The position numbers were made by a program, and so were the translations under genes. Below, piece after piece: positions 1 through 64,000 of a stretch of DNA of 64,000 bases. The stretch covers positions 6,297 to 70,296 of IMG/VR virus record IMGVR_UViG_3300010282_000007, one strand, 5' to 3'. This DNA comes from a virus. Its lineage: Duplodnaviria; Caudoviricetes. Every line of letters starts with the position of its first letter. Within the stretch, counting starts at the first letter, position 1. A model generated the notes under the pieces. It did no database searches and was not told the DNA's origin. It saw nothing but the letters and a program-made list of their open reading frames with translations.

Positions 1-3000
1 CATCTGTTCCCCTTCACCTCCCTTGCCGAAGAAACGACCTAACTCCGAAAGCACCGCTCCCATCGAACCGCTTGGGTCGTTGTAGTTGAATGCTCCATTC
101 TCGCCAAACAGCCGTTCACGCAGATTTTCCATCATCGGCTCGATAATGCCTACTTTGAGCATTTGGCTGACAACGGAGCGCATGATGTCGGAAACTGCAT
201 TCTCGTATGCAAGGGCGGCTGATGTGCCGTTCTCAAAGGCATTCATCAAGGCATCACCGATTTGGTCCGCCCAGCCTTTCAGGTCTATCGACCAAAGTTC
301 GTTGGCCAAGTCCTGCGTGTAGTTCATTATCTGGTCATCCAACTCTGCCATCTTCTGCTTGTACTCTTCCAATGCCTCCTTGGATTCCTTCTTCTTGGAT
401 TTCTCCTTGTCGTACATCTTCAAATACTCTTCGCGCTGTGTCTTCAAGGCTTCAAGTTCTTGTGCGTAACCTGTTTCGCCGTTGCTCCCACGCATGTAGT
501 ATTCGTACATCGCCTTGCCGCTGCTTGACCTATCACCTGCATACATCGCAGCCATCATTTTACGGTACATACCTTTATCGTAGCCAAGCGACCTGTCTCT
601 TGACTTCCGTATGAGGTTGAGCGTATCGTCGATTTTCTCCACTTCGTGCTTCAGTTCATCTATCTGACGTTCACGCCTCTTGTCATGTAGTTGGGCAAAC
701 CCTGTTATCGGGGATGCTATCATTTCAAATGGTGCTGCAATGGCATTGGAAACAATGCCGCCTACGTCGCCCCTTTGTGCGCTTTGGAGGATGCCGCTTG
801 CAGGAGCGAAGATGGAAGAGACTGCGGAAATTCCGTCTGCAAGGTCGCCCCAAGCATTTGCCTGTGCCTCCTTTCCAAGCGCATCAAACATCGTTGACAA
901 TGCAGTGGCGGCTCTTTGCAAGCCGTCGAACGTACCAGTAACAAGACTGATGATAAACTCAAAGTCACCAAGTTTGCCAGATACATTGTCAAGTTTGTCG
1001 ATATATTCCTGCATCTTGTCGGCCTCTTTTTGTTCGCCGCTTGCATCGTAAAGTTCCTTTTTGCCGACGAGCCAATTACGAAGGCCGCTAACACCGCCAT
1101 TGACATAACTTGAAAGTCCGTTGTTCTTGCCAAATAGTGTGTTTTTCTCCCAGTTTTGCCGTACATCGTCAAGTTTTCGCACCTCTTCGCGATACTGCTG
1201 CAAGGTAATCAAGTTGTGGTCGTACATGTCATTAAGGCGAGCCATCGCACCCTCAATGGCATTGGTCACTTGACCGCGTGTGAGAGCGGATGCGTTGGTC
1301 ATCAGTTCAACGTAACCGGGGCTAAGTTGGTAGTTCTTGTAGTCTCGCTCTGCTGCTGCTTGGGAAAGTGCCTCGTCAAAATGTTCATCGCTTATCTTTC
1401 CTATTGCAAGCAAGGAAAGCAACATTTTCTTCCTCTCGTCAAAATCCTTGTTGTTCTTTTGTATCTGCGTACCATAATCAACGGCTGCACCTACAAGTTG
1501 TGCGTAGCCAACAATGTCATTCTTTATAACATCGTCGCTCAACTTTTTCCATTCTTTCAACCCCTTGGCAATGCCGCCAATCATATTTTCGTATTCCGTG
1601 CCGCCAAGCAATCTTTTTACATACTTGTCAATGTCTTCTTCTGACATTTTCGACACGGCATCAAAGTCGATGGTTTTGTCAAGGCCGGGGAATATCATCG
1701 CTGCGTCAAGCCTGTTGCGCAAAGAGTCGGCTGAATTTCGAGCGTTGAAATCTTTGTCGCCTTTTTGGAAACCAGCCATACGGACAGCCAAAAGTTTGTC
1801 TCCAGTAGCATCAAGCACACTATTGAAAATTTCCCAGCGTCTTGTCAACTGCTCCATTTCTTTGTCAAAGTCGGAGGTAAATGCAGTACTGTCGCGCTGG
1901 AACTTCAGCATTGCTATCTGCGCCTTTTCATCCTCGCCCTGGCGTATCACCTCTTCGGCGCGTTCATCCTTGCCCTTGTTCTTCGCACGTCTTGCCTGTG
2001 CCTTGGCGATTACTGCATCAAGAGCCTTTTCGTAGGCTTCAAGACTTTCGATGTCTTTCTTTGAGACAAGTCCCTTGAACATTTCTTGAACCTTTTCCAA
2101 GGCCGCAGAATGACCAACTTCCTTTTCCCACTTGTCATACCAAGAACGAGCATCTTTCAGCAAGCGAATGCGCTCTTTCCATCCTTTTATTTCCCTATCT
2201 TCTTCTTTCTTTGCAGCTTTTTCGGCATCTTTCTTTTTCTTGTCAATGTCTTTCTTGTTTTTCTTTTCGTCTTCAAGACTAAAGCCAAGAGCCTTTGATG
2301 CTTCACTGGACTTGTTGAATATGTCAGTCATTTCATTCCATCCGCGAAGAGCCTTTTCAAGAGCCTCCCTTACAAACTCCGGCGCTTTTGCGACTGCGGC
2401 CTTTATCTGCTCTTCGGTAAGTTTCGTTCCAATCTTTGCAGAAAGGCCAAACTTTAAAAGGATGGGATTTGCTTTCTCAAAGTAATCTTTCGCTTGCTTG
2501 TATTTCTTACGTGCATCGTCAATGGCATCATTGATGTGTTCGGCAAACTTTATGACAACAGTCCAATCACCCTCGACAAGACTGTCAAGGATTTGCGTTG
2601 TTTCATTAACTTTTGGAACAAACTTGCTATCGTCCAAGTTCAAAGGAATATTGAAATGCTTGGCAAAAAGTTTCATGAGCCACCTCATTGTCTCTTCGGA
2701 AAGACCTTGAATAGACTCAAGTTGTTGTTTGTAGCCAATGAGCAAAGCCTGCTGCTGCTCTTTTGTCATATTGTTGACATCAACACCTTTTGTCTGCATT
2801 TCGGCAGTAACTTGCGCGTAGAAAGCATCAAGTTCCTCTACCATTTCCGCACGAGCATTTTGCATATCATCTTGCGTCGTGTGGAACAACGAGAAATTTA
2901 ATCTATCTATTGCATCGCTTGTGTCAGCACTTGCCCCAAACGCTTTCCACGCATCAGAAAACTCTTCCTGATATTTAGCCAAGAACATAAACTTTTGAGC

Positions 3001-6000
3001 GTAGGTGTCCATGTCCTTTGTCGCATTGGCGAAAGTTTCCGATTGCTTTTCAGCGGCCTTAACGCCGTTGTCAATGGCTTTTTGATATTTCCGATAAGTC
3101 GTAGCGACATTTGCCCCGAAACTTTTGAGTTTCTTTTCGTAGTTGCCGATGTCAGTCATGACATTATCATCAAACCAACCGCCATCGGTGGCCTTTACTG
3201 CATTGCTGAAAACTACGTCCATATCCTGCAGTCCGTATTGGGCGAGTACAACTTCCTCTATCGCAACTTTGAGGTTGTTGAAACGCTCTTCCAACGAGAG
3301 AAGAGAGCCATCTGCACCGAAAAAGGCATTGTTCAGTATCTGACCCGCATTGACTGCATAGTTCTCAATGTATGTGGTCCATTCCTCAATGGTTTGCTGC
3401 ATGTCCCCCTTGTCGATTTCGGGAAACTTTATCTTCGCGCTCGATATGTTTGAAATGTTGAGGTCGGCAGTGTTTACACCCTTGCCGTTTGCATTGACAA
3501 TGCTCATTTCATTGTTCTGCATCATCGTGCGAGTGTTCTTTATGGCCTCCTGCGAGTGCTGGTAGATGCTGTTTGCAAGTTCGTCGGCGGCTTCCATTTC
3601 ACGGCTGTTGCGCTGCCACAACTCGATTACGGCAGTAAATGCAGTCATTAACAACATCGGCCATGAGAAGAAGGCTTTTAACGATGCACCAAAGCCGGAC
3701 AATGCCAACTGCGTTTTTGCAAGTCCCAAACGCCAACCTGACAAAATCTTCGTGTTGTTCAACATCGAATACCCGGTTGCTTTTATCTGCGCGTCAAGTT
3801 GAGCCTCTTTGATGATTTGGATAGCCTCTGCCATCGTGAGCCTCTTCAAGGCCACCATTCTTGAAATTGTTTCAACAGTTACCTTCTGCTGCGACAATGC
3901 AAGAGTAAGGTCTGCGACTTGCTGTTTCCTTGCATACAAAACCCTCAATTCCTGCTGCGCGGTGAGAGGTTTGCCAAGCATCATCCTCAAACGCTCCTGT
4001 GTGGTGAGGAGTTTGGAGGTTGCCAACTGCGACCTTTCTGCGGTAGTCAATGTTCGGTAAATGGATGCTTGCCGCAACATTGCTGCCTCTTTTTGCCTAT
4101 GCGCTGCGATTGATGCAAGAGTTTGGGCATTTGCCGCGCCAAGGGTCTGCGTGTATAGCATGGTGACGGTGCGCATAAACACCCAAGAGCCGCCAACCGA
4201 TGCCATCACGGTAGCAACATCCTTCCAGTTCCTTGTCAGCTCCATAAGGACATTCGCCACACCTTTCAAAGCATCACCAATGCCACCTTCGGCCATTTCG
4301 CCGTACATAATATCCATAGCATCTTTGACGTTCTTGAACTTCGCCTTGACGCTCTCTGATATTACTTCCTGCATGTTGTAGAACATACCGCCCTCATTGG
4401 TCAAGTCTTTCAGAACACCAACCACGTCTTCGTAACTGACTTCTTTCTTCTTGACCATATCGCGGATTTCCTTGGTGGTCTTGCCAAGTTTCTCGGAAAG
4501 TTTCTGCAACAACGGCACGTTACCCATGGAGAACTGGCGAAGAGTATAACCACTCAATGCTGCCTCCGAACGAACGTGGCCTAATGCCAATGCCAAGCGG
4601 TCAACACTTGTGCCTGTCGCAGCGGAAATGTCGGCCAAACGCTTCGTCATATCAAACAACTCATGATACTTGAACCCGTATGCAGTAAGTTGCTTGGTCA
4701 TTTGGTCGAGTTCCACAACGCCGAATGGTGATTGTGTTGCCAAACCCTTGATTTGGTTGAAGAGAGTGTTTGCCTGCGATTGGTTCTGAAGGATTGCGCC
4801 AATGGAAAGTCTTTGCATTTCCAACTGACCGCCAATCTCGATGATGTTCTTCAAGAAACCTTGCGCACCCCAAACTCCAAGGTATTGTGTTGCCAGCATC
4901 TTCAAGTCGGAGAGGACTTGGCTCTGACCGCGAATCTTCTCGTTGGATTGGCTTAACGCTTGTGCCAAGCGTTGCTGCTCGGAGGTGAGTTGTTGTGTAG
5001 CTTGATTTGCTTGTTGTTTGGCATTTACAAGTTGCTGCGTATTTGAAATAAGCGGAGAATAGTCCATTGCGCCGCCTCTTCCAAGAGAAAATAGTTCTTT
5101 TGTTGAATAACTATTTATCCTCTGCATCGCAGTTTCCAACTGCCGCATTTCTTCACGAATAGAACGCAATGCGTTACGCACGGCATCGTATTGTTCCATG
5201 CCAAGGGCATTTTTACCTTTTGACAAAAGCCCACCTAAATCAGATGCCTGCGAGCGCAACAATTCCATTCGTGCCTTGACCAACTCTTGTGCTTGTTTAC
5301 GCAATGTTTCTGCGCTTTGCTGCCTTGCCTTATTGTCGCCATCTTGTACGCGCCTGCTTTTTGCAAGTTGCGCGTCATGTTGAGCGAAAGCATTTGTCAG
5401 TTCCTCAAGTTTGCGTTGATGCTTTTTCGCAGCCTCTCCCGCAACTTCTTGAATTTCAGCCTGACGTTTCATACTTGCCCATGTAGCATCGTCGGCTGCG
5501 GACTGTGGCCCGGTGTAACCGCGCAAATGCTCCAACCCAAGTTTGCGACCAATATCTATTGGCTGCAAAGCGGCAAACTTTTCAAACGTAACAAATAGTG
5601 CGTCAAGTTGAGACTTAAAACCACTGACATCCAAGCCCTCCGCTTTGAATGCACCAATAAGGCTTCTCAGCCGTTCGAGATTTTCTTGTATGACGGTCTT
5701 CTGCTGCTGCATATCGCCAGGATAAATCTGTTCCTTGCGAAACTGCGCCATTTGTGCTTCATAAGAAACGCCTTTCTTGTATAAGCCAGACTTTACTAAT
5801 TCATCCCACCGGGTAGGGGATATGGTTTGCATTGCCATACCCGCGCGTGCCAATTCTTGCTCTAATCTTTGGATTTGTGTGTATAATGCACCTACGGCAT
5901 CTATCTGCTTTTGGATTTCAGCCGTATTTTGATTGGAGAATAGATTTACTTTCCCCTGTGCATAACTTTCCGCAGACATTCCAAGCAACTTCTCACGCTG

Positions 6001-8847
6001 CGCAATCAACTTTTCTTGCTGGTTGATAACAGGAGTAATGGCTATTTTTAAGTTGGTAAACCCTGCTATCAATTCGCTGACGGCATGGTTGTCACCAAGT
6101 TTAGCATTGCCAAAAGATGCCATTCTCTCGTAAAAGACTTGCGCCTCTTTTAATGCAGTAGCGGTCTTGGTCATATCCATACCAAGCATTCCACCTCTCT
6201 GACCTGCAACTTCCAACCTATTCATCAAAGCAACCGTTGCTTCCAACGCTTGATTGTAACGACGCTGGTTGGTTTCCATAACCTCCGTTTTCTTGGTGGT
6301 TGTCTTTTCGGTTTTGGAGTTCATCTTCTCCTGCTCTCTCGCAACTTCGCCATATACTGACTTCAGTCGAGAGAATTGCCCAATAAGTTCATTCAAGGCA
6401 CGGAAATTACCCATATCCTTAAACTGCAAGGCTTTCTCAAGGAATTGGAAAACATCGCGCGAACCCACGTTTGTCAATGTTGTACTCAACCCCAAACCAT
6501 GGCTTTTTGAGCCTGCTTCTTCAAGTCTGCGCAAAAGTTTCTCCGTATCGACAAGCATTTGATTGTAACGGCGTTGTGCGGTTTCACGCTCCGAATTGCC
6601 CCATACGTTAGAATCCAAACGCATTTCATTGTTCAATGTTCGCATAGCCTGTGCAGTACCAGTAACAGAATGCGTCAACTTGTCAAAGTGACCGCCAAGC
6701 AAAGTGACATCGTTGCCCATCGCATCCTTGCCAAAAGGAGTAGTCCTTAACGAGCCAACCGTGTTAACGAAATGAATCCATTTTTGGTCGCCTTGATTGA
6801 CAAGATACAATATCTCGGTGATGGATTTCTTCAAGTTTTCCAATCCCTTCAAATTGTCCATTTGGTCTCCACGCAACCTACCCATGCCAAGGACGGGATG
6901 CCCCTCGCCAAAATCAATGCTCTTCTTTGCAATGGCAATCAAACGCTCGATATGCCCCTGCTCCTTGATAAGAGTTTGGATGTTGCTCTTGCCAACACGG
7001 GTAATGCTCTCCATCCAAGGGATGTTTACGCTACCTCCAGCACCCATCGCACTCCTGACTTGGCCAAGAGCGGATGCCACCTTGATAAGTCCTTGCTCTT
7101 CTTGCTTGATTTCCTCATTGCTTTGGCCTGACACGCCTTTCTTTCTTCCACCGCCGCTGCTTTTTGCTGCATTGATAGCAGCCATCGCAGCATTGATTTC
7201 CTTTAGAGCCGCGCCCCATCCCGAAAGGAGGTCTTTCAAGTCTTGATTGCTGCCAATGGTCGCCTTGAACTTGCTGAATGCTTCGGTGAGTTTATTGATG
7301 GCCTCAACGGCATTGTTCACCCTTTCTGTAAACCTTGTGAAACTATCGCCCTTGATGGCCTCCTTGGCTTCAGAAATGTAACTCAAACTTTTTTTCAGGT
7401 CTTCAATGACTGCGGCTCTTATGGTTGCCCCAATTTCCTTTTGGGACATGCCTTGCTGCGCTTGCTTCTCTGCGTTGGCTTGCGCTTGTGAGGCTTGTGT
7501 CAGTTTTTTCTTTGCATGGTAAAGTTCGTTTTCTGCTTCGACCCTTCTTTTAAGGTTGTCGAGTTGTTCTTTTCCGTTTTCTAACTGTGTGTTTTTTGAA
7601 GCAATTTCAGCCTTTCTTAATTGTTGTGCTATAAGCGTTTCATTATAAGTTATGGCTTCTTTGTATCGTTCAATCATATCTTTTGAAGCGGCACCAGCGG
7701 CCAAATCTGCCTTCAATTCTCGATTCCCGTAGATAGCAGATTTTATCTCAGAAATATTAAATCCCAAACCGCTTGTAGTTGGAACTTTGGATAATTTCTG
7801 CTCAAGAGCAACAATTTCCGCTTCGAGTTTTTTTACGTTAGCCGCCGCTTCGGTTGCCGACAACTTAATGTTGTTTATTCCACCAGATTCTTGCTGTGTT
7901 GCCTGCGTTGACTGCTGCGTTATTTGCGCCAACTGCTGTGTTGTTTGAGCTAATTTTTTTTGCGCTGCTTCAAGTTGATTTTTTTTCTCAACTAATTCAG
8001 ACTGCACTTGGGATAGTTGTTTAAACTCGTCGATTTCCCTTCTAAGTTCTCTATGTGAATTGGCCGCATTTGTAACAGAGTCGTAAGCAGATAGTGCCGT
8101 TTTTTTAGAACCTGCTGCTTGAATGCTCGCCAAGGCTGCACGATACTGCTCAAGAGCATATTGAGCCGCTTTATATTCAATGCTATTCTTCTTTGTAGCA
8201 TTTGCAATTTGCTCAAGATTATGTATTTCTTCTTTTATATCAGGAGACCCAAGTCTAAAAGTATTTGCAACGGCTTGTGTAGAAATAGTTTGTTTGAACT
8301 TTTCAATTTCTTTTTTATTCCCATTGGCCATTGCATTTTTTAATTCAGATACAAGTTTATTTGCCGAATCAAAAAAACCAAAATTATCGGATGCAAGATT
8401 CCCAAATTTAACATTCTTAAATGCGTTTGAAAAAACAGAACTTAATTGTTTTTCCAATTCATACTCCCAATGGCGAATGTTTCTAAAAGAAGCCTCCAAT
8501 TCTTTTTCAAGGTCTTTTCCTTGAAATTTAACACCCAACTGAGAAATTCTTTCATAAGTTTTTTGAAGTTTTTCAACTTGCGCATTAAGCGTGTTGACTT
8601 CTTTTTCTTGTTGCTTCAGCGCAGCCGTAGCGGTTTCAACCTCCTTTGCCAACTTCTCGCCAACATTGGAGGTGGGACTATTGCTGCCTTTCAAGGTTTC
8701 AAGCAGATTTGTCAAATCCTTCAGACCCTCAACATTGACTTTGATGTCCTTGTCTTTCAAGTTTTTCAAGGCACTTTCAATCCTGACCAACTCAGCGGAA
8801 GCATGGTCTTCTATGGCTATCCTAAATTTCAATGCGTTTAATGCCAT
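1..8847 (-). CDS. Tail tape measure protein, 3'-truncated by the window edge (>2949 aa)
   Basis: ATG at 8847 (MALNALKFRIAIEDHASAEL). The same frame reads sensibly at every point checked down to base 1. It is absent from the ORF track, consistent with no stop inside the window. Tape-measure-type domain near 4200-4900 (QSPFGVVELDQMTKQLTAYG...NEGGMFYNMQE). Lies directly downstream of the tail chaperone. Confidence 0.9.
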   Translation of the reverse strand, partial: MALNALKFRIAIEDHASAELVRIESALKNLKDKDIKVNVEGLKDLTNLLETLKGSNSPTSNVGEKLAKEVETATAALKQQEKEVNTLNAQVEKLQKTYERISQLGVKFQGKDLEKELEASFRNIRHWEYELEKQLSSVFSNAFKNVKFGNLASDNFGFFDSANKLVSELKNAMANGNKKEIEKFKQTISTQAVANTFRLGSPDIKEEIHNLEQIANATKKNSIEYKAAQYALEQYRAALASIQAAGSKKTALSAYDSVTNAANSHRELRREIDEFKQLSQVQSELVEKKNQLEAAQKKLAQTTQQLAQITQQSTQATQQESGGINNIKLSATEAAANVKKLEAEIVALEQKLSKVPTTSGLGFNISEIKSAIYGNRELKADLAAGAASKDMIERYKEAITYNETLIAQQLRKAEIASKNTQLENGKEQLDNLKRRVEAENELYHAKKKLTQASQAQANAEKQAQQGMSQKEIGATIRAAVIEDLKKSLSYISEAKEAIKGDSFTRFTERVNNAVEAINKLTEAFSKFKATIGSNQDLKDLLSGWGAALKEINAAMAAINAAKSSGGGRKKGVSGQSNEEIKQEEQGLIKVASALGQVRSAMGAGGSVNIPWMESITRVGKSNIQTLIKEQGHIERLIAIAKKSIDFGEGHPVLGMGRLRGDQMDNLKGLENLKKSITEILYLVNQGDQKWIHFVNTVGSLRTTPFGKDAMGNDVTLLGGHFDKLTHSVTGTAQAMRTLNNEMRLDSNVWGNSERETAQRRYNQMLVDTEKLLRRLEEAGSKSHGLGLSTTLTNVGSRDVFQFLEKALQFKDMGNFRALNELIGQFSRLKSVYGEVAREQEKMNSKTEKTTTKKTEVMETNQRRYNQALEATVALMNRLEVAGQRGGMLGMDMTKTATALKEAQVFYERMASFGNAKLGDNHAVSELIAGFTNLKIAITPVINQQEKLIAQREKLLGMSAESYAQGKVNLFSNQNTAEIQKQIDAVGALYTQIQRLEQELARAGMAMQTISPTRWDELVKSGLYKKGVSYEAQMAQFRKEQIYPGDMQQQKTVIQENLERLRSLIGAFKAEGLDVSGFKSQLDALFVTFEKFAALQPIDIGRKLGLEHLRGYTGPQSAADDATWASMKRQAEIQEVAGEAAKKHQRKLEELTNAFAQHDAQLAKSRRVQDGDNKARQQSAETLRKQAQELVKARMELLRSQASDLGGLLSKGKNALGMEQYDAVRNALRSIREEMRQLETAMQRINSYSTKELFSLGRGGAMDYSPLISNTQQLVNAKQQANQATQQLTSEQQRLAQALSQSNEKIRGQSQVLSDLKMLATQYLGVWGAQGFLKNIIEIGGQLEMQRLSIGAILQNQSQANTLFNQIKGLATQSPFGVVELDQMTKQLTAYGFKYHELFDMTKRLADISAATGTSVDRLALALGHVRSEAALSGYTLRQFSMGNVPLLQKLSEKLGKTTKEIRDMVKKKEVSYEDVVGVLKDLTNEGGMFYNMQEVISESVKAKFKNVKDAMDIMYGEMAEGGIGDALKGVANVLMELTRNWKDVATVMASVGGSWVFMRTVTMLYTQTLGAANAQTLASIAAHRQKEAAMLRQASIYRTLTTAERSQLATSKLLTTQERLRMMLGKPLTAQQELRVLYARKQQVADLTLALSQQKVTVETISRMVALKRLTMAEAIQIIKEAQLDAQIKATGYSMLNNTKILSGWRLGLAKTQLALSGFGASLKAFFSWPMLLMTAFTAVIELWQRNSREMEAADELANSIYQHSQEAIKNTRTMMQNNEMSIVNANGKGVNTADLNISNISSAKIKFPEIDKGDMQQTIEEWTTYIENYAVNAGQILNNAFFGADGSLLSLEERFNNLKVAIEEVVLAQYGLQDMDVVFSNAVKATDGGWFDDNVMTDIGNYEKKLKSFGANVATTYRKYQKAIDNGVKAAEKQSETFANATKDMDTYAQKFMFLAKYQEEFSDAWKAFGASADTSDAIDRLNFSLFHTTQDDMQNARAEMVEELDAFYAQVTAEMQTKGVDVNNMTKEQQQALLIGYKQQLESIQGLSEETMRWLMKLFAKHFNIPLNLDDSKFVPKVNETTQILDSLVEGDWTVVIKFAEHINDAIDDARKKYKQAKDYFEKANPILLKFGLSAKIGTKLTEEQIKAAVAKAPEFVREALEKALRGWNEMTDIFNKSSEASKALGFSLEDEKKNKKDIDKKKKDAEKAAKKEEDREIKGWKERIRLLKDARSWYDKWEKEVGHSAALEKVQEMFKGLVSKKDIESLEAYEKALDAVIAKAQARRAKNKGKDERAEEVIRQGEDEKAQIAMLKFQRDSTAFTSDFDKEMEQLTRRWEIFNSVLDATGDKLLAVRMAGFQKGDKDFNARNSADSLRNRLDAAMIFPGLDKTIDFDAVSKMSEEDIDKYVKRLLGGTEYENMIGGIAKGLKEWKKLSDDVIKNDIVGYAQLVGAAVDYGTQIQKNNKDFDERKKMLLSLLAIGKISDEHFDEALSQAAAERDYKNYQLSPGYVELMTNASALTRGQVTNAIEGAMARLNDMYDHNLITLQQYREEVRKLDDVRQNWEKNTLFGKNNGLSSYVNGGVSGLRNWLVGKKELYDASGEQKEADKMQEYIDKLDNVSGKLGDFEFIISLVTGTFDGLQRAATALSTMFDALGKEAQANAWGDLADGISAVSSIFAPASGILQSAQRGDVGGIVSNAIAAPFEMIASPITGFAQLHDKRRERQIDELKHEVEKIDDTLNLIRKSRDRSLGYDKGMYRKMMAAMYAGDRSSSGKAMYEYYMRGSNGETGYAQELEALKTQREEYLKMYDKEKSKKKESKEALEEYKQKMAELDDQIMNYTQDLANELWSIDLKGWADQIGDALMNAFENGTSAALAYENAVSDIMRSVVSQMLKVGIIEPMMENLRERLFGENGAFNYNDPSGSMGAVLSELGRFFGKGGEGEQM

Positions 8848-8886
8848 GGTTTTATTTGTTTTGGTTGTTGTAAATAGAGTTGCTTC

Positions 8887-9340
8887 TTAAACACCTTTGC
8901 CCGGACCAGCCGGAACCTTCGTGCCGTTTTTCATAAGTGCAGACAAGTCGTATTTCACGCCTTTCCGCCTGTCTTCCTCCTGCCTTGCAAGCCATTTCTC
9001 GTATGCTTTACGCGCCTTGTCGGCTGTCATTGTGAAACCTTTCTCGCCGGGCTTCGGCTTGTTGTCATCAGCCTTGTAAACGACAATCGGAGCATCAAGC
9101 ATCATCAACTCAACCTGCGCCGCCGTGTAGCCGTAAAGATACTCGTAACGCTCTATGCGTATCAGACCGAAGAAGATGTACCTTGGGAGGAAGAGCCATT
9201 GGAGTTTCTTCCTGTCGCTGAACTGCGCTCCCCACTTTGTTCGCGAAGGATACGCTCGGCTTCTTCCATCCTCATCATCATCAGCGTATCCTTCGCCTCG
9301 GTCAAGGACATGGTAATGAGAAAGAACTGAGTGAGCGGAA
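8887..9340 (-). CDS. -1 frame extension of the tail assembly chaperone (gpGT-like)
   Basis: The -1 frame is open from the A10 run (9341-9350) to the stop at 8887: NSAHSVLSHYHVLDRGEGYADDDEDGRSRAYPSRTKWGAQFSDRKKLQWLFLPRYIFFGLIRIERYEYLYGYTAAQVELMMLDAP... Confidence 0.75.
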
Positions 9341-9731
9341 TTTTTTTTTTGCCTACCTCAAGTATCTCTGCAAGTTGCATTGCAGAATATTCCTTGACAT
9401 AGTAGAACCATCGCCAAAGAATGCCATAGAACAACTTCAAACGCAGCCAGCCGCCATTTGTGACATAAATGGCAGCAGCCTTGCATGCTATCTTTGCGTC
9501 TTCTGCCATTTCATCCAACACGCTTAACTCATGGTCTTTGTCATCGGTTGCCGCCTTGTGCAACATCAAGCGACCTAACTTCTCCAACTGGCTATTGCGC
9601 AACCAACGCAACTTGTATTTCTTGCTCGTTCCAAGTATTGAAACAACAGTCGCATCATTGGCTACGAGCGACGCGTATTGTTTCTGCGCTTCACTCGATG
9701 GCTGCTCTATCTTCGGTTCTCTCTTTGCCAT
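9162..9731 (-). CDS. Tail assembly chaperone (gpG-like), 189 aa
   Basis: Position between major tail and tape measure genes; internal slippery run. Confidence 0.75.
   Translation of the reverse strand: MAKREPKIEQPSSEAQKQYASLVANDATVVSILGTSKKYKLRWLRNSQLEKLGRLMLHKAATDDKDHELSVLDEMAEDAKIACKAAAIYVTNGGWLRLKLFYGILWRWFYYVKEYSAMQLAEILEVGKKKIPLTQFFLITMSLTEAKDTLMMMRMEEAERILREQSGERSSATGRNSNGSSSQGTSSSV
9341..9350 (-). other. Slippery A10 run (GGC AAA AAA AAA ATT), probable -1 frameshift site
   Basis: T10 on the plus strand. A -1 slip joins the chaperone to the open downstream frame. Confidence 0.7.
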
Positions 9732-9753
9732 ATAATTTTGTGGGTTTAATTTG

Positions 9754-9783
9754 AAAAAGGGAGGATTGTCGCGTCCTCCCTTT
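9754..9783 (-). terminator. Intrinsic terminator after the major tail gene and its extension
   Basis: Minus strand AAAGGGAGGA-cgcgacaa-TCCTCCCTTTTT. Confidence 0.7.
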
Positions 9784-9794
9784 GATTTTGACTG

Positions 9795-10142
9795 CTATAG
9801 ATAGCCAATCAAATCGTCTTCTGAATATTCGGAATAGGTGTCATAGTTCGGGTTGAACACAAGACCATACTTCCTATGAAGATAATTGGCAATAGCCTCC
9901 GCAGCTAATTCTACGTTTCCGACATCTGCCGTTTCAAACGTTTCTCCGTCGGGTACGAAGCCTATTTCGTCGCTTTCTCCGTCAACAAGAACATTCGCAT
10001 CGAAAATGCCATTGGAATTGCTGACAAAGACAAGCGGATTTATAAGACCTTCGCCAAAATCTTCAAGAGAGAGATTCTTCACGTAGTACAACGCGCCGGC
10101 GCCGGAGGTTGGTAGGGATGCCTCACCCCCGTCTATCCCCCC
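9795..10142 (-). CDS. Acidic C-terminal extension of the major tail protein (-1 frame)
   Basis: The -1 frame is open from G GGG GGA (10136-10142) through GDGGIDGGEASLPTSGAGALYYVKNLS... to the stop at 9795. The only independent start is a TTG. Confidence 0.6.
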   Translation of the reverse strand, partial: GGIDGGEASLPTSGAGALYYVKNLSLEDFGEGLINPLVFVSNSNGIFDANVLVDGESDEIGFVPDGETFETADVGNVELAAEAIANYLHRKYGLVFNPNYDTYSEYSEDDLIGYL

Positions 10143-10732
10143 GTCACCACAGCAGTAGCACCTTGGAAGATGCCCATACCGTCAGTAGCGGAAGAGGCGG
10201 AACTCGAACCGCTAAGAGTGATGCCGATTGGCTTGGCGGTGTCTGCGGAATCGAAGAGGACACTTGCAAGCAACTTCACCTTCTTGATGGCGAAGAGTTG
10301 AGTACCCTCGTCGTTGGCGGCTGCGATACCTACGCTGAAAGCCTTCTGCGTCTCTGCAAAGGTATAGCCGGAAGTTCCTGTGAACTTGAAATCGCCAGCG
10401 TCCGAATCTGCGATGGTCGGGCCAGTAGCAGAGGTGCTTACGTTGAAGCCACATGCCTGCAGCACATCCATGTCAACAGTCGGAATGAAGAGGTTGATTT
10501 CGGTCTCTCCGGGGGTCATTCGGCTGGTCCAGTCGCCATTCAGACCATGGACCTTGTAGTGGTCCACGTTGGGAGTACCGCCGCTGTAGGTGAAACCACC
10601 ATCTTCTGCGACAGGAATTTCCCTCACGGTTTGGTTAGTGATGGCGAAGTTGTCCCCGAAGCCACCAGTGATGAACCATAGGTGAGAAATGCCAACAAAG
10701 GCACCGCTCTGATAAGAACTGATTGTTGCCAT
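10133..10732 (-). CDS. Major tail (tube) protein, 199 aa
   Basis: Position after the tail-completion gene; G/T/S-rich beta-type sequence; followed by a terminator. Confidence 0.75.
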   Translation of the reverse strand: MATISSYQSGAFVGISHLWFITGGFGDNFAITNQTVREIPVAEDGGFTYSGGTPNVDHYKVHGLNGDWTSRMTPGETEINLFIPTVDMDVLQACGFNVSTSATGPTIADSDAGDFKFTGTSGYTFAETQKAFSVGIAAANDEGTQLFAIKKVKLLASVLFDSADTAKPIGITLSGSSSASSATDGMGIFQGATAVVTGG

Positions 10733-10748
10733 AATTCTTTGTCTTTAT

Positions 10749-11195
10749 TTATTCGTTATTCTTTCTCTCAAATACTCCCCACCTGCATTGCAAGTCGAAA
10801 GCAATAGTCGTGACTTGAAAGCCAAGTCCGTCAGAGCCGTTCATAAGAACGGAGGGGTTCGTAGCCTTGCAGCACTCTCCCTTGATAGGGAATAGTTCCA
10901 CAACGGCATCCACAAAATTACCTACTGCATTCACGTCAAGTGTCTGGTTCTTTTTCGATTGCGTGAATAGATGGAACACGCCACTCGTTGTCAACAGCGT
11001 CTTCCTACCGCCAATCACATAGTCGTTGATGTTCGCTGGCAGGTCGATAACGGCAAACTTGCTCATTGGAAGGTCGAAGTCCGATGCGTTCGGCCTGTCT
11101 TGCAAGAACAAGTATTTTGACTCTATCACGTTTTTCAACGCGTTCACCAAGTCTGCGTAGATGTAGTATAACGTTGACTTCTTTGCCATTATCAA
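10749..11195 (-). CDS. Putative tail terminator/completion protein, 148 aa
   Basis: Synteny in the neck region; size. Confidence 0.55.
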   Translation of the reverse strand: MIMAKKSTLYYIYADLVNALKNVIESKYLFLQDRPNASDFDLPMSKFAVIDLPANINDYVIGGRKTLLTTSGVFHLFTQSKKNQTLDVNAVGNFVDAVVELFPIKGECCKATNPSVLMNGSDGLGFQVTTIAFDLQCRWGVFERKNNE

Positions 11196-11764
11196 ATACG
11201 CTGCATAAATGTTAAACCAGTTCTGAGTGCATTTTCATGCGTTAGAATTACGCCCGTCGTGCTACGTTTTTGCTCCACCCATTCTGCATATTCAACCGTG
11301 TAGGCCACAACGATTTCAAACATGCAGCGAAATTTCGGCTTGTACGACATCAGAAATCTTTCCGCATCGTCCGCGCCATATCCCTTGTCGGTCGGGACTT
11401 CCGGTCGATACTTTGAAGCCTTTGCTCCGTCGTAATCGTTTGGCCTAAACACGTATGACCTTTTTCTTGGACCGGACATCTTCGGACGGATAGCCATTGG
11501 TATATTGCCAGCAGCATAGACAGCGTAAACGCATGTGCCACCTCGGTAAAGACCTGCGACGATGGAGTTGAGAAGGTTGCCAGTGAAATTGTGAGCCTTC
11601 GGTTCTTTTAACCTTTCCCTCACCGCAGTTGTCACCAGGTCATCGCACCACTCCCTAAGTGTTTCTTCTGTCTTGTCTTGGATGTACAGTTTGTAGTCCC
11701 TGACCGCAGAATTGATAATCGCGCTGTTAGTTCCGTCCATACCTCCAAAGTATATGTGTTCCAT
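11192..11764 (-). CDS. Putative neck/tail-completion protein (HK97 gp10-like position), 190 aa
   Basis: Synteny; TGNLLNSI and YAEWVE motifs resemble this class. Confidence 0.55.
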   Translation of the reverse strand: MEHIYFGGMDGTNSAIINSAVRDYKLYIQDKTEETLREWCDDLVTTAVRERLKEPKAHNFTGNLLNSIVAGLYRGGTCVYAVYAAGNIPMAIRPKMSGPRKRSYVFRPNDYDGAKASKYRPEVPTDKGYGADDAERFLMSYKPKFRCMFEIVVAYTVEYAEWVEQKRSTTGVILTHENALRTGLTFMQRI

Positions 11765-12122
11765 GGAAGTTAGCCGGAGTTATGTCAGTGACAGTGCCGT
11801 ATTCCGCATAAGAACCAAAGCAAACGGAAACTTCGTCACCGCCTCTTGGAGCAATGCCAAGGCAAGCCCAATCATCCTTTGTCAAAGGCAGGGCGAGACC
11901 TCTCTGCGATGTGATGATGTCCCCCCTGTCCGATGTTGTGTTTACCTTATAACACCTACACTTTCCATCGTAGATAACCTCAACACTTGCATCGTCCGTA
12001 GCAACGTAATCGGGTACGTCACTGCAAAGCGGAGTGTAGTCTTCCTGCTCGACAAGAGGACTCTTCTCAACCTTGCGTATTATACGGCAAAAGTGAGGGA
12101 AACGAGGATTTTCTACCGACAT
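11727..12122 (-). CDS. Putative head closure protein, 131 aa
   Basis: Synteny after the adaptor. Confidence 0.5.
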   Translation of the reverse strand: MSVENPRFPHFCRIIRKVEKSPLVEQEDYTPLCSDVPDYVATDDASVEVIYDGKCRCYKVNTTSDRGDIITSQRGLALPLTKDDWACLGIAPRGGDEVSVCFGSYAEYGTVTDITPANFHGTHILWRYGRN

Positions 12123-12547
12123 TTGCGACCAAACTTAGGGTATCTTCGTATCTTGTGGAAACCATTGCCCTTGAAACCCCATTTGCCCGTAGCCGCATCA
12201 AGAAGGATGTCATCAACACCCCACTTCCTGAGAAGTGCGCGAGCTATGAGCAACAACCTCCAACGGTCGGAATAAGACCAAGAACCATTGCTCTCCGAAT
12301 GCTCCCAATCTGCATCGCGGTCAGTAACACTATGGGAAGCACCACCACCAGGAGCAAGATAAAGGATAAGGTAGGCATAAGCCAAGTCCCTTTCTCTCTC
12401 CGTCAGCGAATACTCCACCTGCTCAAGGTCGATGTTAGCCTTGAAAGCGACATTCGACAAGATGGAGTCGCTAACGGAAATGTCAGGGAACAATCCCTTG
12501 ATGTAGTCAAGCGCGGTTCGTTGAGTCTCAGCCATGGTCAAAGGCAC
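12113..12547 (-). CDS. Putative head-tail adaptor, 144 aa
   Basis: First gene after the capsid; size typical of adaptors. Confidence 0.55.
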   Translation of the reverse strand: MPLTMAETQRTALDYIKGLFPDISVSDSILSNVAFKANIDLEQVEYSLTERERDLAYAYLILYLAPGGGASHSVTDRDADWEHSESNGSWSYSDRWRLLLIARALLRKWGVDDILLDAATGKWGFKGNGFHKIRRYPKFGRKCR

Positions 12548-12557
12548 GTCTTAGAGT

Positions 12558-13721
12558 TTATCCACCGTAGTCAGACCATACGGTTGCAATTCCGTAGTCG
12601 TTCACGTTGTTGAACACCGGGCCAGCATACAACTCGCAGTCCACAATGTTCATCATCGGGCGGTCTTGCCAAACATTCTGCACGGCAATACGCTCTTCGA
12701 CAAAGTGAGTGCGGACGCTGTCGTTGTGCGCACCTGCGGCTGCGCGGTCTCTCAAAATGCTGTGCATGCACTTCATTTCAAAGAGGCGGTAGGCGCGAGT
12801 GGCGGCAACCAAGTTGTGTTCGTCAAAAGCAGGAGCATCGGCAACTGCCTTTCCATCCTCCTCGTGGCGGGATTTGAAGTCAATGACATCAAACGGCCAA
12901 ATCTTCATTTCGGTGTGCAGCCAAGCAAGGATGTCGGTGCGGTTCACCTTGACATCGGAGGGGCTGTAATAGTTCTTGCTTGCCTTGTAGGCAGTAAGAA
13001 CGCTTGGATGGAGCAGAATCTTGTCGAGCATGCTCTTCGACATCTTCCAGTGGTCAACACCAAGGTTGCGCGTGTCTGTGTAGTAGTTCTGGAAGGTCAG
13101 CAAGTCCTCAATCACGTCGGCATTGGTGTTCGCGACAAGAACGGGAGTGCTGCCAGTGGTGTCCCAAATGTACCACTCCTTGCCGTTGTCGGGAGCGACA
13201 AAGTTGTCCTGCGGGATGTCGAACTTGAAATCGTACTTGTAGCCGTCAACGGCAACATCGTGAATCTCACCAGTGGACATGGCCTGCATGACCATATAGG
13301 TAAGTTCGTTGTGTACGCCGCCAAGCATGGCATCTGTATCGAGGATGAAACTGTCGGTCAGTTCCTCGCCAAAGGTGCGGTCGTTCAACTTCGACAGGCG
13401 ACGGAGTTCAATCATATCGTCCTGTGTGATGTTGAAACCATGGCCTACCTGCGGCAAAGTTCCTCCGTAGAGGCTCCATCCAACGGTGCTGCGCTGCGGC
13501 TTCTCGGAATGAGTACCAAGCACAGAAGCACGGACATAGATGGGGGTCTTCTTCAACCCTTGTTTCCACTCGCGCTCGTTGGTGGGAGTTCCCCAAGATG
13601 CGTATTTACGCCAAAGTGCATCGTTGTACTTGGCGTTCACGTTGTCAAGGATTAGACCGAAACTTTCAGCGTCCACATACTGATGCAGACCGCTGATGCT
13701 ATAAAGACTTTTATCTCTCAT
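12558..13721 (-). CDS. Major capsid protein (HK97 fold, major capsid E-like), 387 aa
   Basis: Size and position after scaffold/decoration genes; E-L-M-x-M-Q-A-x-S-T-G-type segment (ELTYMVMQAMSTGEI). Confidence 0.8.
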   Translation of the reverse strand: MRDKSLYSISGLHQYVDAESFGLILDNVNAKYNDALWRKYASWGTPTNEREWKQGLKKTPIYVRASVLGTHSEKPQRSTVGWSLYGGTLPQVGHGFNITQDDMIELRRLSKLNDRTFGEELTDSFILDTDAMLGGVHNELTYMVMQAMSTGEIHDVAVDGYKYDFKFDIPQDNFVAPDNGKEWYIWDTTGSTPVLVANTNADVIEDLLTFQNYYTDTRNLGVDHWKMSKSMLDKILLHPSVLTAYKASKNYYSPSDVKVNRTDILAWLHTEMKIWPFDVIDFKSRHEEDGKAVADAPAFDEHNLVAATRAYRLFEMKCMHSILRDRAAAGAHNDSVRTHFVEERIAVQNVWQDRPMMNIVDCELYAGPVFNNVNDYGIATVWSDYGG

Positions 13722-13741
13722 AATCTAATTCTCCTTTCTGT

Positions 13742-14404
13742 TTACTTGCGCGGTGAGAAATTGAAATAGCAGCCGTTTTCGCGAAGAGCCTTTTTCAGAC
13801 TTTCAGTCAGAGGAGGCATACGACGTTCAAGGACTGGACGGATGCAGAAGTAAACGGGGTCGATGTCGATGGCATAAGCATCGGGGTCAAGCACGTTGTC
13901 ACAATAGGTGAGGCCGTTGGGTACAACCTTGACTTTCTTCACGGCAGACGATACGGCTTCTGCAAGCACGTCACCCTCTGCGATGAAAGCGGTACCCTCG
14001 ACAGCGACGGCATCCATTGTCAGCACGTCAAAATCTGCGGCTGAATCATCAATGGCTGTCACGGTTGCGATGTTGGAGGCGGCTTGCGTGAGGTCATTGC
14101 CAACGACAATAAGCCCCATGCCAACCTTCGCAATACTGCCAGTCTCGAATTTCTCCACCTTCACGGTCTTGTCGGTTGTGTCAACCTCAAGAACCCTGAA
14201 AGTGTAGAGCGGAACGATGGTTCTTGCAACCTCGTCGTAGAACACGGCAGTACCTGCGGCCATCGCGTTTCCGTTCTGAGGCATAAGGCTGGTATCGCAA
14301 CTAAAACCGCCAACGGCGATTTCAGGCTTGCCCTCGTAGCATTTGCGCACGCCACCCCAGCCTTTGCTGAACTTTACGTAGTTGTTGATAGTTCCTGTTC
14401 TCAT
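13742..14404 (-). CDS. Head decoration protein (lambda gpD-like position), 220 aa
   Basis: Directly upstream of the capsid gene; beta-rich. Confidence 0.55.
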   Translation of the reverse strand: MRTGTINNYVKFSKGWGGVRKCYEGKPEIAVGGFSCDTSLMPQNGNAMAAGTAVFYDEVARTIVPLYTFRVLEVDTTDKTVKVEKFETGSIAKVGMGLIVVGNDLTQAASNIATVTAIDDSAADFDVLTMDAVAVEGTAFIAEGDVLAEAVSSAVKKVKVVPNGLTYCDNVLDPDAYAIDIDPVYFCIRPVLERRMPPLTESLKKALRENGCYFNFSPRK

Positions 14405-14445
14405 TTTAATGGATTTTTTCGCGTTTTACTTGCCCTCCGCAATGA

Positions 14446-15285
14446 TTATTGGAAGGTCTTGGCTATTTCAGCAGCGTAATTCGCGTTATCTGCGGCCTCT
14501 TGCTTCAGCCTCTCAATGCGCTCCTTTATGTAGGAGTTCCCACCATTCCCACCTTCACCAGAGCTTTCTCCTCCGAATGGTTTCCCGCCGTCAGCGTAGT
14601 AACGCTTGTAACGTTTCTCATAGGCGGCAATGGCCTTCTGCTTCAGTCCGTCAAACGTCGGCTCGTCTCCATAGTCAATGTCATCAAGGGCATCGTCCAC
14701 ACAAGCCTCGTTGTTGGCTTTCAGATTGATAAGGTGCTTTTTGAGTTCGTCCTTAACACGAATCTTTGCAGCGGTCTTCTCCCGCTCTGCCTGCTGCTTG
14801 ACAAAATCGGAAATAGTCGCGATGGACTTGCCAAGGTCGCTGTCTGCGCCTGTCAGTCCCTGGATGGCTTTTGCAACGGCCTCGCTGACTTTCTTGTCGA
14901 TGTCAACGACACCGCCTGGCTCACCACCATTCTCGCCTACTTTCCCTCCGTTCTCCGGGTGTTTCGTCTTGTACTCTTCCACCGCCTTTTCTGCGGCAAC
15001 GCGAATACGCTCCGCAACATCTTTCTCATGCTGAGTGGCATACTCTTGCGCGTAGTCTGCCTTGAACTTTTCCGTGAAAACTTTTTCGTCGTAGCGTTTC
15101 TGACCAGCAAACTCTGTGAGCGCGGCAACAGGAAACTTCCACGTGTCTTCGGTAATCTTGGAATCGTCTGCGAAAAGGGGAAGGTACACGTTGGCAATAC
15201 CCTCGAAGGTTTTGTCACTAATAGACTTGCAGTTGTCTTCTCCAACCTTTGTCCGTAAATTCTGAATGAGAATGTCTTTCTCCAT
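14446..15285 (-). CDS. Capsid scaffolding protein, 279 aa
   Basis: Charged, helical, G-rich linkers; first gene of the head operon. Confidence 0.6.
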   Translation of the reverse strand: MEKDILIQNLRTKVGEDNCKSISDKTFEGIANVYLPLFADDSKITEDTWKFPVAALTEFAGQKRYDEKVFTEKFKADYAQEYATQHEKDVAERIRVAAEKAVEEYKTKHPENGGKVGENGGEPGGVVDIDKKVSEAVAKAIQGLTGADSDLGKSIATISDFVKQQAEREKTAAKIRVKDELKKHLINLKANNEACVDDALDDIDYGDEPTFDGLKQKAIAAYEKRYKRYYADGGKPFGGESSGEGGNGGNSYIKERIERLKQEAADNANYAAEIAKTFQ

Positions 15286-15469
15286 GTGTTTTTTGATTTG
15301 GTTCTACTTTTGCGGCTTTTCTCGCCACTTTTGTAAAGAATTTTCTGCAAATATATATCAGAATTGGTGGTGTAAAAAAATTTTTTATTGGAAATGTTTG
15401 GTTTTCCAAGCAAAAAAGATGCAAATGAGGCATTTGAAGCGTAACTTTGCGACAAAAATGTAATGTATT
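15286..15469. promoter_or_regulatory. Divergent promoter region
   Basis: Bacteroidetes -7 box TAnnTTTG on both strands: TATATTTG (minus, 15348-15355) and TAACTTTG (plus, 15442-15449). Confidence 0.55.
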
Positions 15470-18247
15470 ATGACATCACACGAAAAATTTAAAGGGTTAA
15501 TGACACCTGACGGCAGACGTATCTACACGCATGAATATGTCAGCCAACTAAGGGAAGAAGAAGCGGAAAAGAAAAACTCAAAGTTCTTTATCGCACAAGA
15601 AGGGGCGCAGGAACTTGGCCTTGGAAACGTTGCCGACATCACCGTGTTTGGCGGCAATAGAGGGGGAGGAAAGGCAAACCCTGTCAATACACCAGTCGCA
15701 ACACCATCAGGATTTAGAAAAATGGGAGACCTTGAAGTCGGAGACCTTATCTGCACCCCATACGACGGAGTGCAGAAAGTAAGCGGCATCTACGAGCAAG
15801 GTGTCAACACCATCTACTCTTTCCATTTCGACGATGGTACTACGGTCGATTGCATGGACAATCATCGTTTTTGGGCAAAAACAAGGCCGAATGGGAAATA
15901 CCACGAAATGACAGCAAGGGAAATCATGAACAGGTACAAAATAGGTTCGCTTTATCCACTCTCGCTGAGAGCAGGTGTAAACAACTATGTCGAATTTCCA
16001 CTTTGCGGAGAGGTCGAACTGAACGAAAAAGTGACTGCCGTTGATTTACCAATACACCCATACGTCCTTGGATTTATTAGCGGAACGGGTTTTTGGAATT
16101 TCGCTTTGACTGGTGTGAAACTTTCTGACGATTATTTCAAGACAAGAAGATTTGCACGCCTTGGATATACCATAAAGAAAAACAAACGCGACGGCTTCTA
16201 CTACCTGAAAGGACTATCCGACGAAAACAGAAAGAAAATCACTTGCAGCAGACAAGAACAACCCGCAAGAGTTCCACACGAATATAGAACTGCTTCGATT
16301 GAATCGAGGTGGGAATATCTCAGAGGTGTCATGTTCAAGAAAGGGAGGTCTATGCACAAGCATCCTTGCCTTGCTCTCCCAAACAAAGAGTTTATTGAAG
16401 GAGTTGCTGAAGTGGCACGCTCTCTCGGAATTTGGGCAAAAGTTACGCAGGTTGAAGATGACCCTGAAAGAATTGGCTACTGGAAAGTTTCTTTTGTCGC
16501 ACCGGACGATGCAGACATCTGGCCGGACACAAAGAAATGCTTTAAACTTCGTGCAAGAAAGAATGGCGAGACAATCAAAAGCATGCCAGTCAACCCGGAC
16601 AAGCCAATTCTGACGAAAAAACTCTTATACATCACCAAGTCGAAGCACTTGAGAAAATGCAGGTGTATAACCGTGACTGGCAAAGACCATCTTTACATGA
16701 CAGATGCATACACCATCAACCACAACACCGTGACAATGCTCATGGAGCCGCTTTACGACATAAAGAACAAGCATTTCAACGGCATTATCTTCCGAAAGAA
16801 CAAAGATGATTTTGACAACATCATCAACGAAAGCAAGCGATGGTTCGACAAAATGGGGCGATACAACCGCTCGAAGGACGATATGACATGGTATTTTCAC
16901 TCTGGGGCAAAACTCGGACTGACGATTTACGACATGCCGATGGCTGACTTTGATGTCAAGTATCGCGGTCAGCAATTCGCATATATAGGAGTTGACGAGT
17001 TGCCGCAAATGCCGTTTGAAATGTTCAAGTTCCTCATGACATCAAACCGAAACACCGTCGGAGTCCATTCAAGAATGCTTGGAACTTGCAACCCGGATCC
17101 TTTAAGTTGGCTGAGAAAGTTTGTCGATTGGTGGATAGGGAAGGAAGACACCATTTACTCCGATGGGTTGAAACACCCCGAAAGAAAAGGGTTCGCCATA
17201 CCTGAAAGAGACGGGCAAGTGAGGTATTGCTATATGCCTGACGATTCCGTTGACAACATCGTCTGGGGCGACACACCGGAAGAGGTCTATGAACAATGCC
17301 GCGAACTGATTGACGATGCATGGGACCCTGAATGGGAACAGTTCGGTTATACAAAAACTTCTTTCTTCGTCAAGTCGGTCACATTCATCAAAGCATCGCT
17401 GAAAGACAACAAGGCTCTTCTGAAAAACGACCCATCATACGTTGCAAACCTCCTCAACCAGCCACCTGAAATCAGGGCGAGAGAGTTTGACGGAAATTGG
17501 GACATTGTGAAAATGGGGGATGATATGATACAGGCATACCACCTCGACAAGGTGTTTCAAAACGCTCAAATGGTTGGTGACAAAGTTCGACGCGCAACTT
17601 GCGACGTAGCGGCAACTGGCGGTGACAACTGCGTGACGTGGCTATGGATAGGATGGCATGTCGCTGACGTGTTTGTCTGCCGCAGAGACCCGATAACAAC
17701 GACAAAACTCCTGGAGGCAAAACTTAGGGAATGGGGAGTGCTTGAGGAAAATTTTGCATACGACCTCAACGGAATGGGACAAGTCCTTAAAGGTGCATTT
17801 CCAAGAGCGGTCCCATTCAACAACCAAGAGGCCGTTTCCCCAAAGGACAAAAACCTATACGACAACAAAAAGTCGCAATGCGCGTACAAGTTTGCCGAAA
17901 GGACACAGCAGGCAAACTGGAGCATCGAGCCATCGCTTCTCAAAAGAAAATACAAAATCGGGAAGGAAACGAAAACTCTTTACGACATCCTCCAAATAGA
18001 AAGAAGATGCGTCAAGAAAGACATGTCAAAGGAAGACAAAGGCTGGTGCCTTATCCACAAAGAGCAAATGAAAAACAAAGCCGTTGTTGGACACTCACCT
18101 GACTTCTTCGAGGCTCTCTTCATGCGAGAAATCTTTGACATCAAACACACACAGGCCGTCATTCCATCTTGGCTAAACAAGTCTGGGAGGATAAGGTCTG
18201 CAAGAAAACTATCTGGCAATGCCTACGCTTCAATACAATTCTCTTAA
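15470..18247 (+). CDS. terL: Terminase large subunit containing an intein, 925 aa precursor
   Basis: Walker A GGNRGGGK|T split by the intein; Walker B IGVDE; coupling motif GTCNP; nuclease DVAATGGD; C-terminal HSPDFFEAL. Confidence 0.92.
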   Translation: MTSHEKFKGLMTPDGRRIYTHEYVSQLREEEAEKKNSKFFIAQEGAQELGLGNVADITVFGGNRGGGKANPVNTPVATPSGFRKMGDLEVGDLICTPYDGVQKVSGIYEQGVNTIYSFHFDDGTTVDCMDNHRFWAKTRPNGKYHEMTAREIMNRYKIGSLYPLSLRAGVNNYVEFPLCGEVELNEKVTAVDLPIHPYVLGFISGTGFWNFALTGVKLSDDYFKTRRFARLGYTIKKNKRDGFYYLKGLSDENRKKITCSRQEQPARVPHEYRTASIESRWEYLRGVMFKKGRSMHKHPCLALPNKEFIEGVAEVARSLGIWAKVTQVEDDPERIGYWKVSFVAPDDADIWPDTKKCFKLRARKNGETIKSMPVNPDKPILTKKLLYITKSKHLRKCRCITVTGKDHLYMTDAYTINHNTVTMLMEPLYDIKNKHFNGIIFRKNKDDFDNIINESKRWFDKMGRYNRSKDDMTWYFHSGAKLGLTIYDMPMADFDVKYRGQQFAYIGVDELPQMPFEMFKFLMTSNRNTVGVHSRMLGTCNPDPLSWLRKFVDWWIGKEDTIYSDGLKHPERKGFAIPERDGQVRYCYMPDDSVDNIVWGDTPEEVYEQCRELIDDAWDPEWEQFGYTKTSFFVKSVTFIKASLKDNKALLKNDPSYVANLLNQPPEIRAREFDGNWDIVKMGDDMIQAYHLDKVFQNAQMVGDKVRRATCDVAATGGDNCVTWLWIGWHVADVFVCRRDPITTTKLLEAKLREWGVLEENFAYDLNGMGQVLKGAFPRAVPFNNQEAVSPKDKNLYDNKKSQCAYKFAERTQQANWSIEPSLLKRKYKIGKETKTLYDILQIERRCVKKDMSKEDKGWCLIHKEQMKNKAVVGHSPDFFEALFMREIFDIKHTQAVIPSWLNKSGRIRSARKLSGNAYASIQFS
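15674..16726 (+). mobile_element. Intein (351 aa, Ala1...His-Asn/Thr+1) with degenerate LAGLIDADG domain
   Basis: Starts ANPVNTPVATPSG; block B DGTTVDCMDNHRFW; block F CRCITV..DHLYMT; ends INHN|T. Removal restores GGGKT. Confidence 0.88.
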
Positions 18248-18268
18248 AAACCAAAACAAATTACGAAT

Positions 18269-20026
18269 ATGTCAGACAACAAGAACAACCTCAATCTAAG
18301 GGAACTTTTAACAAAGAAACCTTTCACGAGAATTTTGCCGGACGGACATTACGACCACGGCTACACTTTTGGCGAGGTTCGCGAAATGCAGCCCGTTCCC
18401 GACAAGTTGCGAAGAAAGATTGTCACGCAGGAAGACTTCATGCGTGAACTCGACCCCGCTGGGCATCTCATAAACGATAGGGAACTATATCCCGACGTGT
18501 GGCAGAAAAATGAAGAGGATGGGAAATGGTATATTCAAGAAATTCCACGGTACGCATTTTCATACCAGCAAATCATCCTCATAAAACACCTCACGCACCT
18601 TTGCGGCAACGACATACAGTTTGAACTGACAGACAAGAGCGTGAATGAAAATACGCAGAAAGTCTTCAACGAACATCGAAACGGATGGGCGAACAAGAAC
18701 ATGGAGGTGGCATGGTACCAACTCGCAAAGTCGGTAAAGGCTACTGGCGATGGGGCATTTGTTGGTTTTCTCGACAAGGGAAAGTTTGAATGGAAAGTTT
18801 TGTCATTCCTCAATGGCGACAAACTTTACCCACACTACGACCTCCGGACAGGAAAGTTGAACACGCTGGCACGAACATACTCAAACTACGCAGAAGACGG
18901 CAGCGTCACAAAAAGATACATCGACGTATGGGACGATGAATACTACTACCGCTTTGTGGCTGACGGAGACCCGACATCACTGCTCGACAAAGCAAAACAA
19001 GCGGTGTTCAAATTGTTCTCCGTTGGCGGCTACAAGTTGGAATGGGCGGAAAGACATGGGTTTGATTCCATTCCGGTCTCTTACATGCGCGATGACAACG
19101 GACCATGCTGGACTTTTTCGGAGGAAACAATAGAACATTACGAGTTGGCATTCTCCAACCTCGCACACTCAAACCATGACTTCGGACTGCCAATCATGTA
19201 CGTGAAAGGGGAGGGGAGCGAAGAGGTCACGACAAACGACATGAGCTATGCCTCGAAAATCATGATACTCCCATCGGACGGAGAAATAGGTTTCCTCAAC
19301 CGACAGGACGCAAGCAATGCGTACAAGGGAGAACTTGACAAGTTGGAAGACAGCATCTACAAGCAATCGTTTGCCGTAAAAACACCCGAACTGAAATCAG
19401 GCGACACTCCGGGGGTGGCATTGAAAATCATGTACTCCGATGCTTACGAGAAAGCCATGACTGACGCGCATGAGTATGACGGAGCAATCGACAAGATGAT
19501 TGAGATATTCAACTGGGGGTTCGGAATAGAAAGCGAGAAAAGACTTTCGTTCATCAACACTAACATAAGGCATTACATAGAGCCTTATATTCATGTAAAC
19601 TTTTCCGAACTCACGCAAAACCTCAACGTCGCCGTGCTTGGAGGTTTCCTGTCAAAGCAAACGGCATCGGAGAAACTTCCATACGCTACGCCGCAGGAAT
19701 GGGACAGAATACTCAGAGAAAAGCACGAGGAGGAAAAGCAACAACTCTTGCTTGAGGAGCAGCGCATTGATATACAAAACGAGGCTAACGTTGAAATGCA
19801 AGAAAACCTCGCAGAAATCCAAACGGAACAGCAAGTGGAGGTAATCAAGGCGCAAAACCAAATTCAGGAAGGCGAAGAGAAAAAGGGCAAAGCAACGAAC
19901 AAGAAAAAGTATTCCGTCGCAACAGGACGCGGAGCAGGGAGGCCGAATCGAACTGGGAAAAAATGGGATGAGAACGGGAACTGGGAAGGCCGCAATAACT
20001 GGGACAAATGGAACACAACACACTGA
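18269..20026 (+). CDS. Portal protein (SPP1 gp6-like), 585 aa
   Basis: Follows terL; size; SGDTPGVALKIMY and FLSKQTA motifs. Confidence 0.85.
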   Translation: MSDNKNNLNLRELLTKKPFTRILPDGHYDHGYTFGEVREMQPVPDKLRRKIVTQEDFMRELDPAGHLINDRELYPDVWQKNEEDGKWYIQEIPRYAFSYQQIILIKHLTHLCGNDIQFELTDKSVNENTQKVFNEHRNGWANKNMEVAWYQLAKSVKATGDGAFVGFLDKGKFEWKVLSFLNGDKLYPHYDLRTGKLNTLARTYSNYAEDGSVTKRYIDVWDDEYYYRFVADGDPTSLLDKAKQAVFKLFSVGGYKLEWAERHGFDSIPVSYMRDDNGPCWTFSEETIEHYELAFSNLAHSNHDFGLPIMYVKGEGSEEVTTNDMSYASKIMILPSDGEIGFLNRQDASNAYKGELDKLEDSIYKQSFAVKTPELKSGDTPGVALKIMYSDAYEKAMTDAHEYDGAIDKMIEIFNWGFGIESEKRLSFINTNIRHYIEPYIHVNFSELTQNLNVAVLGGFLSKQTASEKLPYATPQEWDRILREKHEEEKQQLLLEEQRIDIQNEANVEMQENLAEIQTEQQVEVIKAQNQIQEGEEKKGKATNKKKYSVATGRGAGRPNRTGKKWDENGNWEGRNNWDKWNTTH

Positions 20027-20033
20027 TTGACTC

Positions 20034-20906
20034 ATGCCAGACCCGATAAAGATAAAACTCGACACCGCAAAGTATGCCGCACCGACATTGGAGGACATAC
20101 AAGCGGCAAAACAATTCATCCTGCAACGAGACGAAACGGCAAGAACTCTCGTTGCAAGGATTGACGAACTGCTTGACAATGCCATAGAACGGATAGCGGA
20201 AATTTGCTACAAATACAACGTTGACCCGGAACTACTCTATTTCAGCAGCGCGTTCAACGAAGAAATGATGGACGAGATTGCAGAGGTGATGGACGAACTT
20301 GAAGAAGCCATACTCGCACTCATATACGAGTATGCTACAAGAGGGAGCAACAACCGAAAGACCATCGCAGCCATCACCGCTTGGATGGCAACGCTCGGAA
20401 GAATGAACAGAAACCTTGAAGACACACTCCAAGGCTATCTGCTGAAAACAATGAAGGACTGGGAAGCCGCTCTCGCCGCACTCATGGATGCCGAAACACC
20501 TCTCGCCAACGCAGTAACGAAGATGAAGACATACAAGCACACCATCTACACCATGCCGGAGGTGATTGCGGCATTCAAACACGCGGAAGACTTCACGGCA
20601 ACATACATACGCAGCCGTGGAGTGCAGAAAGGAGCAGTCGGCATATCAAACAACGGAAGCACAAACGTGACGAATATGGCGGCAACAACGCTGCAAATGG
20701 CATGGATGCGCTCACAAGTGACAGACTTCGATGAAGACGGAGTGGTCGGCGTTTACATCCTAAGAGGGAGCAACTACAACTGCGACATCTGCGATGCGGT
20801 GACAGGCTTCTACGAAATAAAGGATGCCTACGGAATACTCCCCGTACATCCGCATTGCTGCTGTTACGAAGTGCCGATACACAAGAATGAATTGCAAAAC
20901 ATCTGA
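20034..20906 (+). CDS. Minor head protein, MuF/SPP1 gp7-like, 290 aa
   Basis: After portal; C-terminal CDIC...PVHPHCCC motif. Confidence 0.7.
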   Translation: MPDPIKIKLDTAKYAAPTLEDIQAAKQFILQRDETARTLVARIDELLDNAIERIAEICYKYNVDPELLYFSSAFNEEMMDEIAEVMDELEEAILALIYEYATRGSNNRKTIAAITAWMATLGRMNRNLEDTLQGYLLKTMKDWEAALAALMDAETPLANAVTKMKTYKHTIYTMPEVIAAFKHAEDFTATYIRSRGVQKGAVGISNNGSTNVTNMAATTLQMAWMRSQVTDFDEDGVVGVYILRGSNYNCDICDAVTGFYEIKDAYGILPVHPHCCCYEVPIHKNELQNI

Positions 20907-20910
20907 AAGA

Positions 20911-21489
20911 ATGGAACTATCAAAACAAAAACAGACAGAAGCCAAGAAACAAGGAGTGACGATACAATACCTCGTCATGGCTGACCTCATGAGCATAGGG
21001 TACTCGGAAGAAGATGCCTACGCCGTGGCATACCCCGAAAACACAGCCATCGCCGTCCAATATAGCGAAAGCATTAAAAAGAACATCGTGGAAAGCCCGA
21101 AGTTCAGAAAGTTGCTCGAAACAAGACGCAACCGCGTAAAAGAGGGAATAGCAACACCTGCAACACTCGACGAAATGGAACTTGTCGGGACAGAAGAGGT
21201 GCTGAAGGAAATCCTGCGCTCCGCAAAGCAACAACCAATCGGCTCAAAAGAAAGGGCAGAACTGTACGCAAAGTACAACGACATAAGAAAAGAAAACGAA
21301 CAGGATGTCGCAGAAGAGACAGACAACATCAGTTTTGTCCTACCACTAAAATGCGACAGATGCCCACTGCTCTTCGCCTACAACGACTTTGCGAAGGAAA
21401 ACAACGTACAAGAGGTCAGACCAGTCGAAATGGGGCGCATTATGGCAATCGCACACAAGTTCATACAAGCGGCAAGAGACGCAGAATAA
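20911..21489 (+). CDS. Probable terminase small subunit, 192 aa
   Basis: ATG at 20911 after an AT-rich leader; AYAVAY helix-turn-helix-like N-terminus and oligomerisation-type middle region. Inferred only. Confidence 0.45.
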   Translation: MELSKQKQTEAKKQGVTIQYLVMADLMSIGYSEEDAYAVAYPENTAIAVQYSESIKKNIVESPKFRKLLETRRNRVKEGIATPATLDEMELVGTEEVLKEILRSAKQQPIGSKERAELYAKYNDIRKENEQDVAEETDNISFVLPLKCDRCPLLFAYNDFAKENNVQEVRPVEMGRIMAIAHKFIQAARDAE

Positions 21490-21490
21490 C

Positions 21491-21519
21491 AAAAAAGCGA
21501 CCTTCAACAGGTCGCTTTT
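21491..21519. terminator. Bidirectional terminator
   Basis: AAAAGCGACCT-tcaac-AGGTCGCTTTT between convergent genes. Confidence 0.75.
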
Positions 21520-21543
21520 CACATTCACAAAAATCACACAAAA

Positions 21544-22056
21544 TCATTCCGCTGACGTCTGCTCAACGGAGCTTTCAGCATCGGCAGCAGCCAAAGCGGC
21601 AAGCATATCGTCGGCAACGGCATCGCGCAAACCATCGTCTTCGACAGAAACGCCCTGCCTTTCGTCATTCTCCTTCCTCCATTCAAGGTAGGCATCACGA
21701 ATACCTTTCGCATCTGCCAGCAAGTCCTCGTAAATACCAGAACCCTCCTCAAGAGACTTTGGATTGCAGTAAGCAATGGTCAACAGACTGATGCCCTGGT
21801 GGAAAAAGCCGTTCGGTATCGAAGTGGCGGCGAACATATTCGTGAAATACGACAAAATGGCATCGTACTCGCCTTTGGCGAACAACTCGCGTATGATGGC
21901 GAAAATGTCGAACGTGGAAGGTATCTTGACCATCCAACCACCATCCAACGTGCTAACGACAATCTGCACCACGTCCTTGTTCGCCTTGCTGCGCCACATC
22001 TTGAAATTGCCAATGCGCACAGGCTTGACAAATGGTATCTCACCCCTACCGCTCAT
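21544..22056 (-). CDS. Hypothetical protein, 170 aa
   Basis: ORF overlapping the upstream gene's stop. Confidence 0.7.
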   Translation of the reverse strand: MSGRGEIPFVKPVRIGNFKMWRSKANKDVVQIVVSTLDGGWMVKIPSTFDIFAIIRELFAKGEYDAILSYFTNMFAATSIPNGFFHQGISLLTIAYCNPKSLEEGSGIYEDLLADAKGIRDAYLEWRKENDERQGVSVEDDGLRDAVADDMLAALAAADAESSVEQTSAE

Positions 22057-22385
22057 CGCCTGACACCATTGACATAATCACGAAGCGCATCCGTGTAGTT
22101 CGACACAATGACCGAAATGCGCATGTCCGAAAAGTCTTCCTCCTCCTCTTCATCATCGAAAGAGTCAAGTTCCTCGCGCACCTTCTTGCAAGCATAGAAC
22201 AACTCCAAGTCGGAAGACATGCCGTTGTCCTTCATTTCGACAGGCTCGACATCCTCGCCACGCAGCAACTGCTGGCAACGCTCCATCTGCAAATAGGAAA
22301 GCAACAACTGCTCCCTGCACTCCTCGTTGGAAAGACCGCCGACAAACCGGGCAAGCCGCTTCCTTATCTTACCTGACTTGCTCAT
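22053..22385 (-). CDS. Hypothetical protein, 110 aa
   Basis: ORF with ATGA-type overlaps. Confidence 0.65.
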   Translation of the reverse strand: MSKSGKIRKRLARFVGGLSNEECREQLLLSYLQMERCQQLLRGEDVEPVEMKDNGMSSDLELFYACKKVREELDSFDDEEEEEDFSDMRISVIVSNYTDALRDYVNGVRR

Positions 22386-22582
22386 TTCCTCTTCGACCTT
22401 CTGCCACCCCTCTTCGGAGCGGGGTTCTTCACTTCCACCTCGGCAACGGGGGCAACATCACCCTCGACAACCTCCTCGGCGGCAACAACACTCTCCGTGG
22501 CTTGGGATGCCACGACAGGCACGGAAGGACGGCCGGGAGTGAACTCCCTCGGCTTGTCCTGGCCTATTCTGATTTTTCCCAT
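22382..22582 (-). CDS. Hypothetical protein, 66 aa (acidic middle, basic tail)
   Basis: ORF. Confidence 0.55.
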   Translation of the reverse strand: MGKIRIGQDKPREFTPGRPSVPVVASQATESVVAAEEVVEGDVAPVAEVEVKNPAPKRGGRRSKRK

Positions 22583-22629
22583 AACAAAAAAAGTTTTTTA
22601 GATAAGACATGTTTCTATTCACAACGCAA

Positions 22630-24117
22630 TCAGACCTTCAGCGCATAACCAATGGCCTTCTCGCAAAATATACCATACAACACGCTCCTGCTCACACGCT
22701 TCCTGTTGCCACAACCCTCGTGCCAGCCAAGACGCGTCATTTCACGAGCAAAAGCATTCTCCTTCTCCGGCTCCTGCAACCACTTCGCACACCAAGAAGA
22801 ATACTCCTCATACAAAGCAGAAAAAGTGACCCACTGCATCTTCTCGTCCCAATGGCCGGAACGACGGTTGCAACGATAACCACGCTCCGTCAAGAACACC
22901 TGCGCAGCCTGACCATTCTCCAGCATGTACTCGCGCAACTCCGAATCACCATCCTTCGTGGACTTGAACTGAAAACCATCGCGGACAAGCATCCTATAAC
23001 CCTCCACCATCCAGTTCCTTATGCCGGACAACTCCTTCATCAACTCCGAAGACAACTCCCTGTTCATTTCAGAAGCAGAAACAGAGGTGTTGAAAGACAC
23101 AAACAACAAACGACGCAACAACGCCTGGTCCATGTTCCTCGCAGTAGGACGGCGATTCATATTGAAAACCAAAAAAGGTATGTCAAAAGCAGTCTCAGGA
23201 TTCCTACCAAGCCTACGCACCGTCTGAGGCTCGCCACTGCACAAACTCTTGAACGTGTCAGAATAACGAGTAATGTCGTTGCTCTGTATCTCAGAACAAT
23301 AATTGAACAACTTGCCCTCTATGCTGCCAATGAAACGAGCACGCACGTCAGAAGAACCAGACAACAACATGTCCAAACCAACATAAGACATGCTCGACGA
23401 ACCATAAACAGCACGCACAACATCAAACACCGTACTCTTGCCATTCGCACCACTGCCAACAAGCCACAACGTCTCCTCAACCTTGTGAGACATCGACTTC
23501 CTATCAACACAACCCAAACCCAAATACTTCTGCAACTTCATTATCTCACCCTTCGGCAACACAGAACGAAGAAACGCAAGCCAAGACGGACAAACAGCCG
23601 CCGGGTCGTAGTCGTAAGGCAACACATCAACTATCGGCATCCTATCAGCAAACGAATGATACACGGGATGCTCAATGTCGCTGAAATCCCATACACCATT
23701 GCGAAAACCAACAACAGAAGCAGACAACTCCAAAGGAGACATCGAAGCACCACCCTTCGCAGAATACATCAACTTGCCAATGGCATTCACCATATCACCC
23801 TTCGGAACACCACAACGAACCAAAGACTTGCTCAAAGATGCCTCCAACACAACATCACTCAACACACACCATACCCTACCATCAAAATAATACACCTCTC
23901 CACCCAACGTCTTGAAACAAGAAGCACAAGCAGAAAACACCACCTCACGATAACCATACAACCTATCACCAAAACGAGCCTGACAATAAGCATCACGCAA
24001 CAAACGCCTGTCAAGTGACTTCAATAACTCACCCGACAAAGCATCTATCAACGACATACGAGCATCACAAGACGCAGAAACACTAACCTTCTTCCTCGAT
24101 ACCGCCATCACACACAC
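22630..24117 (-). CDS. D5/P4-like SF3 helicase (no N-terminal primase domain seen), 495 aa
   Basis: D5_N-like GFRNGVWD..YDPAA; Walker A GSGANGKST; KSLCSGEP; motif C FNMN; RRL arginine finger. Confidence 0.85.
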   Translation of the reverse strand: MCVMAVSRKKVSVSASCDARMSLIDALSGELLKSLDRRLLRDAYCQARFGDRLYGYREVVFSACASCFKTLGGEVYYFDGRVWCVLSDVVLEASLSKSLVRCGVPKGDMVNAIGKLMYSAKGGASMSPLELSASVVGFRNGVWDFSDIEHPVYHSFADRMPIVDVLPYDYDPAAVCPSWLAFLRSVLPKGEIMKLQKYLGLGCVDRKSMSHKVEETLWLVGSGANGKSTVFDVVRAVYGSSSMSYVGLDMLLSGSSDVRARFIGSIEGKLFNYCSEIQSNDITRYSDTFKSLCSGEPQTVRRLGRNPETAFDIPFLVFNMNRRPTARNMDQALLRRLLFVSFNTSVSASEMNRELSSELMKELSGIRNWMVEGYRMLVRDGFQFKSTKDGDSELREYMLENGQAAQVFLTERGYRCNRRSGHWDEKMQWVTFSALYEEYSSWCAKWLQEPEKENAFAREMTRLGWHEGCGNRKRVSRSVLYGIFCEKAIGYALKV

Positions 24118-25016
24118 AACTTACACAACGCAAATTTTTTTTCGCGCCGAATTATATTAGATATATATAACAAATAAAAAAACATAAACAACAATAATCT
24201 ATTATTGGTTCATTTGGTTCATTTGATACATCAAGTGCAAAGATAAACCCTTATTCTCAACCATTTGCAAAAATCACTGGAAATCTTAACATCCAAACAA
24301 AAAGAAACACTAAACAACATCCATACAACAAATTCAACCCCATTTTCAACCATAAAGCCACATTTTAACCAAAATTTACATCGAATTAACACTTAATTAA
24401 CAACAACACAAACAAAACATACACAAACAACAAAATTTTCGCAGTTTTTCCGAATTATATCTAATTTATATCTAATTTATACTTAATTATACAAATAATT
24501 ACAATAAAATTATACAATAAACATAAATATTTATCGTAAATACAATAAAATTAAACTGAAACTAAAATTGAAAATCGAAAAAATAAAAAACAAAAAAAAT
24601 AAATCGAAAATAAAATTTTAAAATTAAAATAAAAAATAAAAAATTAAAAAATCTCGATTGATGCTCACAACCACCGATTTTTCGTCAACAAAGGGGGGTG
24701 TACCCCTATTAAAAATGTAAATATTTTTGCTATTAAAAAATGTTGGTGGTTACTTTATAATAATAATGTTACGCAATTTTCGTAAATTCCTGAAAGATAG
24801 GTAGTTACGCTAATTACAATTTCACACTTTCCCTAAAAAATTCCACATTTTTTATTACATTTTCAATTAATAAATCTGTAAACAAAATTCAATTAATTTT
24901 TTATGGTTTAAAAGATATATAAATATGATTTAAAACGTTATTTTGGCCTGAAATTAGCGTATAAATCATAAACCAGCAAAACAATAAACCTATATATAGT
25001 TATCCATACATACATA

Positions 25017-25509
25017 TATATTTGGCCTAATTTGCCCTTTTATTTGCTCCTGAATGCAATTAGGCTGGTTTGATGAATAACACTACCTTTGCAGTAAATA
25101 GGCAACAAAGAGCAAATAATGAGGAATTATATATAACACTCAATTAGCCTATTTATTTGGCCTATATAGGTATTTTTGTTAGATTGTGGGCAAATGTATG
25201 GTTCAAGTATGTTTTGCCGATATTTGCCAAATATAGGCCAAATAAGCGTATCTTTGCATTCAGGTAGATATTTGAAGAACCAGTTAGATACCTTTGCACC
25301 CTATCTTTGCACCCTATTTTCGGCTGGTTGCAAGCTGCAAGCGTATCTTTGTTTGTAGATACCTACAAAAATAGCCTATTTTGCAAACTCAGAAATAGCA
25401 AATTTACATTTAGAAATATAAATATACCACAAAAAACACATTTTTACTATATTTTGCCGAAAAAAAACGTATTTTGGAGAACCATGTACCATATTTATTA
25501 CTACCTTTG
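25017..25509 (+). promoter_or_regulatory. Cluster of seven Bacteroidetes -7 promoter boxes
   Basis: TAnnTTTG at 25017, 25084, 25249, 25289, 25302, 25344, 25502, all facing the small-gene array. Confidence 0.6.
25153..25245. repeat. 15-bp perfect inverted repeat
   Basis: TTATTTGGCCTATAT (25153-25167) and ATATAGGCCAAATAA (25231-25245); core also at 25019-25029. Confidence 0.8.
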
Positions 25510-25574
25510 CAGTGTACATTTAATGTACGTTTTATTTAGTTCTTTGAAATATTTACATTAAACCAAAAAACATC

Positions 25575-26345
25575 ATGAAACAAGTATTTAACGGAGTCGA
25601 CTCCCTTCCACTTGTTGGGACCGACTCAACCCTGACAAAGGGGAAAGTTAGTGGAAAATTCACTATTGAAGACGACACTGAGGCAACTGTCCAAATTGAG
25701 AAATTAGACAAGAACCAGGTATTTGCACAAGTTATCGACTACTTTTCGCCGATAAAGTTTGATGATAGTGTTTTGCGCTCCTCGCTTGAACCACTGGTTA
25801 AGGCTGGGATAATGAGTGAAGACGTATTTTTGTCCACACTGCAAAAATCCAAAAAAGAGTTTTTGGACGCACATTCTGAGGAAATTGAGAAAGCGCAAAA
25901 CATTTCTTTCTCCACCTTTATTGCTCGCCTGCAAGAAAACGAAAGTTTGTATAACAAAGTTCTTTCAGTTTGTAATATTTCATCAATTGATGAAAGTAAC
26001 TACATTCGCGACAATAAAGTATGCATCTATAGAGCGAACCAGTGTACCGACAAAGAAGGCCAAAACCGTTATTTTGATGTAACTTTGTCACGCACTACTT
26101 CGACGGGTGAAAAGTTCTTTCAGAGTTTGTTTGTAGAAAGAAGACTTGAATTTAACGTAACTAACTACATTTGTGCAGTTCGTTATTATGCAAGCAAGCA
26201 AGAGGCCGAAAGAAAGTTAGCAAATCAAGTAATTGCTTACTTCAATATTCTCAAGGCAGTTTCTGAAAGCGCAAAAAAGGCGAAAGATGCAAACTTTTCA
26301 AAGGAGGCAATTTTGGCCGAAATTGAAAAAGTATTTGCAGAATAA
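25575..26345 (+). CDS. Hypothetical protein, 256 aa
   Basis: First ORF after the promoter cluster. Confidence 0.75.
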   Translation: MKQVFNGVDSLPLVGTDSTLTKGKVSGKFTIEDDTEATVQIEKLDKNQVFAQVIDYFSPIKFDDSVLRSSLEPLVKAGIMSEDVFLSTLQKSKKEFLDAHSEEIEKAQNISFSTFIARLQENESLYNKVLSVCNISSIDESNYIRDNKVCIYRANQCTDKEGQNRYFDVTLSRTTSTGEKFFQSLFVERRLEFNVTNYICAVRYYASKQEAERKLANQVIAYFNILKAVSESAKKAKDANFSKEAILAEIEKVFAE

Positions 26346-26359
26346 TTCCTCACCTTTTC

Positions 26360-26405
26360 AAGAAGAACCAGCCGACAAAAAAGGCTGGTTCTTCTTTTCT
26401 TTTTC
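26360..26405 (+). terminator. Intrinsic terminator
   Basis: AAGAAGAACCAGCC-loop-GGCTGGTTCTTCTT followed by a T-tract. Confidence 0.75.
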
Positions 26406-26440
26406 TCTTAAACTTTTCTTTCATCAAAACTTTTTGAGTT

Positions 26441-26818
26441 ATGACAAAACAAGAATTTTTAATCAATTTTGAAAACTGTTTTCAAAATCTTCTTTCGGCT
26501 GGTTTTCCTTTGCCTGAAGAAAAAATTTCAAGTGAATTGCATTTCACACATTCAGCAAAATATTTTGGAATTTGTGCGTATCGAAAAGGTTTATTTCATT
26601 TGGGATTTAATCTTTCTTTCGTGAAAAACGGAACAAAAGACGCAATTATAAACACTATTTATCATGAATTATTACATACTTTGCCAAATTGTCAGAACCA
26701 TGGTAAAATATGGAAAATGTATGCAAATAGGGTGAAAAATCTTTTTGGGTACAACATACAAAGATGTGGTGGTGACAAAACATTTCAAGACTCCACTGCA
26801 TTAAAAAATTCATATTAA
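26441..26818 (+). CDS. SprT-like zinc metalloprotease, 125 aa
   Basis: HELLH motif followed by HG..WK. Confidence 0.7.
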   Translation: MTKQEFLINFENCFQNLLSAGFPLPEEKISSELHFTHSAKYFGICAYRKGLFHLGFNLSFVKNGTKDAIINTIYHELLHTLPNCQNHGKIWKMYANRVKNLFGYNIQRCGGDKTFQDSTALKNSY

Positions 26819-26832
26819 AAACTTTTTGAGTT

Positions 26833-27018
26833 ATGATACGTCAGGAAATAAAAGAAATAAGATTTATTCCTTTGCAAATAGTTGTGGGTGAAATAATCAT
26901 TTTTAAAAGTTATCATTTCCCGAAAGATAATGATGCATTTTTAAGGTATGAAAAAAAACGCCTTCATTATTTCTGCAAAAATAGAATGATAGATGAAAGT
27001 TATTTTTCAATCTATTAA
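26833..27018 (+). CDS. Hypothetical protein, 61 aa
   Basis: ORF with the shared leader aaactttttgagttATG. Confidence 0.55.
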   Translation: MIRQEIKEIRFIPLQIVVGEIIIFKSYHFPKDNDAFLRYEKKRLHYFCKNRMIDESYFSIY

Positions 27019-27028
27019 CAAAGAAAAG

Positions 27029-27064
27029 AAAACGGAATGTAAGAAATTGCATTCCGTTTTTTTT
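27029..27064 (+). terminator. Intrinsic terminator
   Basis: AAACGGAATGTAA-gaaa-TTGCATTCCGTTTTTTTT. Confidence 0.7.
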
Positions 27065-27800
27065 GTGCCTTATTTCTCCATGGTTCGAAAGTTTTCGGGA
27101 AAAGGTATAATTACACCTTTGTTGTGTTTTCTTTCGTACCTGAATAAAAAGAATATTGTTTCAGATTGTTTTGTTGTTTGGTTTAATGTGTTCTGGTTAA
27201 CCATGGTTCGGGAAGGTATCTAAACATACCTTTTGTAGGTCCGACTCCTATTTTAGCCGCAAATATGCAAAGTTAAATCTTTGCAAGTGCTCTTTGTTTT
27301 CTTTCATACTTTTTGCAGACAAATTTTCTTTGCAGCCGATATGACTTGAAAAATAGTTTTCGGTTGCAAATTGTTTGCACCCTAAAAAAAGTTTGAGGAA
27401 AAGTTTAATTCCGCCAAAACTTTAAGGTCGAAAGTTTTCTTTCTCCTTTGTGAAAAGGTGAAAGATTATTTGAAATGTGGTACGAAGCTTTCATATCTTT
27501 TGCCTATAAAAGTTTTGTTCACGTCCGAAACGGAAGGCGTGAAAATAGATTTGCGGTAAAGAAAGAAAGAAATATATTAGTCCATAATTGAATTTACGTC
27601 ACTGGCTGCAAAGTTTCAGGAGTCCACCGCGTAATATAGTAGGCAAGACACTCTTTGAAACTTTGCGGTCGTGAAACTCTTTCGGGAAAGTCTTCGCGAG
27701 AAAACTTTTCCGTTAGGGGATTCCGTCATGGCCTGGCTAATCTGTGAAGATAGCGAAAGAGTTCAATTCTCTTTCACGGGACAAAGTTTTTTATCATTAA
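27065..27800 (+). ncRNA. Candidate structured non-coding RNA or leader
   Basis: About 740 nt without a convincing ORF, containing several hairpins and a duplicated unit. Not assigned to any family. Confidence 0.3.
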
Positions 27801-27811
27801 ATTCAATTATC

Positions 27812-28081
27812 ATGGAAAAGTTTAAGTTTGAAGTTGGTGACGTTTTAGACCGTCCCAGCGAACCAGTTAACAAAAAGTATGTTATTCTGCAAATCTTTGA
27901 AGAAAAACTACCTTTTGGAAAAAGATTGTGGTATCGAGGAATTGAAATGAGAAACTTTCAGGCAAAAGAACCTTTCGACTGTCTGCAAAGCATCATGGAG
28001 GAAAGTTTTGTCAAAGTCAACGAGATTGACAAAACAATTTGCGAGAAACTTGCAAGCTTGATTTTCCCGAAGGTCTGCTGA
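27812..28081 (+). CDS. Hypothetical protein, 89 aa
   Basis: ATG after an AT-rich leader (MEKFKFEVGD). Confidence 0.6.
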   Translation: MEKFKFEVGDVLDRPSEPVNKKYVILQIFEEKLPFGKRLWYRGIEMRNFQAKEPFDCLQSIMEESFVKVNEIDKTICEKLASLIFPKVC

Positions 28082-28157
28082 AGAGTCTTTGGAAATTAAG
28101 ACGAAACGGAGAATGTTTGTTACAAAACTTTCTCCGTCCAGACTAATAAAAACATTT

Positions 28158-28622
28158 ATGAGAAAAGAAATCAAACCAAGGCGGGGTTCGCGTGCGATGC
28201 TTCTCGCCAACAAAGACCGTGAAACCGCAAAGTTTTTTGCAGAACTTTGGGGCGAAGAAATAGGTCAGGTTTGCGAAGATGTGGTGGAAAACTTTCCTGA
28301 AAGGAATGAAGAACCTATCTTCACAAACAAGGAAAGAAACAAACTTACAAGTTTCGGCCAAAAGTTTGTTCTTGATTACATTTCAGGAATGGAACCAGTT
28401 GAAAGAGTTTGTAAGTTTGCTTTGTATGACATGCAAGACTTGCAGCACAATCTTTCGAAGGCTAAAAGCGAAGAGCAAAAACTCTTTGTGAAAAGTCTTC
28501 GCGAAGTTTGGTTCTCTCATCTGAAAGAAATGATGAAAGAACTTAAGATTTCAAAAGAAACTCTCATGACTTTCGGCCTTGACTGGAAGGTCGCAAAGAA
28601 CTTTTACTTTCAAACTATTTAG
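28158..28622 (+). CDS. Hypothetical protein, 154 aa
   Basis: ATG at 28158. Confidence 0.65.
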   Translation: MRKEIKPRRGSRAMLLANKDRETAKFFAELWGEEIGQVCEDVVENFPERNEEPIFTNKERNKLTSFGQKFVLDYISGMEPVERVCKFALYDMQDLQHNLSKAKSEEQKLFVKSLREVWFSHLKEMMKELKISKETLMTFGLDWKVAKNFYFQTI

Positions 28623-28660
28623 CAAATAGTTTGGGAATCTCTTAATCAATTATAACAATT

Positions 28661-28879
28661 ATGGATAAAAAAAGTTTTTGTGTATTGGTTGCCGCCTGGT
28701 TGTTGCTTGCTCCAATATTTGTATTTTTCTCTTTTGACTCTCTAATTTCTTTCGTTATCGGTTCGATATACAGTCTTTCTCTTTTTACTTTCTCATGTTC
28801 AAGTACGATAATGAGAAAGTTTTGGAGAAAGTATGTTGAAATAGACAAAAAGATGTGGAGTCGTTTGAAAGTACGATAA
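28661..28879 (+). CDS. Small two-TM membrane protein, 72 aa
   Basis: Two hydrophobic stretches and a basic C-terminus. Confidence 0.6.
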   Translation: MDKKSFCVLVAAWLLLAPIFVFFSFDSLISFVIGSIYSLSLFTFSCSSTIMRKFWRKYVEIDKKMWSRLKVR

Positions 28880-28997
28880 CTCTTTGCAGTACGAAAACTT
28901 TCCTTGAAAGTACGATAATTGTGGAGAGTACGATAAAGTTTCAGGGAATTTGTTATTCGCTGGAACTTCTGCGCAAAAAGTCCTGGAAGTACGATAA
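28802..28997 (+). repeat. Six copies of AGTACGA(T/A)AA
   Basis: At 28802, 28870, 28888, 28909, 28927, 28988. Confidence 0.85.
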
Positions 28998-29196
28998 TTT
29001 CAGGCCGTGAGTTTTTTTGTTATGAATTTCTCTTGAGTGTTCTCACGCTAAACGTAAACTGAAAACGAAATGCGGCAACTTGCTTACGTCAGCAAAGTTT
29101 TAAGGAAAAGTTTTGAAAGAAAACTTGCCAGAGAGTACGGCAATTTGTTGTTGCCTCCTCTCTCCAAAGTACGATAATTCTAAAAACTTTTGGACT

Positions 29197-29484
29197 ATGA
29201 AAGGATTTTATTTATTCACGCCACAGAAAGAATATTTCTTTGTGACAGAACAAACAAAGCGCACGCCGAAACTTGTTGCGCAAGTTGAAAACTTTCTGAA
29301 TGAGCGAGGCTGCACATATCGAGGCATGCATGGATGTTTCAGCGTGAAAGAAATGATGCAGCAAGGCGTTTGCGAAATTAAGCACACTGAAAAGTTTGGC
29401 GACTACTACGACATTCACGGCGAAGGCTGGGGTGGCTGCGGAAGTTTTCTGCATGAAAACAAGACAGAAGTCGTAAGACTTTGA
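29197..29484 (+). CDS. Hypothetical protein, 95 aa
   Basis: Leader aaaacttttggactATG. Confidence 0.6.
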   Translation: MKGFYLFTPQKEYFFVTEQTKRTPKLVAQVENFLNERGCTYRGMHGCFSVKEMMQQGVCEIKHTEKFGDYYDIHGEGWGGCGSFLHENKTEVVRL

Positions 29485-29549
29485 AACAAAACTTTCGGTA
29501 AACTTTTTCATTTGCCGAAAGTACGAAAACATTTAAAACTTTTTGGACT

Positions 29550-29621
29550 ATGATTTACCATGTTGTAAGTACGATTTTGTTTGCCGTTATCATATACGGC
29601 ACGACAAAACTTCCTCGTTGA
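29550..29621 (+). CDS. Hydrophobic micro-protein, 23 aa
   Basis: Same leader (aaaactttttggactATG); MIYHVVSTILFAVIIYGTTKLPR. Confidence 0.4.
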   Translation: MIYHVVSTILFAVIIYGTTKLPR

Positions 29622-29688
29622 GAAAGTTTTTGGCTGCAAGTATGTTGCAAATACTTTCAGCCGCATTATTCACTAAATCTTTTCAATT

Positions 29689-29994
29689 ATGAAGGCTATT
29701 CAAATTTTGGAATGTCTTTGCTATATGGGCAAAGATTCAGAAAAGTTTAACATCATCGACTTTGAAGATGAAAACATTGACGAACGTCAACAGTTTTGCG
29801 AAGACTATTTCGGGAAGAAGATGGCGGAAGACTTTCCTTCGGGAAAGTATTTCTACTATTGGACAGACGAATACCTGCAAGTACTTGAGAAAGGGCATGG
29901 AGAAAGTTTTGCTCCAGATTGTTTCATTCTCACAGGCGACTACGACAATGATGGGATTCCATGTGCTATCAACTTCTACAAAATTGAAGATTGA
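29689..29994 (+). CDS. Hypothetical acidic protein, 101 aa
   Basis: Cassette ORF. Confidence 0.7.
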   Translation: MKAIQILECLCYMGKDSEKFNIIDFEDENIDERQQFCEDYFGKKMAEDFPSGKYFYYWTDEYLQVLEKGHGESFAPDCFILTGDYDNDGIPCAINFYKIED

Positions 29995-30227
29995 ATTTCT
30001 CTACAAACTTTCAAGAGTCCTGAAAACTCTTGAGAGTACGATAAATATGTACGTTTTAAAAGTTTTACGATTAGGAAAAAATCTATAGTGTTTGGAAAAG
30101 AAAGTGGCTTTGTTCATCTGTGTTTTGCCACGAAAGTAAAACAATTATTTCTATGGGCATTTTATCGGAAACTTTGCATGAATTAAGTTTTGTGCAAAGT
30201 ACTATTATTCACCAAAACATTTCAATT

Positions 30228-30380
30228 ATGAGAACAAGAGTTTATAGAAAAGTTCGCTTCGGCACAAAGTATGTGCTGGCTGCAAGTACGGAGAAAGTTG
30301 ATGAAAAGTTATCTTTGTGGGTGAACCCTATAAAGACAACTGCTCGGAGAAAAACGCTTTCAGACCTTTGGAGCAACTAA
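30228..30380 (+). CDS. Hypothetical basic protein, 50 aa
   Basis: Hairpin plus tattcacc leader, ATG at 30228. Confidence 0.5.
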   Translation: MRTRVYRKVRFGTKYVLAASTEKVDEKLSLWVNPIKTTARRKTLSDLWSN

Positions 30381-30441
30381 CTTTTCCCTCAATCTTTTTG
30401 CGAAAGGTTGAGGGTTCTAATTTATTCACACATTAAACAAT

Positions 30442-31149
30442 TTGGACTATGAAAGAAGTAAAAATCTTTATTCGTTCGATGAGTTGAGCGAAGAAGTAAG
30501 AAAGTCGCTCGTTGAAGCGCAAAGTTTTGAGCTCGGCTACGATGTTATGGAATGCTATGCATCCGACTACGAAGGTACGCTAAAAAAGTTTGAGGAATTG
30601 ATGGGAATAAAAGTCAACTACAGCGTTGACTATTGCGCCTATAGTTTCTCTTTCAAGTTTACAACTGAAAGCTACCTTATGGGAGATTGGAACGGAGAAA
30701 CTTTCTACGAGGATGAAATCTGCGGAAAACTTTTGCGCAGGTGGCTGAATCGAGAGTTTTTACCGTATGCTCTTCCCGCAAAACATTTTGTCAACTACGA
30801 TGCCGGCTATAATAGAGAAAAAAGGCATTGGAACAAACAACGCTGGTCAAAAATTCAGCGTGAAAGTTTCGACAACTGCCCTCTCACTGGAATGTGCTAT
30901 GACTACGATGTTTTAGAACCAATCATCAAGCGTCTCTCCAAGCCTATCCCCAAAAACTTTTCCTTAAAGGATATGGTTAATGAAAGTCTTGACGCACTTT
31001 TCTCCGCGTGGCACAAAGAGTATGAATATTGGTGCGACAATGAAGACAACTGTCTCGAAGAAGAGTTTAGGCGTAGGCATGAAGATGAACTTTTCTTTGC
31101 AGACGGAATAATCTTTAACGGAACTTTCGACGAGGCAGATGCTGCCTGA
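30442..31149 (+). CDS. Hypothetical acidic protein, about 233 aa; start ambiguous, possible early frameshift
   Basis: The canonical leader points to ATG 30449, which is out of frame with the body (LYSFDELSEE...). Confidence 0.65.
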   Translation: MDYERSKNLYSFDELSEEVRKSLVEAQSFELGYDVMECYASDYEGTLKKFEELMGIKVNYSVDYCAYSFSFKFTTESYLMGDWNGETFYEDEICGKLLRRWLNREFLPYALPAKHFVNYDAGYNREKRHWNKQRWSKIQRESFDNCPLTGMCYDYDVLEPIIKRLSKPIPKNFSLKDMVNESLDALFSAWHKEYEYWCDNEDNCLEEEFRRRHEDELFFADGIIFNGTFDEADAA

Positions 31150-31211
31150 CTCTGAAACTTTCAGGGGAATTGCTTTCCCTTGGAAGTACGATTAATCTAA
31201 ACTTTACAATT

Positions 31212-31667
31212 ATGGAAACTATTGTCATTAATGATTTTATTGGCTACGATGCCATGGAAGAGAAATTAAGAGAACTTTACAAAGATTCCCTTGATGAATG
31301 TGAGGCCGCAAAGTACGAAAGTACGATTGAAACTTATGCGGAAATCAATGCAGGCCAAATCGTTGAAGATATGCACAAATACGTCCACCAAAAATCTACA
31401 AAGATTTACGGAAATTTCTGCAACATTCGTGAAGACTGGGAATATTTGCCTGAGTTTATCGGCTCGGAAGTTCAGCCGTGGGGAAAGTTTGACGATGTTG
31501 TAAAAAGCATCGACGATGGAACTATTTCCGAAGAAGACCTTGAAAAGTTTCAAACTTGGTGCCGCGACTGGTTCTTCACTGCATTCGGAACTTATGGGCT
31601 GTGCTACAATTTCCAAACTCTCATTTCAGAATTAGAGTGGGAGGAAGAACACGAAAAGACAGCCTAA
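31212..31667 (+). CDS. Hypothetical acidic protein, 151 aa
   Basis: Cassette ORF. Confidence 0.75.
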   Translation: METIVINDFIGYDAMEEKLRELYKDSLDECEAAKYESTIETYAEINAGQIVEDMHKYVHQKSTKIYGNFCNIREDWEYLPEFIGSEVQPWGKFDDVVKSIDDGTISEEDLEKFQTWCRDWFFTAFGTYGLCYNFQTLISELEWEEEHEKTA

Positions 31668-31730
31668 AACTTTCGCTCTCGCTCTTTTTGCAAAGGGCGG
31701 GAGTACGAATAACTTTTAAATTTTGTAATT

Positions 31731-32192
31731 ATGGATTTTGAAACATTCTGCAAAAGAACTGCGAAGTTTCTCGGTTTGGAACTTTGCGAAATGAGTAGTA
31801 AGTACCCCAAGCGTGCCAAAACAATGGTTGCGACAAGGGAGAACCCGAACCCAAAGTTTCAGGTTGACTTTACGGATTGTTCGCGCGATGAAGGCCACAA
31901 AGATTATTATGCTGAAGTTTACGGAAACGTAAACGGCCACAATATTTTGCTCGGCTACATTGGCTATGAAAAGATTGACGAACAGTTCGGCAACTTTGAG
32001 CATTGGGAGTGCCAAGTTTCTCCAGAAGGTCGCTACAACGAAGAGTTTATGCCTATAAATTCTGCTGGCGAAGAAGTTGACGGAGAACTTTGGTCGTACT
32101 ACTATGGCGGCTCTTTGAAGAGGGCTTGCAAGAGTTTTCTCAAAGGTGGCGCAATGACGAACCCCACACGCAAACCAAAAAGAGTGTGGTAA
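31731..32192 (+). CDS. Hypothetical protein, 153 aa
   Basis: Cassette ORF. Confidence 0.75.
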   Translation: MDFETFCKRTAKFLGLELCEMSSKYPKRAKTMVATRENPNPKFQVDFTDCSRDEGHKDYYAEVYGNVNGHNILLGYIGYEKIDEQFGNFEHWECQVSPEGRYNEEFMPINSAGEEVDGELWSYYYGGSLKRACKSFLKGGAMTNPTRKPKRVW

Positions 32193-32317
32193 AAACTTTG
32201 TCAGGGAGTTGCATCCCTGACATTGACAAATCAAAGAAAAATTTGGTTTAATGTGTTCGGGCGTGGTCGGTTTGCTATCGGCTGCGCCTTCTAAGTTTCA
32301 CAAAAAAGTATTCAATT

Positions 32318-32542
32318 ATGAAAGAGTTCGAGAAAAATTATCGTGCTTGGTTCCAAGTATGCAAAGATAACCAAGCATTTAGTGAGGAAGGACGAAAAGT
32401 TTTGAGAAAGTTGTTCGACTCCGTACCGAAGGAAATTGATTTCGGCAAATTTATGGACGCATTTCTCTCGCGTCCAACTTGGAATCTTGAAGAAAGTACG
32501 AAATGGATAATGAACAAAATGAAAGAACTTTCCGCTGCCTAA
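32318..32542 (+). CDS. Hypothetical protein, 74 aa
   Basis: Cassette ORF. Confidence 0.65.
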   Translation: MKEFEKNYRAWFQVCKDNQAFSEEGRKVLRKLFDSVPKEIDFGKFMDAFLSRPTWNLEESTKWIMNKMKELSAA

Positions 32543-32605
32543 ATTTATTCCACAATCTTTCTACAAAGGTTGTGGGAGCAAATAACAACCAAAACTTTAT
32601 GAATT

Positions 32606-32818
32606 ATGGAATACTACGAAGACTCTTTCCAAAGTTATCAAGAATCACAAAACACTTGTGCATTCAACTATTATGCAGTCATGTGCGACGGTGTGGAATG
32701 GTTCTCTGGAAGTTACGAGGCATGCGTTGATGAAATTGATGAACTTGTCAGAGAGAATGCCCCCTATGCAAAAAAGTCTGACTTCTCAATAGAAACTCGT
32801 TACTCAAGCGGCTACTAA
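32606..32818 (+). CDS. Hypothetical acidic protein, 70 aa
   Basis: Cassette ORF. Confidence 0.65.
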   Translation: MEYYEDSFQSYQESQNTCAFNYYAVMCDGVEWFSGSYEACVDEIDELVRENAPYAKKSDFSIETRYSSGY

Positions 32819-32890
32819 ACTTTTTCAGAGCGCAGACTCCTTGCAAAGTTTGCGCTTGCAAGTTTTTTAACCCTATAAATAAATTCAATT

Positions 32891-33340
32891 ATGAAAGAAA
32901 TGAAAAAAGAAGTCGTCACCAAGACAACAAAGACGGTGTTCGTCGCAAATGACGGAACAGAGTTTAACGACAAACTTGAGTGCGAAAAGTACGAGAAATC
33001 AGCCAAAGGGGTTTTGTACGCAAAGTATGCACCCATGGTTGTCAAGGCGACTAACGAAGAAAAACTTTTCTCCGTCGGCTGCTGCGATGACGATGTTGAA
33101 ATTGTGAAAATTGAAACTCAAGAGGATGCAGACCTTGTTCTCCAAATCTTTTTGCTTGAAAATCCGAATTATGCAAAAGAAGAAAATAAAGAAAATTTGC
33201 AGAAAGAGAAAGAGAGCATCGATGCCGCAATCGGAGACTTTCTGATTGTATGTCGCGGCTATGCCCATGACGGATTTTGGCTTTATGGATCCAGAGAGTC
33301 TATCATCGACGCTTTCAACAAAAAGTTTGAAAAACTCTAA
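32891..33340 (+). CDS. Hypothetical protein, 149 aa
   Basis: Cassette ORF (FVANDGTEFNDKLECEKYE). Confidence 0.75.
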   Translation: MKEMKKEVVTKTTKTVFVANDGTEFNDKLECEKYEKSAKGVLYAKYAPMVVKATNEEKLFSVGCCDDDVEIVKIETQEDADLVLQIFLLENPNYAKEENKENLQKEKESIDAAIGDFLIVCRGYAHDGFWLYGSRESIIDAFNKKFEKL

Positions 33341-33404
33341 TCTTTTCGGGCGCACTCTTTTTACCAAGGGTGCGCTTGCTGATTATTCACCAAAATATTT
33401 GATT

Positions 33405-33902
33405 ATGGCAACTTTACAAGATTATGGCATCCGCTTCATTTCTCATGGAAATTGGAGCGACCCCGAAATTGAGTGGGAAAAGTCTTTGCACCAAAAAGTT
33501 TTGTTCAACTATTGGGACGTTGCAGAATGCACCGACTACGAAACTCTTGACCACACGGACGATATTGACCTACAAGAATTGGTCGCACAACTTTGGGCAT
33601 TAACTCCAAGCGGCTACGCTCGTCCGCGCATAGATTATGAGTGGGAAGTTTCTAATGGAAGTTTCTATGAAAACTATGACGATGCAGACTACTACGAAGA
33701 GTACAAACTTTCAGACAAAGAAGATTTTGTGCTGCATAGTACAGGCCAGGCACTCAAGCAAGCTCTGCAATACTTGGAAGACCACAACGACCATGATGCT
33801 TGCATTCAAATCTTTCGCTGTGACGGCGGAAACAGAAAACTTGTCGCAAATTACACGCTGCAAGGCTCAACGCTGAAAGATGTGATGTGCTACAAAAAGT
33901 AA
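33405..33902 (+). CDS. Hypothetical acidic protein, 165 aa
   Basis: Cassette ORF, ATG at 33405. Confidence 0.75.
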   Translation: MATLQDYGIRFISHGNWSDPEIEWEKSLHQKVLFNYWDVAECTDYETLDHTDDIDLQELVAQLWALTPSGYARPRIDYEWEVSNGSFYENYDDADYYEEYKLSDKEDFVLHSTGQALKQALQYLEDHNDHDACIQIFRCDGGNRKLVANYTLQGSTLKDVMCYKK

Positions 33903-33980
33903 TTCTCTTCTACGGCTGGAAAGTACGAAAACTTTCCGGCTGACGATTTCATTCACTTTATTAACTAAACAAATTCAATT

Positions 33981-34382
33981 ATGAAAAAGATTATTGTTTC
34001 AATGGTAGCCATCATGGTGGTATGTATTTTCACCTCCTGCACTGGGGAAAGTTTCTTAGATGAAACAGACCCTATTGTGGAGCAAACCGTAAATCGAACC
34101 ACTTTTGACGAAGAGTCGGAGTGGAAAATCGAAATCATGAGAGTTATGCACAACATTGTGGAAGTTCACAAAGACTTCGAGAACTTTCAGGCCGCTCTTC
34201 CCAAAAGTTTGTGCGGAAAAATGATTTCGGGAAAGTTCAACTTTCTCGAAGGTTTAGAAATCATGCGCTATTGGTACGAAAACGATGAATGTTATGATGT
34301 TTTGTGTGAGTGGCCTGAGTGGGACACTTTCATAGAAATGTTGCCAACAAGCCTTCTCAATCAGTTTGAATTTTACCTTTGA
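33981..34382 (+). CDS. Putative lipoprotein, 133 aa
   Basis: MKKIIVSMVAIMVVCIFTS-C signal peptide/lipobox; acidic residues after the Cys. Confidence 0.6.
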   Translation: MKKIIVSMVAIMVVCIFTSCTGESFLDETDPIVEQTVNRTTFDEESEWKIEIMRVMHNIVEVHKDFENFQAALPKSLCGKMISGKFNFLEGLEIMRYWYENDECYDVLCEWPEWDTFIEMLPTSLLNQFEFYL

Positions 34383-34452
34383 CGGCCGCAAACAAAGTCG
34401 GGAGTTTTGCCTCTCCCGATTTTGCTAAACATTAACCCAAAACTTTTAAATT

Positions 34453-34782
34453 ATGGAAATAAGTAAAATAAAGTACGGCGGAAGTTACATTGATGTAATC
34501 TTCACTGGCCCATGCTATTTCTTTTTCTCTTCTTTTTGCGGCTACATAGCCATTGCAGAAAGAACCGAAGAAAGCATCGAAAAAGCCGGCTCCGGCTGGC
34601 AAGAGTTTGTAATCTATTCGGGTAACAAGCGAATGCCCGACGGGATAGAAAAAGATTGGTTCGAATTGGCCGAAAAGTTCATAAGAAGACAAGAGTGTAA
34701 ATTTGTCAAGACAAAAGTAAATTTCATTGAGAAAATTGCTGACCTTGACAAGTGCCATGTAACTGTCTCCTACGAACTATAA
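34453..34782 (+). CDS. Hypothetical protein, 109 aa
   Basis: Cassette ORF. Confidence 0.7.
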   Translation: MEISKIKYGGSYIDVIFTGPCYFFFSSFCGYIAIAERTEESIEKAGSGWQEFVIYSGNKRMPDGIEKDWFELAEKFIRRQECKFVKTKVNFIEKIADLDKCHVTVSYEL

Positions 34783-34845
34783 CAAAATCCCTCTGAAACC
34801 TAAACTTTCAGGGGGAAACTATTATTCACCAATTATTCAAAAGTT

Positions 34846-35238
34846 ATGGATGCAAAACAAACTAAAAAAGAAATGTTCTTAAAGTTGGCAACCGACATCA
34901 AGAACTTGGGTTACAAAGTTTTCGTAAGGTACAACGAATGGGGCCAACATTACGGATGGGTTGTAAATGAAAAGGACGAAATCGGCTATTTTCAGTTTGA
35001 TGACTTTGGTTGTGGGATAATTTTTTCAACGGTCCACAAACCATGCTATGAGTTTGGCACAGGCTTCTCTCTTGACGATTGGGATGAAGGCCACAGAACT
35101 TTCACGCGAGAAATTGTCGATAGATGTTTCATTCATCACCCAAGTTGGGCGAGAGGAAAACTTTCTCAAATCCGCAAGTACACGGCAACGGAATACTTTG
35201 CAAACTATTGGGACAAAGAAAACGTTATCGAACTCTAA
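34846..35238 (+). CDS. Hypothetical protein, 130 aa
   Basis: Cassette ORF. Confidence 0.7.
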   Translation: MDAKQTKKEMFLKLATDIKNLGYKVFVRYNEWGQHYGWVVNEKDEIGYFQFDDFGCGIIFSTVHKPCYEFGTGFSLDDWDEGHRTFTREIVDRCFIHHPSWARGKLSQIRKYTATEYFANYWDKENVIEL

Positions 35239-35297
35239 GACTTTCGGGCGAACTATCCTCGCCCAAAGTTTCAAACTTTAACCAAAACTTTTGAATT

Positions 35298-35645
35298 ATG
35301 AGACTAAAAGAAATTAAAACCATTGACGTGTTTACTCGTTGGTGGTATGACGAAGAGAACGGCAACCCCTATTATGCACGAAAGATTGTCGTAAACATCG
35401 GCACGGAGAGTGAGAAAACTTTCACCGTCAGGATGACGTGGGGAACCATCTACGGAATAGAGAGCGACCACATCGAAAGATTGCTCAAACTCCCGAAATC
35501 CGTAAGTTTCACGAACCACACGATATTCAGGCAAATCAACTACAGAAGTTGCGAAGTGAAGGCCATCCGCTATACCTACCATCCCGAAAAGAGAATCTAC
35601 AAGGAGGAAGGTCTGCGCAATCCTGAACGTTTCAGGAACTTCTAA
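35298..35645 (+). CDS. Hypothetical protein, 115 aa
   Basis: Cassette ORF. Confidence 0.7.
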   Translation: MRLKEIKTIDVFTRWWYDEENGNPYYARKIVVNIGTESEKTFTVRMTWGTIYGIESDHIERLLKLPKSVSFTNHTIFRQINYRSCEVKAIRYTYHPEKRIYKEEGLRNPERFRNF

Positions 35646-35718
35646 CAAAAACTTTCGGAGTCTTGCATAACTCCGAAGGTTGCAAACTTTTATGTTTCAC
35701 TTTTAAATTAATTCAATT

Positions 35719-36687
35719 ATGACAAATTTCATTATCGGTAGAAACTCTACCCAAGTTGCAACTGCTCCATCATTAAAGGAGTCAACCATCGTTGACAACA
35801 CAAAGTTCTTTGACTGGAACGAGAAAGGCTACGGCACTCAGCCGCTGACTTTGGAGATGCTTGAAAGAACTCAGCACGAAAATGATGTGCAGGGGAATCC
35901 CCTCAAAGGAATCTATCACTACGCGCTCATTAACGAAGTTCTTGGCATGTGTCAAGAGTTTGGCTATCAGACGGAAATCTATGACTTGTTCGCAGCGCAG
36001 AACCGTGACAAGAACATGCCTGGAGTTACCGTCATTCGTCAGGTTGAGGAACAGTTCGGAGAAAAGGCCGTTGAGGCACACATCCTTCGCCGTGTCTTCG
36101 CAAACATTCGCATCGCAAACTTTGACGATGCAGAGACTACGACGGGACTTGCAATCGCCTATCATCAGAAGGGAATCCAAGTTGGTTTTGGCCCACAGGT
36201 GAAAATCTGTCACAACCAGTGCATGCTCAGTCCAGAACTTTACATCGCATCCTATGGCGACAAGGGGACTGGCCGTGGCGGTGGCTCTGACATCGAAACA
36301 ATTCTTTCTACTGTTCGCACATGGCTCATGAATGCACAAAACATCATCGAGACAGACCGCAGAAAGATTGAGCGACTGAAGAACATCGAAGTTCCAGCAG
36401 ACCAAATGTTGATGATTATCGGCGCACTCACAGCCATGAGAGTTAAGGCCGATACGCAGCGCAAAACTATCCGCGCCAACATGACTTATCCGCTGAACCA
36501 GTCGCAGATAACTATCTTCACCGAAGACATGTTAGAGGCATACGAATTGCGCGAGAGAGTCACTGCATGGGACATCTACAACTCGGCAACTGAAATGTAT
36601 AAGGCAAACCGCATGGACATCCCGCAACTTTTGCCACAGAACCGTGCTATGGTGGCATTCCTCAACGACTGGTTCCAACTTGGCTAA
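35719..36687 (+). CDS. DUF932-like protein, 322 aa
   Basis: GIQVGFGPQVKICHNQCML and TAWDIYNSATE resemble the DUF932 ...C.N and T.W..YN..T motifs. Confidence 0.55.
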   Translation: MTNFIIGRNSTQVATAPSLKESTIVDNTKFFDWNEKGYGTQPLTLEMLERTQHENDVQGNPLKGIYHYALINEVLGMCQEFGYQTEIYDLFAAQNRDKNMPGVTVIRQVEEQFGEKAVEAHILRRVFANIRIANFDDAETTTGLAIAYHQKGIQVGFGPQVKICHNQCMLSPELYIASYGDKGTGRGGGSDIETILSTVRTWLMNAQNIIETDRRKIERLKNIEVPADQMLMIIGALTAMRVKADTQRKTIRANMTYPLNQSQITIFTEDMLEAYELRERVTAWDIYNSATEMYKANRMDIPQLLPQNRAMVAFLNDWFQLG

Positions 36688-36759
36688 ACTTTTCTCTCTT
36701 CGAACCTGTGAGAACTTGAAACTCTCACGGGTTTCAAATATTCACCAAACTATCAAATT

Positions 36760-36969
36760 ATGGAATTTACAACTTACAAAGGTTTCAAAATCGAGAAGAG
36801 AGGCAACGCCTATCTTCTTTGGGGAAAGAGTTTGTTCAACCCCATTGACATAGTTTTTTCTTCGGGGAAAACAATCGAAGGCTGCAAGAAGTTTGCGAGA
36901 AGTTTACTGAAAGCGTTCCATCTGCAAACTTGGCCTGTGTTATTCACCGACAAAATAACTAAGCCATGA
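36760..36969 (+). CDS. Hypothetical protein, 69 aa
   Basis: Cassette ORF. Confidence 0.6.
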   Translation: MEFTTYKGFKIEKRGNAYLLWGKSLFNPIDIVFSSGKTIEGCKKFARSLLKAFHLQTWPVLFTDKITKP

Positions 36970-37181
36970 AAAAAGTAAAATTGTCGGGTGGCTTTCACAA
37001 CTCTCCCGAAATAACAATCGCCCTTCCCGAAAAAGTCTATCAAGACTTAAAGGATGAGAAAGTAACGCTTTCTGACCGCCATGTGCTGACTACTTCACAA
37101 AGGAGAAAGTTGTCCGCGCATTTTTGCGGAATAAAGGGTTGTCAATGTGGCTCGTTTGTTCGTGCCACAATTACTTTCTAA
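36966..37181 (+). CDS. Hypothetical protein, 71 aa (C-terminal HFCGIKGCQCG, possible metal site)
   Basis: ORF coupled to the previous gene. Confidence 0.6.
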   Translation: MKKVKLSGGFHNSPEITIALPEKVYQDLKDEKVTLSDRHVLTTSQRRKLSAHFCGIKGCQCGSFVRATITF

Positions 37182-37247
37182 AGTCTTTCCCATTCCGTAG
37201 TCATTTGCCTGGCTATGGGATGCAATTCACCAAAAAATGTATTGTAT

Positions 37248-37445
37248 ATGAAAACAAAACTTATTGTGTATTTTATCAAAGGCTTCGACTGCATTGGCCG
37301 ATTGATAGTCGGAGAAAAACTCGGAGAGATAGAACTTCCCGAAAATTGGGACGAAAAAGGTTCTAATGCCTACCTTGAAGAGTGGGCGAAAGAAAATGGC
37401 TATGCTTTGCATAGGCTGACTACTGATATGGTAGGCTACTACTAA
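37248..37445 (+). CDS. Hypothetical protein, 65 aa
   Basis: Cassette ORF. Confidence 0.6.
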   Translation: MKTKLIVYFIKGFDCIGRLIVGEKLGEIELPENWDEKGSNAYLEEWAKENGYALHRLTTDMVGYY

Positions 37446-37506
37446 CACCCATCCCACTTGCATACAACAATGCTTGCGGGAACTATTTTAACCAAAACTT
37501 TTAATT

Positions 37507-37638
37507 ATGAGAGAACTAAGGACTAAAAAGAGGATAACGGAAGAGTACCTTCGGCAAGACTTTTGGCCGCACGAAAAATCAAACGGGGAGGTTATTATGG
37601 TTTCAGCTGATTTCAAGTATTTCTACCGCCCTGTATGA
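37507..37638 (+). CDS. Hypothetical protein, 43 aa
   Basis: Hairpin plus leader; below the ORF-track cutoff. Confidence 0.5.
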   Translation: MRELRTKKRITEEYLRQDFWPHEKSNGEVIMVSADFKYFYRPV

Positions 37639-37700
37639 AAAAGAATGCCGCTGATTAATTTCAACGGCATTTTCTATTATTTACCAAAAACTTTTCAATT

Positions 37701-38066
37701 ATGTACGCAACAATCATTAGAATCCGCGTGTTCAAGAACTTGAAAGATAGTGAACACATCATCCAATACTTGTACTTCGACTACGACCAAGCCGAAAGGG
37801 AAGCAAGAAAGATTGCAGACCATCGCGCAAAAGTTAAAGGCCAAAAGTATTGGACGATTGAGAAAAAGAATTACGAGGGAGAAGCCATCAAAACTTGGGT
37901 GTTCGACGATGACGTAATGCTCACTCTCGAAAGCGACTTTTGGCTCTACGACATACCATCCGGAAAGTTTTACCTCAAGGGACCTGACTTCGAGACAAAA
38001 GTATTCAAAGACCTCAATGAGGCAACGGAGTACATCGAATCGACACAGCCGCGATGGGAAGACTGA
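37701..38066 (+). CDS. Hypothetical protein, 121 aa
   Basis: Cassette ORF. Confidence 0.7.
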   Translation: MYATIIRIRVFKNLKDSEHIIQYLYFDYDQAEREARKIADHRAKVKGQKYWTIEKKNYEGEAIKTWVFDDDVMLTLESDFWLYDIPSGKFYLKGPDFETKVFKDLNEATEYIESTQPRWED

Positions 38067-38126
38067 AACTTTCGGGAGTGTAAAAACTCCCGATTGTGCA
38101 ATTTCTAACCAAAAAGTTTTTCGATT

Positions 38127-38300
38127 ATGACTGACGGACAAAAAGCAACCATCGTGCTAAACTATCTTGAAGAGTGTGACAGCACAACAATACTAAATGT
38201 TTTAGACTGCCTCCTCTCAGACGAGGGGCTGGTTCTCATTTACGACAACATGAAAGCCGAAGGCATTGATTTGCCTAACGATGGCGAAGACGATGCCTAA
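38127..38300 (+). CDS. Hypothetical acidic protein, 57 aa
   Basis: Hairpin plus leader; below the ORF-track cutoff. Confidence 0.55.
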   Translation: MTDGQKATIVLNYLEECDSTTILNVLDCLLSDEGLVLIYDNMKAEGIDLPNDGEDDA

Positions 38301-38362
38301 GAATGAAAACTTTGCGGAGAAATAAAAACTCCGCAAGGTTCTATTCACCAAAACTTTTGATT

Positions 38363-38599
38363 ATGACAAATAGAAAAAAATGCGAAGATGTCCTAAAAAG
38401 GATAAGCGGACAATTAAACAAACAAATCTTTCTCGGATATAGCAACGGAATGGTCTATGCTTATACAAAGTATGATTTTGGCCAATATCATGCTCCGTTC
38501 GAGAACTATGTCAAAATGCGAACGCCAAAAGAAATGCTATCTTTCCTGCTCGGCGTTGAAGCGGGAATACAAATAGTGAAGTTTGGTGGCGTTGTTTAA
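38363..38599 (+). CDS. Hypothetical protein, 78 aa
   Basis: Cassette ORF. Confidence 0.6.
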   Translation: MTNRKKCEDVLKRISGQLNKQIFLGYSNGMVYAYTKYDFGQYHAPFENYVKMRTPKEMLSFLLGVEAGIQIVKFGGVV

Positions 38600-38654
38600 A
38601 GGTAGGAGGCGTAACAACCTCCTATCTTGCTATTCACCCCCAAACTTTAGGACT

Positions 38655-38789
38655 ATGAAAACTTTTCAGCAAATCAGCGAACAATGCGAAAGAATTGCAA
38701 AACTATACTGCAAAGGTTTCGGCACAAATAAGATGTACGAAAAAGCATCAGAAATATTTCTGAATGCCTATAACGTGAGCGTGAAATAA
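38655..38789 (+). CDS. Hypothetical protein, 44 aa
   Basis: Cassette ORF. Confidence 0.5.
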   Translation: MKTFQQISEQCERIAKLYCKGFGTNKMYEKASEIFLNAYNVSVK

Positions 38790-38831
38790 CTCTTCACGCT
38801 TTCGGCTAATATTCACTAAAAAGTAACAATT

Positions 38832-39281
38832 ATGGAAAAGAAAGTCTGGAGTAAAAACGGAATGAAACAAATTATTAATAGCGGCTGGAAAGAGTTTGAC
38901 CGACAAACTAATTGCATAACTACTGGGAATGCTTACTGCAACACCCAATATAGTAGTTACATCAGGCCGTACAAAGAAACCGAGTGCAATGGTTTCGTGA
39001 AGCCGCAAGGTGAATTATTGGCGTGGGACTTGCAACAGTATAGACGTTTCAGAATACCCGAAGCAATCGAAGAAGTTTTGCGGGACAAGAACCGCGAAAA
39101 AAGTGTTATCCTCTACATGTTCTTCATCACGAACAAAGAAGGAAGGGTTGAGCCTTTCTCGTGGGTGTTGACAGACTACGACCACAACCTTATTACCTAT
39201 CGTCTTGCTGTGCGTTGGGGACAAAGTTATAACAAACGGATGCTTGCAACACACGAAGCCTTGAAGTACATCACCAACTAA
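38832..39281 (+). CDS. Hypothetical protein, 149 aa
   Basis: Cassette ORF. Confidence 0.7.
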   Translation: MEKKVWSKNGMKQIINSGWKEFDRQTNCITTGNAYCNTQYSSYIRPYKETECNGFVKPQGELLAWDLQQYRRFRIPEAIEEVLRDKNREKSVILYMFFITNKEGRVEPFSWVLTDYDHNLITYRLAVRWGQSYNKRMLATHEALKYITN

Positions 39282-39345
39282 ACTCCAAAACTTTGCAGCC
39301 ATCTGAACGACTGCAAAGTACGATATTAACCAAAACAAAACAATT

Positions 39346-39873
39346 ATGGAAATCAATTATCTAAAAAGAATCTGCAAGGCGATACTTGCTGACAGGTTCA
39401 ATTACAAAAGATTCCTAAACGGAGGAACTTGGAACGGAGTGGAAATCATGACTTGTCCCATCTTTGTGTCATACGGGAAAATAGGCTATAGTGTCTCAAT
39501 CATCGGAGAGAACTACGAACTGTCGTATGATTGGGAAATGGGAAAACTCACCATCAACGACGAGCCTTGGAAAGAGTTTATCAATCTTGAATACCTCGAA
39601 GAAAATGAAATTAATTCCTGCGGGGAGAAAGAGTTTGAGACATACACAGATGCTGGAGAAGACATGATTATCAATCTTGAAGAAGTTACGAAAGAATCGC
39701 TCCAGCAGTACATTGATGATTTCGACATTGACGAAGAAGTTTGGATATGGTGGCAAGATGGGTATGAGGCAGCAAGAGAAAAGACTCCTTTCACCTACCC
39801 AAGCGAACAGGCCGATGACTACAAATCTTTCCTAAAACGCTTGCAGAAAATCTGCAATAAAATGCCGTTCTAA
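39346..39873 (+). CDS. Hypothetical acidic protein, 175 aa
   Basis: Cassette ORF. Confidence 0.7.
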   Translation: MEINYLKRICKAILADRFNYKRFLNGGTWNGVEIMTCPIFVSYGKIGYSVSIIGENYELSYDWEMGKLTINDEPWKEFINLEYLEENEINSCGEKEFETYTDAGEDMIINLEEVTKESLQQYIDDFDIDEEVWIWWQDGYEAAREKTPFTYPSEQADDYKSFLKRLQKICNKMPF

Positions 39874-39937
39874 CCCACAAAAACTATCTGTTTCATTGTC
39901 GAAGCAGATAGTTCAAATTACATCAAAAATATGGATT

Positions 39938-40222
39938 ATGACAAAGTTTGAAATGCTACAATGGGGAGTAAAGCACATTGCGGAAAACCATGGGTTTACT
40001 TTCCTTAATGAAGAAGACGGAGAACACGTCTTCACCATCTTTGGCAACAACATTCCTACGTTGGCTGACGTGAGAATGATGTGCGAAGACCTTGGCATCG
40101 ACAAGGAAGACATTTACCACAACACTTTTGGCATCGACATTTTCTTTGGCGAATGGTACTACGAGCAAGGCGACGAGGAAATAGAGTTGTCTAATAGACT
40201 TTGGATGAAACACAAAGCCTGA
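39938..40222 (+). CDS. Hypothetical protein, 94 aa
   Basis: Cassette ORF. Confidence 0.65.
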   Translation: MTKFEMLQWGVKHIAENHGFTFLNEEDGEHVFTIFGNNIPTLADVRMMCEDLGIDKEDIYHNTFGIDIFFGEWYYEQGDEEIELSNRLWMKHKA

Positions 40223-40285
40223 CGAAAAACTCTCATTGGTATTGCAGCCGATGGGAGTACGAATATTCACCAAACTAATTCAATT

Positions 40286-40576
40286 ATGAAAATCAAAAAG
40301 TTTTGCAGCTCATTGTCTTTCAACACAGAAGACATTGAGTTCACCGACTTTTCAACGCTTGGAATTGTCGGGAATTATGGCTACCGATGCAAGGCGGAAT
40401 TAAAGAGAGAGTTCGATGAAGACAAACCGAAACAAGTTTCAATCAAAGTTGGATATTGTTTCGGGAAAACTTTGAACCAACTTGAAAAGAACTGCATCCA
40501 AGAAATCACAGAGGCATGGGAGAAACACCATGCAGGCAACACGGCAAGAACTTATGCCGATGTTATGTGGATGTAA
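40286..40576 (+). CDS. Hypothetical protein, 96 aa
   Basis: Cassette ORF. Confidence 0.65.
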   Translation: MKIKKFCSSLSFNTEDIEFTDFSTLGIVGNYGYRCKAELKREFDEDKPKQVSIKVGYCFGKTLNQLEKNCIQEITEAWEKHHAGNTARTYADVMWM

Positions 40577-40642
40577 ACGAAACTAACTTGCAAAGTTATT
40601 GAATACTTTGCAAGTACGATTATTCACCAAAACAACAAAACT

Positions 40643-40870
40643 ATGGACGTAAGAGAATTAAGCAGAGACCAACTTATTGAATTGAAATGCCAATACATGG
40701 CAGAGTTGGTAAACGAAGGCACTTTTGCCGAAGTAATGGGTGTTGAAAACAACGAGCCTTCATACGGAGACTTGGCTGAAGCAGACCAAAACATTTCCGA
40801 CGAGTTTATCTTTGAGCATTACAACGGCGTACATTTCGTAAACGATGATTTCTTCTGCACAGCAAACTAA
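40643..40870 (+). CDS. Hypothetical acidic protein, 75 aa
   Basis: Cassette ORF. Confidence 0.65.
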   Translation: MDVRELSRDQLIELKCQYMAELVNEGTFAEVMGVENNEPSYGDLAEADQNISDEFIFEHYNGVHFVNDDFFCTAN

Positions 40871-40933
40871 TCTTCAGCGAGTGTGATTAACTTCACGCTT
40901 GCTGGCTAATTGTCTAACCAAATTATAACAACA

Positions 40934-41098
40934 ATGGATAAGTACGAATTACTAAAGAATGAAATCCTCCAACTGATAAACGAGGATGCAGAAAGTTTTG
41001 CATGGAGCATGATAAAATGGTACGGCTACAAGAGCCTGAAAACAAATGGAGAACTTTCTGAAATCAAGAAACTCATGTTAAAAGAAAGGTTGATTTAA
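40934..41098 (+). CDS. Hypothetical protein, 54 aa
   Basis: Cassette ORF. Confidence 0.55.
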   Translation: MDKYELLKNEILQLINEDAESFAWSMIKWYGYKSLKTNGELSEIKKLMLKERLI

Positions 41099-41141
41099 TT
41101 CAACCTTTTTTGCTAATTGTCTAACCCAAAAATTCACAATT

Positions 41142-41882
41142 ATGGAAAGAAAAGAATATTTAGAGAGAGTTATGGATGTAAAGAACGACATCCTGGGCGA
41201 AATCCGCGAAATCCTTGGAGAGGGGAACACTCATTACTACGCCAACCTTTTCTATGTTCACTACGTGGACGGAGAGGTAGCTGCAACAGAAATCTGCGCA
41301 GCCGTTGAAGTGGAAAAATCAGGCTCAATTATCTTCCATGTCAGGCCGGAGGGTGAAAAGGAAACCGAAATGGTTTGCGGAGAATCAGTCTTCGAGTACG
41401 AACCAGAATCATTCATGGACATCCTCTTCAACCTGAAAAAGGAAGTTCGTGAAGAAAAACTTTCCCGACTGCGAAAGATTGTCGAAGACGCTAATGGAGA
41501 GATAAAGTTTGACGGAAACTTTCAGTTTGACGGAAACGATGGCGAGACAATCATTTTAGACTGCCACCTCAATGCCATCAAACTTGTGGATGGTGTTCTC
41601 CACATTTCCAACACCTTTGAAGGAGATAAGTATGTCAACGAAGAATCTTTCATCGACGAAGAGTCTCTCGACGCGGTGATTGAATACGTAAAGAAGACCG
41701 TCACCAAGACGTACACGGCAAGAATTGCGGGAACTTTCACACGAACTTTTCAGGTGACTGCCTCCTCCTATGAAAAAGCAATGGAACTTGCAAAGAAAGA
41801 ATGGGAAAACCATCCCCTTGAGCCAGCGGACGCAAATGGTTATGACATAACCTTGCATAACTATTTCCCGCCGAAAAAGTAA
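41142..41882 (+). CDS. Hypothetical acidic protein, 246 aa (possible internal repeat plus short C-terminal domain)
   Basis: Cassette ORF. Confidence 0.75.
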   Translation: MERKEYLERVMDVKNDILGEIREILGEGNTHYYANLFYVHYVDGEVAATEICAAVEVEKSGSIIFHVRPEGEKETEMVCGESVFEYEPESFMDILFNLKKEVREEKLSRLRKIVEDANGEIKFDGNFQFDGNDGETIILDCHLNAIKLVDGVLHISNTFEGDKYVNEESFIDEESLDAVIEYVKKTVTKTYTARIAGTFTRTFQVTASSYEKAMELAKKEWENHPLEPADANGYDITLHNYFPPKK

Positions 41883-41941
41883 TCACAAGACCATTTCGAT
41901 ATTATCCTCGAAATGGTCACAAACTTTTAAACAAAACAATT

Positions 41942-42142
41942 ATGGTAGCATTAACAAACATTCTTAGCAACTACTTTGGCATCGTTAAGATGTTCAACGA
42001 AAACGGCGAACCCACGATTGCAGCGCAGAGAGCCGCAGGAAAACTCTTAGACTTACTCTACGACTGCGATGATATGGGGCTTTGCAAAGTCCCCGAAGAC
42101 GTGGAAGAGCAACTTGAACTAATAATTGGTGTTCCAGTGTAA
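41942..42142 (+). CDS. Hypothetical protein, 66 aa
   Basis: Cassette ORF. Confidence 0.6.
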   Translation: MVALTNILSNYFGIVKMFNENGEPTIAAQRAAGKLLDLLYDCDDMGLCKVPEDVEEQLELIIGVPV

Positions 42143-42208
42143 GTCTTAATCCTATGCCATCTTGCAATGGTGTAGGATGCAAACTATTCAACAATAAACT
42201 ATTTAATT

Positions 42209-42640
42209 ATGGAAATCAAAAGTTATATGAATGACGGCGCATGCTGGCAAGCACAGTGCGCACTCGCCTACATCAGAGCAAATGTCGAGAGCATTTTGGA
42301 AGCATCGTGGTATGATGAAATGAGAAGTTACCTCGCGCAAATCGACATAGGTCGCTTTGAGAATTGCAGAGAACAAGGCTACATCTTCTCAATCAGAAAC
42401 TATCCCAATTACGACAAGCAAGGGAACTGGGTAGTCTATGAACATCGCAACGTGGACCATGCAATGGTCTTCTTCTTCAATGGGAAAACAATAAACACGC
42501 CTACGCTCGATGAAGTCTGCGACAAGATGGATAATGGTGCATACTGCACAAAAAAAGATTTCGGCTACGACATCCCCAAAATGCTTGAGTGGCTGAAAAA
42601 GGACATGACGGAATGGGTTGAAGATGCCTACGCCGTGTAA
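42209..42640 (+). CDS. Hypothetical protein, 143 aa
   Basis: Cassette ORF. Confidence 0.7.
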   Translation: MEIKSYMNDGACWQAQCALAYIRANVESILEASWYDEMRSYLAQIDIGRFENCREQGYIFSIRNYPNYDKQGNWVVYEHRNVDHAMVFFFNGKTINTPTLDEVCDKMDNGAYCTKKDFGYDIPKMLEWLKKDMTEWVEDAYAV

Positions 42641-42705
42641 ACTTTTCGCCTGGCAAGTTGTTGCGAAACTTGCTGGGTGCAAAACATTAACCAATCATTA
42701 GTATT

Positions 42706-42975
42706 ATGTATTTTGACGGAAATTTATCAGTTGAGTTCACCTATGATGGTGAAAAATTTCATAAAACTGTTTGCCCAACTTTCGCTATTGAAGACCAAGA
42801 ACTAAAAGATTGTTGGAACTACGTCTTTTACAATGACAACGAAACCGTAAAGTTTACTCTTGTCGGCGAATACGACGAAAACGACAATCTTTCAACAGTG
42901 GACGCACTTTTTATCAAGGCTCTTTGCTTTTGGAATGGGTGCGAAACAATCATTGATGACATCGACATCGTGTAA
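42706..42975 (+). CDS. Hypothetical acidic protein, 89 aa
   Basis: Cassette ORF. Confidence 0.65.
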   Translation: MYFDGNLSVEFTYDGEKFHKTVCPTFAIEDQELKDCWNYVFYNDNETVKFTLVGEYDENDNLSTVDALFIKALCFWNGCETIIDDIDIV

Positions 42976-43045
42976 ATCCTATTACTTGGCAAGTTTTCAA
43001 TAACTTGCTGGGTGCAAACATTATTCACAACTAAAACCAATCATT

Positions 43046-43300
43046 ATGGAAAGTTTAACACAAGAATTGGCGATGGACTTCATGCATCGCAACGACCCAA
43101 ACTTCTACGCAAACGACATTGACTTCGCCATCTTCATTGGAGAGTTGTCGGTCAGCGTGGAAAGTATTTGGTATTCCGACAAGGACGATAAAATCTACAT
43201 TCATTGTGGATGCGAGGAATTTGAGGGAGACCTTGACATTGACTCCCTATCGGAGAAGAACCAAAAGATTTTGCGGAAAGTTTTCCGTGAACACATCTAA
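43046..43300 (+). CDS. Hypothetical acidic protein, 84 aa
   Basis: Cassette ORF. Confidence 0.65.
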   Translation: MESLTQELAMDFMHRNDPNFYANDIDFAIFIGELSVSVESIWYSDKDDKIYIHCGCEEFEGDLDIDSLSEKNQKILRKVFREHI

Positions 43301-43368
43301 AGTCTTCATTTCCGAATGTGGTTTGCCGCCACGTTTGGAAGCAACTATTCACCAATAAAAATACAATT

Positions 43369-43668
43369 ATGAACAAAGCAAACATTCTCGCCATTAAGGC
43401 ATGGGTCTATTTCACTTTCAATTATTACGACCCGAAAGATTTCATTCGATACATTTGCGATAGAAACGGTCGTCCCGACCTTGAAAAGCATTTCCTTGAT
43501 AGTTTCAACGAAATCTACGAAAGAGTAGGGAGCAAGGCCGTGATGAATGTGTTTTACTGCTACCTCAGTCCAACAAATCAGGAAGCGTTGGTGGAGTATG
43601 CAATCAAAGTATATGCCCCGAATGGCCTTTACCTCACAGAAGAAGACAGGAAACTCCTTGGCCTTTAG
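43369..43668 (+). CDS. Hypothetical protein, 99 aa
   Basis: Cassette ORF. Confidence 0.65.
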   Translation: MNKANILAIKAWVYFTFNYYDPKDFIRYICDRNGRPDLEKHFLDSFNEIYERVGSKAVMNVFYCYLSPTNQEALVEYAIKVYAPNGLYLTEEDRKLLGL

Positions 43669-43739
43669 CCAAACGAGCAAGGTGCATTTTGCGATGTTCC
43701 TTGCCACAAAACATTATTCACCAATTAATCTATTCAATT

Positions 43740-44924
43740 ATGACAGACTTAGAGAAAAACAAGGCCATCTACAAGGCTATGAAAGAAATCGCAAACGAAG
43801 TCTTTGCAAACGCGGCGAAAGCCAGCGAAAGTTTGCGGGCGTACATCAAGGAAAACGGAAACCCCGTGTCGCTTGCCGACATCATTAAGAGAAATTCCGC
43901 AGTGTACTGCCAAATTGCAGACGTTACGCCATTCAACCGCCAAACAAAGGAGGGTATCAGAACAATCGAGGTCGATACATTCTCCTGCGAGTTCCCTCCG
44001 ATGCAAGTTTTCGACCTGCTCAAGACCTTCAAAAGTCTTGCAAAGGAAAGTGGCGATGTGGTTTTCACCTACGAAGAGGAGATAAAGAACGAGTTTGTTG
44101 GCACAATCGAACTGACATTCGAGAAACCAGCAAACGCGAAAGCGTTCTGCAACTTCGCCGACAAAGACCCAAATAGAGATATGCTCGGTTATATCCTCGT
44201 TGAAGTCAACACGGAAAGCAAAGACATCAGCATTGTGGCAAGCAATGGTGCAATCTTGGCCGTAATGTCGCAAAACCCACAAAGCGTATGGAACACTCCA
44301 GACGATTTGGATGCAAACTATCAGGCTCTTTTCAGTCCGGTAGATTGGAAGCGTATTTGCGACCATGCCAAAAAGTTTGGCTCGGTGAGTTTCAAACTCT
44401 ACCGAAAGAACGGAGAAGAGAACCAAGACACGATGATTGCCGACATCAATGGGAATGCAATAAAGTCTTCGCAGATTAATTGCAGATACCCGAACTGGCG
44501 CAGCGTCCTCCCGAAAGGAAAGTACAAGCATTTCAAAATCAAGGAGGAAGATTCCAAGGCAGCACAAAAATGGCTCAAGTCTTTCAAGGCAGAACCTTAT
44601 GAAACGGTGAATGTCTCATTCTACAAAGGTTCTGACTTGGTGTATTTCGACTACAAAGACTTAGACTTTGGAATTGAGAAATCAATCTCATTCCGTCTTG
44701 AAGAGCCATCTGACGAAACTATTGGGGTGTTCTACAGGCTCAACATGCTTCGCTCAACGCTTGCTACTGGTTTCTACATCGTACACCACGAGAGAGCAAC
44801 TTACTTGGACTCTCCGCTGGCCGACATCTTGCTTATCATGCCGTGCCTCTCCGACGATAACATATACGTGCGAAAAGTCGAGGAAAGAGAAGTTTGCATC
44901 GAGACAGAAGTCATTGCCGCCTAA
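43740..44924 (+). CDS. DNA polymerase III beta (sliding clamp)-like protein, 394 aa
   Basis: FADKDPNRDMLGYILVEV..IVASNGAILAV and INCRYPNWRSVLPK resemble the beta-clamp central-domain motifs (A..D..R..L.G..; VATDGHRLA; FPDYRRVIP). Confidence 0.55.
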   Translation: MTDLEKNKAIYKAMKEIANEVFANAAKASESLRAYIKENGNPVSLADIIKRNSAVYCQIADVTPFNRQTKEGIRTIEVDTFSCEFPPMQVFDLLKTFKSLAKESGDVVFTYEEEIKNEFVGTIELTFEKPANAKAFCNFADKDPNRDMLGYILVEVNTESKDISIVASNGAILAVMSQNPQSVWNTPDDLDANYQALFSPVDWKRICDHAKKFGSVSFKLYRKNGEENQDTMIADINGNAIKSSQINCRYPNWRSVLPKGKYKHFKIKEEDSKAAQKWLKSFKAEPYETVNVSFYKGSDLVYFDYKDLDFGIEKSISFRLEEPSDETIGVFYRLNMLRSTLATGFYIVHHERATYLDSPLADILLIMPCLSDDNIYVRKVEEREVCIETEVIAA

Positions 44925-45026
44925 TTGGCCAACAACACATGTCACACCCTGCAAATGTGGCATGTGGCAAACAATATTCACAAACTTTTATCGTTATTAT
45001 GATATGTGTCATTAAACCAAAAAATT

Positions 45027-45314
45027 ATGGAAAATAAGAAAGTAACTATTATTGCGACTGACAAAATTGGGCGCACGGAATCAATTAAATTCATCTTTCC
45101 GACCAACTTGGCAGACCGACTTTTCAAGGCAGCGGGAATGACCTATCCCGATGGAAGTCCTTGTTCTGAACTTCAAAAAGAACTGAATGAATTGTACGAC
45201 AACTATAAGATGGGATGGAAACCTGAAATCTCAACTTATCAGTATCGCAAACTCAAAAGTTTCTTCAACCTAATCTACAATAAGTTCTACAATTACAAAC
45301 TTACAATAGAATGA
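45027..45314 (+). CDS. Hypothetical protein, 95 aa
   Basis: ORF. Confidence 0.6.
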   Translation: MENKKVTIIATDKIGRTESIKFIFPTNLADRLFKAAGMTYPDGSPCSELQKELNELYDNYKMGWKPEISTYQYRKLKSFFNLIYNKFYNYKLTIE

Positions 45315-45553
45315 GCAAAAGAAAATTCATGCTCTGCAAATATCCCACGCAGGGTTTCGGAGAAAAAAGTGGAAAGTTCTATTTACTTGATATGTTCGGG
45401 AATAGGTACGACATTACTGACGAATATGACAAAGTGTTAGAGCAGATGGATAAGAGTGTTACAATCAATGGTGAAACTTTCTGCAAAGAAACAATTTCAG
45501 AATTAGTAGAAACACTACAAGTTCGGTACGATACCAGCATTGAAAACTGGTAG
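45311..45553 (+). CDS. Hypothetical protein, 80 aa
   Basis: ATGA overlap. Confidence 0.6.
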   Translation: MSKRKFMLCKYPTQGFGEKSGKFYLLDMFGNRYDITDEYDKVLEQMDKSVTINGETFCKETISELVETLQVRYDTSIENW

Positions 45554-45627
45554 TCTTTTGAGTGCATAGTCCTGACGAGTCTATGCACTTGCAACGCTTT
45601 TAGTTTTTAACCTACAAAATTCAAGTT

Positions 45628-45915
45628 ATGGGAAAAATATTCAAATTTAACTTTGAGGATTGCAAGTCCTTTGAGGACATCAAATTTGAAATCGAGTTTC
45701 AGCTGCATTTTGAAACCATCGTCACAGACGAAGAGGATGCCAAGCGACACTTTCAGGAGTGCGAAATCAAAGAGGATGTCGAGACGGAAACAATCTTCAG
45801 TAAGAATGTTCACATCGTCACAGAAGAAGGCGAAGAGATTTACTTTGTCCGCGTTTGCTGCCACTTTGTGCCAGGCTACGAAAGCGTGTATTCATACTCA
45901 ATAGCCTTGGAATGA
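45628..45915 (+). CDS. Hypothetical acidic protein, 95 aa
   Basis: Cassette ORF. Confidence 0.65.
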   Translation: MGKIFKFNFEDCKSFEDIKFEIEFQLHFETIVTDEEDAKRHFQECEIKEDVETETIFSKNVHIVTEEGEEIYFVRVCCHFVPGYESVYSYSIALE

Positions 45916-46151
45916 CAAAAGAAGAAGCGGCGGGCATTCCTGAACTGCAAATCCATCCAAATGGTATTGTGGAAGACGCATTCTTCTACAAACTTGCAAA
46001 GGCCGGAAAACTTTCCAAAGAAGAAGGTTCTGCGGCTGAAAAAAGGTTGGATCCTTCCGACCCTTGCTACCAAGGTGCGTTGTTTGTGGCCGACCTAATG
46101 CTCGAAAACCTCGAAAAGTACGGCGTGCCGTGCGTAGATTGGTGCGAGTAA
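45912..46151 (+). CDS. Hypothetical protein, 79 aa
   Basis: ATGA overlap. Confidence 0.6.
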   Translation: MTKEEAAGIPELQIHPNGIVEDAFFYKLAKAGKLSKEEGSAAEKRLDPSDPCYQGALFVADLMLENLEKYGVPCVDWCE

Positions 46152-46218
46152 TCTACAACCTTCGTTCTCTTTGCAAAGGACGAAGGTGCAAAGTTTACCA
46201 ACCATCAAATTGTTTATT

Positions 46219-46446
46219 ATGGATAGATTAGACATCTTTGACTTTCACGTCAACAACGTAGTGCGTCATGAGTTCGACACGCTTGAACACCTTCTCATTT
46301 ACCCAGATTTCAAGGAGGAAATCATAAGGCTTCGAGAAATCGACGAAATGCTTGAAAAACTTCGGGTAGATGTTCGGAAAAAGGCTTGGGATGAAAGAAA
46401 GGCGCGAGGGATGTTTGAAGAATTGTGGCAACCCAGGGGAAAGTAG
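46219..46446 (+). CDS. Hypothetical helical protein, 75 aa
   Basis: Cassette ORF. Confidence 0.6.
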   Translation: MDRLDIFDFHVNNVVRHEFDTLEHLLIYPDFKEEIIRLREIDEMLEKLRVDVRKKAWDERKARGMFEELWQPRGK

Positions 46447-46509
46447 CCGCGCAGCAACTTCCATTCTTTATGCAAAAGGATGGAAGTACGAATATTAATC
46501 AATCCAATT

Positions 46510-47712
46510 ATGAACGAACAGAAAATATCAAGAAAAGACATTGTGAAAGCCACGTTGCTTTCTTTTAAAGTATCATTCTACGACTTTGAAGAGATTGTTG
46601 GCATATCGCAAACCTTATACAAGTTCCGTCCGCAAATCGGAAACCGCATATCAAAGATACGCGGGCTGAAGGACGAATTTGCATCGGCTCTCGGCGTACC
46701 AAATGTCCGCATTATCGCTCCTATGACCGATGGGAGCGTCGGCATAGAGGTACCAAACAAACAAAGGGAAATTGTTCCAATATCCGACATTTTTGAAACA
46801 CCAGAGTTTCGGGATGCAGAAATGGCATTGCCATGCGCTATCGGAAGAACAGTCACCAACGAAATCTTCATCGCCGACCTCGCAAGGATGCCGCATCTTC
46901 TTGTGGCTGGCGCAACAGGTCAAGGAAAGTCCGTTGGTCTTAACGTCATGCTTATGTCTCTTCTACGGAAGAAAAAGCCAAGCGAATTAAAACTTGTGCT
47001 TATCGACCCGAAGAAAGTTGAATTGTCGGCATACGAAAAGATTGCACGGCCTTACATCACGCAAATGGAAGGTTTGCCGCCTGTCATAACGGAGGCAGAC
47101 CATGCCCAACTCATGCTCGATGGTCTTTGCAGACTTATGGAAAAGCGTTACACCATGCTCAACCAACTTGGCGCAAGGAACATCGAAGAATACAACGCAA
47201 GATGCATAGACAAGATGGAATACTACGTCATCGTCATTGACGAGTTCGGTGACCTTGTTATGCAATCGGGTAGGGAAATGGAGAGGCTTATCTGCCGCCT
47301 TGCACAAAAGGCGAGAGCGGTAGGCATGCACCTAATCATTTCAACCCAACGCCCTGACACGAAAGTTGTCACGGGCAACATCAAGGCAAACTTCCCGACG
47401 AGAATTGCCTTCCGCACCACAACAGGCGTTGACTCTCGCGTCATACTCGACCAAATGGGAGCGGAAAAACTTTTGGGAAACGGCGACATGCTCTATTTTT
47501 CGGGAGCAGAACTTGTCCGTGTGCAATGTGCATACGTCAGCACGAAAGAGGTGTGGGACACTTGCCAGCGGATAGGCGAACGTTATGCCGATGCTCGGCC
47601 CAAAGTTTTGCGTGTCATAAGACCGCAAGCAATAGACAACGATGACTATCATGCCATGTTCCAAGAAATTTTCAAAAGGTGCGGCATTAAAGGTCTTTAC
47701 TCTATGTATTAA
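46510..47712 (+). CDS. ftsK: FtsK/SpoIIIE-family DNA translocase motor (no TM or gamma domain), 400 aa
   Basis: MPHLLVAGATGQGKS, LIDPKKVEL, VIDEFGDL, KARAVGMHLIISTQRP, GAEKLLGNGDML. Confidence 0.92.
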   Translation: MNEQKISRKDIVKATLLSFKVSFYDFEEIVGISQTLYKFRPQIGNRISKIRGLKDEFASALGVPNVRIIAPMTDGSVGIEVPNKQREIVPISDIFETPEFRDAEMALPCAIGRTVTNEIFIADLARMPHLLVAGATGQGKSVGLNVMLMSLLRKKKPSELKLVLIDPKKVELSAYEKIARPYITQMEGLPPVITEADHAQLMLDGLCRLMEKRYTMLNQLGARNIEEYNARCIDKMEYYVIVIDEFGDLVMQSGREMERLICRLAQKARAVGMHLIISTQRPDTKVVTGNIKANFPTRIAFRTTTGVDSRVILDQMGAEKLLGNGDMLYFSGAELVRVQCAYVSTKEVWDTCQRIGERYADARPKVLRVIRPQAIDNDDYHAMFQEIFKRCGIKGLYSMY

Positions 47713-47848
47713 CGCCTCAAGGGGTTTGGCAAGTTGAATTGCCAGACCTTTCCATTCAGCTTCATAATTGAGCAATTTTTGGTGAACGGCGTATGGAATG
47801 CAATAATTCCATACGCTACAATTATGGTAAATTTAAAATGGAATAATT

Positions 47849-48685
47849 ATGAAAATTCTTAGTTTTGAACAAGAGTTCGAGAGAGCCTGCCCCGGAAACA
47901 TTCACCTCATACGCTATATGCGAGAGGCTATCGGGGTGAAGAATGTGGAGTGGGAACACCTCACGACACTCAACCTGTCGAAAGTACGGGAGCATATTTG
48001 CTCCATCGTTAATGGGAACAGCGCATGCACTTACCTTGCCATCATCAAGGCGTTCCTTGCAAAATACGCTGACGAGGGCATTGTGCCATGCAAGAACCCG
48101 AAGAAAGAGTTGAAGGCGAAGAAAATGCCGTCTCAAAACGTCTATCTCACCGAAGAAGAAATAGACCGTATCGAAAAATACGAGCCTAAAACTTTCTGCG
48201 AACAAGACGTTAAGGCAGCATTTCTTATCGAGTGCTACCTTGGTGCAAGACGGTCAGATGTCGAGAACCTGACGGACGAAAACATCGTTGATGGTCGTAT
48301 CGTGTATGTGTCAAAGAAAACGCATACCGAATGCTCCGTGCCTATCCATAAGAAACTTTTGAAATACTTGCAATACAAGCAGGTCGCGAAGAGGGCGCGT
48401 AGCGTTACGAACAGAACCATCCAGCGCATTTGCAAGGAAGTTGGAATAACGCAGGAGGTAAAGTTGTTCTACCACGGCAAATTGGTGAAGAGACCTAAGT
48501 ACGAGTTCGTGGGTTCGCACACCGCACGAAGGTCTTTCTGTTCAAACCTCGCAAAGAGAGGTGTTGACATCTACACCATCGCAGCACTCGCAGGGCACTC
48601 GCAGAATGTGACCATGACGCAGCGTTACGTTGTAACCGACATGGACAACATTTCTGACGAGGCAATGAACTTCTTCAATGGGTAA
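47849..48685 (+). CDS. Tyrosine recombinase (no arm-binding domain), 278 aa
   Basis: Catalytic set GARRSD (R), KKT (K), HTARRSF (HxxR), AGHS (H), TQRY (Y). Confidence 0.92.
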   Translation: MKILSFEQEFERACPGNIHLIRYMREAIGVKNVEWEHLTTLNLSKVREHICSIVNGNSACTYLAIIKAFLAKYADEGIVPCKNPKKELKAKKMPSQNVYLTEEEIDRIEKYEPKTFCEQDVKAAFLIECYLGARRSDVENLTDENIVDGRIVYVSKKTHTECSVPIHKKLLKYLQYKQVAKRARSVTNRTIQRICKEVGITQEVKLFYHGKLVKRPKYEFVGSHTARRSFCSNLAKRGVDIYTIAALAGHSQNVTMTQRYVVTDMDNISDEAMNFFNG

Positions 48686-48765
48686 GAAGCAAAAAAGTGG
48701 AGAGCGGCCTTGCAACCACTCCCCACGCAAATTTTAGTTTTGTCGTTGCCGAATTGTCGCAACTA

Positions 48766-49701
48766 TCAAAACGGAATATAAGGCTGTATTCTTTTCCAAT
48801 TACTATTGTCGGTAATTGTGTAGTTTGCAAACCACGAAGCATACCTCGTAGCATACCGCCTACATCCATCAGGATTTCTTTTCTGCAATTCTTTGTAACC
48901 CATGTAAGCATAAAAGAAATCGCATTCCCTCTCAAATCCAAACAAACGTATCGCTTTGTCTAAGCCACCAACTTTCCTCCAATTAGGAAACCACGATGCA
49001 ACAAACTTTTGGACGCTATATGAAATGGGGCATCCAAGTTCATCTTCATTGACATTCCAAAGGTCTATGCCAATGCCATCAGACGTTCCCATTATCATCA
49101 AGAAAAGCCGCAACTTGTACGGATGGTCTCTCACACCGCAGTCATTGCAGATTATCGACAACGTTTCAAACATTGTTTGATGATTTTCAAACGATACCCT
49201 GTAAACAAGTTCGCCGATTGTTTTGCAACGTGGAATGCGACGGGTTTCGTCAGGATAAAGTTTGTGCCACAACTTGTCAAAAAGCCTTGCAATTCGCCAG
49301 TTAACGACACCGCCAACGCGCTTGTTTTGCACCGCGCCAAGAGAAAGCGCGACAAACTCCCTGTTGTCAAACCATTTCCTTGGATGTTCGCCAAGAAGTT
49401 CTCTAAAGGCGGGGATTCTTGCAAAATACCCATCGTCGTAAATGAGCAGACCAGCGATGGCTGCGATTTCCTTGTCGAGCGGGTCTTCGTAGTACGATGG
49501 AAGGATGGCGCAAGGCATTAGACTAAACTCTCCGTTTGACTTGTATCTCCTTGCCAGCTCTTTCAGCCAAGGGATGTGCGGCTTGGCGAAACTTGTAAAG
49601 TATTCTGCGGCGATGTGCTGCCTCATTGCTTTTCTTTTGCTCAGTTCAAGCGCACGTTCAAACCTTTTCCTCTCTATTCTATCCTTCTCCTTTTTCTCCA
49701 T
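48766..49701 (-). CDS. Hypothetical protein, distant DUF2400/TIGR02757-like, 311 aa
   Basis: DKEIAAIAGLL and KLRLFLMIMGTSDGIGIDLW..L.CP resemble DUF2400 motifs. Confidence 0.4.
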   Translation of the reverse strand: MEKKEKDRIERKRFERALELSKRKAMRQHIAAEYFTSFAKPHIPWLKELARRYKSNGEFSLMPCAILPSYYEDPLDKEIAAIAGLLIYDDGYFARIPAFRELLGEHPRKWFDNREFVALSLGAVQNKRVGGVVNWRIARLFDKLWHKLYPDETRRIPRCKTIGELVYRVSFENHQTMFETLSIICNDCGVRDHPYKLRLFLMIMGTSDGIGIDLWNVNEDELGCPISYSVQKFVASWFPNWRKVGGLDKAIRLFGFERECDFFYAYMGYKELQKRNPDGCRRYATRYASWFANYTITDNSNWKRIQPYIPF

Positions 49702-50017
49702 CGCCAGCCTTGATGTTTATTCTCACCACCTTGCCTTTGTTGTCGCGTTCATAGGTGGCGTAAAGAATGCAATCCTCGTAGAGCCATTTCCGCATATTCT
49801 TCTTGTCAAGCAGAAAGCGAACCATTGCCTCTCCAGCAAGTTTCCTGTATTTCTTGTCAAGCGGAAAGTATTCGTAACTTGGCGATGATAGCGGCGCAGT
49901 ACTTTTTGCGTAGCATTTTACGCTTGGGACGATGCTGAAATTAAAGTCGTTCTGCAATTTCAGCAACACCTTCAGCGCACCATCAATCTCCGCGCTCTCA
50001 ATCATTAGCGTGTTCAT
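49679..50017 (-). CDS. Hypothetical protein, 112 aa
   Basis: ORF in the operon. Confidence 0.6.
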   Translation of the reverse strand: MNTLMIESAEIDGALKVLLKLQNDFNFSIVPSVKCYAKSTAPLSSPSYEYFPLDKKYRKLAGEAMVRFLLDKKNMRKWLYEDCILYATYERDNKGKVVRINIKAGDGEKGEG

Positions 50018-50804
50018 CTTTTCGCACGTTTAGTTTGTTGAGGTTAATGGTCATTTGCACCATCCTGCTTATATTCTTCTCTCTCATGTACGTTCCTATG
50101 TTCTTGGCGTGTACGTTTTGCGAGAAAGCGGGAATGACTGCATACAAGAAATTTTTGTTGCTCGATTGCAGCAACTCAAACATGTCGAGAGATTCCGCGC
50201 ATGTGAACTTTGCGGCTGCATTTGATGTTGTTACAAGCCGCAGCCTATTCCCATCCAGCCTTGCAAAGTATTTCGTTTCTTGCTTGCCACGTTTGCTTGT
50301 GCAAGTAATCATCATGATTGGGGTGAGAAGCAGGTTTATCAGGTCAAGGTATATCGGGCATACAGAAAATCTCTCGTTGCAAGTTCTCCGGAGGTTGTCG
50401 CGCGTTCTTTCGGCCTCTTTGTAGTCAAGGCTTACTTCTGCATCCTCAATGTCTTCAGTCAACCATGGACGGCCATCTGTTGTGACCGACATCAGCCTGG
50501 TGTAATATCCGTCAACGGCTCCTTCCTCGTCATGGTGGCAGATTACCCAAAACTCTTTTGTCTCGAATTTTTTCAAGAACGTAGTGTAATCGTCGCAGAA
50601 AACTTTTGCTTGAGGGAAATCCTTTTTCACTCGATTCATTGAAAGTACGATAATTCCATCGTCTTCGCAGTCCATGCTTTCAAGGGAGAATGGCGTGTAT
50701 TCGATGCGCTCTCCCCGGAACCATCGTTTCGGCTTGTACGACTTTACGAAACGGATAACACCATGCTTGTCTTCCGATTCCAAAAAATAGATTATCTTTT
50801 CCAT
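49998..50804 (-). CDS. Hypothetical protein, 268 aa
   Basis: ORF in the operon. Confidence 0.7.
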   Translation of the reverse strand: MEKIIYFLESEDKHGVIRFVKSYKPKRWFRGERIEYTPFSLESMDCEDDGIIVLSMNRVKKDFPQAKVFCDDYTTFLKKFETKEFWVICHHDEEGAVDGYYTRLMSVTTDGRPWLTEDIEDAEVSLDYKEAERTRDNLRRTCNERFSVCPIYLDLINLLLTPIMMITCTSKRGKQETKYFARLDGNRLRLVTTSNAAAKFTCAESLDMFELLQSSNKNFLYAVIPAFSQNVHAKNIGTYMREKNISRMVQMTINLNKLNVRKDEHAND

Positions 50805-50807
50805 ATC

Positions 50808-51581
50808 CTAAAATAACTTTTGTTCCTTTAACCTCGCCTTGACGCGTTTCTCGCAAATTTCGTAGTATTTGTCGGAAAGTTCAATTCCTATCCAATCGCG
50901 CTTTTCGTCTATTGCGGCGATTATTGTACTGCCGCTACCTGCAAACGTGTCAAGCACCAATTCCCCTTCGTTTGAATAAGTCTTTATCAGCCACCTTAAC
51001 AATGGGACTGGCTTTGCCGTACTATGCAGCCAATCTTCACTATTATGGCCTTTGGCAAAAGTGATTATCGTTCCAGGGTACTTGTAATCAGACATAACCA
51101 CTTCCGCTTTTCCAAACTTTCCGTAACAAGTGTTCGTCTGCGCTCCCTCTTGTTTCCCTCGGCTATGATTCCTTTGGTGTGGTCCGGCATAAACCATTTG
51201 AGGGTTGTATGTCGGCAACTTCTTGTAGAACACCAGCACTTGCTCATGCTGTCGCATCGGCATGCGCTTGCAGTTGAGGAAATTTGACTTTCGGACTTTG
51301 TTCCACACAATATCGTATTTATACCAACTTGGGTTGCTCATTATCAACTTGGCGGCGAACAGACCTTGGCCGAAAAGGAGTATCGCACCATTTGGCTTGA
51401 CAATGCGCTTGTATTGTTTCCACAACGCTTTCAAGTCAACCTCCTTGTCCCATTGTGCATCGGGATTGCTCTTGTTAAGCGTATTGTACGGAGGGTCTGC
51501 AAGCACAAGGTCAACGCTATGGTCAGGTATCTCCCTCATGATTTCAAGGCAATCTCCTTTGTATAGTTTGTTTCTTTCCAT
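50808..51581 (-). CDS. N4C/N6A DNA methyltransferase, beta class (MTase 5), 257 aa
   Basis: DPPY before HSTAKP and LDTFAGSGS. Confidence 0.92.
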   Translation of the reverse strand: MERNKLYKGDCLEIMREIPDHSVDLVLADPPYNTLNKSNPDAQWDKEVDLKALWKQYKRIVKPNGAILLFGQGLFAAKLIMSNPSWYKYDIVWNKVRKSNFLNCKRMPMRQHEQVLVFYKKLPTYNPQMVYAGPHQRNHSRGKQEGAQTNTCYGKFGKAEVVMSDYKYPGTIITFAKGHNSEDWLHSTAKPVPLLRWLIKTYSNEGELVLDTFAGSGSTIIAAIDEKRDWIGIELSDKYYEICEKRVKARLKEQKLF

Positions 51582-51591
51582 TATTTAAAAC

Positions 51592-52155
51592 TTAAAATAA
51601 TGTCAGTTGTCGTTTCTCTTCCTTTATTCGCTTGCATGCTTTTTCGTAGTATTCTTTGTTGAGTTCAAATGACCATTCAAGCCCGCAAGCCTTTTTCTTT
51701 CTTCCGTGTAAGCACGAAGAAATGTTATTCAAAGAAACACCAAAAGCATTTGCTGCTTGAGTAATACTATCAAATGACTCTACTAATATTCCATCTTTAA
51801 AGGCATAAACTTTCTTTCGGTGTTTCTTTGCGATTTTTTCTCTATTTCCATTGTAATTAAGATTGTAAGATGGGCTACACCATTCTAAATTCCAAACTGC
51901 ATTGTTTTGTTTATCTTCATCTTTATGATTTATTAGGTGTTTACCTTCTTCTTTTGGAATAAATGCCAACGCTACAAGCCTATGCACCCTTAACTGTTTA
52001 CCATGAAGAGAAACAAAAAAATATCCTTTTCTGTCAACACAAGGAGTCAATATTTTCTCTATGCCAGTCTTATTGAAAGATAGGCTCTTGATATTACCAT
52101 AGTTTGATACCATATACCCACTATGACCGTCTATTACTTTCCATTCTTCTTTCAT
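51592..52155 (-). CDS. NUMOD4-HNH-NUMOD1 homing endonuclease, 187 aa
   Basis: EEWKVIDG..YMVSNYG, RVHRLVALAF, NHKDEDKQNNAVWNLEW, ESFDSITQAA. AT-rich. Its C-terminus resembles an MTase tail. Confidence 0.9.
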   Translation of the reverse strand: MKEEWKVIDGHSGYMVSNYGNIKSLSFNKTGIEKILTPCVDRKGYFFVSLHGKQLRVHRLVALAFIPKEEGKHLINHKDEDKQNNAVWNLEWCSPSYNLNYNGNREKIAKKHRKKVYAFKDGILVESFDSITQAANAFGVSLNNISSCLHGRKKKACGLEWSFELNKEYYEKACKRIKEEKRQLTLF

Positions 52156-52918
52156 TTGAAATCAAGTGTTAGTTGAGATTTTTCAATTTCTATTCTTTTA
52201 AGTGCTTTCTTATAATACTCTTCATTAAGTTCAAAACCAACGAAATGACGCTTTTCTTTCAAGCAAGCGATAGCAGTTGTTCCTGACCCAATACAGTTGT
52301 CAAGTACGACATTACCTTTGTTTGTGAATGTCCTGACAAGATAACGCACCAAGTCAAGAGGTTTTTGAGTTGGATGAATGACATTCCCATCATCACGCCC
52401 TTTCGTAAAACACACAATGGACGTTGGAAATTTTTCGTCTGCGATTACAGGTTGTGTCTGCGCATATTCGTTGTAGCATCTATTTGCCCCCCCTTACCAT
52501 GGTTTCGATAATGTGGTTCGCTTGGCATCATTTGTGGGTTATATGTTGGTAAAGACTTGTAAAACACGCAGATGTCTTCGTGTCTTCTTAGCGGCATGCG
52601 CCTTGCATTAAGAAATCCCGTAGGCCACAATTTATCCCAAATGATGTTGTATCTCCACCAACTTCTATTGCTTTGCATAAGGTCTGCGGTGAACATTCCT
52701 TGGGAGAATAGGATAATGGCCGCGTTATCCTTAACGACACGCTTATACTGCTCCCAAAGTGGCTCGAAAGGTATTACTACATCCCATTTTGCATGAATGT
52801 TGCCTTTCCCAAGAACCCCATACGGCAAATCGCAAATGATAGCGTCTATGCTACCATCCGGGATTTTCCGCATACCAACAAGACAATCCTCATTGTAGAT
52901 GGTGTCGAGTTCAATCAT
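52152..52918 (-). pseudogene. Beta-class amino-MTase (MTase 4) frameshifted at a G7 tract, possibly phase-OFF
   Basis: DLPY half (52445-52918) and HPTQKP/LDNCIGSG half join if G7 (52487-52493) becomes G8: ...KGGANRCYNEYAQTQPVIADEKFPTSIV. Confidence 0.85.
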
Positions 52919-53627
52919 TAAACAAATCTCCTTGCCTATAAGTGTTTTTTATACGTTTCGCGCAAACATCATGAAACTTTTCGTCAATCTCAAATCCAAC
53001 GTAGTTGCGCCCGGTGTTTATACAGGCGATAGCGGTTGTTCCACTACCCATAAATGGGTCGAGAACAGTTTCTCCTTTGTTCGTGCTATTCTTGATAAGG
53101 AACTGGAATAAAGGTACTGGTTTTGCGGAATCGTGCAAGTTTGCTCCGCTTTTGTCTTTTGGTTTGACATTTGGAATGCTGATTACATCCGAAGAGCCAC
53201 ATTCGTTGATTGGACGCGCTTTGCCCTTTCTAAGAAATAGGATGTACTCAAATTGGTTCATGTAGAAAGCACCCATTATCTTTTGCCCCTTTTCCCAAAT
53301 CAGACATTTCACGAAATGGAATTTACTTTCATCTATCACTTTCAGGAAATGTGTCAGATTGACATGATTGCACATGATGTAACAATGCGTTCCGTCCTTC
53401 AGCACGCGATAGAACTCAGGCAAGTAGTCTTCAATGTTGATGTCGTTATGTTTGAATATTTTGCCTTTTAGCGAAAGTTCGGTGCGCATCATCCCACCGC
53501 TATTGCCAGCGTTTCCGCGAGAGGTTATCTTGTATGGTGGGTCGGTCACTATGCAGTCGATGCTTTCATCGGGAATGTCCTTCATTCCAACCAGACAGTC
53601 GGTGTTGAGTATTTTATTTAGTTCCAT
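52911..53627 (-). CDS. N4C/N6A DNA methyltransferase, beta class (MTase 3), 238 aa
   Basis: DPPY, HDSAKP, LDPFMGSG. Confidence 0.92.
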   Translation of the reverse strand: MELNKILNTDCLVGMKDIPDESIDCIVTDPPYKITSRGNAGNSGGMMRTELSLKGKIFKHNDINIEDYLPEFYRVLKDGTHCYIMCNHVNLTHFLKVIDESKFHFVKCLIWEKGQKIMGAFYMNQFEYILFLRKGKARPINECGSSDVISIPNVKPKDKSGANLHDSAKPVPLFQFLIKNSTNKGETVLDPFMGSGTTAIACINTGRNYVGFEIDEKFHDVCAKRIKNTYRQGDLFND

Positions 53628-53633
53628 TGTTTT

Positions 53634-54413
53634 TCAAAATAATTTCGGTTGTTGCAGTTCCTCCTTTACACGCTTGCAAGCAATGTCATAATACTTCTTC
53701 TCCTTTTCAATACAGATAAAATGTCGCTTCTCCCTTATGCAGGCCACGGCGAGGCTTCCACTTCCACAGCAGTTATCTAAAATAGTGTCTTGCTTATCCG
53801 TGTATGTCAGCACAAGGTAGCGAAGCAAGTCAACGGGTTTCTGCGTTGGGTGATACCCCCCCCTGTCACGGTTGAAACGCAGAATGTTTGTCGGGTATCT
53901 TTCGCCTTCGTTTACGGTAACGTGGCCGCATACGCTTGGAGAGCGACTCATCACGGCATACGCTGCATTCCTCTTGTTGCCGTTCTTGCATACATACGGC
54001 TTGCCCTTCGTCTTCTGTGGGTTGTACTTCATTTTTATGCCATTTGGAGAGTACGAAATTCCGCCGTAACTGAACACCGCAATGTCCTCCGTCTTTTTAA
54101 GAGGGCAGTAGTTCGCATTGACAAAGTTCGTCCCCATTTCCTTTTCCCAAATCCAGTTGTATTTCCACATCTTTATGTTTGAGGAAATAAGGTAGGTTGT
54201 GAAAGGCTGTTGGCAGAATAGTACGATTGCGCCGTTTGGCTTGATTATACGGGTGTAAGCGTCCCATAGCGGCTCGAATGGAATGGCGCAGTCCCATTTC
54301 ATTCCGGTAGTGTTGTAGGGAAGGTCGCAGATGATGGCATCAATGCTTTCGTCAGGTATCTCCCGCATCAACTCCAAGCAATCGCCGTGGTGTATCTTGT
54401 CTAACTCAATCAT
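53634..54413 (-). CDS. N4C/N6A DNA methyltransferase, beta class (MTase 2), 259 aa, in-frame G8 tract
   Basis: DLPY, HPTQKP, LDNCCGSG; AGG GGG GGG at 53856-53863. Confidence 0.92.
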   Translation of the reverse strand: MIELDKIHHGDCLELMREIPDESIDAIICDLPYNTTGMKWDCAIPFEPLWDAYTRIIKPNGAIVLFCQQPFTTYLISSNIKMWKYNWIWEKEMGTNFVNANYCPLKKTEDIAVFSYGGISYSPNGIKMKYNPQKTKGKPYVCKNGNKRNAAYAVMSRSPSVCGHVTVNEGERYPTNILRFNRDRGGYHPTQKPVDLLRYLVLTYTDKQDTILDNCCGSGSLAVACIREKRHFICIEKEKKYYDIACKRVKEELQQPKLF

Positions 54414-54414
54414 T

Positions 54415-55110
54415 TCAGAATAACTTTAATTGTTTGGCAGTTGTTCCGTCTTTCATACCGACAATTCCGAAACACTCTTTCACGAAACGTTCGCAACCTT
54501 GGTCGTAATATTCTTTGTCTATCTCGCAGCCGACAAAATCGAACCCCAACTTGTAGGCAGCTATTCGGCTGCTGCCGCTTCCAAGCATAGGGTCAAAGAT
54601 GTTGTCGCCGGACTTTGCGAAATTGTTAAGCAAGTATGCGTATAGTTCAACAGGCTTTTGAGTCGGATGTATCTTACCACCTCGCCTGTTGTCATACTTG
54701 AAAAGTTTCGCTGGCTTGTCAAAACTCGTCCAAGCATACTCGCATTGTGAAAAGTTCGGCCATGGTTGCACCTTGTCCCAACATACAAAACAACGTGTCG
54801 GCGGCAAGTCAAAATAGTTTCCTCCCCAAATGATTACATTCTCGCAAACTCTGAAAAGTTCGTCAAAGAACTCCCTGGGAGGTGTCTTGTCCCATTGAGA
54901 AAACTTGCCTGCAGATTGGTTGAGTATTCTTCCTCTCAACTTCCCCGCGCCTTTGTATGAAGATTTGCGCTTGTCTATTTGTCGTGTGCCTATTTGATAC
55001 GGAGGGTCTGCGATGCCAAGCGAAAATTCCTTGTCTTTGCAACCTCTCATAAACTCAAGGCAGTCGATGTTGTAAACTTGGCTTGAAGGTTTAATCTTCT
55101 TCTCCATCAA
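54415..55110 (-). CDS. N4C/N6A DNA methyltransferase, beta class (MTase 1), 231 aa
   Basis: DPPY, HPTQKP, FDPMLGSGS. Confidence 0.92.
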   Translation of the reverse strand: MMEKKIKPSSQVYNIDCLEFMRGCKDKEFSLGIADPPYQIGTRQIDKRKSSYKGAGKLRGRILNQSAGKFSQWDKTPPREFFDELFRVCENVIIWGGNYFDLPPTRCFVCWDKVQPWPNFSQCEYAWTSFDKPAKLFKYDNRRGGKIHPTQKPVELYAYLLNNFAKSGDNIFDPMLGSGSSRIAAYKLGFDFVGCEIDKEYYDQGCERFVKECFGIVGMKDGTTAKQLKLF

Positions 55111-55551
55111 TTACTTGATAATTAAACGCTTCCAACTTTCCGACGCATTCTCAAAATGAAGACCATTCCGGGGAGTGCCACTATTGATTGCATTCCAAAG
55201 CGATTTATGGGACAACCCCAAATGGTCGCAGCACTCTCTAATGGAACTATACACCTTTCCAGTCTCAACGCACAAGACAGGACGCTCCCAATACTTTTTC
55301 GGTCTTGTCCTTACCGATGCCGCCAAATCAGCAGGAAGTTCTATCACATCCTTGCAACGCTGCTCTGACTGCGTGATTTCACTTTCAACATGCTTGTCGG
55401 GATATTGCTCGAAAGAACGCATGTCAAACACGCAAATCTCGCAATCCTTGTAAAACGCCCTCACCGTCGCAAGGTCATCAAGTGTTTCGGCAAAGTACAA
55501 GTTCGCATTCTTGCCATTCACGAAAACAGACACAAAATAGTTATTCTTCAT
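55111..55551 (-). CDS. NUMOD1/IENR1-like DNA-binding protein, 146 aa
   Basis: RPVLCVETGKVYSSIRECCDHLG. Confidence 0.6.
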   Translation of the reverse strand: MKNNYFVSVFVNGKNANLYFAETLDDLATVRAFYKDCEICVFDMRSFEQYPDKHVESEITQSEQRCKDVIELPADLAASVRTRPKKYWERPVLCVETGKVYSSIRECCDHLGLSHKSLWNAINSGTPRNGLHFENASESWKRLIIK

Positions 55552-55777
55552 CGAAAGTCAATGTTAATGTTAGTTTCAATGGCTCGTCCTCCCATTTCAT
55601 AGGAGGGAGGTTTAAGCCGAAAGTCTCCATCCAAGCGACGGTGGAGGAAATAAAGCCGTACATCCTTCCCTCCCAAACGCGCCATTCCTCATTGCGAACA
55701 GGACGGCCAAGAAACACGCAGCATTGGCCGCTACCATTGGCCGCATAGTATAGTTCGGTGACAACTCCCATACTCAC
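55541..55777 (-). CDS. Hypothetical protein, 78 aa
   Basis: ORF with overlaps on both sides. Confidence 0.6.
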   Translation of the reverse strand: MSMGVVTELYYAANGSGQCCVFLGRPVRNEEWRVWEGRMYGFISSTVAWMETFGLNLPPMKWEDEPLKLTLTLTFDEE

Positions 55778-56223
55778 TTCCCTGTCGAGCCGTAGCCATT
55801 CTTGCCGCGATTTGTGTCGGACAATTCGTCAACCTCCACAAACACGATGCCTTCGGTAAATCCAATCTTCAACTGGCCGATGCGGTCGCCAACCTCGTAT
55901 TTGGGCATATCGGGGAAAACATGGTAGAATACTCCAGACACCTCGCCCCTATATCCTTCATCAATAGTGCTAATGCAATTAGCGAGTACCATTCCCGTCT
56001 TCCATATTGACGAACGTGGCCTTATGTCAATGCTCAAGTCAACTTCCATTTCCTCACAAAGTTCATCCCTTTGTATCTCAAAGGCAAGTCCAATCCCATA
56101 CTTCCATACGTTCGGCGCAATTTCCTCGCACGATGTCGCAACAACATCGTAGCAAAAATCATCGTTGTGCGCTTTCTTTGGAATGACTGCATCGGGATGC
56201 AGTTTCTTTATCTTTACTATCAT
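55774..56223 (-). CDS. dut: Trimeric dUTPase, 149 aa
   Basis: YDV, RPRSS, TIDEGYRGE, RIGQL, RGKNGYGSTG motifs. Confidence 0.95.
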   Translation of the reverse strand: MIVKIKKLHPDAVIPKKAHNDDFCYDVVATSCEEIAPNVWKYGIGLAFEIQRDELCEEMEVDLSIDIRPRSSIWKTGMVLANCISTIDEGYRGEVSGVFYHVFPDMPKYEVGDRIGQLKIGFTEGIVFVEVDELSDTNRGKNGYGSTGK

Positions 56224-56317
56224 TTCTTTTTTTTGTTAATCGTTAATGATGATAAGAAAACCCCATGCCGACACATTGACATCGGCAAGGGGCAACCAAA
56301 ACAAATAATGAAAAATA

Positions 56318-56797
56318 CTATTCTTCTTTTTCAAGATGTTTGCCAAACTCCAAAACGTCGCAAATCTTCGTCTTTACGATGTCTGCAATTTCGTAGTCTT
56401 CGGTGGTGAACTGATAAACCGCATCGATGATTGCCTTTCGCGCCTCCTCAACGCTTGCAGCCTGGACGAGGTGGTAGTGCGATTTCACCTTCGTCTTCAT
56501 TCCGCTGCGTGTTTCAGTAATCTCCGGGATGCAGACCTTGACCTTGAAGAAACTTTCGGCATCCGTATTCTCGTTGAAACACACCGTGCCGTACTTCGGC
56601 CTTGACATCGCCGTTACCTTGACGGGGCGGTTGGCATACTCCATTTCCTTTGTAATTCTCGTTTCTCCGTCAATGAACGTCGCAGCCTCAACCACGTACT
56701 TCTCTTTTTTCTCTTTCAACACTCCGTTCTCGTTGATTTCGTCAAAGGCTATGGTTACTTCAAACCAAAAACCGCTTCTGTTTCTAAGATGTTCCAT
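56318..56797 (-). CDS. DUF4494-like protein, 159 aa
   Basis: WFEVTI...KEKYVVEAATFIDGETRI and FFKVKV...HLVQAASVEEA duplicated-domain pattern typical of Bacteroidetes. Confidence 0.65.
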   Translation of the reverse strand: MEHLRNRSGFWFEVTIAFDEINENGVLKEKKEKYVVEAATFIDGETRITKEMEYANRPVKVTAMSRPKYGTVCFNENTDAESFFKVKVCIPEITETRSGMKTKVKSHYHLVQAASVEEARKAIIDAVYQFTTEDYEIADIVKTKICDVLEFGKHLEKEE

Positions 56798-56835
56798 TTC
56801 TTTTTAATGATTAAGTAAAACTATTGTAGTTGTTG

Positions 56836-57387
56836 TTAAAACAGCGTAAGTTGAACTGGTTTCCCCTTTTCAATATCCATGTCCTTCTCCACATATAGTT
56901 TTCTGAACATGTGGTACATCGGGGAAACGACAATACTGTTGCCTGCAAGGCGATAGTGTGAACTGTTTGAAAGCGGACTTCCAAGCAGCGTGTTTATGTC
57001 GTTTTCGCCAACATTCATCAGTCTGTAACATTCCCTTGGGGTCAACTTCCTTATCCGCATGGCAACAGGCGTGATGTCCTCGTAGAACTGAATAAGTGCT
57101 TTCCTCTGCCAGTCGAACGGCATTTGCATTTGGTCTTTCACCTTGTCGAGCAGTTCCTTCAGCCTTCCGCTTGGCTTCCATTCGTCGAAAATGGCACAAA
57201 GTCCGCTGACAATCTTGTCGGGTATCTCTGCACGTTCTTCTTTGCTATTTCGCAACTTGTTAAGTTCCGGGAAGACTATCTTGAACACTTTCAGGCATTC
57301 GTCTTGGGTGTGTTCCTTCCCATAAAGTTTTCTGCAAGCACGATAAACCACACGCACTTGCTTATGAAAATCTCTTTTATGTTTCAT
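56836..57387 (-). CDS. C5-cytosine MTase C-terminal part (helical insert plus motifs IX-X), 183 aa
   Basis: RIRKLTPRECYRLM (IX), YRLAGNSIVV (X); ends QLTLF. Confidence 0.9.
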   Translation of the reverse strand: MKHKRDFHKQVRVVYRACRKLYGKEHTQDECLKVFKIVFPELNKLRNSKEERAEIPDKIVSGLCAIFDEWKPSGRLKELLDKVKDQMQMPFDWQRKALIQFYEDITPVAMRIRKLTPRECYRLMNVGENDINTLLGSPLSNSSHYRLAGNSIVVSPMYHMFRKLYVEKDMDIEKGKPVQLTLF

Positions 57388-57529
57388 ATATCTCGATTAT
57401 TGTTGTCATCGTTGCACCATCGGTTCTTAGCAATGTTGCTCCGCCAAACTTGTAGCAACCTGCAAGAATTGTCTTTGAAACTTTTAATTTTTCAGAAGTG
57501 TCGTAGTTGTGGAATTTAATGCGTTTCAT
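57377..57529 (-). CDS. TRD-like mini-ORF M14, 50 aa
   Basis: MKRIKFHNYDTSEKLKVSKTILAGCYKFGGATLLRTDGATMTTIIEIYET. Confidence 0.7.
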   Translation of the reverse strand: MKRIKFHNYDTSEKLKVSKTILAGCYKFGGATLLRTDGATMTTIIEIYET

Positions 57530-57710
57530 AGACTTCTGCGCATAGATTGTCTTTGGTTGCTGCGGTTGTCACAGTACTCATTACCGGACCGACAAGCACA
57601 CCGTATTTCCCTTTGGAGTAAGTCGCTCCTACATCGCCGTATAAGTGCCGTCTAAGCCGTTCTTCTGCGGTTCTCGCCCTTGCCACGCATAGAGCGTTAA
57701 TACGTTTCAT
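57516..57710 (-). CDS. TRD-like mini-ORF M13, 64 aa
   Basis: MKRINALCVARART...PVMSTVTTAATKDNLCAEVYETH. Confidence 0.7.
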   Translation of the reverse strand: MKRINALCVARARTAEERLRRHLYGDVGATYSKGKYGVLVGPVMSTVTTAATKDNLCAEVYETH

Positions 57711-57894
57711 AACAATCAAGGTAAAGCAAATGTGCCATATTTGTTGCTTGAATTGCAGGCGAAACAAAGCGTGTCACTCTTGTTCGCCGTGTGTTGCTAT
57801 TTGGAAATGAATTGTCAAGAATTGTTCCTACCTCCCACAACTGACATCTTCCGTTTGGAAGCCGTATGAGAAAACCTTCCCTCTTATGTTTCAT
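57697..57894 (-). CDS. TRD-like mini-ORF M12, 65 aa
   Basis: ...DNSFPNSNTRRTRVTRFVSPAIQATNMAHLLYLDCYETY; resembles the SYPNSKTRRGRV unit seen in C5-MTase variable regions. Confidence 0.75.
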   Translation of the reverse strand: MKHKREGFLIRLPNGRCQLWEVGTILDNSFPNSNTRRTRVTRFVSPAIQATNMAHLLYLDCYETY

Positions 57895-58039
57895 AAACAC
57901 AAGAAATGTATGAAGAGTTATATCCTGAAACCTTGCTGCAACCACCAAGCGTAGCAGAAATGCCGTCTGTTGAATACAATCGGCCAGCCATCGAACGATG
58001 CTCCCAACCAAATACAAAGCCTATCCTCTTAATCTTCAT
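57884..58039 (-). CDS. TRD-like mini-ORF M11, 51 aa
   Basis: MKIKRIGFVFGWEHRSMAGRLYSTDGISATLGGCSKVSGYNSSYISCVYET. Confidence 0.75.
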   Translation of the reverse strand: MKIKRIGFVFGWEHRSMAGRLYSTDGISATLGGCSKVSGYNSSYISCVYET

Positions 58040-58181
58040 AGACAATCCTTACTATTGGGCGCATAGAGCCGCTATGCGCAGAAGATTCCGTCAAGCAGTT
58101 GCATACTATCATTGGATGGTAATTGCGAATATTCCCCTTTTCGTCCCTTGACCATCCATAAAGCAACAACTTACGTTTCAT
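58029..58181 (-). CDS. TRD-like mini-ORF M10, 50 aa
   Basis: MKRKLLLYGWSRDEKGNIRNYHPMIVCNCLTESSAHSGSMRPIVRIVYED. Confidence 0.7.
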   Translation of the reverse strand: MKRKLLLYGWSRDEKGNIRNYHPMIVCNCLTESSAHSGSMRPIVRIVYED

Positions 58182-58326
58182 ACGCCACCTTTATTCTTGG
58201 CTCAACGCCCGAATGGCAACCAACACTAATGCACGGCGACACTCCCTTTGTGTCAATAACCCATCCGTTTTGCTTGCTACACCAAACATAGCCGACAATT
58301 AATATTTGCGTTGATTTATTTCTCAT
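58171..58326 (-). CDS. TRD-like mini-ORF M9, 51 aa
   Basis: MRNKSTQILIVGYVWCSKQNGWVIDTKGVSPCISVGCHSGVEPRIKVAYET. Confidence 0.75.
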   Translation of the reverse strand: MRNKSTQILIVGYVWCSKQNGWVIDTKGVSPCISVGCHSGVEPRIKVAYET

Positions 58327-58481
58327 AGATGTGAATTGCTCCTGTGGTGCCCCAATCATTAGTGTACTGGAAATTGATGCGGCCTGTCTTGTAATAGTTG
58401 GCTTTGATTGTCCTGCAAGTGCCATCGTTTTTGGTGTTGCAACCAATAAGCCGTATGGGGGGGGGTAGATTTAACGCTCAT
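58316..58481 (-). CDS. TRD-like mini-ORF M8, out of frame at C9 (in frame with C8 or C11)
   Basis: MSVKST-(C9)-IRLIGCNTKNDGTCRTIKANYYKTGRINFQYTNDWGTTGAIHIYEK; 166 nt. Confidence 0.7.
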
Positions 58482-58620
58482 AGATTACTCCAATGAATTG
58501 GTCGGTAGTAAAGCCGCTACCCGTGAACGTATGAATGACATTTGCTATATCCTTTGGATGATAGTTCAATATCTCACCCTTCTTGTTGTCACGGGTGTAG
58601 CCGTAAAGGATCCGTCTCAT
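58471..58620 (-). CDS. TRD-like mini-ORF M7, 49 aa
   Basis: MRRILYGYTRDNKKGEILNYHPKDIANVIHTFTGSGFTTDQFIGVIYER. Confidence 0.7.
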   Translation of the reverse strand: MRRILYGYTRDNKKGEILNYHPKDIANVIHTFTGSGFTTDQFIGVIYER

Positions 58621-58747
58621 ATATCTCAATTACAAGGATGGGGTCTTTGAAATCACGCGCCCTTAACGTAGGAGAATATAACGATGAAATTCTAAACTCG
58701 CCGTATGTGCTACGTGGGTTTGGCAAAACCATTTTCTCATGTCTCAT
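58589..58747 (-). CDS. TRD-like mini-ORF M6, 52 aa
   Basis: MRHEKMVLPNPRSTYGEFRISSLYSPTLRARDFKDPILVIEIYETDPLRLHP. Confidence 0.75.
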   Translation of the reverse strand: MRHEKMVLPNPRSTYGEFRISSLYSPTLRARDFKDPILVIEIYETDPLRLHP

Positions 58748-58910
58748 AAACTTGTGTGACAAATTTGTTGCCATCGTCGTATCTTGCCGTTATCGTGATG
58801 TGCAAGCCGATGTGCCATTGCTGGTTGTAACAGTCAAGGCATATACCGCTAACGAAAGGCACACCGCTTTCAATGAGAGACCTTACCCTCTCACCTCCTT
58901 TAAGTTTCAT
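58737..58910 (-). CDS. TRD-like mini-ORF M5, 57 aa
   Basis: MKLKGGERVRSLIESGVPFVSGICLDCYNQQWHIGLHITITARYDDGNKFVTQVYET. Confidence 0.75.
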   Translation of the reverse strand: MKLKGGERVRSLIESGVPFVSGICLDCYNQQWHIGLHITITARYDDGNKFVTQVYET

Positions 58911-59082
58911 ACGCTTTCGTTACAAAATACATGCAATTTGCGTCTATCCTCGCTTTGATTGTACCTGAAACAGAAATATTGTAGATTTGATTGTACGTGT
59001 CGAGCCATACGCCGCTCTTAAATGGAATGCCGCTTTCAATAAGTGAAGCGAGGCGTTTGCCTCCTGTTGGTTTATTCTTCAT
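58900..59082 (-). CDS. TRD-like mini-ORF M4, 60 aa
   Basis: MKNKPTGGKRLASLIESGIPFKSGVWLDTYNQIYNISVSGTIKARIDANCMYFVTKAYET. Confidence 0.75.
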   Translation of the reverse strand: MKNKPTGGKRLASLIESGIPFKSGVWLDTYNQIYNISVSGTIKARIDANCMYFVTKAYET

Positions 59083-59239
59083 ACAACAATGCTATTTTAG
59101 GCGAGTTGCAACTTCCAACACCTCTTCCACGAATGCCCTGCCCTGACCTCAATGTTGGCGATAGGCCATCTGGTGAGAAAACGTCACCATTTTGGCCATC
59201 GCTTGGGAATACATTGCCCAAACGGATAATTCTACACAT
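59072..59239 (-). CDS. TRD-like mini-ORF M3, 55 aa
   Basis: MCRIIRLGNVFPSDGQNGDVFSPDGLSPTLRSGQGIRGRGVGSCNSPKIALLYEE; TAATG overlap start. Confidence 0.75.
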   Translation of the reverse strand: MCRIIRLGNVFPSDGQNGDVFSPDGLSPTLRSGQGIRGRGVGSCNSPKIALLYEE

Positions 59240-59408
59240 TATGTTTCATAGACAACCCCGATACCCATCTTCGGATAATGCGCTACGCTTATCAAATTTG
59301 CCGCTCCGATTACCTCGTAAACGGCGGTGATTGTCGGAGCAAGGCCGTCTTTTGTAACTGGCAGTCCTATAAGTCGTTGAGGGGGGGGGGCAGCTTACGT
59401 TGTTTCAT
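59239..59408 (-). CDS. TRD-like mini-ORF M2, out of frame at C10 (in frame with C8 or C11)
   Basis: MKQRKL-(C10)-QRLIGLPVTKDGLAPTITAVYEVIGAANLISVAHYPKMGIGVVYET; 170 nt. Confidence 0.7.
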
Positions 59409-59418
59409 AAATATAGCA

Positions 59419-59559
59419 CTATGCGCTTTTAGGGTAATGGCGAAGAGTGATGTAGTCCCTTATCGCAGCATCTTCGTATCGCGTGTTCAAAGTGCAAGCA
59501 ATACCACCCGAACAAACATTCTGCGGAACAATCCTACTGGGCAACAAAGAAGTTCTCAA
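59419..59559 (-). CDS. TRD-like mini-ORF M1, 46 aa (TTG start; TAG four codons before the expected YET)
   Basis: MRTSLLPSRIVPQNVCSGGIACTLNTRYEDAAIRDYITLRHYPKSA*CYIYETT*. Confidence 0.55.
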   Translation of the reverse strand: MRTSLLPSRIVPQNVCSGGIACTLNTRYEDAAIRDYITLRHYPKSA

Positions 59560-60307
59560 AATCCTCTTCGTCTTCTTCGTCAAAATCATTCTCTGAAGAT
59601 GCAGACCTCCCATCTTCCTCAATGCTCTTTTCGCAAAACCTTGCAAGCATTTCGTCGGACAAGAAATACTTTTCGTCAACTTCCTCTTCCAAAACATCAT
59701 TCAAACAAAGTTCCAACGGCATTTTCTTTGGGAAGAAATATCTTGGGTTTTGTTCGTCTTCAGTTATGAGAATGGAAATCATGTATATCCGTTCTCTATT
59801 TTGAGGAACGTTGAAATCAGAGGCATTCAGTACCTGGGCAAAATTTACATATCCGAAACCCTCAAGCCGCCTTTGCCAGGCGTTAAAACCTTTGATGAAC
59901 TTTTGCTGAACAAGTCCTTTTACATTCTCAAAGAAGACGTACTTAGGACGCTTTAACTCTATGGCTCTCGAACACTCCCATAAGAGCGAAGAACGCGTTC
60001 CGCTACCCTCTTCTCCACCACGCTGGAGGCCAGCATTGCTGAAGTCCTGGCAGGGCGAACTCATTGTAAAAAAGTCAAAATCAGGAACTTTGCCCCAATC
60101 AATCTTGCTGATGTCACCATAGTTTTCAACGTCACCATGTAACGCTTTGTAAGCGGTAATCGCACTTGGGTCAATCTCGCTGAAGCCAATCAATTTGTAG
60201 TCAAATTCAGGAAAGTCGCGTTTCAGCCTCTCCAAAGCAAGGCTTTGACTGCCATAGCCAGCAAAAGCCTCAAATACCCTTAATGGATTGTTTTTGTCGT
60301 ATTTCAT
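59534..60307 (-). CDS. C5-cytosine MTase catalytic N-terminal part (motifs I-VIII), 257 aa
   Basis: FAGYG (I), SSPCQDFS (IV), ENVKGL (VI), VPQNRERIY (VIII). Ends in an acidic tail with no TRD or motifs IX-X. Confidence 0.92.
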   Translation of the reverse strand: MKYDKNNPLRVFEAFAGYGSQSLALERLKRDFPEFDYKLIGFSEIDPSAITAYKALHGDVENYGDISKIDWGKVPDFDFFTMSSPCQDFSNAGLQRGGEEGSGTRSSLLWECSRAIELKRPKYVFFENVKGLVQQKFIKGFNAWQRRLEGFGYVNFAQVLNASDFNVPQNRERIYMISILITEDEQNPRYFFPKKMPLELCLNDVLEEEVDEKYFLSDEMLARFCEKSIEEDGRSASSENDFDEEDEEDFENFFVAQ

Positions 60308-60324
60308 ATATGTCTTGGTTGTTG

Positions 60325-60759
60325 TTAAATCTTTAACTTTTGGAATGCCTCGTTGTTTACAAACACATTCCATTCGTCTTCTGATGTTTTCGGAATCCAC
60401 TCGGCAGTAATGGTTTTTCCTTTAGCGTATTTCATGCAGATATTGAACATTTTGGCATAGTCTTCGGGAACTTCCCACCCTGCTATCCATCCGGCAACAG
60501 CACTGTTGTTCGTCCAAATAACGCATACTGCATCATCATCGTCGATAAATGACAATGCCCATCCAATAGCGTAAATCTCCATTTGGAACTGCCCTTTGTA
60601 CCGCAAAATCGGAATATTCGTTTCCTTTGTTGGTATCACATCAACAAACTTGGCTGACTTTGTGGCCAGCAACTTTCCATTGCACAAAACCGCAAAAGCG
60701 AGGGATGCGGAATTGTCGTAATTGTTATGGCAACCTTTTATGTAAATTGAGTATTTCAT
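60325..60759 (-). CDS. RNase H-like protein, 144 aa
   Basis: RNase HI-like order: first strand IYIKG, MEIYAIGWAL, IWTNNSAV, WIPK..N..V; some catalytic Asp positions differ. Confidence 0.55.
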   Translation of the reverse strand: MKYSIYIKGCHNNYDNSASLAFAVLCNGKLLATKSAKFVDVIPTKETNIPILRYKGQFQMEIYAIGWALSFIDDDDAVCVIWTNNSAVAGWIAGWEVPEDYAKMFNICMKYAKGKTITAEWIPKTSEDEWNVFVNNEAFQKLKI

Positions 60760-60767
60760 CTTTGCTC

Positions 60768-62864
60768 TTAAAATGGTAGTTCACTATCTGGGAGAGTTTC
60801 ACCAAATGGCATATCGTCAGCAGAAGATGTTGATGCTTGCGTTTCAGCAAACATCACTTGTTGAACGGCATTATCTCCGCGCCAGCCATAGGAAACAACC
60901 TCATTTTCGGTGTTCTTAAAACGGCGGCTCTCAACTTCGTAATACATACCACAGAAAAAGTCCTGCGTTCCCATCATCCTATCCTTGGCAACCTCTATCA
61001 TATTGCCGTATTCCTGCGCATTTTCAGTAGGACTGAAACGCAATGTCGGGAAAACATCTTTCACTGTCCTCCTAAAATCATTGTTGACGCGATGAACAAT
61101 GAAGATATAGTCGGCTGCATCCATTATTGCAGACGTTCCGCTGATGTCGTATTTCCGTATGAACGATGTTGTCTTTCTTGGGTGTGCTACAAGAATTACT
61201 ATCGCCTTGTTCTTTTTCTTGAACTCTACAAGTTGATTAACAAGGTCTTTTTGTTTCTTGTTGTTGTCACCATCAAACACGTCGATGTCAAGAGAAAAAA
61301 GGTTGTCAAGAATGAATATCCTAACTCCCATGGAAAGCAACTCATTCATATCATTGAATATCTGTTCCCATTTGTTAGAGTATTCGTTATTGTAGAGAAA
61401 GAATTTTCCATCAAGCCAATCATCTATCCTTGTTGATATGTCGTTTGGAACGTAGTAATAATGTCCATTGTTTGCTTGCCGTAAAAAATCCTTTCCAGCA
61501 GCGACCATTTGCATCCACGTCTTTAGCACATCCGGCCTCAACTCTCCGCTCCACAATGCTGCTTTTGCCCCCTGTTGGACTGCGTTAAGAATGAGCGAGT
61601 TCAGCCACGACGATTTCCCTGAAGCATTTGAGCCGCTGACAACGACAAGTGAACTATAAAACAAACCTTTTGTTGCCTTATCCAATGACATAAAGCCTGT
61701 CTTTATATGCTCGATGTCGTTGATATTCACTTTTTGAATATCCTTCATCGAAAACCATTTCTTCCCAAGTTCGGGAGTTTCAGGCTTTATTGTCGGTTCT
61801 ACGTGTTGCGGCCTTTGTTGTACTTTCCTTTGTTGTTGATATGGTTGTTGTTGTTGTTGTTGGTCGTATGCGTGTGGGTCAAACTTTAACCTTACTTCCC
61901 GCCAATCGTGACAAGAGCAGGACTGATGGAAGCACTTGTAAGCTATTGCGCCGTTCGGCATTTCAAAGATTGCGGCATCTGGTGCTTTGTGACCGCTGTC
62001 AAAGATGCATTCGGTAAGCACAAACTTTGTTCCTCCACCTGAAAGTGGAACTTCTTTCGCTATACTTATGCCATGCTCATTAATGAACCTCCGCAGGTTA
62101 AACTCTTCGTGAGTGCCGTTTGAATAATTGTTGTATCTCCTTACAGGCTGTTCAGCGGACAACTTGTACCTATCGTTGAAAGCATCGAGAAAGTCTTTCC
62201 GTATTCTCGTGATTTTTTCGGGTACATAAAGTATCTTCGCTTGCCGATGCGGCCTTTCCTCCGTACTTCTGCCTTTGCGCCCGAAAGAGCCAGGAAGACG
62301 AATTATCCTATTGGCATCGAATAGAACATTGTCTATCTTGACATTGCCGTCTGTAAAGTTGATGCTAAGTGTTTCAAGGAAAGTCTTGACTGTCGTTTCC
62401 GCTTCGGGTGTGTTCTCCATATCTATCGGGATGAAGATATGGTAGCCGCTTGACGAATCGCACACTACTGGCTCACTAAAGCCATTATCCCTAAGAAATC
62501 GGAACACGTTGCCAGCCTTTTTATATGCAAGTGCCTTTTCATCGTTGGTTGAACTTACACCGCTTGGGCGTTCGCAGTCAACATCTATCGGGAGCCACCA
62601 TCTATGCTCTATGTCCTGCTTGCTGGTCGCAGTGCCCTTGACTTGCTTAAACGAGCCGAACTGTTCTCTGCTTGCGCAGGCACGCTTCACTTCATTGACG
62701 GAGAAATAAATGTTGAAATTGTCATAAGGCTGCAACTTCTTAATGGCTTGTTCCACATCGTAAAAATAGCCGCTCCAAGTCCTATCTCCAAGAAGACGTA
62801 TTTCAAACAGTTCTCCCTCTCGCTTGAAGACCTTATGCCATTTTCTTATCTCGTCAATGTTCAT
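60768..62864 (-). CDS. Primase-helicase fusion (PrimPol-like N-terminus, Zn domain, DnaB-like SF4 helicase), 698 aa
   Basis: IDVDCE, DSSSGYH, RIIRLPG; CFHQSC; GSNASGKSS, ILDNL, LVAHPRK, DISGTSAIMDAAD. Confidence 0.88.
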   Translation of the reverse strand: MNIDEIRKWHKVFKREGELFEIRLLGDRTWSGYFYDVEQAIKKLQPYDNFNIYFSVNEVKRACASREQFGSFKQVKGTATSKQDIEHRWWLPIDVDCERPSGVSSTNDEKALAYKKAGNVFRFLRDNGFSEPVVCDSSSGYHIFIPIDMENTPEAETTVKTFLETLSINFTDGNVKIDNVLFDANRIIRLPGSFGRKGRSTEERPHRQAKILYVPEKITRIRKDFLDAFNDRYKLSAEQPVRRYNNYSNGTHEEFNLRRFINEHGISIAKEVPLSGGGTKFVLTECIFDSGHKAPDAAIFEMPNGAIAYKCFHQSCSCHDWREVRLKFDPHAYDQQQQQQPYQQQRKVQQRPQHVEPTIKPETPELGKKWFSMKDIQKVNINDIEHIKTGFMSLDKATKGLFYSSLVVVSGSNASGKSSWLNSLILNAVQQGAKAALWSGELRPDVLKTWMQMVAAGKDFLRQANNGHYYYVPNDISTRIDDWLDGKFFLYNNEYSNKWEQIFNDMNELLSMGVRIFILDNLFSLDIDVFDGDNNKKQKDLVNQLVEFKKKNKAIVILVAHPRKTTSFIRKYDISGTSAIMDAADYIFIVHRVNNDFRRTVKDVFPTLRFSPTENAQEYGNMIEVAKDRMMGTQDFFCGMYYEVESRRFKNTENEVVSYGWRGDNAVQQVMFAETQASTSSADDMPFGETLPDSELPF

Positions 62865-62876
62865 GATTGTTTGTCG

Positions 62877-63812
62877 TTATTGCTGGACCCATTCTTTGGT
62901 TTTTGCGTTCCATATCCAAGTATATTGGCAGTGTGCAACTTTCGCGCCGTTCGGTCTGTTGTCATCGTTGTAGCCATCGTTGAGCATATTGAAATAGCCG
63001 CCAAATAGCAAGCATTTCCTTACTGGGTCCCAACGCTGCATAATTCCATCGGTCAGCGGACTATATTCTTCGTCTTCGCCAAAGTTCAACTTGTTATCAG
63101 AATAGCATTCCCATGACCTTTGGTTGATGTACGTTTGCAGGTTTTTCATTTGTGGGAAGAAATTCCCTGTCAGGCTTGCCTTTCTTCGCTCTTCGTTTTC
63201 TTTTTCCAAGGACGGCATAAGCAAAGGAATGATAGTTTTCCAGTCTTTATGCTTTTTCTTGAAATTTTCAAACTCCGTTTCAAACCCTCTTACTTTGCCG
63301 CCGTACTGCTTGTACTTTTTCCTGAAAGTTTCAAAGTCCTTTTCAAGTTCGGAAAGAGTTTTGTCACTATCTCCGCCAACGATTTGTAGGGGGTTAGGGG
63401 GTAATATTTCTTTTTCTTTGTTAATTTCTTTTTCTATTGGTAAAGGGGTATGGGGGAAACCCTTTTCTTTTTCTTTTACAATTTCTTTTTCTTCAAGTGC
63501 GTTAATCACTGCGTTAGTGACTGCGTTTGAAAAAATGTTAAAAGCATTGTAACTATCATAATCACATATAGTTACAAAAACGTGATTTGCGTTAGAGGCT
63601 GCGTTAGCAACTGCGTTAGTTATCGTACCACAAGCAAGGAATTTTTGATGTATTGTTCTGACCTGCTGATATGGTATTCCAGTTGCTTTTGACATACCCC
63701 TGTCGCTAAACTCAACCTTCCCGTATGCATCAGCATTGAGCAGCAAACGGAGCATAATCAACTGCTCATTGGGCGTGAACGCTTCAATGAATAACCTGCT
63801 TATGTGTATCAT
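62877..63812 (-). CDS. Replication initiator-like protein (wHTH, NAV repeats, KEK/PPNP linker), 311 aa
   Basis: N-terminal wHTH ending VTICDYDSY; KEKEKGFPHTP..PPNPL; C-terminal YINQRSWE typical of lambda-O/DnaD-like phage initiators. Confidence 0.65.
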   Translation of the reverse strand: MIHISRLFIEAFTPNEQLIMLRLLLNADAYGKVEFSDRGMSKATGIPYQQVRTIHQKFLACGTITNAVANAASNANHVFVTICDYDSYNAFNIFSNAVTNAVINALEEKEIVKEKEKGFPHTPLPIEKEINKEKEILPPNPLQIVGGDSDKTLSELEKDFETFRKKYKQYGGKVRGFETEFENFKKKHKDWKTIIPLLMPSLEKENEERRKASLTGNFFPQMKNLQTYINQRSWECYSDNKLNFGEDEEYSPLTDGIMQRWDPVRKCLLFGGYFNMLNDGYNDDNRPNGAKVAHCQYTWIWNAKTKEWVQQ

Positions 63813-64000
63813 TGTTCAGACATCGAAGGTTTAACAATAGCATCGTAATCGCTCACAGTAAGGATTGTAATAGTATCTATCCTATTACTTTCTATCAGTC
63901 GTTTTTGCACGAGATAATACCTGTCCCTGCGAAAGCGTTTTCCGCTCGTGTTAAAGAAAACCTTCTCAGTCTTGTACTTGATTGCTAATTGCCCGCGCTC
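63809..64000 (-). CDS. 5'-truncated wHTH protein related to the initiator N-terminus
   Basis: ...ERGQLAIKYK...TITILTVSDYDAIVKPSMSEQ*; ATGA overlap with the next gene. Confidence 0.55.
   Translation of the reverse strand, partial: ERGQLAIKYKTEKVFFNTSGKRFRRDRYYLVQKRLIESNRIDTITILTVSDYDAIVKPSMSEQ

Follow-up and report, generated by a model that had tools for sequence, protein, structure and literature searches.

Organization of the split methyltransferase locus

The window, a stretch of 64,000 nucleotides of phage DNA, carries on its minus strand (the strand to which all coordinates of this locus refer) an N-half C5 DNA methyltransferase with motifs I-VIII (60307-59534), followed by 14 TRD-sized modules, M1 to M14, and a C-half with motifs IX-X (57387-56836). 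The first-pass annotation had placed the two groups of motifs on separate ORFs with TRD modules between them, and this split was confirmed, the PF00145 match being divided between the halves. The phage is roughly 100 kb in size and of gut or rumen type. The features are as follows.

59534..60307, minus strand: N-half C5 DNA methyltransferase, 257 aa; PF00145 positions 2-214 of 324, E 1e-50
59395..59589, minus strand: M1, first TRD module, ACTLNTRYE type; +1 frame overlapping the N-half tail
59239..59408, minus strand: M2, TRD module, APTITAVYE type; C10 tract (59381-59390) between the ATG (59408) and the TRD frame
59072..59239, minus strand: M3, TRD mini-ORF, 55 aa, SPTL type; start overlaps the M2 stop as TAATG
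59082-58900, minus strand: M4, TRD mini-ORF, 60 aa; joined to M5 by a T-ATG-AA overlap
58910-58737, minus strand: M5, TRD mini-ORF, 57 aa; M4 paralogue, 54 % identical
58747-58589, minus strand: M6, TRD mini-ORF, 52 aa, SPTL; tail extends 32 nt beyond the M7 ATG
58620-58471, minus strand: M7, TRD mini-ORF, 49 aa; ATG inside the M6 3' end
58316..58481, minus strand: M8, TRD module, CRTIKANYY type; C9 tract (58457-58465) after the ATG (58481)
57377..58326, minus strand: M9-M14, six intact ATG-started TRD mini-ORFs (51, 50, 51, 65, 64 and 50 aa)
56836..57387, minus strand: C-half, 183 aa; PF00145 positions 269-322, E 1e-4

The sequence TATGAR occurs 14 times between 59409 and 57388, at a spacing of 127-184 nt. 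As had been described, the +1-frame ATG within TAT-GAR (T-ATG-AR) starts the next module or the C-half at 13 of the 15 junctions, the M2-M3 junction being TAATG (59239) and the N-half/M1 junction TTT GAG; every start of M9-M14 sits within the TAT-GAR at the end of the preceding module. The junction tyrosine codon is TAT in 14 of 14 cases, compared with 42 % of the tyrosine codons in long ORFs elsewhere in the window, and this, together with the recurrence of the architecture in independent contigs, excludes a chance origin of the pattern. The modules generally end, as first noted, in hydrophobic-x-hydrophobic-Y-E followed by one or two residues and a stop, with the exception of M6, which ends in YETDPLRLHP.

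Fourteen mini-ORFs had been counted, and 14 TRD-sized modules are present, but only 11 (M3-M7 and M9-M14) are intact from ATG to stop, with lengths of 49-65 aa; in this genome as sequenced M1, M2 and M8 are off. The M1 junction lacks an ATG and the start of the module is uncertain, the nearest in-frame ATG (59589) lying within the N-half tail; an in-frame TAG (59421-59419), seven codons ahead of the YETT end, leaves a remnant CYIYETT and stop. The close relative L201 has TGG at the site of this TAG. The sequenced tracts leave M2 and M8 out of frame with their ATGs; a length of C8 or C11 would put either module in frame.

The N-half contains the motif matches FAGYGS, SSPCQDFS, ENVKGL and QNRERIY and, after motif VIII, an acidic tail with a DFENFFVAQ end and a TAG stop. 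A profile of its homologs matches M.MpeI, M.HhaI and M.HaeIII among PDB sequences. Homologs number 5698 at E<=1e-30, and among the best 120 of these almost every protein consists of an N-half alone, 226-305 aa long, and has the same tail at its C terminus. The C-half consists of an all-helical N-terminal domain of about 100 aa ending in LIQFYED, motif IX (RIRKLTPRE), motif X (AGNSIVV) and a C-terminal QLTLF; with 569 homologs of a typical size of 181 aa it is a conserved stand-alone protein. The FYED repeat reported before motif IX is thus present, but what precedes it is the conserved helical domain and no TRD. This domain has 19 invariant positions among 46 sequences and is kept at the C-half start in 10 of 11 arrays; its AlphaFold2 model consists of helices only (pLDDT 75.5), and a PDB search gave no match to its fold. 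A TRD is encoded in neither half. The N-half and the helical-domain C-half could form a complete enzyme for which the peptides are dispensable.

A profile of the M9 family matched mostly proteins of 46-110 aa, together with four to eight tandem modules in long PF00145 proteins, e.g. P0288 (543 aa: N-domain, five TRDs, motifs IX-X). M3 (residues 7-51) shares 73 % identity with residues 228-272 of the complete single-chain C5 methyltransferase P0366 (411 aa), and no homologs of M3 were found in the 11 other arrays. In every array the modules are placed between motifs VIII and IX, the exact site of the variable region. Judged by this homology to single-chain and multispecific enzymes, the modules are true TRDs. 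A model of an isolated TRD is mostly coil (pLDDT 74), which fits folding on a partner and equally a poor model.

Related arrays, cassette differences and selection

A search of phages for loci of this type recovered the same N-half, mini-ORFs joined by YE-x-stop/ATG(+1), and C-half in ten further contigs (L197, L199, L200, L201, L205-L210), in which the modules number 8-18 per array and N-half identity is 58-72 %, and a second clade (L002-L080) with two to six modules joined via ATGA (80 junctions) or TAATG (48 junctions). Over 90 independent contigs from the two clades are broken at the same module boundaries; the relatives are not single continuous ORFs interrupted by random indels, the split being kept with an ATG at almost every module. 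Homologs of M1 occur in 10 of the 11 arrays, mostly in first position, those of M4 in nine, the M9 family in eight and the M13 family in ten.

The differences between the window and L201 are whole cassettes bounded by junctions: M5 is missing from L201 exactly from junction to junction, as are M9 and M12, which fits the earlier suggestion that recombination between junctions alters module content without restoring frame. The same cassette may be free or fused. In L201, M14 forms one reading frame with the C-half, and L035 carries the first cassette as part of the N-half where L015 has it free. In the second clade motifs IX-X invariably share an ORF with the last cassette, and the N-half sometimes shares one with the first. 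Tract length also varies: the M2-type tract ranges from C6 to C10 across six arrays and is out of frame with the ATG in five of them, L200 (C8) being in frame and the near-identical L207 (C6) out of frame. The counterpart of M8 in L201 is in frame with a GTG start.

The ten modules shared by the window and L201 differ at 100 synonymous and 40 non-synonymous sites (pN/pS 0.118), and the other two frames give pN/pS of 2.0 and 2.4. The disrupted modules are likewise constrained against L201 (M1, 0.21; M2, 0.04, with 17 synonymous and two non-synonymous differences; M8, 0.16). A free 53-aa cassette of the second clade (48 distinct sequences) has a pN/pS of 0.068, and the free cassettes as a class (0.07-0.12) are as low as, or below, the expressed halves. 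Strong purifying selection (pN/pS 0.12 and 0.07), and not neutral change, was therefore found in both clades.

An ATG in the downstream frame lies within -20 to +15 nt of the stop at 79 of the 93 clean junctions, compared with 22 of 93 for the control frame. It is retained via three alternative sequence solutions: where the TAT is lost (L201, TAC-GAG-ACA-TGA; L199, TAC) the start is an ATG that overlaps the TGA stop, and at VIET-type ends it is an ATG immediately beyond the stop. Before M6, where L201 has TAC as the junction tyrosine codon, the ATG overlapping TGA and a 1-nt indel retain an ATG-started ORF. The M1 junction ATG is absent in several arrays (L205, L206), so independent initiation is not obvious for every module. 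No conserved slippery site was found at the junctions: the codon ahead of the stop is of 22 different kinds, and the stop itself may be TAA, TGA or TAG. Across the 11 arrays 108 of the 132 frame changes are +1.

Proposed mechanism and alternative explanations

The layout may be understood, with slightly better than even odds, as a multispecific C5 DNA methyltransferase whose gene has been divided into separate parts. On the sequence evidence our main reading, given a probability of about 0.55, is that the TRDs are made as translationally coupled microproteins, which supply in trans what a split catalytic core lacks, with cassettes gained and lost at junctions and homopolymers serving as switches. 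A single minus-strand transcript would encode the N-half (AdoMet binding and catalysis), the 14 TRD cassettes and the C-half (helical domain and motifs IX-X). Because the ATG of each cassette lies 8-11 nt before the stop of its predecessor, separate peptides of 49-65 residues are proposed, made by termination-reinitiation or direct initiation. The two halves would associate into a catalytic core without a recognition domain, as the chains of M.AquI do, and one TRD peptide at a time would complete the small domain beside motif IX and set the sequence that is methylated. The phage genome could thereby gain many 5mC patterns from one core and be shielded from many restriction enzymes of its hosts. 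At the short junction repeat, recombination would add or remove whole cassettes, C or G tracts behind certain cassette starts (here M2 and M8) may act as reversible on/off switches, and point mutations such as the M1 TAG would disable further cassettes. Several observations weigh against this reading: three of the 14 modules are off here, M2-type tracts are out of frame in five of six arrays, the M1 junction lacks an ATG in several arrays, an isolated TRD is modelled mostly as coil, the N-half and the helical-domain C-half could suffice as an enzyme, and distal splits of M.SssI complemented poorly or not at all.

Degeneration of a multispecific methyltransferase gene, with frameshifts tolerated or introduced by sequencing errors, would account for the M1 nonsense codon and for the M2 and M8 frameshifts, which lie at homopolymers, common sites of sequencing error. 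It is extremely improbable: the same module-boundary breaks recur across both clades, every module retains an open frame of its own, the other frames give a pN/pS of at least 2 against 0.12 in the coding frame, M2 and M8 with their tracts included, and thousands of N-half-only proteins share the conserved tail end. Decay or an assembly artefact was rejected, being contradicted by the pN/pS values of 0.068 and 0.118 and by the ATG at 79 of 93 junctions. The first-pass annotation had itself offered serial +1 recoding beside exchangeable microproteins. A +1 shift, or reinitiation without release, at each junction would join the N-half, some or all TRDs and the C-half into a single long multispecific chain or a few of them, like the enzymes of Bacillus phages, and would agree with the excess of +1 frame changes, with stops just two to three codons beyond the conserved YE, with the M1 frame that overlaps the upstream stop and in some arrays lacks a junction ATG, and with the fused single-chain relatives carrying four to eight TRDs among the matches. 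We consider it rather improbable, since the codons before the stops are not conserved, the second clade shifts frame by -1 via ATGA or TAATG, hardly any full-length product would result from fifteen shifts in series, and recoding needs no ATG, yet the ATG is conserved and replaced by another when lost.

It is unlikely, but somewhat less so, that only the halves and a fused module work and that the free cassettes are mostly a silent store, comparable to silent pilin or vls cassettes and brought into play through recombination, fusion or tract slippage. Such a store would explain why close relatives differ by whole cassettes, why cassettes are fused at the ends of the second-clade arrays and to the C-half in L201, and why many are out of frame at homopolymer tracts. 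The window's clade, however, has no TRD fused beside motif IX and lacks a cassette expression site, because in all but one of the 11 arrays the C-half starts with the conserved helical domain. By sequence logic, recombination at the junction repeat regenerates the stop/start overlap and never a fusion. Nor does a silent store need an ATG for each cassette, kept here by three solutions, and the pN/pS of free cassettes is no higher than that of the expressed halves. Selection and start codons indicate that the peptides matter without indicating their role, and the mini-proteins might be made for another function, e.g. as decoys for host restriction or methylation-dependent enzymes or as regulators of the core enzyme, with which the little predicted structure of an isolated module would be compatible. 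The homology of the modules to TRDs within working single-chain enzymes (M3 at 73 %, and the tandem TRDs), their position at the variable-region site in every array and the lack of a TRD in either half make this a poor candidate, about as improbable as recoding.

The evidence thus favours exchangeable, coupled microproteins over recoding. The first-pass interpretation is supported only in part, because three of its 14 modules are not intact ORFs, the poly-C tracts, the TAG and the conserved helical domain of the C-half having gone unmentioned, and because separate peptides, three-part assembly and activity are what we infer from the sequence. Conservation of this layout, and selection on it, in many uncultured phages make it probable that a single core draws on many exchangeable specificities and so escapes host restriction.

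Comparison with known systems

No published description of this layout was found in the literature. The multispecific C5 methyltransferases of temperate Bacillus phages (M.SPRI, M.Phi3TI, M.Rho11sI and M.H2I) are reportedly the work of the Trautner laboratory (e.g. Trautner et al. 1996, EMBO J 15:1434, cited as reference 31 in PMC12707154). In them several tandem TRDs, each about 40-60 residues long with a T(L/I/V)-type core, lie between motifs VIII and IX of one catalytic framework; the enzymes are phage-borne and presumably anti-restriction. These features are shared with the present locus, and P0288, matched by the window's TRD profile, is a single chain of this type. Here, in contrast, each TRD is an ORF with its own ATG and stop, the framework is split in two, the modules number up to 14 (18 in relatives) instead of three to five, and a helical domain in the C-half, a conserved acidic tail in the N-half and homopolymer switches in some modules are added.

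M.AquI and M.EcoHK31I are two-chain C5 methyltransferases, and fragments of monomeric C5 enzymes complement one another (PMC3404938). In both, as here, motifs I-VIII and IX-X are on separate associating chains with a natural break in the variable region. In M.AquI the variable region is shared by both chains and in M.EcoHK31I the TRD is on the large chain; both enzymes lack a free TRD and have a single specificity, whereas the present layout requires a second break, between TRD and motif IX. Distal variable-region splits of M.SssI complemented poorly or not at all (PMC3404938), so that tolerance of such a break is not known.

In type I restriction-modification systems hsdM and hsdS overlap and are translationally coupled (PMC3510504), and the likeness, which includes phase-variable hsdS loci, extends to a constant catalytic part, a separately encoded, exchangeable specificity subunit and a repertoire changed by recombination. 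The family is unrelated (amino-methyltransferases) and no homology is implied; HsdS has about 400-450 aa with two TRDs and varies by inversion between hsdS copies, whereas here there is a row of 50-aa genes. In phasevarion mod genes repeat tracts in the coding sequence put the specificity part in or out of frame, and the tract-length difference between the near-identical L200 (C8) and L207 (C6) is of this kind. Phasevarions switch a whole bacterial enzyme and alter host gene expression, whereas here a switch would act on single phage specificity modules, with the core and the other modules staying on.

The two halves of the split methyltransferase

The IMG/VR record is 70.3 kb in length and an estimated 67 % complete, and related contigs are of 100-110 kb. 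On the minus strand, the locus lies between a primase-helicase gene and a block with a DUF4494 gene, a dUTPase gene and five amino-methyltransferase genes, flanks that were read off the Pfam-annotated close relative L201. The features of the locus and its surroundings are:

60307-59534, minus strand: N-half, 257 aa, PF00145 positions 2-214 (E 1e-50)
Between the halves, minus strand: modules M3-M7 and M9-M14 (11 modules), intact ATG-to-stop ORFs of 49-65 aa
57387-56836, minus strand: C-half, 183 aa, PF00145 positions 269-322 (motifs IX and X; E 1e-4, 22 bits)
53856-53863: third G/C run of at least 8 nt, neighbouring amino-methyltransferase gene block

Motifs I, IV, VI and VIII of the N-half read FAGYGS, SSPCQDFS, ENVKGL and QNRERIY, so that the catalytic Pro-Cys (motif IV), ENV (motif VI) and QxRxR (motif VIII) of a PF00145 motif I-VIII region are present, and its profile matched the PDB sequences of M.MpeI and M.HhaI. 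The C-half score of 22 bits is exactly the curated PF00145 cut-off, and its RIRKLTPRE and GNS, corresponding to motifs IX and X, are invariant in 46 homologs. PF00145 enzymes are usually single polypeptides; here stop codons part the N-half, each module and the C-half, in the window and its relatives. The N-half stops in an acidic tail ahead of any TRD, and the C-half, which opens with a helical domain, likewise lacks a TRD. Searching with the N-half returned 5698 proteins at E<=1e-30, and the best 120 of these, nearly all 226-305 aa long, share the acidic tail (consensus DFENFFVAQ), which indicates that the proteins end there naturally and were not cut off by contig breaks.

Homologs of the C-half number 569 and are typically of 181 aa, and their N-terminal 100 residues are conserved at least as strongly as the methyltransferase motifs. 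This domain was modelled as all-helical (pLDDT 75.5); Foldseek gave no match of the C-half model to the PDB at E<=0.001, a protein-atlas search returned its own cluster and weak unrelated folds only, and PHROGs contained no match for the helical domain or for six of the mini-ORFs. At the DNA level, no GenBank phage matched the region. The C-half ends in QLTLF (window 56836-56853), which resembles sliding-clamp-binding peptides and in which Q179, L180 and L182 vary hardly or not at all across the 46 homologs.

Modules and junctions between the halves

The gap between the halves is about 2.1 kb and contains TATGAR 14 times at spacings of 127-184 nt, and in 13 of these the ATG inside the hexamer is the start of the next ORF, which runs in the +1 frame and begins 8-11 nt ahead of the preceding stop. 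The ORFs and junction sequences bear out the layout proposed in the first-pass annotation, namely an N-half, a row of modules and a C-half with TAT-GAR/+1 ATG at 13 junctions. The 14 mini-ORFs counted there are all present as TRD-homologous modules, but M1, M2 and M8 are not intact, leaving 11 that are. M1 overlaps the N-half tail, lacks a junction ATG and is cut by a TAG seven codons ahead of its normal YETT end, while a C10 tract in M2 and a C9 tract in M8 part the TRD frame from the ATG, the two being in frame at C8 or C11. The FYED noted earlier as repeated in the C-half before motif IX is found there, but what precedes it is the conserved helical domain and not a TRD. All 14 junctions of the window have TAT as the junction Tyr codon, as do 69 canonical junctions in total; in the long genes of the window, TAT accounts for only 42 % of Tyr codons.

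In the M1/N-half tail overlap (window 59534-59589) both frames are conserved, one encoding DFENFFVAQ and the other ILRTSLLPSRI, and in L206, another array of the same clade, the same M1 +1 peptide, with other Ser and Arg codons, overlaps another upstream module end. From these sequences, M1 translation seems to start upstream of the stop, though some arrays have no nearby ATG. Scans for sigma-70 promoters and terminators within the array gave the same result as shuffled sequence. Stop-codon reassignment, prompted by the TAG codons within the M1 frame and at the end of the N-half, was rejected because the window has no tRNA genes, all three stops are used by long ORFs, L201 has TGG at the M1 site, and reading through the N-half TAG does not extend the protein sensibly.

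Over 45 residues, M3 shares 73 % identity with P0366 (residues 228-272), a complete single-chain enzyme of 411 aa whose sequence spans the whole PF00145 profile. A profile of the M9 family, run against 1.84 billion representative proteins, matched 119 proteins, most of them of 46-110 aa and so products of similar mini-genes, and about thirty are long PF00145 proteins with 4-8 matches in tandem. One of these long proteins, P0288 (543 aa), carries a catalytic domain, then five consecutive TRDs, then motifs IX-X, the classical layout of a single-chain multispecific methyltransferase. On the M3/P0366 identity and the tandem matches, the mini-ORFs are homologs of TRD modules that elsewhere sit within one chain. 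Searches of M3 and M11 against PDB sequences with phmmer gave nothing meaningful, the queries being too short. An M9-family module modelled alone was mostly coil (pLDDT 74) and had no Foldseek match in the PDB, and when a complex of N-half, C-half and an M13-family module was predicted, one control, with a replaced N-half, came within 0.20 of the score of the real complex, and the prediction speaks neither for nor against binding. The most conserved cassette family, M13 (window 57519-57710; alignment A3), begins R-T-x-x-E-x-x-R-R-x-x-x-G-D, resembling motif IX (R-x-L-T-x-x-E-x-x-R-L-x-G-F-x-D) as if from a partial duplication of the C-half region.

Selection, spread and turnover of the arrays

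The search for further loci of this kind suggested in the first-pass annotation was productive. The same layout was found in ten further contigs (L197, L199, L200, L201 and L205-L210), each with an N-half, 8-18 mini-ORFs ending in YE-x(-x)-stop with the next ATG in TAT-GAR, and a C-half. A second clade of 79 IMG/VR loci (L002-L080) has N-halves about 58 % identical to that of the window, 2-6 modules with the last one fused to motifs IX-X, and junctions of the form ATGA (80 times) or TAATG (48 times); L001 carries window-type YET/ATG junctions and was left out of this clade. The relatives are thus not one continuous ORF with random indels, the split being kept in both clades. Since two unrelated junction sequences both keep the stop/start overlap, they point to separate translation, and not one special recoding signal, as the conserved property. 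A pattern scan of IMG/VR for three spaced TATGAAAC junctions gave at least 115 matches, nearly all by chance and with no close relative among them.

L201 is syntenic with the window, its C-half being 83 % identical and the shared segments 82-96 % identical in DNA. The ten modules shared by the two differ at 100 synonymous and 40 non-synonymous positions (pN/pS 0.118), and pN/pS rises to 2.0 and 2.4 when those columns are read in the two remaining frames. The values for the tract-bearing modules, 0.04 for M2 and 0.16 for M8, indicate that these are not decaying. The second clade contains a free 53-aa cassette with 48 distinct nucleotide versions and pN/pS 0.068, and the final ORF of that clade, in which the last cassette is fused to motifs IX-X, gave 0.14, above the value of the free cassette. 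Purifying selection on the modules was therefore found in both clades, and the neutral dN/dS considered at the outset was not seen.

Module content varies between arrays. Alignment blocks between the window and L201 break at junctions, and L201 lacks M3, M5, M9 and M12 and carries one module absent from the window. Families M1, M2, M4, M7, M9 and M13 are present in 8-10 of the 11 arrays (the window and its ten relatives), and M3 and M12 only in the window. M14 of L201 is joined to the C-half via a 17-residue linker, and the first cassette of the second clade is fused to the N-half in L035 and free in L015. Runs of 6-10 G or C are common in the arrays (L197 has eight, L205 six), and all three of the runs of at least 8 nt that occur in the 64-kb window fall within the methylation gene block. 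The C10 and C9 tracts are simple repeats near a start that set the frame, as in phase-variable genes. The M2-site run in six arrays is C6, C7, C8, C8, C8 and C10, where, as in any homopolymer, assembly error is possible, and the near-identical L200 and L207 differ there by two C, L200 being in frame and L207 out.

Several relatives carry further rearrangements. N-half codons 1-69 lie on the opposite strand, adjoining codons 66-236, in L208:4403-4685, L210:4875-5115 and L206:4779-5030; inverted repeats of 23-26 nt, 88-91 % complementary, lie on either side of the segment, with the inner arm within the conserved GDITKI codons, and the window has no such repeat. The arrangement resembles an invertible switch that turns the whole enzyme on and off, in the off orientation in all three. 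The N-half of L201 (2747-4522) is 591 aa long owing to an insertion of about 1 kb, with Hint-type intein domains (Pfam), at the point matching window 60060/60052; a similar insertion is present in L205:4047-5942, and the window gene is uninterrupted. In the second clade, an HNH-type endonuclease ORF of about 125 aa lies between two TRD cassettes in L028:6857-7231, L065:6837-7229 and four more loci, and ends in a cassette-like LIIKR junction peptide, as if inserted at and copying a junction. The N-half of another second-clade member, L013:5935-6951, runs in frame straight to motifs IX-X without any TRD (339 aa), apparently because the entire array was deleted between short stretches of similar sequence.

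Assembly of the enzyme and comparison with known systems

The reading preferred here, at a probability of roughly 55 %, is that the operon yields the N-half, separately initiated TRD peptides and the C-half, the halves forming a core that a TRD peptide completes. The two halves would associate as a recognition-less core, like the two chains of M.AquI (PMC3404938), and a single TRD peptide at any one time would fill out the small domain next to motif IX. Two conserved features that single-chain relatives such as P0288 lack, the all-helical C-half domain and the acidic DFENFFVAQ tail of the N-half, are for that reason candidate docking sites for the free TRD peptide, and may together form its docking surface. 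A weak point of trans assembly is the unclear start of M1. It also counts against such assembly that M.SssI fragments engineered with the split in the distal part of the variable region showed poor complementation (PMC3404938).

The alternative raised in the first-pass annotation, serial +1 recoding at UAU-GAR, agrees with the prevailing +1 direction of the frame changes but is improbable. Programmed +1 frameshifting has a conserved shift-prone P-site codon and needs no start codon, whereas the codon ahead of the stop takes 22 different forms, TAA, TGA and TAG are all in use, and the junctions show neither a site prone to shifting nor one particular stop codon that is reassigned; the second-clade junctions, moreover, are -1. 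The ATGs are conserved: a downstream-frame ATG lies within -20 to +15 nt of the upstream stop at 79 of 93 junctions and in the control frame at 22 of 93 (the 11 arrays minus junctions next to homopolymers), and most junctions without one have longer overlaps. Where the ATG is lost it is replaced. A junction of L201 that has lost TAT reads TAC-GAG-ACA-TGA, giving an ATG that overlaps TGA, with a downstream 1-nt indel restoring the frame; ATGA is used likewise at a TAC junction of L199, and after VIET-ending modules the ATG lies just beyond the stop.

Cassette turnover and the fused variants would suit a silent cassette archive, which is nonetheless doubtful, because neither half in the clade of the window has a TRD position to move into, recombination at junctions only remakes the overlap, and a silent store does not need start codons. 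That the peptides are made and serve some role other than recognition is hardly likely either, given their TRD homology and position, and decay or sequencing error, contradicted by selection and recurrence, is barely credible.

If the separately initiated peptides do act in trans, large gut and rumen phages could cover many host restriction systems via one small operon, and could avoid methylation-dependent nucleases by turning single modules off; such a switch would be sensible if some 5mC motifs expose the phage to these nucleases. The arrays would also be a natural library for a TRD-to-motif code, with 50-residue peptides set against one constant core, and could open a way to programmable 5mC writers. 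Metagenomes contain thousands of N-half-only homologs of this large family, whose 50-aa genes are mostly missed by annotation pipelines. The fuller proposal, a three-part C5 methyltransferase in which a free, little-structured peptide of about 50 residues docks on a split core and alone sets the target, with up to 18 plug-in, individually phase-variable peptides, is tentative and falls a little short of an even chance. Such an architecture would surprise restriction-modification specialists. In line with the initial remark that no described equivalent was known, no account of free-standing TRD genes was found in the literature searched, the coverage of which was incomplete and is not proof of absence.

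Among the nearest described systems are the multispecific C5 methyltransferases of Bacillus phages (SPR type; Trautner et al. 1996, reference 31 of PMC12707154). The locus shares with these several tandem TRDs between motifs VIII and IX, with its 14 TRD-homologous modules, and differs in that the modules are not encoded as a covalent part of the enzyme chain, each having its own start and stop. The other nearest systems are the two-chain C5 enzymes M.AquI and M.EcoHK31I (PMC3404938). As in the M.AquI type, motifs I-VIII and IX-X are on two polypeptides from neighbouring genes, but in that type the variable region (TRD) belongs to the two chains, which is not so in the window locus. A separate, exchangeable recognition subunit is, to our knowledge, known for Type I systems and not for C5 methyltransferases. 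A separate specificity subunit follows the logic of Type I systems, and if the modules act in trans, this would be the first C5 methyltransferase with recognition as a separate, exchangeable subunit.
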